The notes beneath the pieces were generated by a model. The model searched no databases. It was not told the DNA's origin and was given only the letters and a program-made list of their open reading frames with translations. This document shows, piece after piece, positions 1-41,290 of a DNA stretch of 41,290 nt. The stretch is from a virus. Its lineage: Duplodnaviria > Caudoviricetes. A program made the translations under genes and the position numbers. Position 1 is the stretch's first letter. Every line of letters starts with the position of its first letter. Where the stretch lies: IMG/VR virus record IMGVR_UViG_3300040971_000086, positions 1-41,290 of that record. One strand, given 5' to 3'.

Positions 1-9
1 TTACTAAAT
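1..9. repeat. Terminal 9-bp direct repeat TTACTAAAT (also 41282..41290); circular overlap
   Basis: The first and last 9 nt are identical, and joining them restores a continuous reading frame (DTDLV-RGYA-MGGYT). Confidence 0.85.
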
Positions 10-1369
10 CAGTATCAAGCCCTGAACCCGCACCATCTACCCCTTTAATCTTATTTAATAGGTTATTCGGTGTTATTTCATTATATAATGCTGCAAGTGT
101 GGGAGTATCAAGGCCGGAGCGGTTTATGTCGCTGCGGTTTCCACTGGCTGCGCGGGTTAAAGTATTATTTAATTTGATTTTACTTTGCCCAATTTCCCGC
201 GGGTTCTTACTGGTTTCAATAACCCTCGTAGTTATAACTTCCATTTTCCCAGGCAATCTTATATTGACAGTATCCCCTACATTATAGGGAATATCTCCTC
301 CGGGCAAATCAATTAAATCATTTACTTCTGCTTCTATTGATAAAACAGGGTCTAATTTATCCATTAGAATTAATGCGCAGTTATTATAAATGATATATTT
401 ATTGGTTTCACTGGTTTCTGTTGTTCCTGTTTTTTTAGTTTTAACTTGTGAACCTTTCTTTTTATGTATATATCCATAATCTGCTCGGTCTTCTGTACTA
501 TAAACCATGAAAGACCCCGCGTCTTTATTAAAAGGCGCGTTCCAATATGCTTTAACAGTTTCCCCTCCGTTTTCCAGTTTTTCAATTATCATTGGTATAG
601 ACTGGCCTGCGGTTACTGCTAAGGCTTTAAAATCTGCCATGACTTGTGCGGTGGAAATACTGTCTTTAACTGCGGAACCCTCACGGGATTTAATGATTGG
701 GACTATTGCTGCATAAGTGTCCTCCTCGTTAACTGTTAACTCAATTTTATCTGTGTTTTCTCCTATTTCTATCGGGGTGGGGTGGGTTACGCCTATTTCC
801 TGTTTAAAGTCCATATATCTATTAATGGTGTTGTCTGCGGGGTCTTCTTCGTATCGTGTTATAAACACATTTCCAGTTTCCTCTTCAATTAAACGCAGCA
901 AGGCCATTAATGTAAGCGTCCCAGTAAAAGTTATTGTACTTTTTATAAGAGGGGTTTCATATTCGCCTATGGTATAATAATCATTAAACCAGGTTTCCAA
1001 TAATGTTTTATTAATTGTTATAGGGGAGGCTGTTGCGCTTTCCACGGGTGGGGTGTTGTTTAATTCAACTATAACTTCTTCTGCTGTTAATTCTATATCA
1101 ATCAAATCTTGGGTTTTTTCTGTGTTTATAATGTATAAACCTGCTCCCCCGTCGCCTGTATTATTGCACCAAATTTTATTCCCATGCTTTAACAGGGTTT
1201 CATATTCATATATCCCCTGGTCGTTCTGTGGGTGGGTTAATTTTAATTCTTTAATACCTACATACTTATTAATCTCGGTTACTTCTACATAATTAGGATT
1301 TAAAAAGCCCAGAACCTTCTCGTCTGGGCTTAAAATAATTATTTGGAGGCCTGTGTCATTGTAAGTTAT
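1..1369 (-). CDS. Tail-associated (Tal/baseplate hub-like) and tail fibre protein, 5' part; continues across the end junction into 41281..40932 (572 aa total)
   Basis: Missing from the ORF track. I translated it by hand: the frame is open from 1369 to 1 (ITYNDTGLQIIILSPDEKVLGFLNP...KIKGVDGAGSGLDTDLV). It follows the Dit-like gene and contains a DG.GSGLD.D tail-fibre-type motif. GGGAGG lies 8 nt upstream of an ATA codon at 1369. Confidence 0.8.
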   Translation of the reverse strand, partial: MTYNDTGLQIIILSPDEKVLGFLNPNYVEVTEINKYVGIKELKLTHPQNDQGIYEYETLLKHGNKIWCNNTGDGGAGLYIINTEKTQDLIDIELTAEEVIVELNNTPPVESATASPITINKTLLETWFNDYYTIGEYETPLIKSTITFTGTLTLMALLRLIEEETGNVFITRYEEDPADNTINRYMDFKQEIGVTHPTPIEIGENTDKIELTVNEEDTYAAIVPIIKSREGSAVKDSISTAQVMADFKALAVTAGQSIPMIIEKLENGGETVKAYWNAPFNKDAGSFMVYSTEDRADYGYIHKKKGSQVKTKKTGTTETSETNKYIIYNNCALILMDKLDPVLSIEAEVNDLIDLPGGDIPYNVGDTVNIRLPGKMEVITTRVIETSKNPREIGQSKIKLNNTLTRAASGNRSDINRSGLDTPTLAALYNEITPNNLLNKIKGVDGAGSGLDTDLV

Positions 1370-4099
1370 TTAAACCGCCTCCCGATACATTACTTTTTGA
1401 ACTATTCCTCCGCTGCATTGGGAAAAATCATAATACTCTCGTATTCTAAACCAGTAACTGGTTAAGCCTATTTTATCCGCATAATCCCCCCCCGCCTCGT
1501 CCTTAATGGTTCTTTTACTGGCATCAATGGTTAATATGGTTCCTTCGTCGAATTCGTGGTTTATAATCATGAACTGCCCGCTTACAGTATCATTTATTAC
1601 TATATGGCTTTCCCCTGTGCATAATACTTGGATAATAGGCTCTATCCTTATAAGGCCTTCGTTCCTGTCAACCGCTCCGGTGGTTTTAAGAGGTTTCCAA
1701 CCCACACCTTCCGGCAATAAGAAATTCGCAGTACATTCAAACTTGCCCGTGTCAAAGTCATTGTCAATTGCACCGTCCAGAACAACATTATATTCACGGC
1801 CTGTGTCCCAGTCAAATATTAATGTGTTATATATGGGTCTTTGCCATGTATCGCGTTTATTAGATAGCCATTCGGTTACTTCCATTAATAAGGTGTTTGC
1901 CTGTTCTAAGTTTTCCGCAACCAAGTTAAATTTAATTTTAAATGACTTGCTTCCTACTGTTGCGCTTGTTACTAATTCCCCGTCTGTTCTTTCCAGTTTA
2001 AGTCTTTTAAAATCTAAATCAAGACCCTCTGGTTTTTCCCAACCCGGAGCAATAAATAAATCATAATCTCTACTATGCCCTCCATTAACAGTTAACCCAG
2101 GGTTTCCCCGCGTTTTATCATATTGGAAATAGATTGTTATTTCTAAATTCTTTGCTGCAAGGCCTATTTCTCCCAGGTTAATATTATTAAAACTTAAAGC
2201 AATTACCAAATCTTTTAAATTTATTTTAGATAATCCCCACTTATCCCGCGACCCGCCTATATTAAATTCTGTGTCCGTGGCAGGTATTAATAATGATTTA
2301 ACTGTTTCGTCATTCCCATTGCTTATATTAACAGTTAAGCCTATTTCTTCCGGGGTTATTATGTCCCCAGATATTTTAAGACCTTTAATTATTAACCCAG
2401 GGTCTTCCTCATGCCCTGCCCAGTTAAAACTATCAAATATTAAAGGCGTACTTGTGCGCTGTGAACTAATAACAACCTCTGCATAATCCGTGTTCTCTAA
2501 TAATAAAGCGGGGTTATCAAATAACAGGGCAGGAAGTTCATAATCTGTGGTTTTCCCTAAAAATAGGGCAAAGCCTCCAAATTCCATTTTAGAAGTGGAG
2601 GGGCTAATTTCCACATATTGCCCATAAATTCTTAAATTTATTGGTTCCGCAGCATCATATATGAAAGTAGTTTTAACCCTTTGCACAGTGTCTAATTCTT
2701 TTGGCCTGGTGCTTAAAAACTCTCCCCCGTTCATTATGCTGATTTTATGGTTTTTAAGACCAGGATAAACTGTGCTTAATTGAGTATCTGTGATATAAGT
2801 ATAAGCGCTTAAAGTATAAGTTTCACCATCATGCAGGTAATTTAAAACCTCCTCCGGTAAGGCATAATCTGTATAAAAAGGGGTTGTAACGCTTGCAGAA
2901 AGAATTACTATTGGAACAGTGGTTGTTGTTCCTGTGGGGGCTGTTATTGCCTGGGTTACTTCTCCGGGTGTTGTTCCTGTTAATACCAGGGTTAAGGTCG
3001 CAGTTTTATTTGTAAAAGATGCTGCCCAGATACCAGTCCCTTCATTATATGTGCCATTCCCAGAACTGGATTTATAAGATAACTCCGCAGGGATATTTAT
3101 ATTAATGTTCGCGGTTGTTATAACTGTCGTGTTAACATTAACTGTTATATTATAGGTTAAATCCTGCCCCTGAGTTACTATTTGCTCTTCTATACTTGGG
3201 AAAGTATAAGACGGTGCTAATATATTTGTTGATTTGCTTATATTAGTTCCAAATCCGTCCACAGATGCAGTTATTGTTTTATTTCCTGCGGTGGTCGTGT
3301 TTAAAATTAAGGTTAATTTCGCTTCACGGTTACTATTTAAAACCGCAGTCCATTTCCCCGTACTGGTTGAATAAGACCCGTTCCCTGTTTGGCTTGCCAG
3401 GGTTAACCCAGACGGCAATGAACCGAGGGTAACTGGGATACTTGCGCCTGCATGGCAATTATTAGTATTTTTTAGGGTTAAAGTATAAACTACTTGCTCG
3501 CCTACGACTTTTCCCTGGGTTAAATCCGCAGCCAAAGAATATGTAGGGTCTGTATAATCAACAGTAACCCTTATATAATCTAAATAAACCGTCCCAGGGT
3601 TGGAGGCGGTGTTCCGGGCAGGGTTCCAATAAACCCCGAAAGCGCTACTTGCAATATTTGCCGCCTTCATATTAGGGTATTCGCTTAAATAAAAACCTAT
3701 GCTGCGCCCTGTTCTGGAAGTGGGAATACTTGCTGAATGTTTTTTATATGATGTATTGCTTCCATTATTTGCATTAAAAAGTAGAATATTTTTATAGGGG
3801 ATAGTGGGAACACCTGTTGTCCCACCAGAGGGATTTCTTAGGTATTCCTCCCATACTGCAATAACAGAATTAATTTTTGCATTAGCCTTAAAACTAAACC
3901 CGAAATTTGTAACTTTTATTCTGCCTGGTTTGCTTACTGTTCCGCTTTTACTGCCCAGACTGACACTGTTTGCATCATTGTTATTGTCTGCTTTAAGGTT
4001 GTTTACATTTGCCCAGGTGGTTTCGGTTAAAGTTCCGTAGGTGTTTGTTTCCACTCTTTCAAAGGCACATGTGCCGGGATACCTTGTAACTGTTGCCAT
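1370..4099 (-). CDS. Extended distal tail (Dit-like) protein with N-terminal DUF11/Ig-like adhesin domains
   Basis: 909 aa, downstream of the tape measure gene. Two DUF11-like units (VYTLTLKN..LPSGLT...GSYSTSTGKW; TYNITVNV..IPAELSY..GTYNEGTGIW). The C-terminal ~250 aa, starting GLTVNGGHSRDYDLFI, resembles siphovirus Dit. Confidence 0.7.
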   Translation of the reverse strand: MATVTRYPGTCAFERVETNTYGTLTETTWANVNNLKADNNNDANSVSLGSKSGTVSKPGRIKVTNFGFSFKANAKINSVIAVWEEYLRNPSGGTTGVPTIPYKNILLFNANNGSNTSYKKHSASIPTSRTGRSIGFYLSEYPNMKAANIASSAFGVYWNPARNTASNPGTVYLDYIRVTVDYTDPTYSLAADLTQGKVVGEQVVYTLTLKNTNNCHAGASIPVTLGSLPSGLTLASQTGNGSYSTSTGKWTAVLNSNREAKLTLILNTTTAGNKTITASVDGFGTNISKSTNILAPSYTFPSIEEQIVTQGQDLTYNITVNVNTTVITTANININIPAELSYKSSSGNGTYNEGTGIWAASFTNKTATLTLVLTGTTPGEVTQAITAPTGTTTTVPIVILSASVTTPFYTDYALPEEVLNYLHDGETYTLSAYTYITDTQLSTVYPGLKNHKISIMNGGEFLSTRPKELDTVQRVKTTFIYDAAEPINLRIYGQYVEISPSTSKMEFGGFALFLGKTTDYELPALLFDNPALLLENTDYAEVVISSQRTSTPLIFDSFNWAGHEEDPGLIIKGLKISGDIITPEEIGLTVNISNGNDETVKSLLIPATDTEFNIGGSRDKWGLSKINLKDLVIALSFNNINLGEIGLAAKNLEITIYFQYDKTRGNPGLTVNGGHSRDYDLFIAPGWEKPEGLDLDFKRLKLERTDGELVTSATVGSKSFKIKFNLVAENLEQANTLLMEVTEWLSNKRDTWQRPIYNTLIFDWDTGREYNVVLDGAIDNDFDTGKFECTANFLLPEGVGWKPLKTTGAVDRNEGLIRIEPIIQVLCTGESHIVINDTVSGQFMIINHEFDEGTILTIDASKRTIKDEAGGDYADKIGLTSYWFRIREYYDFSQCSGGIVQKVMYREAV

Positions 4100-4104
4100 T
4101 ATTT

Positions 4105-4293
4105 TTAACCTCCGGAGTTATAACTTAATTCCACAAATATTATTTCTCTGTCATCTATGGTGCGGGGTGTTCCATAGATAACCGTCGCTTGGCTATTATT
4201 AAAAGCGGATAAATCATTTAATTCTCCTAATTCTAAACCAATGATGTTTCCGCCTATTTTAACGCTGTCTGGTGTTGTTTTGAACTCTTCCAT
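4105..4293 (-). CDS. Small hypothetical tail-module protein
   Basis: 62 aa, fills the gap between the tape measure and Dit-like genes; GGAGG upstream. Confidence 0.6.
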   Translation of the reverse strand: MEEFKTTPDSVKIGGNIIGLELGELNDLSAFNNSQATVIYGTPRTIDDREIIFVELSYNSGG

Positions 4294-4294
4294 T

Positions 4295-7200
4295 TTAACC
4301 CATGCCTCCCACTGCGCGGCCTTCCCGCTTACTTATTCTTTCTACCTCTAAATTTAACCTGTTCATGAAACCTCTGTCCTTAACCAGGATTTTAATTAAT
4401 TCGCTGTCGGTTATAACTTTTTTAAGTAATTCAACCAGGCTTGCCTCGTTAATATTTTCTGGTAAGTTTTCCAGGTTTATATTAAGATTTAAGTCCATTT
4501 CTTCCAATATTTTTATTTCTTTGGTGTTACTGCCTGGTGCTTCAATTAAATCCGCAGGGCCTGCGCTTCTTACCCTTGGGCTCATTAAACCATGTCCTGC
4601 CTGGATAGCGGTGGTATCTATGTCAATGCCTCCCACTTTACTCCATACATGACGCGTTGAACCCCAGAAGCCCCTTTGCATGCTGTTTGATAATCCAAAT
4701 TTAGAGGCAAGACCCCGGACAATTTGCATTCCGTCCCAACAATTAAAATTCCCATTTCTTAATGCTGCCGCAGGACTTCCATATCCACTATTAAAGTAGA
4801 ATTTGTACTTTGTTTTTCCTATAACTCCCTGTATCCACTTGGCAAACCATTGCGCATTGGCCTTTAAAGGCATTGTGCTGTTAGTGAAATCTCCCACTTT
4901 AAGGGTTTGACCCAGGCCTTCAAATTGAGGTATCCAGTTATTAACTTTACCCATGGCTTGCTTAATCCACGGCGCATCATAATCCCACCCCGCAAAGCAA
5001 TTATAAGGGTCATTGCATGCACCTTCGGGCATGTCTTCTAATATCTGGGTGTCTGGGGAAGGGCCTGCATAGCCTCCACCGCCTCCGCTTATATTGATAT
5101 TAGGCATGTCTGGGGAAGGGCCTGCATAGCCTCCACTGCTTAACAACCTTGCAGGGTTCCTTATACGACCCCAGAAAGTAGCCATATTTGAGGATAAGTT
5201 TCTTATTTTACTGGTTACTTGGCTATCAATTGTCTTTGCAGAGCCTATTAACGCGCTTTTCATTCCGTCCCATGACCGTTCTACGGTGTTTATTTCTTTG
5301 GTGGTTCCGGTTCTTATTGCTGCAAGTGTTGTCCGGGTAACTGTTGAAATTGCCTGGTATCCTTTGCGGTTTTCTTCGCCCATGGTTCTTATAGTGGAGG
5401 TCATGGTTTTTTCCATTCCCTTAAAAGTGGTATCTGTGAATGAACTCACTGTTGTTAGTATGCCCTGGGTGGTATTGGATTGGGCTTGCAATGCGTCGGT
5501 ATCATAAAATTGAGTAACCGTTGCAGAATTCGGGTCTATGGTCGGGGTGTCTGCGCTAATATTTGCAGACATTTCAAGATTACCTATGTTATTTTTTATT
5601 CCCTCTCCCATCTGTGCCGCTGCATCACCCACGCCATTATTCAGTAAGGTATCCTCTAACCGTGAAACCTCCTCCGTAAACCTATAATACATGAAACCAG
5701 GGCTTTTAATTCCTAATGCTCCCAGGAAACCGTCTAATATTTTCTTACCCAGTCCCTGCGCTTTCTGCCATAACTGTCCTCCTATTTCTGTTATTTTCCC
5801 ACCGATTTTAAGCAATTCATTATAAACTTTGCCTGGTGCCTGTTTAATTTGGCTTAAAAGACCTTCTAAGAATTTAATACCTGCGTCAATTGCTCTTTGC
5901 CTTATACTTCGTGCAAAGTTTAGAACATAGTTTGCAGTGGATACCAACCAGTTCCAGAATTTCCCAGGTAATGATTTAATATTGTTAATTAAATTATTAA
6001 CAAATCCTTTCCCTGCATTCACGGCCTTATTCCACATGTCCGCAGCCCATTTCCCCAGGTTTTTAATAATAGCAAATAATATCTCCGCGAACATTAATTT
6101 AACGCTATCCCAGATTTGGCCAAGAGCCTCGCCTGCTGTTATATTGCCTTCCACTAACTGGGTAATTATATCTATTACTCGTGTGAAATGACCCATAACT
6201 GCGCCAAGTATGCCTATTATGGTTTCCCACACCGCACCGAATAGACTGCCCGCTATTTCCGCACCGACGCTTAATATTTCCCATAACTGTTCAAATGCAG
6301 GCGTGAAATGTTCTATTATAAGGCTGCCTACCCAGATTAAAACATCTCCCACGGCAGCGAATACTCCCTGTAAGGTTGTCCAAATATCCCCCGCTTCTGC
6401 GGACTTATCATCAAGCCATGCACCCGCAACAACCATAATTGCGTCCCATAACCTGCCTAATGCAGCCAATAAAGGAGATATTATGCCCATTAACCTATTC
6501 CAACCCTCTTGAATTGCCGTTATTGCAGGTTGAAGAAATGAAACCAACGCGTCCCATAAACCCATAATAGATTCCCGGAACCCTTCATTATTCTGCCATA
6601 CATAAATAAGGACACCCACGAGAGCAAGAATTAAAATTATTATAATTCCAATAGGGTTTGCAGACATTGCTGCATTTAAAGCCCATTGCGCAGCAGACGC
6701 GGCCATAGTGGCACCTGTTTTCACCGCGGTTACTGCGCTTCCTAACACTGTCGCCGCGTTATCCTTTAATTTAGATAAAAAGCCCGTATTCGTGGCAGCG
6801 GTGGCTGTATTAACTGCTCCTGCATGTGCCATTGCTGCGCCTGTTGCTACGGACAGAGATGTCGCGCTCCCATAATTTAATAAGATATTTGCACCGCTTG
6901 CAATTTTAGATTTAATTTTAGATAATAATCCCGCATTGGTGGCGGTGGTATTTGCAACCATTGCTCCGGTTTCCCCTGCGGTTGAACCTGCCAATAATAT
7001 CTTTGCACTTGCAAGACCTGTGACAATAGTAGATAAACCTGCCATTGCCCCGCCGACGCTTGAAACCATGCTTAGAGTATCTCCATATTGCATAGTAATA
7101 TCGTCTAAGGCGGCTCTTGCCTGGTCTATAACTGTTTTATGTTCCGCTTCTTCTGCTGCGGCTTCATTTATCTTACCTGCATAGGCTGCCGTCGCCTGTT

Positions 7201-8233
7201 CTGCGTTTTGTAGGCTGCCAGGCTGCATGCCTAATGTTTTCTCCAATTCTTCGAGGTTTCCGTTACTGTCTTTTATTGCTTCATTTAATCCAGTGTATGC
7301 AGCACGACCTCCCCCGAATTTCTTTGTGGAAGCGGCTATTATTACCGCAGTCTGGTCTATATTTAACCCCATTTCCTTAAAAGTAGCATCATATTTCGTC
7401 ATCCACCCAATATATGCCTCTGTGCCTCCCGTTACATTTGCCTGGGCATAAGCAATTGCATTATATGAAGACGGGATATTGGTTAAATCAACACCCATTA
7501 CTTTAAATGAACTGGTAAGTTTATTTATATTATCTGCGCCAACACCCGTCGCATCGTTAAGTATATCCAAGTCGGTTGCGCTTTTCGCGAAAAACTTAGA
7601 TTCAACGCCCATTTGGTTTAAAGTCCTGGTATATAGTATGGCCTCGTCTGTGGGAAATGTTGCGTTGGTTATATGCGCAACCATATCCCTCAATGCAGGT
7701 TCTGCCATACCGGACTCTGTTGATAGTCTGCCTACTTCAATACTGGTATCATTTATATTCTGTGCTGCAATTTCCATTCCTGCGGTTAAAGTACCAAGAG
7801 CAATTGTTGCACCTATAAACCCGTCTTCTATGTTGCCGCCTGCTTCTCCCCCAGAATTGCCTAATTCTTGCAGGTTGTTACTTGCATTACTTGCATCGTT
7901 ACCCACTCCGTTTATACTATCCCCTGCGCTTATGGCGGAATTAGAAATCCCGTCTATTGAACCCTCTGCGCTTTCTGCGGAACTGCTAACTGTTTCCAGG
8001 GCTGACGAACTGGTATCCGCTGCCCCTGATATTTCTTCTATCCCTTCCCCGCTTATACTGTCTAATGCTGCCGCAGAGGTATCCGCTGCGCCACCCATGC
8101 CTTCAACAGTGGAAGACGCATCACCTGCGCTGTTTTCCACACTATCAAATGAGGTTTGGGCAGTATTAGCAATGCCTTCCAGGTTGGAAGATACATTATC
8201 TATTAGATTAACTATTATTTCGGTTAAACTCAT
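4295..8233 (-). CDS. Tape measure protein with C-terminal transglutaminase-like (Pei-like) domain
   Basis: ~1312 aa, Ala/Gly-rich, with W/F-periodic helical repeats, the AAQWALNAAMSANPIGIII motif and a hydrophobic segment. It follows the tail chaperones. The C-terminus has NCWD...HVW...DID. The likely start is ATG at 8233 (MSLTE). Confidence 0.9.
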   Translation of the reverse strand: MSLTEIIVNLIDNVSSNLEGIANTAQTSFDSVENSAGDASSTVEGMGGAADTSAAALDSISGEGIEEISGAADTSSSALETVSSSAESAEGSIDGISNSAISAGDSINGVGNDASNASNNLQELGNSGGEAGGNIEDGFIGATIALGTLTAGMEIAAQNINDTSIEVGRLSTESGMAEPALRDMVAHITNATFPTDEAILYTRTLNQMGVESKFFAKSATDLDILNDATGVGADNINKLTSSFKVMGVDLTNIPSSYNAIAYAQANVTGGTEAYIGWMTKYDATFKEMGLNIDQTAVIIAASTKKFGGGRAAYTGLNEAIKDSNGNLEELEKTLGMQPGSLQNAEQATAAYAGKINEAAAEEAEHKTVIDQARAALDDITMQYGDTLSMVSSVGGAMAGLSTIVTGLASAKILLAGSTAGETGAMVANTTATNAGLLSKIKSKIASGANILLNYGSATSLSVATGAAMAHAGAVNTATAATNTGFLSKLKDNAATVLGSAVTAVKTGATMAASAAQWALNAAMSANPIGIIIILILALVGVLIYVWQNNEGFRESIMGLWDALVSFLQPAITAIQEGWNRLMGIISPLLAALGRLWDAIMVVAGAWLDDKSAEAGDIWTTLQGVFAAVGDVLIWVGSLIIEHFTPAFEQLWEILSVGAEIAGSLFGAVWETIIGILGAVMGHFTRVIDIITQLVEGNITAGEALGQIWDSVKLMFAEILFAIIKNLGKWAADMWNKAVNAGKGFVNNLINNIKSLPGKFWNWLVSTANYVLNFARSIRQRAIDAGIKFLEGLLSQIKQAPGKVYNELLKIGGKITEIGGQLWQKAQGLGKKILDGFLGALGIKSPGFMYYRFTEEVSRLEDTLLNNGVGDAAAQMGEGIKNNIGNLEMSANISADTPTIDPNSATVTQFYDTDALQAQSNTTQGILTTVSSFTDTTFKGMEKTMTSTIRTMGEENRKGYQAISTVTRTTLAAIRTGTTKEINTVERSWDGMKSALIGSAKTIDSQVTSKIRNLSSNMATFWGRIRNPARLLSSGGYAGPSPDMPNINISGGGGGYAGPSPDTQILEDMPEGACNDPYNCFAGWDYDAPWIKQAMGKVNNWIPQFEGLGQTLKVGDFTNSTMPLKANAQWFAKWIQGVIGKTKYKFYFNSGYGSPAAALRNGNFNCWDGMQIVRGLASKFGLSNSMQRGFWGSTRHVWSKVGGIDIDTTAIQAGHGLMSPRVRSAGPADLIEAPGSNTKEIKILEEMDLNLNINLENLPENINEASLVELLKKVITDSELIKILVKDRGFMNRLNLEVERISKREGRAVGGMG
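5050..5136. repeat. 30-bp identical direct repeat (5050..5079, 5107..5136) encoding GGYAGPSPD twice
   Basis: TGTCTGGGGAAGGGCCTGCATAGCCTCCAC occurs twice with a 57-bp period, in frame within the tape measure gene. Confidence 0.9.
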
Positions 8234-8338
8234 AATCCATAACACCCTTAAAATAAAATTTAATAAGAATTAAATTTGCAAATAAAAATAATAAAATAAA
8301 ATATATAAAAAAAATAGAGATAAAACCAAATAAAGGGT

Positions 8339-8605
8339 TTATCTCTTAATCTTAGGTGGGGGCAAATCCGCAGGGTTTTTTAACCTTTCCAGGCTTTTCT
8401 CCCGCACAGTTTCCCCGCTTGCTTCTTCTGCGGGAGTTCCACCCATTAAGGAAATCATAAATTTCCGTTCATCATTAACATATTTAACCAGGCCATATTC
8501 TAAGAATAGTCTTTGTTTTTCTGTTAAATCTGCCTGGGTTTTAACTAATGGTATTCCATGCACCTGCAATCTAATTATACTCTGTCCCTGGCTATTCTTG
8601 GCGAA
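8339..8605 (-). CDS. Tail assembly chaperone, frameshifted extension (GT-like)
   Basis: Lies between the chaperone and tape measure genes and overlaps the chaperone 3' end in the +1 frame at GAT TTT CGC. It has no convincing start or RBS of its own. Confidence 0.7.
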   Translation of the reverse strand, partial: FAKNSQGQSIIRLQVHGIPLVKTQADLTEKQRLFLEYGLVKYVNDERKFMISLMGGTPAEEASGETVREKSLERLKNPADLPPPKIKR

Positions 8606-9047
8606 AATCCGCAAGCAAATCCAGGTCTTTCTTTGTTAAACTACTGATTTCAACTACTTTGGCAAATATGTCGTCCACTAACTCCGCAGGCAAATCCCAG
8701 ACAATAGCCTCTGGTATTTCTGCGCTTAAACTAATGGCGCGGTATTTGGTATTTGCTATATTTCTTTTAAGGGAACTATAATCAATTTCACTTTCCAGGT
8801 TCTGCATCTGTTTGTTAACTTCATTTTTTAAAGCCTTGGTTTTCCCGCGCTTATGTTTGTCAATTACATCTTGCTTAATATGGATAGTACCTTTCTGTCC
8901 CTTCTTTTCTATACCTTGGAGTTCCACTATTTGCATACTGGTTAAGGGTTTTAATTTAAATGGCTGTTTTAACCCATTAAATGCATATTCCTGCGCTGCG
9001 TTTCCATTTATGACTTCTTTTAATATTTCTGCGTTATTGTTAACCAT
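8592..9047 (-). CDS. Tail assembly chaperone (G-like)
   Basis: 151 aa between the major tail and tape measure genes; FKLKPLT motif typical of chaperones; AGGAGG RBS. Confidence 0.75.
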   Translation of the reverse strand: MVNNNAEILKEVINGNAAQEYAFNGLKQPFKLKPLTSMQIVELQGIEKKGQKGTIHIKQDVIDKHKRGKTKALKNEVNKQMQNLESEIDYSSLKRNIANTKYRAISLSAEIPEAIVWDLPAELVDDIFAKVVEISSLTKKDLDLLADFRQE

Positions 9048-9102
9048 GATATTTTCCTCCTAATAAATAAAAAAATATAATAAAATAATGTGGGTTGTTT
9101 AA

Positions 9103-10104
9103 TTAAAAAGCCGACAGTTTGTATTCCGGTTCAAAGTTTTTAAGGGTAATTAAAACAGGAGATATGACTTCTGTGGTGCCATCATTTAATAATAGGTTTG
9201 CAGCCTCTACGCCTATGCTTATGTCTGGGATACGAGGGTCTGCGCCTTTTATGTCTGTTGGGATTTTCTTATAGTAACATTTCGGGAATTCTACTTCCAT
9301 TTCTCCAAATACCCCGCTATTAAACAGGCTTGCAATAGTGAATGGTGTATGTTTGTCAATACTTGGGCCGTTTTCGCCTCCCCAGTAATCTTCTAATTTA
9401 TCCTTGCAATCGTCTTCCATTTTAATACCCAGGCTTGAACTGCCTGCGCCTGGTTTAATATAGTAAGGGAACCTGCTGCCCTGTCCTCTGCCGTCTTCTA
9501 CTTTAACACCGTTTCCATATTCCCAAGACCATGATTTAACATCTGGACTTATATCTGCGCCGTCTAATTGCGTAGATACATTATAAAACGCCATAGGGAA
9601 CAACTCACTGTCCGGTTCATTTAGTTCTGTCCTTAATTCTGCTTTCGTGTCCTGTTGCGCAAACATATCCAATTTGGCAATAGCCAAGTCTGCTTCTACA
9701 TTAATATTAAGTTTATCAATTATGCAGCCACTAATAACATGTTCAAAGGTGTCCTTCCCTGTCCGGGTTGTAAAAGACTTTAATTCATAATCTGGTGTTG
9801 CATAGAACTCGTGAACATTAGGCAATTCCCCAGTTCCCGCAGTGTACTTATATCCACCCAGGCCCCACTTTAAAAACCACCCGATAGTATTAATATCTAC
9901 TGGGTATTCCATAGGCCCGGATAATGAATAAAATCCTGGTATATGGTCTTTTTGAAACCTGTTAAGTGTTGGGATAGGGATATTTGGGTCGTCTGGGACA
10001 TCTAAGCCCATTGCGGCGACATCTATGTCATAAGTCATCGGTGCGTCTTGTGCTTCCCCGAATTCCGCCTCTTCTTTAATTCCTACATATCTTTTATCTG
10101 CCAT
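9103..10104 (-). CDS. Major tail (tube) protein
   Basis: 333 aa, acidic; N-terminal YVGIKEEAEFG and an SGCIIDKLNI motif like phage tail tube proteins; canonical position. Confidence 0.8.
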   Translation of the reverse strand: MADKRYVGIKEEAEFGEAQDAPMTYDIDVAAMGLDVPDDPNIPIPTLNRFQKDHIPGFYSLSGPMEYPVDINTIGWFLKWGLGGYKYTAGTGELPNVHEFYATPDYELKSFTTRTGKDTFEHVISGCIIDKLNINVEADLAIAKLDMFAQQDTKAELRTELNEPDSELFPMAFYNVSTQLDGADISPDVKSWSWEYGNGVKVEDGRGQGSRFPYYIKPGAGSSSLGIKMEDDCKDKLEDYWGGENGPSIDKHTPFTIASLFNSGVFGEMEVEFPKCYYKKIPTDIKGADPRIPDISIGVEAANLLLNDGTTEVISPVLITLKNFEPEYKLSAF

Positions 10105-10140
10105 ACTTTTTATCTCCCTTAATATCTCTTTAATCTTAAA

Positions 10141-10587
10141 TTACCATAATATGTGATGTTCTAATTGAATAATAGAAGTAGTTAATAGTCCTTTCTTTGT
10201 TTTTTCTGGGTATATTTTAAAGTCCGCAACCTGGGTGTTCCTTACTTCATCTTTTAAAGTTAACCAGTCCGGTTCTGTGCGGAAGTTACTTAATACTGTT
10301 AAAGCGGTATCCAGGCTTAAATCATGCGCTTCTGTCTTTGTTCCCTTAACTATGATGCCTATTAATGTGTTTAACTTTTCGGGTCTGTTTGCTTCACCCA
10401 TTGTCTGCCTAAAACCCGCGCCTTGAACATAACTGGTTGCCACTGCGCCTTTATAAACATTTAAGTCCTCTGGGAAACCTCTTAAAACCGTGTTAAATAA
10501 ACCAGTAGAGGTTAATAAATCCGTTAAATTAGTATTCGCGGTTTTAATGCGCTCATATTCACTCGATATTTGATAGCCATTGCTCAA
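10141..10587 (-). CDS. Putative tail terminator/completion protein
   Basis: 148 aa, immediately upstream of the major tail gene; assigned by synteny. Confidence 0.55.
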   Translation of the reverse strand: MSNGYQISSEYERIKTANTNLTDLLTSTGLFNTVLRGFPEDLNVYKGAVATSYVQGAGFRQTMGEANRPEKLNTLIGIIVKGTKTEAHDLSLDTALTVLSNFRTEPDWLTLKDEVRNTQVADFKIYPEKTKKGLLTTSIIQLEHHILW

Positions 10588-10933
10588 ATGCTTCTACCTC
10601 CTGGTTTATTAATGGTTCTGCATTGTCTTTTCCCCTGTCAAAGTAAGGGTTCCCTGGGTAATTCCTTTTAATACCTTGCAGTATAACATAGAGCGCATAA
10701 GATGCCCTGCCTAAATCTGGGAAAATTAATCTTTCATAGTCTGCGGTGGGTTCAACCGTGGTCGCGCCTTGCAGATTATGCGTTATAAAAGGAGATTCTT
10801 CTATTACTTGGCGCTGCGTTATAAGCGCGCTTTCATTAACCAGGTTAAGAAAACGCCCAGGTAATTCATTTACTTTGTTATCTAACGCAGCAAGTAATGA
10901 AGAGGAGAACTCAATATGTATCGCTCCGGACAT
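10559..10933 (-). CDS. HK97 gp10-like neck/tail completion protein
   Basis: SPFITHNL...SYALYV..G...PGNPYFDRG matches the gp10-like pattern (P..TG.L / YA.YVE.G / PF). Confidence 0.65.
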   Translation of the reverse strand: MSGAIHIEFSSSLLAALDNKVNELPGRFLNLVNESALITQRQVIEESPFITHNLQGATTVEPTADYERLIFPDLGRASYALYVILQGIKRNYPGNPYFDRGKDNAEPLINQEVEAFEQWLSNIE

Positions 10934-10946
10934 ATAACCCTCCGGA

Positions 10947-11372
10947 CTATAATATTATCTCTTCAAGAGAGTATCTGGTGCTTTTATGGCTTTGGCTTAC
11001 TATATAAGGGTCGGCTTCCGCGTCCTGGGTCTTTTTAAGTTCCTGGTCTATATATGCGGTTAACATTGCCTGCGCCTGTTCCATATAAAAGTCAACACCT
11101 GTATTCTCATCACTATTAGAGTTAAATAAGGGTTGTAATGCTTCTGCCGTCGCATAGTGGGTCGCGGCTTGCTTTATTGCGGGAGGTATTTGGGAAGGTA
11201 CTGTTAACCCATGCTTTCCCAGGTTAATATCTACCCAGGCATTAGCCCCAGAAAGAGCCTCTAACATTAATGCGTCCTCTGGGGGTTGTCCGGTTACTTG
11301 CAAGCGGGCTTTAACTCCCTCATAACTGCCATAATAACCCGTTAAATCTGGGTTGTCTGTTGTTAGTCCCAT
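10947..11372 (-). CDS. Head-tail adaptor (gp15/gp6/Mu gp36-like)
   Basis: YGSYEGVKARL...ALSGANAWVDINL...IPPAIKQAATHYA is an adaptor-type helical pattern; synteny agrees. Confidence 0.7.
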   Translation of the reverse strand: MGLTTDNPDLTGYYGSYEGVKARLQVTGQPPEDALMLEALSGANAWVDINLGKHGLTVPSQIPPAIKQAATHYATAEALQPLFNSNSDENTGVDFYMEQAQAMLTAYIDQELKKTQDAEADPYIVSQSHKSTRYSLEEIIL

Positions 11373-11386
11373 TTAAATCTCCTTTA

Positions 11387-11758
11387 TTATCTCATTTCAG
11401 GGATACCTGCGGGTTTTATAGATACTGCGATTACTTTATACTTCGCACCGAGAGTGGCATTCACTTTAAGGTTCGCAGACCCATGCGTTCCTTCAACAAA
11501 GGTCGCAGCCTCTACTACATTAGTAGGGGTAACAAAGACCAAAGACGGGGCAACACCCAAATCATGAGGGATACTTTCCTCTGCGCCTGTTCCTGTCAAT
11601 TCCGCGCTTTTAAATACTACTACAATAGAAGGAGGCTCTTCTAAGACACGATACATTAATTTAACCGCATCATATAAGGCCTTCTGTATTCCTCCTTTAT
11701 ACCTGCGCATCTTGGGATAACTTGGGAAAAATTCTTGTTCAATATCATCTAATGCCAT
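11387..11758 (-). CDS. Hypothetical virion protein (possible head fibre/decoration)
   Basis: 123 aa directly downstream of the capsid gene; IPHDLGVAPSLVFVTP resembles H.LG..P fibre-type motifs; GGAGATG RBS. Confidence 0.5.
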   Translation of the reverse strand: MALDDIEQEFFPSYPKMRRYKGGIQKALYDAVKLMYRVLEEPPSIVVVFKSAELTGTGAEESIPHDLGVAPSLVFVTPTNVVEAATFVEGTHGSANLKVNATLGAKYKVIAVSIKPAGIPEMR

Positions 11759-11821
11759 AAATTACATCTCCAAATTATTAAAAAAATAATAATAAAAATA
11801 ATAATAAACAGGGTTTATTAT

Positions 11822-12769
11822 TTATCTGGTTAAAGCCCCGGCCATTGCACCTAATGGTTCCTGGTTACTGTATCCAAGTTCACACCAAATATCTACACCT
11901 TTATTATAAGGATATTCTGGCTCTGTGAAATGGTTTATGTTGATAAGGCTATCTGGGACATTAAGGTTTTTCTGTTGCCCTTCAAGTTCTGCTTTTCTTA
12001 GTGTAGAAAATTCTGGACTAACATACTTTTCTATAATACCAGGTGGTAATCTGGTATCCATTCCCAGGAATTCTATGCCTTGCAATTCATTAAACGCATC
12101 GCCTACATTGAAATATTTGGTACCGTCAACATTTATTTCTTCGCTGTTAAAAGGCCAGTCCATGCTCATATAGTAGTCTTCGAGAGTTTGGTATCTTGCA
12201 CCGTCCAGGAATACCTTATTTAATTGAAAGGGGCTTTGTTCATTTAGCCCTGCGGGATTGCGCATTGCATACCTCATTTTAAGGCTGTCGCTCCGTGGGT
12301 CTGCTGCCACTCTCCAATCACTTAAATCTTGTGGAGGTGTTGCGCCTGCACCGTTAACCAGGCCATTTAATATAATCCGGTTAATTTTCATTGCCATACC
12401 TGCGCCTATCTTAGATAATGCGAGGGTTAATCTTGCGCCTGCGCTGCTCCTGTTAAGGAATTTTTCACTGTATCTAAATTTATATCCTGCGGCATTGGTA
12501 TTCCCTAATACTGCGTTTAGAGGGGTTATCTCCACCTCGGTTAACTCGGAGGCTTCTTCGGTGTCCAGTGGTTCACCCATTACCCCGTCTGCGGTGTCTT
12601 GTGCCGCTGTTGGTTGTCTTAATACAGTAGGGAACTCTCCGGTATCATTGGGAGCGGCAGGTAACACATCTAAAAAGGGCAATGATGGTTCCATATTCTG
12701 CATTAAATAATATTCCATGTTATGTTTCCTTAAAAGGAATTCTGGGCTTAAAACTTTAAGTTTACTCAT
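11822..12769 (-). CDS. Major capsid protein (HK97-fold inferred)
   Basis: ~315 aa after the scaffold and cement genes; EASELTEV and GYKFRYSEKFL fit HK97-type capsid patterns. Start is ATG at 12769. Confidence 0.75.
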   Translation of the reverse strand: MSKLKVLSPEFLLRKHNMEYYLMQNMEPSLPFLDVLPAAPNDTGEFPTVLRQPTAAQDTADGVMGEPLDTEEASELTEVEITPLNAVLGNTNAAGYKFRYSEKFLNRSSAGARLTLALSKIGAGMAMKINRIILNGLVNGAGATPPQDLSDWRVAADPRSDSLKMRYAMRNPAGLNEQSPFQLNKVFLDGARYQTLEDYYMSMDWPFNSEEINVDGTKYFNVGDAFNELQGIEFLGMDTRLPPGIIEKYVSPEFSTLRKAELEGQQKNLNVPDSLININHFTEPEYPYNKGVDIWCELGYSNQEPLGAMAGALTR

Positions 12770-12812
12770 TGTTCTCACATCTCAAAAGCATAAATTAATA
12801 AATAACTATAAA

Positions 12813-13319
12813 TTAACCTTTAAATCCAAGGGCAACAGGTATTTTCGCGCCTGTGTTTGCATCTGCACCTATCAAAGCAATTACATTCGTTGCAGCAACA
12901 GATTTATCCCAGGTCTGCGCAGTATTTGCCCCCAGAACTAAACTATCCCCTGCCTCAATCTCTGCGTTTGCAGGCTCTAATGTAACCATGCTTATTTTAT
13001 CCGCCGCTACTTCAACAGTTAACTTCCGTCTTTCATAATCTCCGGATAAGGCGGGAGCGGTGGGCTGCATTCCCCTATGGGTGGGTTTGGTGATTGCCTG
13101 CCCAATTATTAAAGTATCTCCTGCATCGCAGTTTTCCACCCGCATATCTCCAATCAATTTCACATAATTACCCGGCATTATTTTATTACTATATACGGGG
13201 CCTGTGGTTTCCCCACCTATGCCGTCCAGGGTTTCCATAGTCCTGTCGCCTTCTTCTGCTTCAAAGGTTATACGAGGGCCTAATTTGCCGAATTCTCTTA
13301 ATTCTACCATGATATCCAA
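12813..13319 (-). CDS. Capsid cement/decoration protein
   Basis: 168 aa, beta-rich (EIEAGDSLVLG, IIGQAI), between the scaffold and capsid genes. Confidence 0.6.
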   Translation of the reverse strand: MDIMVELREFGKLGPRITFEAEEGDRTMETLDGIGGETTGPVYSNKIMPGNYVKLIGDMRVENCDAGDTLIIGQAITKPTHRGMQPTAPALSGDYERRKLTVEVAADKISMVTLEPANAEIEAGDSLVLGANTAQTWDKSVAATNVIALIGADANTGAKIPVALGFKG

Positions 13320-13355
13320 ATCCTCTGTTTTATATTAATTTTAATTTAATTTTAT

Positions 13356-14378
13356 TTATTTGTCTTGCTTATCTTGCCCGGTGGCTTTAAGATAAGCGTC
13401 GTATGATTGGTCTTCTGTATCTTCTGGGTTGTTTGCCTGTGCCTGGGATAATTTCTTTAAATCTACAACCACAGGGGCATCGTCCATACTGGTTTTATAT
13501 TCTTCTGGGGTGGCCATTGCCATTGCTACATGGGATTTTACTTGCTTTGCAAACAATTTCCCCTCTTTGAGATATTTGTTAACAATGCCTGCGGCTTCTG
13601 CATGCGCGGCTTCTGCTTTGGAGGCTTTTAATTCTTTTTCCAGTTTTTTAATTCTTTTTATTGCTTCGCTGTCCGCAGCAGAGGCTTCAACTCCTTTCTC
13701 CTCTTCTGGGTCTTCGCCCTCCTTTTCTTGTTTTTCTCCGTCTTCCAGGGTTGTTACTCTATCCGATATGTCTTTAACTGTTTTAGCCATTTCGGTTAAT
13801 TGTTCAGCCACGGTTTCCAGAGTAACTTCGTCACCATCTCCGCCTTCAAGTTTATTGTCTTTTCCAGTTTTATCTACCATCATATCACCTTTTAAAATAG
13901 TCTTTGCATTTAACATCATGGGTGCGTCCACCTTACAGGTTTCGCAACCGCCTTTGCCCACGAAATCAACTCTATTAATAGTATTATACTCTTCAATATA
14001 GTCCACTTCGCCAGTAAGGCAGGGCCTGGGCTTAATATTTGATACTATGCTTACTGCGCCCAGTTCACCCGCAGCATATAAACTTTTTATCTGCGGGTTT
14101 GTTAACTCCGCCTGTTTAATGTGGATTGCACCCGCTTTTAATTCAACTTCTCTAATCTCTCCCACATTTAAGAGGTTCATCTTTGCCAATATAGGGTTAC
14201 TGGCAAGAACCTCGTCTTTAATATGGTCTATACCTATCGGGATAGGGAGATTTGCTTTCAATAATGCATAATCTCTTGCCAAACTTTCAGTAGTAACTTT
14301 AAGTTTAACAGGTTTATTATCAATCCAAAGTTTATGAACACCCTCTGCCCAAATAATTCCACTTTTAATCATATACAA
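13356..14378 (-). CDS. Prohead protease/scaffolding protein (Mu I-like architecture)
   Basis: N-terminal globular part (IPIGIDH, GAVSIV, VDFVGKGG) followed by an acidic coiled coil (VNKYLKEGKL). Confidence 0.7.
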   Translation of the reverse strand: MYMIKSGIIWAEGVHKLWIDNKPVKLKVTTESLARDYALLKANLPIPIGIDHIKDEVLASNPILAKMNLLNVGEIREVELKAGAIHIKQAELTNPQIKSLYAAGELGAVSIVSNIKPRPCLTGEVDYIEEYNTINRVDFVGKGGCETCKVDAPMMLNAKTILKGDMMVDKTGKDNKLEGGDGDEVTLETVAEQLTEMAKTVKDISDRVTTLEDGEKQEKEGEDPEEEKGVEASAADSEAIKRIKKLEKELKASKAEAAHAEAAGIVNKYLKEGKLFAKQVKSHVAMAMATPEEYKTSMDDAPVVVDLKKLSQAQANNPEDTEDQSYDAYLKATGQDKQDK

Positions 14379-14472
14379 ATACCCTCTTTAAAATAAAAAA
14401 AACAAATCAAAAAAATATCTTTTAAATAATTAAAAAATAAGAAAAAAGACAAATAGGGGGGTAACAAATTTG

Positions 14473-14499
14473 CCTTCATATAATAGTAGTTACTAATTT
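14473..14499 (-). promoter_or_regulatory. 27-bp element, copy 1; putative late promoter
   Basis: - strand AAATTAGTAACTACTATTATATGAAGG, identical to 26497..26523; lies upstream of the protease-capsid-tail operon. Confidence 0.7.
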
Positions 14500-14539
14500 A
14501 AACCAACACCCCAGGCCAATAAATTAAAACTAATATTTT

Positions 14540-16465
14540 TTATATCCCTTTCCGCGCAGACGCATTATATAACACATTGCGGATAAGCACATCACCAGTC
14601 CCATTCTTGCAGAATACCCTTAATATTAATTCCCGGGCCACCGGAGATTTATAACGCACCAATATATTCATAGGTTTGCCTGTTATCTCCTGCATAGTCT
14701 GCTCTGCAAGTGGTAAGGCCGTATCATCAACCAGTGGGTCATTAAAAGGGTCAATAACTTGTAATTTAACCTCTCCATTATTAAAAGTTTTAACTGCATT
14801 GCAGCGGAACTTTAATAACCTATTTGCAGGCGCAGAAATAGGGTAATCTTTGAATACTGGGCTGTCCTCGCTTTCACAGATAAATTTAAGGCCACCAGGC
14901 ACAGTTTCCACCTGTCCACCTTTACACCAAGCCCGGTAATCCCCAGGTATCCGGTTATGATTAAAAGACTCAATTATAATATAGTCTTTTCCAGAAATAT
15001 TCTCTATCTGTCCTTCAAATAAGCAATTATTGAATTTGGCAGGGCAATGCATTTTAAGACCATTAATACCTTGCTCGTCTATAATGCTGCAATCATTAAA
15101 TACCATATTTGGAAAATTCATAACCCCGCCCATATTAGGCGTAAACGCCCCTCCAATACTTGAATTAATATAAACCGTATTGCATGGGTGTACCATGCTA
15201 TTTAAATTCTTAACAGTCATATTTTCTGTAATGCCTACTGCGGGAGGGTTCCATGTGTTTTGTGTTACACAGTCAATCATTTTAAACCTGCCCCCGTAGC
15301 ATGGGCCTCCTTGGAAACCTATGCATCTTTTTAAAACCCCAGACCCATTATGTGCCGCTCCTGCGTTGGCGGTTTCACAGGTCATACAGTCTTCTAATAA
15401 TACATTTTCACACCTCATAAACATTATTCTGCCTTTTCTTATTGTGCAATGTTTAGCAACATAATTCTCTTGCGGGGCTGTATTCTCATTAAACCCTGCG
15501 AATGCTGCGTTATCGATGCATAGTCCTTCTAAATGGATATTATACTCTATCCCTGTGGATAAATAGGCGGTTGTTCCGGAGGTTCTCATTAATTTAATGG
15601 TCTTTGAAACGATACCTATATAATCGCCTTTTAATCTTGCTGTTTGAAGGCCATTTGTCAATGTTATTGTTTTTGTTTCTGCATTATATGATTGGACTGT
15701 ATATATACCGTTATTTGTTTCAGTCATTGCCCCAAAGACTGTTCCAGTCCCAATAGATATTATATCTCCGGCTTTTAAGTCCAAGTCTTCTTTTAATGGT
15801 ATCTCTGTCTCATTTACTCCCGCGTCTGCGCTTATTTGAGCAAATTCCTTTTCATTATACCAACCCGCCGCTCTTATAGTGGGGACATTAATTTTTCCAG
15901 TAGCATTAAATATAAGTGTGCATCTGCTCTCCGTCCCTGCATTAGGCCTTTCTATTTCATTAATATAACTTACTTTATTCGTGGGGTCTGTTCCGTCTTT
16001 ATAATGTACATAACAATTATTGGTTTCCCTGTCCATATAAAAACTATTAGGGTTATCCTCCACTTCATTTATGTTATTTGCTTTATTAAGTACCTTAAAG
16101 CCTTCCAAATCTTCAACAATTGTTGCATAATAAACCGTTCCTGTTCCTACTACATAAGTATTTGATTTCCCAGGTACTAATTCAAAATTACCTATAAATC
16201 CTCTGTTCTGTCCCAGGTTTAATTTCCCTGTTCCTGTAATGTCCCCATTCATTTTAATACAGGTATTGACATCTTTTTTAAAATTTAATTGCCCGTTTAT
16301 ATCTATCCCATTGAGGCCATTAGCCACCCCAGATTGGTCTATATCTACTGTAACAATATAAGCCTCAGGGATTATGACTGTATCTCCATTTCCAGGGATT
16401 ACCCCTCCCTCCCAGGTGTTCACATTAGACCAGAACCCGAAATTTTTGCATGTTATAATTGCCAT
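14540..16465 (-). CDS. G8-like/beta-helix protein, possibly a virion-associated adhesin
   Basis: 641 aa; N-terminal WSNVNTWEGGVIPGNGDTVIIP is G8-like; central Cys/Asn-rich repeats (LEDC, LKRC, MIDC, FNDC, FNNC) suggest a parallel beta-helix. Confidence 0.6.
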   Translation of the reverse strand: MAIITCKNFGFWSNVNTWEGGVIPGNGDTVIIPEAYIVTVDIDQSGVANGLNGIDINGQLNFKKDVNTCIKMNGDITGTGKLNLGQNRGFIGNFELVPGKSNTYVVGTGTVYYATIVEDLEGFKVLNKANNINEVEDNPNSFYMDRETNNCYVHYKDGTDPTNKVSYINEIERPNAGTESRCTLIFNATGKINVPTIRAAGWYNEKEFAQISADAGVNETEIPLKEDLDLKAGDIISIGTGTVFGAMTETNNGIYTVQSYNAETKTITLTNGLQTARLKGDYIGIVSKTIKLMRTSGTTAYLSTGIEYNIHLEGLCIDNAAFAGFNENTAPQENYVAKHCTIRKGRIMFMRCENVLLEDCMTCETANAGAAHNGSGVLKRCIGFQGGPCYGGRFKMIDCVTQNTWNPPAVGITENMTVKNLNSMVHPCNTVYINSSIGGAFTPNMGGVMNFPNMVFNDCSIIDEQGINGLKMHCPAKFNNCLFEGQIENISGKDYIIIESFNHNRIPGDYRAWCKGGQVETVPGGLKFICESEDSPVFKDYPISAPANRLLKFRCNAVKTFNNGEVKLQVIDPFNDPLVDDTALPLAEQTMQEITGKPMNILVRYKSPVARELILRVFCKNGTGDVLIRNVLYNASARKGI

Positions 16466-16488
16466 ATTCTTCTCATCTCCTGCTTAAA

Positions 16489-16620
16489 TTATCTAATATT
16501 TCTAAATCTATGCCTATAAATACTCCTATCAGCAATCCAAGCATCATATAAGGGTCTGGTGCTGCAAGTAATATAATAAAAAAGGCTGCCGTATATAATC
16601 CCCATAACAGGCCTGCCCAT
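16489..16620 (-). CDS. Small hydrophobic protein (43 aa)
   Basis: Hand translation MGRPVMGLYTAAFFIILLAAPDPYMMLGLLIGVFIGIDLENIR; fills the intergenic gap. Confidence 0.4.
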   Translation of the reverse strand: MGRPVMGIIYGSLFYYITCSTRPLYDAWIADRSIYRHRFRNIR

Positions 16621-16633
16621 GGTTTATTAATTT

Positions 16634-16873
16634 TCATTCTTTTAATTCCTCTGGGTTCTCTTTAATTATCTCTATCGTCCCGTCTTCTAAGACCCTGGCT
16701 CTGCTAATAACCTCTGCGCAGGTTACTCTTTGCGGTTTGCCGCAATGCCAACACCTTTTATTAATTGCCTTTGTTACTGTTAACACCCGCGCAGCACCAG
16801 AATAATCTGTACTAATAGCAGGCCAGTATCCCCTGGGCAATCTTGTCCCGCATTTATCACAAAAGACTTGCAA
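16634..16873 (-). CDS. Zinc-ribbon protein
   Basis: CDKC...CWHC; overlaps the end of the upstream gene. Confidence 0.65.
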   Translation of the reverse strand: MQVFCDKCGTRLPRGYWPAISTDYSGAARVLTVTKAINKRCWHCGKPQRVTCAEVISRARVLEDGTIEIIKENPEELKE

Positions 16874-17588
16874 GGTATTCCTCCGGGGTTTTCGTTGAAT
16901 ATACTGCGACGCACCTGCAATTAGGGTGAAAAGGAGGTAACATGTGGCTATCGCTTATATCAAAGACTATGTTACCGTTATCATAAACTTCTCTACAATG
17001 CGGGCAGCAATTAGGGTCGGTTAATACTACAAAACTTTGCGCTCCCAGGTTTAACTTTGCCTGGGTATAATTAGAAAGGTTGCTTGCCCGCATAGTTTCC
17101 GTTCTTGCAATAACCTTTGCCCTGGTTTCAGTCATTCCAGAGATTTTCTGGGACATCTGCTTTGCAACCTCCCGCGGGGTTAACTGCGCATTATAACCGT
17201 CCAAAGCAATTTTTCTTAAATCTATTTTAAGGTCATCACCCATTCTTGCAACATAATGCATGGTGTTCTCACTTATAACCCCTTTAACCAGTTCCAAAGT
17301 CCCACCCCGTGGCAAAGTAGCATAGTCTGCGCCTTTAACTATCCCGTCTAATATGGTTTGAACCTCTACTGTGCGCGGGCCTTCTATAAAAATATTTTTA
17401 GTGGCATTTCCGCCCATCTTTGTTATCCACTGGTTTAATGTTTTGCTGTTCTGTGTTGCCCTGGTAACATCTGCATTTATATCTTTCATTAATTTATTAA
17501 AGCGGATTTCATTAATCTTTGTCTGTTTTTTTAGGCCTGTCATTGCCCTTATTTGTCTTGCCCTGTTTATTGCATCTTGCCTTCCCAT
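16857..17588 (-). CDS. Head morphogenesis protein (SPP1 gp7/Mu F family)
   Basis: RAKVIARTETMRASN and PPFHPNCRC are signature motifs; it follows the portal gene. Confidence 0.92.
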   Translation of the reverse strand: MGRQDAINRARQIRAMTGLKKQTKINEIRFNKLMKDINADVTRATQNSKTLNQWITKMGGNATKNIFIEGPRTVEVQTILDGIVKGADYATLPRGGTLELVKGVISENTMHYVARMGDDLKIDLRKIALDGYNAQLTPREVAKQMSQKISGMTETRAKVIARTETMRASNLSNYTQAKLNLGAQSFVVLTDPNCCPHCREVYDNGNIVFDISDSHMLPPFHPNCRCVAVYSTKTPEEYLASLL

Positions 17589-17602
17589 TTAATAGCCTCC
17601 AC

Positions 17603-18934
17603 TTATGGGAACAGGGCATTTAATTGCGCTTCCAATTGCGTATCTTCATCTCCGGCAATACTGCCGGGGTTTTCTGGGTTCTCCTCCATATTATACCCAC
17701 TTATATTCTCTTTATCTACAATTACCCCGGATAATTCCTTAACCGCGGCAGCCACTAATTCACGGAACCATGCGCTGTCCGCATCAATAGTCATATTATC
17801 TGTGTAAGGTTTAAGCGCGTTTAAAAGGCTTATTATGTCTTTATTCTCAAATTTCTCAAAACCAATCTTAGGAGGCTGCGCTGCGCTGTAATTCATATTA
17901 ACCAGGCGGGCAAAGTGTTTTTCCAGTGGTTCTGCTATTTCTTCATGCACACCGTCCAGAAGCATCTTTGTTACATCAAACTGCGTTTGGCTTTGCGCAT
18001 AACTCCCAGAGGTTGCGTCTTGCCCGAATAGCAGGGTTCCCAGGAATAAGCGGCGGAAAATAACATTATCATGTAAACCTATGGCTTTAAAAAAGCCTTC
18101 TCCCCTGTGCGCGCTTTCCAGTACAAAGACATCGTCGTCCTTGCCTATTGTCATCTGGGTTCGGCCTTCGCTTATTTCTTCTAATTGCTTATTCATTTTT
18201 TTAGCATATTTCGCATTGCTACTTTTCCCAATAGTGGTCGGGTTCTCGTTTTTCTGTAAGAATATTGCAAGCCATTTAAATATCTTGCTTTTAATAAAAA
18301 AGTTATCATAAATCTCTTCTAATATACTGTTTCCTTCGGGTTCGTCAAATTCCTCGTCAAAACTGTATAATAACACCTTATCAATAGGTATTGGTATTTT
18401 CTCTCCATCTACATCTTGTATTATGTTTATTAAGTCCCCATAATCATTATATTCAAATCTCTCTGGGTGTTCTAAGGTTTTCCTGTGGATACTGTAAAAT
18501 CCTTTTATCCTTATAAGGCCGTCTGTGCCTATTTTATATACTACTTCGCAGGCGCTAAACCCATAAGGCAGCGCAGTATATAGATTTTTTCTTACTTTGC
18601 GCATACTGGTTGAAAGGTCGCTTATGTTGTCCTCTACAAACTGCGCCGCTGCAATGTCTTCTGGTGCATCGCTTGCGCTTGTTATTTTTAATTCTCTACT
18701 TGCCAGGAACAGTTTAATGATGCTTACCCCTACTTTTATCTGCGGGTCTTTCATCATGCGGCGGTATTCTTTGTAACCCCTGCCCTTAACATAATCCATA
18801 TCGTACATTTCATCAAAGAGTTTATCTTTGTTATTACGGCCTGGGTGTCGGGAGGCTCTTTTAAATATTGCGGTGTTTGCTGCGCTTGCAGCGTTTAATA
18901 TTCTTGTTTTAATTTTCATAATAAACTTCTCCAA
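17603..18934 (-). CDS. Portal protein (DUF935/Mu gp29-like)
   Basis: 443 aa after TerL; ALPYGFSACEVVY and LGTLL....GSYAQSQTQ. Confidence 0.88.
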   Translation of the reverse strand: MEKFIMKIKTRILNAASAANTAIFKRASRHPGRNNKDKLFDEMYDMDYVKGRGYKEYRRMMKDPQIKVGVSIIKLFLASRELKITSASDAPEDIAAAQFVEDNISDLSTSMRKVRKNLYTALPYGFSACEVVYKIGTDGLIRIKGFYSIHRKTLEHPERFEYNDYGDLINIIQDVDGEKIPIPIDKVLLYSFDEEFDEPEGNSILEEIYDNFFIKSKIFKWLAIFLQKNENPTTIGKSSNAKYAKKMNKQLEEISEGRTQMTIGKDDDVFVLESAHRGEGFFKAIGLHDNVIFRRLFLGTLLFGQDATSGSYAQSQTQFDVTKMLLDGVHEEIAEPLEKHFARLVNMNYSAAQPPKIGFEKFENKDIISLLNALKPYTDNMTIDADSAWFRELVAAAVKELSGVIVDKENISGYNMEENPENPGSIAGDEDTQLEAQLNALFP

Positions 18935-20361
18935 CCTACTTTCTTTCCCCTGTATCTTTTCTTTGCGGAAGGGGTTGCTAAATCATAGCGTTTATTAGAC
19001 TGCGTTAATGGATTACCTCCCAGGTGGAAAGCATTGAAGCCGATAGCGCTTGCGTCTGTTATATCATCATAATCATATTCTTTATCGTCTGGGCCAAAAT
19101 CCCCTAATTCGTCTATTAAATCCTCAACCCCGTCCCCTGGCAATATGCTTATCTGCCCCTGTTTCCAGGCTCTTGCCATTGGCCGCGCTCTTGTGAATTT
19201 GTTACTTACAGAGGGGACGCTGTCTATAAATAACCCCTTTTCAATGTAATCCTCCAATAATTCCTCTATATATCTTTCTGCCATTGTCCCAGAACTGCCA
19301 CCCTCTTTTTCATAATAATAATCTGTGGTGAATATCCCATTATTCCAATTTGGGTTATCTGCTTCTACCAAATTAATTAAGGTGTCCTCTGGGTATCCTG
19401 TTTCATCAATAGTACAATTTTTCATATATTTATGGTTCCTGTTATCTCCCCACCACAGGACAAAGGCAGCCCTATCCCCTTTTTTAGAAGCGGCAAAGTC
19501 AATTCCCCTTAACTTGCGGACTATTTGCACAGGAGGCAATTTATCAATTAAACTATCCCGCAGCATACTTTCAGGTAATAAATCCCCTTTGGCAGGCCTA
19601 TAATACCAGTTCCCGAATTTCTGGTATTGTATGTCAATATAATCCAATTTATCCAATGTTTTACTATAAAGCACCTGGTTAATGTATGGGTTATTTCTCC
19701 AATCCAGGGGGAAATAAGGAAATTGCCCGTCCACATATTCCTCGCAGAGATAATCTGTACTTGGGCCTCCTGGGTTGCTTAAATTAACCATTGCAAGAGG
19801 TATCCGGACAGATAATGCGTTTCTTAGGCTTCTATAAAAAAATTTTAGAACCCGTGGTTTAAGTTCGCTTGCCTCATCATGTATTATTTTACTATAACTT
19901 TCGCTCTTTATTTTCTGCCTTGTTTCCTCGTGGTCAAAGTATTTAAACCATATTGTCGCTCCGCTTGGTGCTGTTATGGTTAATTCGCTTTTATTCCGTT
20001 CACAGGCTAAATCCCCCAGGCGGTTTCTGTCGCAAGCCCATTCGTAGAGGTTGTTCCAAATACTGTCGGGGCCTATCAGTTCTTTACGGTTTTTCCGTGT
20101 TACCAGGGCCTGGTATTCTGGGTATTCTAAGAACTGCGCTGCAAGCATACTTCCCAAATAAGTTTTCCCACCATATCCACCCGCACCGACGAGGGCTGTA
20201 TTTGGTTCATTATCCACTAATGCCTTATTTGTTTCAATTATAGGATAATACTGTCTTGGATACGGTTTAAAGGGAATATAAGGGTTGTCAAGAATAGTAG
20301 TAGTTAAAAGGTCTTTGTCCCTGTCTGTTACTTGGTTCAATGGGATACTTTCTACCTGCAT
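18916..20361 (-). CDS. terL: Terminase large subunit
   Basis: Walker A GAGGYGGKT, Walker B IIHDEA, SNPGG coupling motif, nuclease motifs GIDFA and YDDITDA. Confidence 0.95.
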   Translation of the reverse strand: MQVESIPLNQVTDRDKDLLTTTILDNPYIPFKPYPRQYYPIIETNKALVDNEPNTALVGAGGYGGKTYLGSMLAAQFLEYPEYQALVTRKNRKELIGPDSIWNNLYEWACDRNRLGDLACERNKSELTITAPSGATIWFKYFDHEETRQKIKSESYSKIIHDEASELKPRVLKFFYRSLRNALSVRIPLAMVNLSNPGGPSTDYLCEEYVDGQFPYFPLDWRNNPYINQVLYSKTLDKLDYIDIQYQKFGNWYYRPAKGDLLPESMLRDSLIDKLPPVQIVRKLRGIDFAASKKGDRAAFVLWWGDNRNHKYMKNCTIDETGYPEDTLINLVEADNPNWNNGIFTTDYYYEKEGGSSGTMAERYIEELLEDYIEKGLFIDSVPSVSNKFTRARPMARAWKQGQISILPGDGVEDLIDELGDFGPDDKEYDYDDITDASAIGFNAFHLGGNPLTQSNKRYDLATPSAKKRYRGKKVGWRSLL

Positions 20362-20373
20362 AGGCTGCCCCTC

Positions 20374-20862
20374 TTAATCTTTATTATGGTCTGGGTCTGG
20401 GTTATTTGCAGGGGTTTCCTCATTATATACTGGGTCGTCCTGGGATAGTATTTCATCAATCTTTTGTCTTTTCTTACGCAGATATTCGTCTGTGGTTATA
20501 GTGGCTTTTATATCCTGGTTTAAGTTCCCAGAATGATTTAATTCCACCCTTTCTTGTTTTCCCCACCTTTGCGGATATTTGCGTTCCAACCACCAGGCAG
20601 AGGCAGTCCACGCTCCCGCGCCTCCCGCTTTCCTAATGTTTTGAATATGATATGCTTCTGCAAACTTTTCCGCCTTTTTTATAGACTGGTTAAACTGGTA
20701 ATATCTCCCAGACTTTGCAGCCTCGCCTTTTCTTATCCATCTGTAATAGGTGCTTTCGTCTATCCCCACCATAGATGCCGCTGTATTGGCATAATTCCCT
20801 GCCATAATGTATTCGCAGAGTTTTTCTTCTAATTCGTCTGTTAATTTGGTTTTTCGTGCCAT
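20374..20862 (-). CDS. terS: Terminase small subunit (HTH)
   Basis: MARKTKLT...AASMVGIDESTYYRW...WTASAWWLERKYP; immediately upstream of terL. Confidence 0.85.
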   Translation of the reverse strand: MARKTKLTDELEEKLCEYIMAGNYANTAASMVGIDESTYYRWIRKGEAAKSGRYYQFNQSIKKAEKFAEAYHIQNIRKAGGAGAWTASAWWLERKYPQRWGKQERVELNHSGNLNQDIKATITTDEYLRKKRQKIDEILSQDDPVYNEETPANNPDPDHNKD

Positions 20863-20980
20863 TTTATGCCTTCCCTCCTTTGTTAATTTGTTATTAAGTT
20901 ATTATTTTTTTATATTAATTCTGTTAAATATTGCCTAAATCACGGGGTTTAATTAGAATTAGTAATACTTTATAAAATAA

Positions 20981-21056
20981 GGTTAGATAGTAACCTTTAT
21001 ATAGTCCAGGGGATAATGTATAATTAACTAACATACATTGCAAAGAGGCACAAACC
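20981..21056 (+). promoter_or_regulatory. Promoter/leader cassette, inverted copy
   Basis: GGTTAgatagTAACC-TTTATATA-GTCCAGGGGATAATGTATAATTAACTAACAT...GAGGCACAAACC-ATG; reverse complement of the six - strand copies. Confidence 0.9.
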
Positions 21057-21203
21057 ATGAAAACCGAAAATAACAACACATTAAACCAAGACTATGAACA
21101 ATGGGTATTAAACCAGGTCTGCAACCACCCGCGCAAAGATTACTGCCTGGATTGCACAAATTGCCCTGCCCGCACAGGCCATGACCTGGCAAAGCACAGA
21201 TAA
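21057..21203 (+). CDS. 48-aa Cys/His-rich protein; the only credible + strand gene
   Basis: Hand translation MKTENNNTLNQDYEQWVLNQVCNHPRKDYCLDCTNCPARTGHDLAKHR; follows a full cassette with RBS and is followed by a T-rich tract. Confidence 0.75.
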   Translation: MKTENNNTLNQDYEQWVLNQVCNHPRKDYCLDCTNCPARTGHDLAKHR

Positions 21204-21232
21204 ATATTATTTATCCCTTTTTTTCTCTAATT

Positions 21233-21790
21233 TTACTTATTTATAATGTTATAAAACTCTGCCCTGGCTTTGCTTTTATTAAATACTCCTTTAATCGCGC
21301 TTGTTGAAACCGCAGCGGTGTCATTCTTAACCCCGCGCATAGCCATGCAATAATGCCTGCTGTTCTTAATAACCACTATAACCCCGCGGGGTTTTAATGT
21401 CTTATCAATTACTTCTGCAATGTCTTCTGTTATTTTTTCCTGTAATTGCAGGCGCTGCGTTATTGCCTGGGTTATTCTTACGAACTTACTTATCCCTGCA
21501 ATCTTGCCGTCTGGTATATAACCAATATAAACCTCCATATTAAAGGGTAATAAGTGATGCGCGCATAGGCTATAAGATTTAATAGGGCCTATGGTAATCA
21601 TTTGGTCATAGTCCTTTTCTTCAAAGGTTTTAAGTAGGGTTTCCGGGTTTATTTTATACCCTTGCAAGACTTCCATTAACCCCTTTGCTGCGCGGCCTGG
21701 GGTTTCCATTAAATGCGGGTCATCTTGCCACCCAGGTTCTATTTCATTTAAAATTAATGTTATTCCCTGTTCAATTCTGTTTATTTTCAT
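21233..21790 (-). CDS. folE: GTP cyclohydrolase I (type IA)
   Basis: ETPGRAAK, SLCAHHLLPF, GISKFVR, RLQLQE, HYCMAMRGV. Start at 21790 overlaps the queC stop (ATGA). Confidence 0.95.
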   Translation of the reverse strand: MKINRIEQGITLILNEIEPGWQDDPHLMETPGRAAKGLMEVLQGYKINPETLLKTFEEKDYDQMITIGPIKSYSLCAHHLLPFNMEVYIGYIPDGKIAGISKFVRITQAITQRLQLQEKITEDIAEVIDKTLKPRGVIVVIKNSRHYCMAMRGVKNDTAAVSTSAIKGVFNKSKARAEFYNIINK

Positions 21791-22422
21791 ATATGGCCCT
21801 CTGCTGTTTTTAATGCTTCTTTTCTTTCTGTGCAGGCTCCGCATTTCCCGCATGGTTTATCTTTGCCTTCGTAGCAAGTCCATGTCTTATTAAATGGGAC
21901 TTGTAATCTTAAACCAATCTCTGCAATTGCTATTTTATCTATTTTTAAGAATGGGGCAATAACTTGAACAGAGTTATAATTAGATATTTTACTTACTTCA
22001 TTCATTTTAAAAAAGAATTCTGGACGGCAATCTGGATAAATTGCATGGTCGCCGCTGTGCGCAGCATACGCCACTTTATCCGCTCCTATATTAACCGCAT
22101 AGGCTATTGCCAGGCTTAACAGTATCATATTTCTATTTGGGACTACTGTGCTTTGCATGCTTTTATCTTCATAATGACCCTTTGGAACTGGTTTGTTACT
22201 GGTTAAACTACTTTCATTTATCAATTCGTGTATGCCTGTTATATCTACAACCTTATGCGGAGTATTTGTTAACCTGGTTATTTCCTGGGCAGCAAGTAAT
22301 TCTTTTTTATGCTTTTGATTATAGTCAAAACTTAAACAATAAACCTCATGCCCTTTATTTAGCAAATAATATAATAAGGTTGTACTATCCATTCCCCCAG
22401 ACAATAATAAAACCGTTTTCAA
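21787..22422 (-). CDS. queC: 7-cyano-7-deazaguanine synthase
   Basis: LLSGGMDST, VPNRNMILLS, YPDCRPEF, TWTCY...CGKCGACTER. Confidence 0.97.
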   Translation of the reverse strand: MKTVLLLSGGMDSTTLLYYLLNKGHEVYCLSFDYNQKHKKELLAAQEITRLTNTPHKVVDITGIHELINESSLTSNKPVPKGHYEDKSMQSTVVPNRNMILLSLAIAYAVNIGADKVAYAAHSGDHAIYPDCRPEFFFKMNEVSKISNYNSVQVIAPFLKIDKIAIAEIGLRLQVPFNKTWTCYEGKDKPCGKCGACTERKEALKTAEGHI

Positions 22423-23321
22423 TTTATAACCTCCTCATAAGTTAGATTTCCTTTAAAGTAATTATGGTACTGTCGCCAGTTATTTTTAACCGCGTCTTTA
22501 TAATCATTTATATTGTTCATTAACTGTATAAGAACAGGCTTTGCATCATTCCAAGTTCTTGCTTCTGGTTTTTCTCCCTTAACTCTTGGTATTTTAAGCG
22601 CATTGCCATTTATCTTAATACTGCCTGTTCTTCTAACCAGAATATGATTACTATTATCTATACTAAACAGAGGATACTTTGCACAGTATTTATGAGATAC
22701 ACCCAGGCCATGAAATTTAATACCTTCTTTCTTACCCAGTATAAAACATTTTTTTAAAAACTGTTCTCTTATTTTATTATGCTTTCCAACCATTCCACCC
22801 AGGGAAATATAATCATAACCCTCGTCTATATACTTTTTTAGCCATTTATAAGGGCTGCCCAGGTGGAAAACAGGTATAACTTCCAGGCCATGGTCTTCTA
22901 TTATTTTCTGGTTTTGATATGTTTCTTCTGGGTTCCTTATTTTATCAAAGTTAAACGCATATCTATATCTTGCGCTCTTTAAAAAAGTCATATAATCATT
23001 TATATTTAAATCTAAGCCCAATGTGTCAATACTGTAACCGCCACTGTCAATTATTATGTTTTCCGCTGCTAATCTGGGATTAAATGCTTCATACATATCT
23101 TTATAGGCGAAACTAAACAGGTGAGAAGTATTAGTTAAATCCTCTACTAATCTTTTAACCTTCTCTGCATTCTTTTCTTCAACATCATAACCCTTACTAT
23201 TGCTTAAATAAAGATTATGGGATTTATTTAAACTTACAACACCATAATGAGGCATACTATCCACTCCTTTAAGATAAACATTGCAATAGGTTGCAGAACC
23301 CGCCACTGTAAAATGAGGCAT
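22419..23321 (-). CDS. dpdA: TGT-fold DNA 7-deazaguanine transglycosylase (DpdA-like)
   Basis: IIDSGGYS, FNFDKI, IPVFH, YISLGGMV, FHGLG, FSIDNS in TGT motif order, embedded in the que cluster. There is an alternative start at 23255. Confidence 0.8.
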   Translation of the reverse strand: MPHFTVAGSATYCNVYLKGVDSMPHYGVVSLNKSHNLYLSNSKGYDVEEKNAEKVKRLVEDLTNTSHLFSFAYKDMYEAFNPRLAAENIIIDSGGYSIDTLGLDLNINDYMTFLKSARYRYAFNFDKIRNPEETYQNQKIIEDHGLEVIPVFHLGSPYKWLKKYIDEGYDYISLGGMVGKHNKIREQFLKKCFILGKKEGIKFHGLGVSHKYCAKYPLFSIDNSNHILVRRTGSIKINGNALKIPRVKGEKPEARTWNDAKPVLIQLMNNINDYKDAVKNNWRQYHNYFKGNLTYEEVIN

Positions 23322-23326
23322 AAATA

Positions 23327-23941
23327 TTAATCCACCTGCATAATTACATGCAATCTCACACCCAGGCGACAGTCTGGGAATTCATATAAAATCCTTTCTA
23401 ATAAAGCCTTATCCGGGAAACCAGGCCCTGTTACAGGCGTTATTACAATACGGCTATCTACTAAAAAGTTATTGCTTATAAAATCCAGGTCTTTCCCGTT
23501 GCTTATAACCATTTTAAACTCTGTTTTATCTGGGAACTCTGCGTCTGTCTGGGTTATTACATCGCTAAGGCTTTTCTCCCTGCTCCCAGGGGTTTTAATA
23601 TCCATACAAATAAGGTCAACCATTCCAAATATGGCCTCATTAAATATTGTCCCATTGGTTTCCAGGCTTACCAGGTACTTTAAATCTTTTAATAATATAA
23701 CCAGTTCTTCAAGTTCTTTACTTTGCAGTAAGGGTTCCCCGCCTGTTATCTTAACAATGCTTGCAGGATAATCTCTTATTTTATCCATTATTTCTTGCGG
23801 TGTTTTATTGCAGCGCATACTATGGTCTGTATCGCACCAGGCACAGGCAATGTTACAACCTGCAAGCCTTATAAAAATAGTAGGGTATCCTTGCCACCTG
23901 CCTTCGCCTTCAAAACTATAAAAAATATTATTTAATTTCAA
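23327..23941 (-). CDS. queE: 7-carboxy-7-deazaguanine synthase (radical SAM)
   Basis: IFYSFEGEG, FIRLAGCNIACAWCDT, ITGGEPLLQ, LETNGT. Likely TTG start at 23941 overlapping the queD stop. Confidence 0.95.
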   Translation of the reverse strand: MKLNNIFYSFEGEGRWQGYPTIFIRLAGCNIACAWCDTDHSMRCNKTPQEIMDKIRDYPASIVKITGGEPLLQSKELEELVILLKDLKYLVSLETNGTIFNEAIFGMVDLICMDIKTPGSREKSLSDVITQTDAEFPDKTEFKMVISNGKDLDFISNNFLVDSRIVITPVTGPGFPDKALLERILYEFPDCRLGVRLHVIMQVD

Positions 23942-24297
23942 TATTGCACCCCGCATTCTGGGGTTTCCCAAATAATTAATTTGGTTACTGGCAAGTCCTT
24001 GCATAGTTCATGTTTAAGATGCACCGCAAGATTTTCCGCAGTAGGGTTAAAATCATATAATTTATTTAAACATCTGTGGTCGGGTAATGCGTTATTAATA
24101 AGTTTTTTAATATCCTTAAAATCATATTCAATAGTTTCCCCTGGGTTTGTTTTAATATACACATCTATATTCCATCTGTGCCCGTGCAAATGACTGCATT
24201 CTCCATTATAATTATTTAAATAATGTGCTGCGTCAAAATGGGTTTTAACTATTAGATTTAAATCTGGTTTTAATAAAGCGGGGTTATTCAATTTCAA
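23938..24297 (-). CDS. queD: 6-carboxytetrahydropterin synthase
   Basis: FDAAHYL..Y.GECSHLHGH, DHRCLN, NPTAENLA, WETP. Likely TTG start behind GGTGAGG. Confidence 0.95.
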   Translation of the reverse strand: MKLNNPALLKPDLNLIVKTHFDAAHYLNNYNGECSHLHGHRWNIDVYIKTNPGETIEYDFKDIKKLINNALPDHRCLNKLYDFNPTAENLAVHLKHELCKDLPVTKLIIWETPECGVQY

Positions 24298-24799
24298 ATT
24301 CCTCACCACACTCTGGGCAGACGACTTCTTTTGGCTTTTTAGGTGGTTTTTCTGGTATATTTTCCCCTTCTTCAAGATTAACCTCCCCTTCAAAGTCATT
24401 GTTTAATAATAAACTGTCTATTTCTGCAATTTTAAACCCAGTCAATTCCAGGTTAATATCCTTTGTTTGTAATTCTGTGAAGATAACTTCTAATTGAGGG
24501 AAATCCCATTGGTTATATTCCCCTAATTTGTTATCTGCTAACATTATCTGCAAGGCTTCCGGTGTATCATGCATATGAGGGCTTCTTGTACACGGTATTT
24601 CTTTATATCCTAATCTTGTAACTGCTGCCTTTATTGCACCATGCCCCGCTAATGTGTAATTATCTTTACTTAATAGCGCAGCCCTGCCCCACCCTACGGC
24701 CTTAATTACCTCTGCAATCATGTCTAATTGTTCCGGTGGGTGCTTCTTTGGGTTGTTTGGGTGCGGTTTAATATCATCTATACTGATAAACTCTACCAT
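24284..24799 (-). CDS. ParB-N-like protein with C-terminal Zn ribbon
   Basis: IKPHPNNPKKH, LAGHGA, LADNKLGE, LELTGF, CPECG; heads the modification cluster. Confidence 0.85.
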   Translation of the reverse strand: MVEFISIDDIKPHPNNPKKHPPEQLDMIAEVIKAVGWGRAALLSKDNYTLAGHGAIKAAVTRLGYKEIPCTRSPHMHDTPEALQIMLADNKLGEYNQWDFPQLEVIFTELQTKDINLELTGFKIAEIDSLLLNNDFEGEVNLEEGENIPEKPPKKPKEVVCPECGEEFEIE

Positions 24800-24826
24800 A
24801 AAAAAAAGGCCTCCTTTAAATACTTT

Positions 24827-25021
24827 TTATTCTTTTATACTAACTGCATTCCTGCATAGCGGACAGGACATCTCTATGCATCTGCCCGTTACTTTATCAA
24901 TTTCCCCATAATGTTTTATCATATAATCCCCTGTCTTAGATACAGATTTTAAAACAAATTCTGTTCCGCAAGCACATTCGCAGATTAAAAAATTCTTATT
25001 TGTATTAATAGAACAGGACAC
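24827..25021 (-). CDS. Small Cys-rich (zinc-binding) protein
   Basis: CECACG...CPLC. Confidence 0.55.
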   Translation of the reverse strand: MSCSINTNKNFLICECACGTEFVLKSVSKTGDYMIKHYGEIDKVTGRCIEMSCPLCRNAVSIKE

Positions 25022-25027
25022 TTTAAA

Positions 25028-25450
25028 TCACCCGCCTAATTGTTTAATCACTATAAATGTGCTTATACTTAAAAAGGAGGTTAATAATGCGAGAACTATT
25101 ATATTAACTATGGAAAGCCGAGATACTAATGTTTCCAGTAGTCGCAAGCGCGTATCCATATCTTTATCATTACCCTTCACTTCTGTTATGTCTTCTTTAT
25201 GGTTTTCGGTTGTTACTTCCTGGCATTGCAGCCCTATTAAAACCTGGTTTATTAATCCCTTTGTTTCCTCAAAGGCAAGATATATCTTATCGTCCCTCAT
25301 TTCTAAGGCTTTCTGGGCTTTTTCATTATCCTGTTTGTACTGGGTTTGAAACCGTTTAAAACTGCGCTCCATATAAACCAGTCTATCACAGGGAACAGTT
25401 CCCCCAGACCCGCCGTTATGGTTTTTATAGCATTCGTCCTCTTTTAACAT
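25028..25450 (-). CDS. Coiled-coil protein with C-terminal transmembrane segment (holin/XhlA-like architecture)
   Basis: Heptad region, then LSIVNIIVLALLTSFLSISTFIVI. Confidence 0.55.
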   Translation of the reverse strand: MLKEDECYKNHNGGSGGTVPCDRLVYMERSFKRFQTQYKQDNEKAQKALEMRDDKIYLAFEETKGLINQVLIGLQCQEVTTENHKEDITEVKGNDKDMDTRLRLLETLVSRLSIVNIIVLALLTSFLSISTFIVIKQLGG

Positions 25451-25464
25451 TTATAACCCCTCGC

Positions 25465-25728
25465 CTACTGTTCGCTGTCCATAACTTTGTTTAATTTATC
25501 GATTGCATACGGGGCAATATAGGCAAATACAAATCCTTGAAGAGGAGTAGTTATTTGGTCTGGGGAGGCTTCCATAATAACAACCACTGCGACAACACCG
25601 ATAATAATTGTCCCCAATGTGTTCAATTTAAGCGTTTTATTTTCCCAGGTCGGGAGAATTAGATACTCTTCCATTAAAATAATTCTACAAAGAACCCCGC
25701 ATAAAACTGCCAATAATATCCAAATCAT
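25465..25728 (-). CDS. Small multi-pass membrane protein (holin-like)
   Basis: Three hydrophobic segments in ~87 aa and a charged C-terminus; start MIWILL. Confidence 0.55.
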   Translation of the reverse strand: MIWILLAVLCGVLCRIILMEEYLILPTWENKTLKLNTLGTIIIGVVAVVVIMEASPDQITTPLQGFVFAYIAPYAIDKLNKVMDSEQ

Positions 25729-25771
25729 TTTCTTAATCACTTTCCATCGTTTTTTTAACACAAACAAATAT

Positions 25772-25813
25772 TTTAATAAAATAAAAAAATAAGAATAAAA
25801 AAAAAAAAAAGAA
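25772..25813 (-). terminator. Oligo-T terminator after the structured RNA
   Basis: A run of about 14 A plus further A tracts on the + strand, read as T tracts on the - strand directly after the closing stem. Confidence 0.55.
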
Positions 25814-26213
25814 ATAATATTTTAATAGTAAAAGACCCTCCACCGCCTGGGCATTTATTTGCAGCAAACAGAACACATTTATTTAAATAAAAACCTGTTG
25901 CTCTAATCTGGAGAAAAAAATTGTTAGGAGGTGAATATTTTTTTTGAATTAAAACCTTTTTTAATTAAATAAAAATCACAGTTCCCTGCAAATAGTCCCC
26001 TCCCTGGGCAGGGTTGTTCCCGCATCATATCTTAAATTATTGGTGGTTAATTTTTAAAATATGGTAATATAATTATCCCTCTGCACCTGGGGAACAGGTT
26101 ATACTAAAAAAATAATAAAATAATAAAGGAGGTCAAGAAAAAATTACTTTATTAAATCCTTTTAAACCATTCATGCCCATTAGGTGGAGAGCCTTTTACT
26201 ATTAAAATATTAT
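25814..26213 (-). ncRNA. Candidate ~400-nt structured RNA with anti-SD loops
   Basis: 41-nt inverted arms (25814..25854, 26173..26213): 36 Watson-Crick pairs, 2 G-U pairs on the - strand only, and a 3x3 loop. Internal hairpins carry GACCUCC, ACCACC and CACCUCCU. A long U tract follows; there is no ORF. Confidence 0.65.
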
Positions 26214-26383
26214 ACAGTAGTAGGCAAGGGATTACTAAATAAGATTTCCTCTACTTTAATTTTAACACCGGACACTTGCAAAGGCAAATATGTCGCAGCA
26301 ACCGCGCCGCAGGCCTTGCAATAAATATCCCGTTTATCTTTAATTAAATGAGGGGAATTGCATTCTTCACATTTAAACAACAT
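26210..26383 (-). CDS. Stand-alone TFIIB/TFB-type zinc ribbon protein (57 aa)
   Basis: Hand translation MLFKCEECNSPHLIKDKRDIYCKACGAVAATYLPLQVSGVKIKVEEILFSNPLPTTV. The C..C.S..L..D....YC..CG.V pattern resembles the TFB N-terminal ribbon. GAGATGGGTG lies upstream. Confidence 0.7.
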   Translation of the reverse strand: MLFKCEECNSPHLIKDKRDIYCKACGAVAATYLPLQVSGVKIKVEEILFSNPLPTTV

Positions 26384-26496
26384 TTAACACCCATCTCAAA
26401 AGCACAACCAAATTGAGAATATTAAATATAATATTTTTTCTTATTTAGTAATTCCTTAAACCAAATTAATCATATTAAGGGGAAAGTAAAATTTCC

Positions 26497-26523
26497 CCTT
26501 CATATAATAGTAGTTACTAATTT
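26497..26523 (-). promoter_or_regulatory. 27-bp element, copy 2; putative late promoter
   Basis: Identical to 14473..14499, followed by the hairpin AAGGGGAAA-N6-TTTCCCCTT (26477..26500). Confidence 0.7.
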
Positions 26524-27038
26524 GACAGGTAATCCAGAATAAAATCCTGGTTAAATATTAAAAAAAGACCAATACCAATCAACAAAAGACCCGCTATTGC
26601 AGGCGCATCTATAACTAAAAACTCATCTAATGCAGTCCAATTAAATGCAAATAAGGCTGCGCCTTTATTAGTAATATAATTCTTAGTTCTGCTTAAATAT
26701 CTCCGGTGTTCCCTGTTTATTATGCGCATTTCTTTTTCAAAATCAGGGTTCCCCTCTTTATCTGTGGCAATGTTTAATCCTAATGTCGTTGTCCCTGGCC
26801 TATTATTAAGGTTATATGCTTTCCACCGCTTGCGATAATTAACCATGCGCAGCCTTGCTTTCTCATTATATGCCAGTTTTTGGCAGTCTGTGTCCTCTGG
26901 GTCGCAGTATCTTTGATTTGGAGATTTTAATGTTTTAAGTGGTTTCCCGCACCAATAACAGAATTTATCCTCTTCAAATTTATTTTCTATTTGTTCCGCT
27001 TGCTTTGTTCCGCCGCGGACACTATTTGCATTCTCCAT
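26517..27038 (-). CDS. Zinc-finger protein with C-terminal hydrophobic segment
   Basis: CYWCGK...RYC....DC, a basic helix, and the transmembrane-like AIAGLLLIGIGLFLIF. Confidence 0.65.
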   Translation of the reverse strand: MENANSVRGGTKQAEQIENKFEEDKFCYWCGKPLKTLKSPNQRYCDPEDTDCQKLAYNEKARLRMVNYRKRWKAYNLNNRPGTTTLGLNIATDKEGNPDFEKEMRIINREHRRYLSRTKNYITNKGAALFAFNWTALDEFLVIDAPAIAGLLLIGIGLFLIFNQDFILDYLSN

Positions 27039-27136
27039 TTAAAAATCCACCTCATATAATCTTATTTTTTTCTCGCTGTTTGCACAAACAAACAAATATA
27101 TATCCTAACTTCAATTATTTAATTTGAAATAAAGGA

Positions 27137-27427
27137 TTATATACTTAATCTGTGCTTTATAGGAAAGCGGGTTTTTAAATATTGTTTAAATGAATTAAAT
27201 TTAACAGTAACCGCGCCGTTCCTGTTAACCCACCCTAATATAGAAGTTAATAATAAAAATAAATAAAGTACCTGCAAGTTCCAAACACCAAGAAAAGAGG
27301 TTTGGACTAATAAAATAATATTTGCCACGCTCCATAATATAAAACTTACTTTAATATTTAAAGCGTTTAAAACCGCGCCCAGAGGGGTTAAGACCGTCGC
27401 AATGATGAATAATAATTCTAACTGCAT
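27137..27427 (-). CDS. Small membrane protein (PnuC-like half-transporter pattern)
   Basis: Three hydrophobic helices with FILW..AN and LY......SILGW..W-like motifs; GGAGG RBS. Confidence 0.5.
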   Translation of the reverse strand: MQLELLFIIATVLTPLGAVLNALNIKVSFILWSVANIILLVQTSFLGVWNLQVLYLFLLLTSILGWVNRNGAVTVKFNSFKQYLKTRFPIKHRLSI

Positions 27428-27662
27428 AAAAATCCTCCAATATAAGAAAACTTAATAATTTATATAAGAAGTAAGGCATAGTAATATTTGGCAAGGAGGG
27501 GAATTGCATTAAACCCTCTAAGATATACATAAAAAAAATTCTCCATCTCAAAAGCACAAACAACCGGACTATTTTTTTTTAAATAAATTAATAAATTAAT
27601 ATGTCTTAGTGGGTTAAAAGAACCCTTCTGCCAATCCTCTGTTAAAAATAAATATAAGGGGT

Positions 27663-27947
27663 TTATTCTTTCATAGTCTGTTTTTCTGCTTCTTCTTTTA
27701 TTAAATCCTGGTAATTTGCCTTAATAAATTTCTTAATTAATTTTTCCATGTGCTTCAATTCCGGTTCCTCTTCCCCCAGGTCTTCCGGTAATAAATCAGG
27801 GTGGTTTAATAAAATATACTGGTTTAATGCCTTTCTTATAATGTAATTTGTGCTGCGGTTGTCGTCTTCTGCAAGATGCTGTATTATTTCAATTTGGTCT
27901 GGGCGGAAATCTACGCTGCGTTTAAATAATCTTTTTTCTCTGCTCAT
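27663..27947 (-). CDS. Ribbon-helix-helix (CopG/Arc-like) regulator
   Basis: KRSVDFRPDQIEIIQHLAEDDNRSTNYIIRKALNQYI. Confidence 0.85.
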   Translation of the reverse strand: MSREKRLFKRSVDFRPDQIEIIQHLAEDDNRSTNYIIRKALNQYILLNHPDLLPEDLGEEEPELKHMEKLIKKFIKANYQDLIKEEAEKQTMKE

Positions 27948-28066
27948 AATAAAATCCTCTTTTCTATTTATTTATTTATTGAATTATATAGTCTGTCTGG
28001 GTTAAGTTTCCCAGGTAATAAGGGAGGCATAATATTAATGCCCCTCCCTGGTATTTTAAATAATAA

Positions 28067-28636
28067 TTATTTAGTATCTACCATTTTAACCGCTTGCACC
28101 TTTATCCTGGTAATATCTTCATCAGTAAGTTCCCAGTCCTTTTTAACTTTAAGCGCATAATTAACCACTCTGCCCGCGGTGGGTTTGCCTTGCAGTTCTT
28201 TTAATATTAAATTAATGGTTTCCCGTGCTTCTGGGTCGTCCTCATCAGCCATATTAGATGCCTGCCCCTCCGCTTTATCATTACCCTCCGCTTTATTAAC
28301 CGCTTTGCCTGGTTTGTGGAACACCTGGAACATTTTAAAAGGGCTGCGCGGTGCTTTCTGCGGGATAGTTTTCTTTAATATAATTTTAATGCAGTCGCCC
28401 AGGTCAGCCATTGCCATTTTCTGTTGAATGTCTGTGGTTGCGTACACTTGCCTATCCCCTTCTTTGGTTTCCAAAGTATATCGCGTTTTTTCGTATGCGC
28501 CTACCTTTTCCTCCTTTTTAACATAAATTCCAATGATTTCCGCGCCTATTTCTTCCGGTTTCCAGACTTGGTTTTCTGGTATTAATTCCACCCAGTCTTG
28601 CTCTTGCATATCTTTTGTCATAATAACACACTCCAA
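28067..28636 (-). CDS. Putative OB-fold ssDNA-binding protein
   Basis: VWKPEEIGAEIIGIY...YTLET..G...VYAT...L GDCIKI pattern of viral OB-fold proteins. Confidence 0.5.
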   Translation of the reverse strand: MECVIMTKDMQEQDWVELIPENQVWKPEEIGAEIIGIYVKKEEKVGAYEKTRYTLETKEGDRQVYATTDIQQKMAMADLGDCIKIILKKTIPQKAPRSPFKMFQVFHKPGKAVNKAEGNDKAEGQASNMADEDDPEARETINLILKELQGKPTAGRVVNYALKVKKDWELTDEDITRIKVQAVKMVDTK

Positions 28637-28651
28637 ATAATATAAATAAAT

Positions 28652-28993
28652 TTAAAGGGTCGGGTTAAAAACCCGCCCCCCTTCTACTGTAATAGTTTTA
28701 AGGCGCTCTTCTAAACCCGCCATAACTTTATAATGATAAAATCCGTCGGGTTTGCCTGTTAGTTCCGGTTCTGTTACTGTTTTTCGGGTTGTTTGCACAT
28801 TTATTATTTCCTTGCGGGATAATATTTCATATACTACATAGGTTTCCAGGCTTGGTTCATGTACTTTAAACCTATCAATTAACATATTGCCCGCGGGGTT
28901 TTCTTTTAACTGGGTTAACATATCATTTATTTGCATGGTTGCGACCTCTTTTTTATATTTATGCGCAGCCTTAATTAAGGACACAGAGGGCAT
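28652..28993 (-). CDS. Hypothetical protein
   Basis: 113 aa, tightly packed in the operon. Confidence 0.6.
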   Translation of the reverse strand: MPSVSLIKAAHKYKKEVATMQINDMLTQLKENPAGNMLIDRFKVHEPSLETYVVYEILSRKEIINVQTTRKTVTEPELTGKPDGFYHYKVMAGLEERLKTITVEGGRVFNPTL

Positions 28994-28995
28994 TT

Positions 28996-29187
28996 TTAAA
29001 CACCCACCGCGCTGAAAAAGTTATCCAAATCATGTTCTGTGGGGTTTGCCCCTTCTGCTTTAAACAATAAAACCACCGCAGCACCAATACTCACCGCTTT
29101 AACCTGGGCATAGTTCCGCAGCCTGTTTTCCATGTTCTCCGCCTGTACACATTCAATGCAGTTACTTAATTCATTTCCTGGGTTCAT
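28996..29187 (-). CDS. Hypothetical protein
   Basis: AGGAGGCAAATAAT-ATG RBS. Confidence 0.65.
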   Translation of the reverse strand: MNPGNELSNCIECVQAENMENRLRNYAQVKAVSIGAAVVLLFKAEGANPTEHDLDNFFSAVGV

Positions 29188-29226
29188 ATTATTTGCCTCC
29201 TACTAAAAAAATATTAAATAAATAAT

Positions 29227-29562
29227 TTAAATATATAATTCTACACCTGGGACTTTAACCGCGCCTCTTTTAATCTGTGCCAGGTAATTCCTCGCATCTT
29301 GCAGGCTTTCCACGGCTTTATTAACTTCTGCGTCTGTCATTTTAATTATCCTGCGGTCTTCGTGGGTTACTAATAACAAAGTTACGCCATACACGGGCTT
29401 GACTGTAAAGATGCTGCCTTTGCTTATTTCATAGACTATGGTTGCAGGTTTTCCCTGTTTTTTAACAGTCATAAGGGTGCTGCGTTCCACTACATCAGGG
29501 GTTACAAAGTTCGGTTCCCCATTAAAAGCCTTTTCAAAAGTTTCATTTGCGTTTATTTTCAT
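29227..29562 (-). CDS. Hypothetical protein
   Basis: AGGAGGCAAATAAT-ATG RBS. Confidence 0.7.
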   Translation of the reverse strand: MKINANETFEKAFNGEPNFVTPDVVERSTLMTVKKQGKPATIVYEISKGSIFTVKPVYGVTLLLVTHEDRRIIKMTDAEVNKAVESLQDARNYLAQIKRGAVKVPGVELYI

Positions 29563-29595
29563 ATTATTTGCCTCCTATTAAAAAATATAAATAAT

Positions 29596-29829
29596 TTATA
29601 AGGTTTTAAATTCCTCATAGCATTGTTCGCATTCGTGGGTTATAATGGGGGCCACTGGGCCTATTTCTGGGTTTCCGGTGTCCCTGTGTTGGGTTATTGT
29701 TACAAATTTCTGCCCAGGTGTTAAGGTTTTTTCGCATGCGTCGCAGGTTATTTCCCCAGTCATGCATTCGCTTACTATTAAATATTCAAATTCGGTTTCT
29801 AATGTGTTGTTTTTTATATTGGTTTTCAT
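29596..29829 (-). CDS. Small zinc-binding protein, cassette-driven
   Basis: CDAC...HECEQC; ATG abuts a cassette. Confidence 0.7.
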   Translation of the reverse strand: MKTNIKNNTLETEFEYLIVSECMTGEITCDACEKTLTPGQKFVTITQHRDTGNPEIGPVAPIITHECEQCYEEFKTL

Positions 29830-29903
29830 GTTTTGTGCCTCTGCAAGTAATGTTAGTTAATTATACATTATACCCCGGACTATATAAAGGTTACGGTATA
29901 ACC
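29830..29903 (-). promoter_or_regulatory. Promoter/leader cassette copy
   Basis: GGTTATACCGTAACC-TTTATATA-GTCCGGGGTATAATGTATAATTAACTAACATTACTTGCAGAGGC. Confidence 0.92.
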
Positions 29904-29920
29904 TCTAAAAAATAAGGGGA

Positions 29921-30175
29921 TTAATAAATTGTACTATCCTCAATTGTACTTTCGCAATGCGGGCAGGCAATAACCCATTCTTCATCACCGCCAAAGCCGG
30001 GGTTACATAAACCGCCTATAACTGTGCTTAAATATACAGGTTTCCCACAGGCCAGGCATAAATAAAACTCTTCCCCCGCCTTAAATTCCTTGGTAAGTTC
30101 AAATATAATATTCTTTAAAGCCTCAATTTCCTTTTTCTGCCTGTTTATAACGCCTTGCGCATAACTTAAAACCAT
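29921..30175 (-). CDS. Zinc-ribbon protein
   Basis: CLACG...CPHC; AGGAGG RBS. Confidence 0.7.
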   Translation of the reverse strand: MVLSYAQGVINRQKKEIEALKNIIFELTKEFKAGEEFYLCLACGKPVYLSTVIGGLCNPGFGGDEEWVIACPHCESTIEDSTIY

Positions 30176-30215
30176 ATTAAATGCCTCCTTTTAAAAAAAT
30201 AATGAAAATTATAAT

Positions 30216-30515
30216 TTAAATTTCCAGACTGGTATAATAAGCCAAGTCCACTACTTCCGCGATTATTTCATTGTTATGGTCGCATAATTCCACCAAATCA
30301 ATTTCCTCTGCGGGGTTTGCGTTTAATTTGCTTTCCCATAGGTCAGCGAGTTCTGTGTAATCATGCCTGCGCAGGCATGCAATTTCCCCTTCTATATGTT
30401 GTCGGGTCATCATGTGCCCAGTCCACATTTCCGCCAGGGTTTCCCTGGTTAAGCGGTATAATTCTGCGGTTTCGGTTGCGGTTGCGGTTTTAAATAAATT
30501 CATAGTTTTTTTCAT
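30216..30515 (-). CDS. Hypothetical protein, cassette-driven
   Basis: ATG abuts a cassette. Confidence 0.7.
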   Translation of the reverse strand: MKKTMNLFKTATATETAELYRLTRETLAEMWTGHMMTRQHIEGEIACLRRHDYTELADLWESKLNANPAEEIDLVELCDHNNEIIAEVVDLAYYTSLEI

Positions 30516-30589
30516 GGTTTGTGCCTCTGCAAGTTATGTTAGTTAATTATACATTATCCTCTGGACTATATAAAGGTTACGGTATAACC
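30516..30589 (-). promoter_or_regulatory. Promoter/leader cassette copy
   Basis: Same consensus as 29830..29903 with few substitutions. Confidence 0.92.
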
Positions 30590-30624
30590 TTTATAAAAAA
30601 ATAATAAAAAAAATACCAGACAAA

Positions 30625-30789
30625 TTAATGCCTGGGTAATTCCCGCCTGCTGCAAAGAATATAAGGGTTGTCCGGCTTTAACTTACAGACCGCACAGGCA
30701 GAAGTATCCACCGCCTCCCCATACAAATCACAGAAAAACTTACCCTCCGCAGTAGTTAAACCCAGGCTATTTTTAAAACTTTTATCCAT
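30625..30789 (-). CDS. Small Cys-containing protein (54 aa)
   Basis: Hand translation MDKSFKNSLGLTTAEGKFFCDLYGEAVDTSACAVCKLKPDNPYILCSRRELPRH; GGGTGGG RBS. Confidence 0.5.
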   Translation of the reverse strand: MDKSFKNSLGLTTAEGKFFCDLYGEAVDTSACAVCKLKPDNPYILCSRRELPRH

Positions 30790-30824
30790 ATTTCCCACCC
30801 ACTTAAAAAATAATAAGGGATAAA

Positions 30825-31061
30825 TTATTCCCCTGCATTGGCAACATTCTTTTTAAGGAACCTTATCTCCGCCTTAAACTGGTTAAACAACCTATCCATT
30901 TGACCGTTTAATTTCTTATTATCCTTGCGCATGCAATGCAATTCCTTTTTTAAATTAAGGTTTTCCAGTTCCACTTTATTAATTTTATACTGCAATTCGC
31001 AAAGCGCGCTGCATAATATTTTACTGTTTTCTGTTTGTTTTCCGCATATTTCACAGTTCAT
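30825..31061 (-). CDS. Zinc finger plus coiled-coil protein
   Basis: CEICG...CSALC; AGGAGG RBS. Confidence 0.7.
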   Translation of the reverse strand: MNCEICGKQTENSKILCSALCELQYKINKVELENLNLKKELHCMRKDNKKLNGQMDRLFNQFKAEIRFLKKNVANAGE

Positions 31062-31093
31062 AAGATTTGCCTCCTAATATAAAAAAATATAAT

Positions 31094-31336
31094 TTAATTT
31101 AAGTCCATATAAGCAAAGTTAACATCATTTATCATGTATTGCTTTTTCTGTTGGTTGATTTCAACAGACAGTTCTGCGCCTGTTACTGTATTAAAAAGGG
31201 TTGCTTGCACCCATTCCTCGCGTTCATTAGTATGTACAACCATTTCCATTTTATCCTTTGCCCAGTATGTTTTAGTCATGCGGACATTGGTGTTATTTAT
31301 TCTTTTATAGGTTTTTTCTATTGTTTTTATTTCCAT
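31094..31336 (-). CDS. Hypothetical protein, cassette-driven
   Basis: True start MEIKT at 31336, behind the cassette RBS. Confidence 0.7.
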   Translation of the reverse strand: MEIKTIEKTYKRINNTNVRMTKTYWAKDKMEMVVHTNEREEWVQATLFNTVTGAELSVEINQQKKQYMINDVNFAYMDLN

Positions 31337-31411
31337 GGTTTGCCTCCAATGCAAGTAATGTTAGTTAATTATACATTATACCCCGGACTATATAAAGGTT
31401 ACTATATAACC
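31337..31411 (-). promoter_or_regulatory. Promoter/leader cassette copy
   Basis: Consensus copy; palindrome GGTTAtatagTAACC. Confidence 0.92.
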
Positions 31412-31472
31412 TCTACCTGGGAAAGTTACCCAGGAGATAAGACCCAGGGAAAGATTAAGTTTTCAATTATAA

Positions 31473-31494
31473 ATTATAAGTTATAACTTATAAT
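31473..31494. repeat. Perfect 22-bp palindrome ATTATAAGTTATAACTTATAAT
   Basis: Self-complementary by inspection; the half-site ACTTATAACTTAAA recurs near 32120 and 32159. Confidence 0.9.
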
Positions 31495-31508
31495 AAAAAA
31501 TAAAAATA

Positions 31509-31578
<70 letters not shown>

Positions 31579-31621
31579 TAATAAATATAATATTAAAAAA
31601 GGTATATCTGGAAAATCTGTA

Positions 31622-32008
31622 TGTACATGCACACAGGGGGGGTTGTACATACATGCACACAAATATTTAAGGCATACTTCCGCAGGCTAAAAAATATAAA
31701 AAATATATAAACCACAGGCTACGCACAGATAAAACCAGGCAGACCTATCCTAATAATCCTCTGTTAATTAAACCCTGCATATTACCAGGCAATAATTAAG
31801 AAAATAAGCATGCAGCATTAAATAAAAATATTATTTTAAATAAATATTTGTACATACAGAGGTTTCCCCTGGGTGTACATACACCCCGAAAAGGCCATTT
31901 TGTACATACAAATAAAAAATAATAAAAAATATTTGTACATACAATCTTTGAAATTTGTACATACAGAATGCCTTGTACATACGCGGTTCGTGTCTGCATG
32001 TGTGTACA
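31622..32008. repeat. Iteron-like cluster TGTACATAC(A); candidate replication origin
   Basis: Copies at 31644, 31849, 31874, 31901, 31934, 31956 and 31974, with variants at 31622 and 32003, in the largest non-coding region. Confidence 0.75.
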
Positions 32009-32030
32009 ATATAGTCTGCCCCCACCTGTT

Positions 32031-32172
32031 ACACTTGCAACACTTGCAACACTTGCAACGCACCTCACGGGATTAAAACTAATAAATTAAAACTAATAAA
32101 TTAAAACTAATAAATTAAAACTTATAACTTAAAATTAAATAAAAAAAAAATAATTAAAACTTATAACTTAAA
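32031..32172. repeat. Tandem repeats (ACACTTGCA)x3 and (ATTAAAACTAATAA)x3, plus ATTAAAACTTATAACTTAAA x2
   Basis: 32031..32057; 32072..32113; 32114..32133 and 32153..32172. Confidence 0.9.
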
Positions 32173-32737
32173 CCCTGGTCGCTGCGGTATCTTGGAACAG
32201 TTTAATTAATTGAATTCTTGTAACTCTACCAGAAAATGCATTTAACAGGGTATTTAATAACGCCTCCGGAGGCATAGGCTTACCTGCGGGGTCATAACTT
32301 ATACCTTCTTTACTTATCCACCTATCAAAGCGTTCAAATAACTCCTCCCCCAGTGGGGCTTCTATTGCAGGGGCATCTTTTATTAAAACCTCTGCATCGG
32401 CTTCTTGCATACTTATTATATCATCATATTTCTTAATTTTACTTTGGAAATGGTCATTAATGTGCTGCAATTGCGCCTGGTTTTTCCGGTTAACCCATTC
32501 CAAATCAGTTTCATGCATTAATTTTTGATGGTTAAGCATTAATTCCCGTTCCTCTGTTAACCGTTCTTTCTCTAACCTGGCTTTTTCCACGGTTTCAACC
32601 GTCCTTTGTTCCCAGTATGTGTTAAAGGCCAGTTTATAAACATCTGTCTGTGATATTTGGTATTGTCTTGCGACCTCTTTCACTTGCTGCGCCTCCACGG
32701 TGGTTCTTCGCATTGCAAATCTGTCTTCGTTCCCCAT
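32168..32737 (-). CDS. Putative RHH-like DNA-binding protein with coiled coil
   Basis: RFAMR...QVKEVARQYQISQTDVYKLAFNTY; AGGAGG RBS; adjacent to the repeat cluster. Confidence 0.6.
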   Translation of the reverse strand: MGNEDRFAMRRTTVEAQQVKEVARQYQISQTDVYKLAFNTYWEQRTVETVEKARLEKERLTEERELMLNHQKLMHETDLEWVNRKNQAQLQHINDHFQSKIKKYDDIISMQEADAEVLIKDAPAIEAPLGEELFERFDRWISKEGISYDPAGKPMPPEALLNTLLNAFSGRVTRIQLIKLFQDTAATRV

Positions 32738-33326
32738 CTCTATATGCCTCCTTAATAATTATTTTAAATCCTCTGTTCCCAGTATGTGCAATATTTGCAT
32801 CTACTGCATTAGTTTTTTATCTATGTAACCACATTTAATGTTTGAGGAAAAAAACTTGCAGCACAGTATAAGTTTATATGATTTAAAAAAAATATTATAA
32901 TTAAATAATGCCACCTGGTATTATTTTTTCCTTTGCGAATTTTTGTATATTTAAACCTGGGATTTGCCTCCTTGCAAGTTAATGTATAAAAAACATCGGG
33001 AAAAATATTTGTTTAAAATATTTGGGGGATTTTATTATCCCTCAATTTTAAACATATTTTATAAAATATTAGTTTTATCCTATTTTTGTTTAATTTCATG
33101 TTTATGTGGATTATTGTTTTAAGGCCTGGGTTTTCTTGCTGCATGGTTTTTTCTCTTTTTCTCTTTTTCCTTTGTGCGTTAAACTGCAATATAACGCACA
33201 TGAGGGATATTGTTCTAATGGGATTAGTCTAAATAAGAATATTTTACTATTAGATTACTCTACTATATTAATTTTAATAGTAGCCTCTCCATATATTGAT
33301 ACTTTCCCCGCAGCAGGCATTTATTA

Positions 33327-33668
33327 TTATAGTGTACTTTGTTTTAATGCAGGTGCAGAAGTAGAGCATTTAGAGAACCAGACCCAGGCAATTTTAGACC
33401 CTGGTTTCAATTTGGGATAAAAACTGCGCAGCAAGTTAAAAGCCTCCCCGCGGGTCTTAGTATCAGTATCTCTGCAAAGTTCCTTTTCTGGTATATCCTT
33501 TAAGGCAATATCCACCCTCATAACTGCCTCCGCTTTAAATATACCCATAGGAGAGTTAATAATATAAACAGTATTTTCTTTTATCTTTGTATTTGGGGTT
33601 CTTATTGTACTAAAAACAGGGTCATCTAACTTTTTATAATGCTTATCAAATTCCACAGTATTCATCAC
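33327..33668 (-). CDS. ASCH/PUA-like domain protein
   Basis: FSTIR...YII....FKAE...L.DI....L..D....EAFNLLRSFYP. Confidence 0.6.
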   Translation of the reverse strand: MMNTVEFDKHYKKLDDPVFSTIRTPNTKIKENTVYIINSPMGIFKAEAVMRVDIALKDIPEKELCRDTDTKTRGEAFNLLRSFYPKLKPGSKIAWVWFSKCSTSAPALKQSTL

Positions 33669-33840
33669 TATTCCACCTCGCAGTCCGGAACTCGTTTAAT
33701 GCTTCCCTTATTTCGTTATATTCGCGTTCTCGCTTGCCATAGCCATATACCCCTACTTTTAACAGGGTTTTAATAGGCAATGGTCTTTGGAATTCTAAAT
33801 CTATTTTAACATTTATCAATATTTCATAGTCTTTATCCAT
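33646..33840 (-). CDS. Hypothetical protein
   Basis: 64 aa, packed in the operon; AAGGTG RBS. Confidence 0.55.
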   Translation of the reverse strand: MDKDYEILINVKIDLEFQRPLPIKTLLKVGVYGYGKREREYNEIREALNEFRTARWNSDEYCGI

Positions 33841-33854
33841 TGCAGCACCTTCTT

Positions 33855-34175
33855 TTAAAATTCAGGGATATTTTTTCTTAAATGCAGCGGGGGGTTATTT
33901 GCTGCAAAGCGGTTAATAACAGGCATACTTATTTCAATATAAGAATTCCCGTCTTTAAATCTAAGACTTATCTCTTCCCCTGGCCTTATATCTCTGCTTA
34001 ATACTTCATAAAACCCTCTGCTTCTCCCCAGTCCCTGGTAACATAAAACTGCCTGTTCTTCGTGGGTTAAAACGCCTTCGGGGTCAAAGTTTGTTAAATC
34101 TTTTTCCAGGCTGCTATTCCAAGTATATTTTTTATACTTTTTATCTACATTCCAGAACCCTTTAACATGCTTCAT
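33855..34175 (-). CDS. Hypothetical protein
   Basis: ATGA overlap with the upstream gene; GGAGG RBS. Confidence 0.6.
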   Translation of the reverse strand: MKHVKGFWNVDKKYKKYTWNSSLEKDLTNFDPEGVLTHEEQAVLCYQGLGRSRGFYEVLSRDIRPGEEISLRFKDGNSYIEISMPVINRFAANNPPLHLRKNIPEF

Positions 34176-34471
34176 GATGTTGCCTCCATTGTCTGCGCAG
34201 TTACCCCGTCGCAGTTTAATTCAACACCCATATAATGCCATATACTGGCGCTGATATGTTTGCAAATAAAGGTTTTATCCTGTCTTTGGTGTCGGTTCAT
34301 AAAATCTTTACAGGTGCAAAGCCAGTTATCGTCCAGGCAATAAACTTCATAAAATTCCCCTGGGTTGCTGCCTTTAACCAGGAACTCTAATAACCCCGGA
34401 GAGGTACAAATTAAATTAACCGCTCCGGGAGTTTTATATAGTTCCAAGCCTTTTTCTAACCTTAAAGGCAA
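34172..34471 (-). CDS. SWIM zinc-finger protein
   Basis: FLVKGS....YEV......CTCKDF..R......CKHI. Confidence 0.85.
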   Translation of the reverse strand: MPLRLEKGLELYKTPGAVNLICTSPGLLEFLVKGSNPGEFYEVYCLDDNWLCTCKDFMNRHQRQDKTFICKHISASIWHYMGVELNCDGVTAQTMEATS

Positions 34472-34774
34472 TTAATTCACCTGGCCGTCTAAATCTTTTT
34501 TCCCACCTGCCGCGCGTTGTTTAATTTTAAGCAATTTTTCCGCCTGTGCCTCTGCCCGCGCTTTGCTTTCATTATCCAGTATCACACATGACCTTATTAT
34601 CTCGCTGCCCAGTTCCTCCGCAGGCATTTCATTTAATGCGGTATAAGGCCCGCTATCCAATGCCCTATCCACATGATAAATGACTTGGTTAAGCATAGCC
34701 TTAATAAGAGCATCGGGGTTTATACCTCTTGCAATAACATCTGCTTTTAATCTTTCTAAGCCTTGCCCGGACAT
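34472..34774 (-). CDS. Hypothetical protein
   Basis: 100 aa, abuts its neighbours. Confidence 0.6.
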   Translation of the reverse strand: MSGQGLERLKADVIARGINPDALIKAMLNQVIYHVDRALDSGPYTALNEMPAEELGSEIIRSCVILDNESKARAEAQAEKLLKIKQRAAGGKKDLDGQVN

Positions 34775-34775
34775 T

Positions 34776-34916
34776 TTATGCTGCCCCCTGGTATGTTAAC
34801 CACCCTCCGCAACCGCAGGGCAGCATTTTCGCACCTTTGCATTTAAGGGGCAAGTTTTCAAATTCTAATTTTATATCTTTTTCGCATTTTTCGCATATTA
34901 ATAAACAGTTAACCAT
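34776..34916 (-). CDS. Small zinc-ribbon protein (46 aa)
   Basis: Hand translation MVNCLLICEKCEKDIKLEFENLPLKCKGAKMLPCGCGGWLTYQGAA; GAGGTG upstream. Confidence 0.5.
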   Translation of the reverse strand: MVNCLLICEKCEKDIKLEFENLPLKCKGAKMLPCGCGGWLTYQGAA

Positions 34917-34952
34917 TCTCAAAAGCACCTCTGTTATAAGTATAAAAATAGT

Positions 34953-35597
34953 TTATATTAAATCGTATTCCCTTGCAATCACCTTATTGAATAAATCATC
35001 AATTTGCTCTTTATTTAACCCATATTTATCCATAAATTCCTTTTTTAATTTATTAAGGGTTTCCTGCCTGTAAGCAGATAATCCTGCGCCATAATCTCCC
35101 CATTTCCCAGGGTTAAAGCCCAGTTTGTTCCCCTTTTCTTCAATACTCCTTGCGCTCCTATCTAACCTTTTCTGGTGTTGGTCGCGGGTTAATATGCCGA
35201 AGGTCGCGTTTAAATACTTAATTTCTTCCTCTGTCCAAATATACCCTCCCCTGGGTGTTTTCTCCCCTTTTTTATATTTAAAAGAGGGTTCGGGAGTTAA
35301 ATGGTATTCCATGTCATAAAACCGTCGCCTTATTGCGTCTGGTGTCCGGTTAAGCCTGGCAAGTATCTTTTCAAGAGGTGCGATGCGGTAACAACACCGC
35401 AGGCATAAGTCCTCAATTTCCGTCCATTTATGCCCATTTTTAGAAGGTTTGCCTGGAAGGATTTTTGCGGAAGGGTTGGGCATTAATTTCCGCATTCCAT
35501 TTTCCTGGTTTAATTCAATTATTTTAAACGCGTCCTCAATGCTTATTATTACATCATGTTCTCTGTTCATAGCCTTTGCTGTTGTAGATGTACTCAT
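34953..35597 (-). CDS. Protein with two Myb-like HTH repeats
   Basis: KWTEIEDLCLR...ILARLNRTPDAIRRR and IWTEEEIKYLN...KRLDRSARSIEEK. Confidence 0.75.
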   Translation of the reverse strand: MSTSTTAKAMNREHDVIISIEDAFKIIELNQENGMRKLMPNPSAKILPGKPSKNGHKWTEIEDLCLRCCYRIAPLEKILARLNRTPDAIRRRFYDMEYHLTPEPSFKYKKGEKTPRGGYIWTEEEIKYLNATFGILTRDQHQKRLDRSARSIEEKGNKLGFNPGKWGDYGAGLSAYRQETLNKLKKEFMDKYGLNKEQIDDLFNKVIAREYDLI

Positions 35598-35846
35598 AGG
35601 ATTTGCCCCCTGGTTTATAAACTTAATTTAGGCATTGTAGTCATTACTGCATAGGCTATAAAACACATAATTAATGCAGCCATTAAAAGGAAAATTTTAA
35701 TATCTAAAATTATATGGGTTTTAGGCTGTTTCCGGGGGTATAAATTCACTTTGTTATTCATTTCTCCATCTCCTATTAAATTTTAAAATTTGCACAAACA
35801 TTTAAAAAATATTAATTAATTATTATAAATTTTAAGTTATAAGTAA

Positions 35847-36137
35847 TCACTGCGCATCACTGCGCAGCGCATTTAATATGTTCTGCTCTGCTTTCCTGGG
35901 TGTTTCCTGCCTGCATGGTTTGCAAGTAAGATGAACGCATACTTCCGGGCCACTGGGTGGATATTCAATTTCTACGGAAATGCTTGCAAAGTCTTCCCCA
36001 GGTGCATCTCCCAGGGTTTCACCGCAGTTACTGCATATTAAGTCCGGGCCACGCTGCATAATTAGGTCATTAAATAAGTCATTAATTTCTTCTTTGCTTA
36101 AATTCATTAAATTGTTAACCATTCTTAAATCCTCCAA
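35847..36137 (-). CDS. Zinc-binding hypothetical protein
   Basis: CSNC...CKPC. Confidence 0.6.
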   Translation of the reverse strand: MEDLRMVNNLMNLSKEEINDLFNDLIMQRGPDLICSNCGETLGDAPGEDFASISVEIEYPPSGPEVCVHLTCKPCRQETPRKAEQNILNALRSDAQ

Positions 36138-36155
36138 ATAATGGGTTTAAGGGGA

Positions 36156-36536
36156 TTATTCCCCTCTTAATTGATTTTCCCAGGTGCTGCCTATTCTGCG
36201 GACTTTGCGTTCCATTGCTTGCATTGTTTCCAGTTCTTTTAATAAGGCTTCTTTTCTTGCTGCTATTTTATTTTTTTCTGCATTAAATGCTTTTCTTGCT
36301 TCTTTCCATTCTTCTGGGCCGTCTGCGCTGCCTAATAATGTGTCAAGTTTCATAACTCTTACTGCGCGGGGTTTTCCCATTGCGTCCACTGTTTTGAGGT
36401 ATTCTATATCTATGTCAAAGTTACAATCCAGGCACCACTTCGCGGCTTCGCCCCTGTAATTTGTTTCGGTTTTTAGGTTTTTCCCACCACAGGCAGGACA
36501 GGTTTTTATTTGGTTTATTCTGTTTTCGGTTTTCAT
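36156..36536 (-). CDS. Zinc ribbon plus coiled-coil protein, cassette-driven
   Basis: CPACGG...CLDC; ATG abuts a cassette. Confidence 0.7.
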   Translation of the reverse strand: MKTENRINQIKTCPACGGKNLKTETNYRGEAAKWCLDCNFDIDIEYLKTVDAMGKPRAVRVMKLDTLLGSADGPEEWKEARKAFNAEKNKIAARKEALLKELETMQAMERKVRRIGSTWENQLRGE

Positions 36537-36615
36537 GTTGTGTTTGCCTCCAATGCAAGTAATGTTAGTTAATTATACATTATACCCCGGACTATATAAA
36601 GGTTACGGTATAACC
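36537..36615 (-). promoter_or_regulatory. Promoter/leader cassette copy
   Basis: Consensus copy. Confidence 0.92.
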
Positions 36616-36651
36616 TTGCATTATTTATTTAAAAAAAATACCAGGCAAATA

Positions 36652-36864
36652 TTAATCTGCCTTGTACTTACTAACACCCATCACTTCCATAGGAAATCTC
36701 CGGAAACTGGTTATTAAAACAATATTAAAAGATTTCCAATCCTTCTGCTGCGCAGCAAAGTCCTTTGCAGCCTCCAAAGTATCAAAAGAATAAGCGCGCA
36801 TATTATTATCCCGCGCCATGTCCGGAAAATTATTGCCTTTTTTATTAAATACTATCCCATACAT
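36652..36864 (-). CDS. Hypothetical protein
   Basis: AGGAGG RBS; FDTLEAAKDFA. Confidence 0.65.
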   Translation of the reverse strand: MYGIVFNKKGNNFPDMARDNNMRAYSFDTLEAAKDFAAQQKDWKSFNIVLITSFRRFPMEVMGVSKYKAD

Positions 36865-36888
36865 AAATAATGCCTCCTAATAAAGATT

Positions 36889-37731
36889 TTATGCAGTAAT
36901 TGCCACGGGTTGCGGCATGGTTTTACTCTGCGCAGGTTTTTCCTCTGGAATTATCCTGTTAACAATTGCCTCTGCAATCTTAAAAACCTCCTCTGCTCTT
37001 ATGTCTTCTGTGCTGCTATCCTTCAACCAGTTACTTATATATCCCCTGCTACGGCCATTATCAACACCCAGAGCAGCGCAAACCATGAAAGATGTTAATT
37101 CTGCTTCCATTTCTCCCACATTATAAGGGATATCGTCATTTCCCAGGTGCTTTAATTCAATATGTGCCACTTCATGGATAAGGGTCGCAACCATACTGGC
37201 ATCATTGTTTTTAGGTGCAATATTAATTTCAATCCCATTAGTAAACCCATTACTTAACCCCTCCGCCTGTAATATTATGGGAATTTGGGTTATTTTATCC
37301 GCAACCTCTTGGAAAGAGATTTCCCCTTGTACTTTGCGGTCATGTCCTATTTCCACAGGCTCGCCTTCTGTTTGGTTAACATCATAAACCGCGCCTGCCT
37401 TAAAAAAGATTTTATCCTCTTCGCTGCCCTTTTCTTTATAGAAGCCTGGGGTAATTATCCAAATTGCCTGTTCCCCTCTTTTAACTATGCGCCCCCTTTT
37501 TTTCCAAGACCCGTATCCTGCCATTAATGATACTTCTGGGTATTGCTGCCGCGCTAAAATATAATTCCTAAGGCTGTATCTGTGGAAACCTTGCGTCCAC
37601 CCTTTAACAAATGCCTTTAATTCCACTGGGTCTTGTATTAAATTATTTAATAGTTCTTTTTGACTGGTTTTTAGTAATTGCAGCCTGTCCTTTTTAGTCA
37701 TTTTCCGTGGTAATTCAAGTTTTTTTATCAT
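36889..37731 (-). CDS. ArdC-like protein: ssDNA-binding N-domain plus zincin-like HExxH domain
   Basis: YSLRNYIL...AGYGSWKKRGRIVKRGEQAIWIITP...VYDVNQTEG; TLIHEVAH...EMEAE...YISNW. Confidence 0.85.
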   Translation of the reverse strand: MIKKLELPRKMTKKDRLQLLKTSQKELLNNLIQDPVELKAFVKGWTQGFHRYSLRNYILARQQYPEVSLMAGYGSWKKRGRIVKRGEQAIWIITPGFYKEKGSEEDKIFFKAGAVYDVNQTEGEPVEIGHDRKVQGEISFQEVADKITQIPIILQAEGLSNGFTNGIEINIAPKNNDASMVATLIHEVAHIELKHLGNDDIPYNVGEMEAELTSFMVCAALGVDNGRSRGYISNWLKDSSTEDIRAEEVFKIAEAIVNRIIPEEKPAQSKTMPQPVAITA

Positions 37732-37762
37732 TTAGGGTTTGCCTCCTTTATTAAAAAAAAAA

Positions 37763-37981
37763 TTAATTAACCGTCCATATTTCCATGGCGCGGTTACTGT
37801 CAAATTTCCTTAATTTGTTTATGGAATTAATTAATATTTCTGTGGTTCTTTGGTATCCGTGGAAAATAACTATTTTTTCCCCGTCGGTCATTTTCGCAGT
37901 AATATTTCTAATTGTTTGCGTGGTTTTACTTTCCATATTATATATTTCAAATGTGTTAATCCCGTTTAATAAACTCATCAT
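37763..37981 (-). CDS. Hypothetical protein
   Basis: AGGAGGCAAAC RBS. Confidence 0.6.
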   Translation of the reverse strand: MMSLLNGINTFEIYNMESKTTQTIRNITAKMTDGEKIVIFHGYQRTTEILINSINKLRKFDSNRAMEIWTVN

Positions 37982-38020
37982 GTTGTTTGCCTCCTTTATA
38001 AAAAATATAAATAATTAATT

Positions 38021-38185
38021 TTATTCCTCGCATTGTTTGCAATGCCTGCATACTATATTAGAGTTATTTAAACAGGTTCCATTCTGTTTAAGGTATTCTT
38101 TCCACAGGCCAGGGCCTACATAAGCGTCTTTTTTTATTTCTTCTTCCCGTGCTTTGCTTCTAAATTCATTTATTTGTTTGTTCAT
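38021..38185 (-). CDS. Small Cys-rich protein, cassette-driven
   Basis: Start MNKQ at 38185; C...CRHCKQC. Confidence 0.65.
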   Translation of the reverse strand: MNKQINEFRSKAREEEIKKDAYVGPGLWKEYLKQNGTCLNNSNIVCRHCKQCEE

Positions 38186-38260
38186 GTTGGTTTGCCTCTG
38201 CAAGTTATGTTAGTTAATTATACATTATCCTGCGGACTATATAAAGGTTACGGTATAACC
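38186..38260 (-). promoter_or_regulatory. Promoter/leader cassette copy
   Basis: Consensus copy. Confidence 0.92.
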
Positions 38261-38303
38261 TCGCATTATTTATTTAAAAAAATACCAGGGAAAAATCCCT
38301 GTT

Positions 38304-38474
38304 TTAGGCTATCCTATTAAATTCATTTTCCCGGACTAATTTAAAAGGGTCATACGGTAATTGCACAAATACCATGCTCTCAAAAGTTTTAAATTTAATA
38401 ATTTTACTTACCCTCACAACCTGCCTTTTAAATTCCACATATTCCCCGACTTTTAATGGTTTATGGTTTTCCAT
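38304..38474 (-). CDS. Hypothetical protein (56 aa)
   Basis: Hand translation MENHKPLKVGEYVEFKRQVVRVSKIIKF...NRIA; AGGAGGCAAAGC-ATG. Confidence 0.6.
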   Translation of the reverse strand: MENHKPLKVGEYVEFKRQVVRVSKIIKFKTFESMVFVQLPYDPFKLVRENEFNRIA

Positions 38475-38516
38475 GCTTTGCCTCCTTTAAAAAAATAATT
38501 AAGGGTTTATTAACCC

Positions 38517-38705
38517 TTATTCCTCTTCCTCTATGTCTTCGTCGTAGTGCCCATTTAATATTGCTGCGGCTTCCATCATTGCAGCGCGCTTTGCAAAGTA
38601 GATTTGGGCTATTTCTGGGGTTTCTTCTGCTTTTCCCATTTCGTGGTATTCTGTGGCTTTTAATAAAATATGTGCTTTTCTTTGGTTGTTTGATTTATTT
38701 TTCAT
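38517..38705 (-). CDS. Hypothetical protein with acidic tail, cassette-driven
   Basis: Start MKNK at 38705. Confidence 0.65.
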   Translation of the reverse strand: MKNKSNNQRKAHILLKATEYHEMGKAEETPEIAQIYFAKRAAMMEAAAILNGHYDEDIEEEE

Positions 38706-38783
38706 GTTGGTTTGCCTCCAATGCAAGTAATGTTAGTTAATTATACATTCTCCTCCGGAGTATATAAAGGTTACGATATAACC
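38706..38783 (-). promoter_or_regulatory. Promoter/leader cassette copy
   Basis: Consensus copy; palindrome GGTTAtatcgTAACC. Confidence 0.92.
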
Positions 38784-38844
38784 TTTATAAAAGAAGATTG
38801 GAAAATCCTTTATAGATTATACTGATACTTTATATCTCCTCTCC

Positions 38845-38869
38845 ACTATATAAAGGTTACTCTCTAACC
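38845..38869 (-). promoter_or_regulatory. Partial cassette (palindrome plus TATA only)
   Basis: GGTTAgagagTAACC-TTTATATAGT without the leader. Confidence 0.8.
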
Positions 38870-38905
38870 CCGCATTATTTATTAAAAAAAATAATAGAAG
38901 CAAAC

Positions 38906-39478
38906 TTATACGCGCCTCCATTGCCTGCGATACCTACTCCAATAATAAACGCGTTTATGCTGTAACTTCCAACTGCGTTTATTATACACCTTATAAGTCC
39001 AAACAGTCCTTACTTTATACTCTTTCCTATATGTATGAGTATAACGCCTTTTAACTACATACTTGGCAGGTGCAATCTTAACAGTATTTGCATTATTAAC
39101 CGTGCTTGCCTTATTAGATACATTAACTCCCGCAGGTGTTAATCTCCACCTTCTTTTATGTGCCTTATCTAACCCAGTAACCCCGCAGAAGTCCGCATCG
39201 CATCTTCTGCAAGTTAATTCCCGCTCTGGGACTTTCTTGGGGTTCATAGTTAAGGTATTATGTCGCTTGCAGCCTGGGCAATAATTCTCCCAAGACCTAT
39301 AATGCCATTTATAAGCAAACCCAGACCGCCCCACAGAGGGCTTAAAATTACCAGAAATCACCGCAGCATTAACGCCAGGCTCTGGTTGAATAGACAGTAC
39401 ACATATAAAACTTAAAAAAAACAAAGCACAAACAAACAGGACTTTAACGCGTCCCGATAACGAAGGGTCATCATCCAT
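38906..39478 (-). CDS. Membrane-anchored/secreted Cys-rich protein with very basic C-terminus
   Basis: N-terminal hydrophobic segment; NYCPGC...TCRRCDADFC; K/R/Y/W-rich tail; TTTATATA about 25 nt upstream (39502..39509). Confidence 0.7.
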   Translation of the reverse strand: MDDDPSLSGRVKVLFVCALFFLSFICVLSIQPEPGVNAAVISGNFKPSVGRSGFAYKWHYRSWENYCPGCKRHNTLTMNPKKVPERELTCRRCDADFCGVTGLDKAHKRRWRLTPAGVNVSNKASTVNNANTVKIAPAKYVVKRRYTHTYRKEYKVRTVWTYKVYNKRSWKLQHKRVYYWSRYRRQWRRV

Positions 39479-39544
39479 GCTTTATTATTAATCTAAGCCC
39501 CTATATAAAGGCCTTACAGGGAAAAATATAAAAAAAATAGGATT

Positions 39545-40201
39545 TTATTTTAATGACATACTATAATAATAAATGCTTCTGCCGCCTGTTGCTAAATCTA
39601 ACATGACCGTGTTACAGAGTTTGTTTTCTCCCATAGTAGGGTCATTCGTAAGATAATTATTATTAATAATATCTTTAATTAAAATATAATGCCCATAGTC
39701 ATTCTTATATCTTAAACAGGGCGCTTTCTTTGTTTGTATGTGCGCCAATACTGGTCGTCCTTTATCCAAGGATTTCTTACATTCTACCTTATTTCGTGGA
39801 ATTCTTGTTAAATTAAATCCTAACTTTGCAGCGCCTGCTATTAATTTCTGCGGGGTTGTTCCGTTTACTGTGGTTCCGCAGGCATTCCGGAAAGCCTGTT
39901 CTGTTTTATAATTAAAGAGGGCAGCGCTTCCCATGCTTAAACTCGCAGGGCCGCAAGAGTATTTGTCATTCTGGTAATCTTGGGGGGCTGCGCTGTTATT
40001 TGTACCGAGGACAGTGGCAAACTCCGGCCATCTCCCACGATTAACGCGGAACTGGTTAACTCTATAAAATAAATCAAGATATTGTTCTTTTTTTATATTG
40101 CCTGCGCCTAATTTTAATAGGTTTGGCTGCCTGTCTTCGTCCTTAATAAAGTTCCTTATGCGTTCTTCTGCGTTTATTAAATCTTTTTTAATTACTTTCA
40201 T
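39545..40201 (-). CDS. Endolysin: pseudomurein-binding-like repeats plus C39 cysteine peptidase (PeiR-like)
   Basis: RIRNFIKDEDRQPN and RVNQFRVNRGRWPEFATV repeats; YQNDKYSCGPASL, GTTP, GHYIL, NDP. Confidence 0.8.
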   Translation of the reverse strand: MKVIKKDLINAEERIRNFIKDEDRQPNLLKLGAGNIKKEQYLDLFYRVNQFRVNRGRWPEFATVLGTNNSAAPQDYQNDKYSCGPASLSMGSAALFNYKTEQAFRNACGTTVNGTTPQKLIAGAAKLGFNLTRIPRNKVECKKSLDKGRPVLAHIQTKKAPCLRYKNDYGHYILIKDIINNNYLTNDPTMGENKLCNTVMLDLATGGRSIYYYSMSLK

Positions 40202-40557
40202 TATAGATTCTCCATATTTAATAAAATAAAAATAAAAAAACAGTTATTATAAAAAAATATAATAAATTTGGGAGTTTGGGTTTAATTTTAATATTATTAC
40301 ATGTTGTTAGATTTTAATTGCAATAATTTTAATAAATAGCGCATATTTTTTTTTTATTTGTAGAATTAGGTTATTTCAGCAGAGGGGAATTAATTGTTTA
40401 AAATAATATTAAAATTTATGAACACAAACCCTTACTCCCTGGGTGGTTGTAACCCTCTAATAAATACTGCAAAGTCCATTATTCTACTTTAATTATTTAT
40501 GTGCAAGACACATTATAAACCCCGCAGAGGGCTTTAATTAATATAATACTCATTATA

Positions 40558-40926
40558 TTACATAGTATTCATTAATTCTTTTAATTCATTTATTCTTGTC
40601 CTGGCATTTTCCCGGATAATCAAAGTTAAACTATGCGCGTCGGGTATTGGTTCGCCTCTTAACTGGTATTCCATGGCCTCCGTTACAACCGCATCGGTTG
40701 TCATTAATTCCTGGGTTATATCCTCTATTTCCGCCTGCATCTCATTTTTAACCGCCTGCTCCGCATCAAGCATTAATTCTCCATTAACATATTTAACAGG
40801 CTGCATTCCTTCAAATATTTGATTATAAAGTTCCTTTGTTACTTTTAATTTAATATCCCCGCTCCAATCCTCATTATATATTGCTACAACCTTATTTTCA
40901 TTTAAATTAATACTAATATCCATCAT
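40558..40926 (-). CDS. Putative tail fibre assembly/chaperone protein
   Basis: Follows the fibre gene; KYVNGELMLD...L..TD...R...R.RINEL pattern; GGGAGA RBS. Confidence 0.55.
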   Translation of the reverse strand: MMDISINLNENKVVAIYNEDWSGDIKLKVTKELYNQIFEGMQPVKYVNGELMLDAEQAVKNEMQAEIEDITQELMTTDAVVTEAMEYQLRGEPIPDAHSLTLIIRENARTRINELKELMNTM

Positions 40927-40931
40927 AAATC

Positions 40932-41290
40932 TTATCTCCCTATGGCAAACCACATTATAGTCGTTGCGGTGGTTGTACTCCTACCCAAGAATATATTACA
41001 CCCAGAGGTCGTTATATTCTGCGCAGCCACCCACATATTGGAGGCCGATGTAGAAAGCCCTGGCGACGGGGTAACTATTACATTAGGCGTATTTTGAAAG
41101 GTGAATGGAAATGTAACACTTGCCGACTCACTCGATGTACCTGTAACCGTTATACTTACCCGCCCCCATGCCATGCTTATTACTGCACTTCCATTGGCAT
41201 GATAAAAGCGGGTGTATCCGCTGCCCGTTCCAATTGCAAAGGCATTCATGGCCGCGGTATATCCTCCCATTGCATAGCCCCTTACTAAAT
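40932..41290 (-). CDS. C-terminal receptor-binding (gp53/H-type lectin-like) part of the junction-spanning tail protein
   Basis: MAWGRV....VTFPFTFQNTPNVIVT...ITTSGCNI....WFAIGR; in frame with 1..1369 across the junction. Confidence 0.75.
   Translation of the reverse strand, partial: LVRGYAMGGYTAAMNAFAIGTGSGYTRFYHANGSAVISMAWGRVSITVTGTSSESASVTFPFTFQNTPNVIVTPSPGLSTSASNMWVAAQNITTSGCNIFLGRSTTTATTIMWFAIGR

Follow-up and report, generated by a model that had tools for sequence, protein, structure and literature searches.

A segment of about 400 nt, at positions 25814 to 26213 of the window (the whole stretch of viral DNA analyzed here, 41,290 nt), appears to be a real and unusual structured element. 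Its predicted fold, the G-U bias of its mismatches and shuffle tests support the central claim of a first-pass annotation made from the sequence alone: that the minus strand specifies a structured RNA displaying anti-Shine-Dalgarno (anti-SD) loops. We read this RNA, with slightly less than even confidence, as the structured 3′ portion of a transcript that the virus makes late, with C-rich loops that broadly mask Shine-Dalgarno (SD) sites in trans, in the manner of RNAIII and the cuckoo RNAs.

The window is a complete virus record with nearly all of its genes on the minus strand, and its coding capacity includes a portal, a terminase, a tail tube, a C39 peptidase that bears a pseudomurein-binding repeat, and a 7-deazaguanine cassette. 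Among annotated phages, the terminase is closest to those of Methanobacteriales viruses (28 to 34% identity), and the gene adjoining the element has relatives in a Methanobacteriaceae assembly; from these two observations we infer that the host order is Methanobacteriales, and the hosts are likely methane-producing archaea. The 7-deazaguanine DNA-modification cassette (21233-24399: FolE, QueC, TGT-like, QueE, and QueD) is flanked by ParB-like and small terminase genes, and a sister virus lacks it at this place. A long (AAT)n tract at 31500-31600, with similar tracts in the related proviruses L012, L013, L054, and L055, is a possible replication origin or assembly-sensitive repeat. Words containing CCWGG are frequent genome-wide (a raw count of 188 CCAGG/CCTGG per strand).

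The element is closed by a stem, P1, whose 41-nt arms (Table 1) are 88% complementary, with 5 of 41 positions departing from Watson-Crick pairing. When both strands were folded, a check proposed in the first-pass annotation, the minus strand gave −122.2 kcal/mol (z = −7.45) and the plus strand −100.6 kcal/mol (z = −5.0), so that the minus-strand fold is better by 21.6 kcal/mol. On the minus strand P1 comprises 31 bp, including two G-U pairs, followed by a 3-by-3 internal loop and 7 bp. The arms had been placed correctly, though the internal loop had been omitted; the earlier observation that both G-U pairs of the minus strand become A-C on the plus strand, as in an RNA helix formed in the direction of transcription, is confirmed in P1. 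Because the inner 318 nt folded alone are no more stable than shuffles (z = −1.4), it is P1 that carries the folding signal. The long U tract said to follow the stem is a T14 run, the longest T run on the minus strand of the genome. No Rfam family matched at gathering score in the window, nor at an E value of ≤10 in 25700-26600.

Table 1. Features of the candidate RNA and its surroundings; structural features are predicted
Feature	Position	Strand	Evidence
5′ arm of P1	26173..26213	−	Pair probabilities 0.98-0.99
3′ arm of P1	25814..25854	−	Fold; arms 88% complementary
T14 tract, candidate archaeal terminator	25797..25810	−	Putative function
Arm A, with 18-nt loop 26142-26125 carrying GACCUCCUUU	26097..26168	−	Main helix probability 0.78
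Hairpin B, ACCACC loop 26047-26042, weakest anti-SD	26026..26063	−	Helix probability 0.88; weak duplexes with viral starts
Internal G-rich SD-like segment, can pair with loop A or C	25995..26006	−	Duplex energies
Arm C, long irregular stem, terminal loop 25936-25922	25856..25994	−	Helix probabilities 0.56-0.92
Fourth C-rich motif, CUCCA bulge of arm C	25909..25913	−	Unpaired probability 0.84-0.96
Zinc-ribbon ORF, 57 aa	26210..26383	−	Pfam Zn_Ribbon_TF, E = 1.4e-5 (below cutoff); A2L_zn_ribbon above cutoff
12-nt leader, candidate late start/RBS for a transcript bearing the RNA	26392..26403	−	Copy counts
Leader motif copies before capsid gene, zinc-ribbon gene, and short unannotated ORF	12778-12789, 26392-26403, 27544-27555		Sequence match
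87-aa membrane protein gene, first of packaging/structural block, anchor for relatives	25465..25728	−	22 relatives

Enclosed by P1 in the predicted fold are arm A and hairpin B, a middle part that is rich in G+C and folds weakly, and the long arm C. The three C-rich motifs lie in hairpins at the positions first reported and are predicted to be unpaired rather than buried in stems: GACCUCCUUU in loop A (26134-26125, unpaired probability 0.81 to 0.90), ACCACC in loop B (unpaired probability 1.0), and UUCACCUCCUAA in loop C (25935-25924, 0.80 to 0.99). All three are also predicted to stay open when 700 nt of context is folded and when the temperature is set to 55°C. The CUCCA bulge of arm C is a fourth C-rich motif; it is complementary to GGAGA-type sites, including those of late genes. 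C accounts for 24 of 99 confidently unpaired positions versus 28 of 245 paired ones.

The equation of a loop motif with the anti-SD also stood: UCACCUCCU in loop C (25934-25926) is identical to the 3′ end of 16S rRNA in a Methanobacteriales genome, and inspection of a genome of the host order bore out GGAUCACCUCCU as the 16S tail. Of 20,000 dinucleotide shuffles, 12 contained a 9-nt match to the anti-SD and 3 contained two copies of ACCUCCU; both are post hoc statistics, chosen after the motifs had been seen. Two of the four minus-strand copies of ACCTCCT in the genome fall inside the element, and its accessible anti-SD energy of −15.6 (shuffle mean, −7.3) was reached by none of 40 shuffles. 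The G-rich segment at 26006-25995 can form intramolecular duplexes with loop A or C (−11.4 and −12.0 kcal/mol), pairings that also appear in the fold listing as helices of 7 and 6 bp; it could thus occupy a loop, which counts against action in trans.

The element had been described as free of ORFs. This does not hold strictly: a zinc-ribbon ORF of 57 aa and TFIIB type has its stop codon in the first bases of the 5′ arm, and ORFs of 34 and 47 aa also overlap the segment. By position, the element is therefore a 3′ untranslated region of the zinc-ribbon gene. On its other side lies the gene for an 87-aa membrane protein, which is holin-like in position and hydrophobicity only and found no family above cutoff in Pfam, NCBIfam, or PHROGs.

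Upstream of the zinc-ribbon ORF stands a 12-nt motif that occurs exactly three times in the window, versus 0.22 expected, one copy preceding the capsid gene. In the sister virus L053 the same motif lies at 2022-2033 and 4657-4668, before the capsid and tail-tube genes. We regard it as a candidate late start, or else a leader or translation element, and its occurrence before the capsid gene lends indirect support to late timing of the RNA. A scan of the minus strand from 29888 to 8309 found no TTTATATA promoter, and the nearest plus-strand TTTATATA upstream of the element is at 20996; a sigma-70 scan gave nothing above chance, its model being inapplicable to archaea. Elsewhere in the genome, TTTATATA is the box of a repeated early-promoter cassette of ~100 nt (29813-29915, 30499-30601, 31321-31423, 36525-36627, 38170-38272, 38693-38795, and 38845-38893), in which it sits beside a GGTTA-N5-TAACC palindrome and is followed by a common leader and RBS. 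With eight copies of the palindrome, an inverted one included, this cassette looks like an operator-controlled early regulon. The inverted cassette (20972-21100, plus strand), with an RBS and a short ORF from about 21058, faces the 7-deazaguanine block and opposes the main direction of transcription.

If the trans reading is right, transcription would run from about 26405 to the T tract and yield ~600 nt comprising the zinc-ribbon ORF and the RNA, a layout like that of RNAIII. P1 would stabilize the RNA ends, or host RNase III would free the inner ~330 nt. With the C-rich loops held open by the closing stem, they would pair in trans with SD sites of many host and viral mRNAs and dampen their translation; the capsid mRNA, to which no loop is matched, would suffer comparatively little. 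As the loops cover the AGGAGG, GGUGG, and GGAGA classes, the effect would be broad rather than early specific. A bolder version, to which we give perhaps one chance in five, is late host shutoff by RNA alone: a dual-function transcript whose RNase III-cut 3′ part, a multivalent mimic of the 16S tail, sponges strong SDs throughout the host transcriptome and is evaded by the capsid mRNA, which has a leader of its own. Methanobacteriales viruses would then have a class of long-stem RNAs where their early and late regions meet, with the element as its most elaborate member.

RNase III processing of P1 is plausible on two counts, a long helix (31 + 7 bp) and the presence of the enzyme in the host order. 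Bacterial-type RNase III (PF00636) scores above the Pfam cutoff in 247 of 328 Methanobacteriales genomes, and the one copy examined (L110, 1393-2052; 219 aa) passes the NCBIfam equivalog cutoff of TIGR02191. Our literature search found no functional study of a Methanobacteriales RNase III and none of methanogen RNase III activity on such stems. Excision by EndA was rejected as unlikely, because the best G+C-rich bulge-helix-bulge (BHB) register forms three of the four central pairs at a cost of 7.9 kcal/mol. No strict BHB, in which a helix of 4 bp lies between two bulges of 3 nt, is consistent with the fold of the window.

Two more specific ideas about targets did not survive. The 12-nt complement between the first P1 arm and the RBS of the ArdC-like gene exists, but at least one such 12-mer occurs in 774 of 1,000 shuffles of the element, and the same arm matches the RBS of the late gene at 11372 equally well, over 12 nt; we therefore reject ArdC-specific targeting as chance level. 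The element as a whole holds seven 12-mer complements versus a mean of 2.1, a number reached by 28 of 1,000 shuffles, and the longest complements (14 and 13 nt) lie outside the loops. We also reject selective masking of early genes. With early and late labels assigned by position and the zinc-ribbon gene counted as early, AGGAGG precedes 8 of 27 early and 4 of 23 late genes (P = 0.25), so the contrast drawn earlier between AGGAGG at early genes and GGAGAT-type sites at structural genes is not borne out; over seven tests of early-versus-late selectivity, P ranged from 0.17 to 0.41.

A loop match of at least 6 nt is present at 11 of the 27 early starts and at 8 of the 22 late ones (one doubtful late start left out). 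Given this lack of selectivity, the RNA would also hit those 8 late starts, and the GGAGA-complementary bulge likewise argues against the proposal that early and host SDs are masked while structural genes are spared. What remains of that proposal is the capsid RBS, which, like that of the membrane gene (25728), has no exact loop match; the scaffold, decoration, large terminase, and tape measure starts have a 4-nt match only. The duplex of loop C with the RBS at 25021 scores −13.7, and that of loop A with 24799 scores −11.7. In five genomes of the host order, sites of the loop A type before ATG number 15 to 60, versus 11 to 17 in a reversed control, and exceed that control in four of the five, the remaining one being about level; 10-mers of the loop C type number 0 to 3 in the five. 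The loops therefore suit generic strong RBSs rather than a chosen set.

To place the element among its relatives, we gathered the boundary regions of other viruses and proviruses by means of membrane gene, terminase, and portal anchors. The first set held 14 regions and the second 18, of which six had a default length of 400 nt; the loci are phylogenetically nonindependent. The zinc-ribbon gene lies upstream in most relatives inspected by eye. The sister virus has a terminase of 70% identity and the same late gene order, and its contig ends 72 nt before the membrane gene. Searches for homologues of the RNA gave low-complexity matches only (blastn against phage records) and AT-rich noise only (against G001, G002, and eight virus loci). 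Viral scans with the membrane protein of the window found nothing, and the sister protein as query gave matches; no relatives were found for the upstream proteins at 26517-27038 and 28067-28636. A search with the early-promoter pattern returned six loci, one an identical fragment and five without protein likeness to the window, and Rfam over 16 relative loci found one tRNA only.

Besides the window, 9 of the 14 first-set regions and 5 of the 18 second-set regions proved to contain a long inverted repeat in a strand-neutral search. Across the window and its relatives, with the near-duplicate L071 left out, the sense-strand mismatches of these boundary repeats are G-T in 10 cases versus A-C in 1 (P = 0.006). 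The arms hardly vary between L064 and L071, whose interiors differ in both sequence and length and lack an anti-SD loop, so the stem, not the loops, looks like the common function. The boundary stem thus looks recurrent, and the loops are lineage variable at most. Stems in L021, L023, and L026 (two stems) have a common GTTCGAT/ATCGAAC-type core and variable interiors and are possibly a small RNA family of their own; an alignment of them has double changes in 6 of 20 pairs, to which we give little weight because one row is misaligned.

Accessible anti-SD sequence is less common at these boundaries. The window and 3 of the 14 first-set relatives (L021, L023, and L010) beat all 40 of their shuffles, and 11 did not; the window shares the loop 10-mer UCACC(U/C)CCUA with L021 and L010, where it lies at the same boundary. 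Set against 66 intergenic control regions, the relatives show a modest enrichment when all 32 are taken together (length-adjusted P = 0.03, for nonindependent loci) and none when the first 14 are taken alone (P = 0.16). The window itself lies 6.9 kcal/mol below the length fit of the controls (residual standard deviation, 2.7). One control equals the window with a score of −15.9 and looks like an RBS of the opposite strand; L010 and several second-set matches also come with an antisense start codon. The window has three antisense SDs, and these lead to no ORF of more than 3 codons. Directly after the zinc-ribbon stop, L094, L095, L097, and L099 carry a conserved sense segment complementary to an SD plus AUG, which is either a tiny antisense ORF (5 to 13 codons) or an anti-start RNA; the anti-start-region motifs of relatives had no near-perfect target in searches of four and of five genomes.

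The recurrence of long stems that end the upstream gene, in relatives with and without anti-SD loops, bears directly on the strongest alternative, a boundary element acting in cis. Here P1 and T14 would terminate the transcript, process it through RNase III, or stabilize it before the membrane and packaging genes, and the loops would pair locally with the G-rich segment or the first downstream RBSs as a timing switch. We think this rather unlikely, yet worth serious consideration: the TTTATATA-free minus strand from 29888 to 8309, the two intramolecular duplexes, the pairing of loop C with the RBS at 25021 and of loop A with 24799, and RNase III in the host order all agree with it. It fits poorly with a single G-rich receptor for three or four C-rich motifs, with the absence of an exact loop match at the nearest downstream RBS (25728), and with a candidate late start directly upstream; moreover, a terminator or processing stem needs no 9-nt copy of the 16S tail.

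The remaining explanations fare worse. That the loops mimic the 16S 3′ tail in order to bind an anti-SD-binding protein rather than mRNAs, as a structural or decoy RNA, would suit the exact 9-nt identity, which has no mRNA-specific extension, and the 400-nt multi-arm architecture; we consider it improbable, as neither a candidate protein nor an Rfam likeness emerged and the tail sequence is not kept in loops A, B, and D. Function of the plus strand, whether as an antisense RNA showing SDs as ribosome decoys or with the motifs as relics of opposite-strand RBSs, is a shade less probable again. The plus strand does fold, and similar matches elsewhere, both in relatives and in controls, often precede an antisense start codon, but the antisense SDs of the window lead to at most 3 codons, the energy difference, the G-U bias, and the T tract all favor the minus strand, and the nearest upstream plus-strand TTTATATA is at 20996. 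Least probable of all is a DNA-level inverted repeat (a MITE, or a site for packaging or recombination) or an AT-rich palindrome that arose by chance. The 41-nt arms and an interior without significant structure of its own would allow this, but the sense-strand G-T bias across loci and the anti-SD statistics oppose it, and a MITE was rejected because the element is single copy within the 41,290-nt genome and its flanks differ, with no target-site duplication found in them.

If its loops act as the trans reading supposes, the element would work like several known regulators while belonging, by Rfam or motif, to none of them. RNAIII of Staphylococcus aureus has a small ORF in its 5′ part. Parts of two sources describe it as a large multi-hairpin RNA in which three C-rich loops pair with RBSs and RNase III is involved (PMC2837412, PMC4615179). 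The element resembles it in having several C-rich motifs predicted to be unpaired in hairpin loops, and differs in belonging to an archaeal virus, in loops that copy the 16S tail (ACCUCCU, versus UCCC in RNAIII), in one 38-bp stem that encloses all loops, and in matching no Rfam model. The cuckoo RNAs of Alphaproteobacteria have two to four hairpin loops, each anti-SD-like, according to part of a source in which global versus specific repression is debated (PMC4615179). As described there, cuckoo loops are all CCUCCUCCC on short adjacent hairpins; those of the element are GACCUCCUUU, ACCACC, and UCACCUCCUAA on AU-rich stems inside an enclosing stem. We found neither CCUCCUCCC in each loop of two to four adjacent hairpins nor an Rfam match.

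Among archaeal RNAs, sRNA41 and sRNA154 (loop 2) of Methanosarcina mazei mask RBSs to repress translation (PMC5867862, in part); they differ, in the portion covered, in being chromosomal and condition regulated with defined targets, and the element has no Rfam match to either. Bacterial RNase III stems and the archaeal BHB stems of pre-rRNA offer a further comparison, each being a long helix with an internal loop that encloses structured RNA (PMC10515664, in part). P1 shares this arrangement but departs from BHB stems in its imperfect register and energy cost. The RNase III sites of T7 are also processing stems.

Our literature search, including the part of a viral RNA catalogue that was covered, with which overlap is possible (PMC10690425), brought up no archaeal virus with a multi-loop anti-SD RNA; its supplementary table has three Methanobrevibacter entries, with lengths of 94 and 69 nt among the rows listed, and a study of MetSV noted only host sRNAs in the part covered. 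If the trans reading is true, this virus redirects translation by an RNA, not a protein, in a host group for which we found no viral regulatory RNA described. The recurring boundary stems would in any case be natural candidate substrates for the RNase III of the 247 of 328 Methanobacteriales genomes, and the loops would bear on the question raised for the cuckoo RNAs, in the part of that source covered, of whether anti-SD loops repress globally or specifically (PMC4615179).
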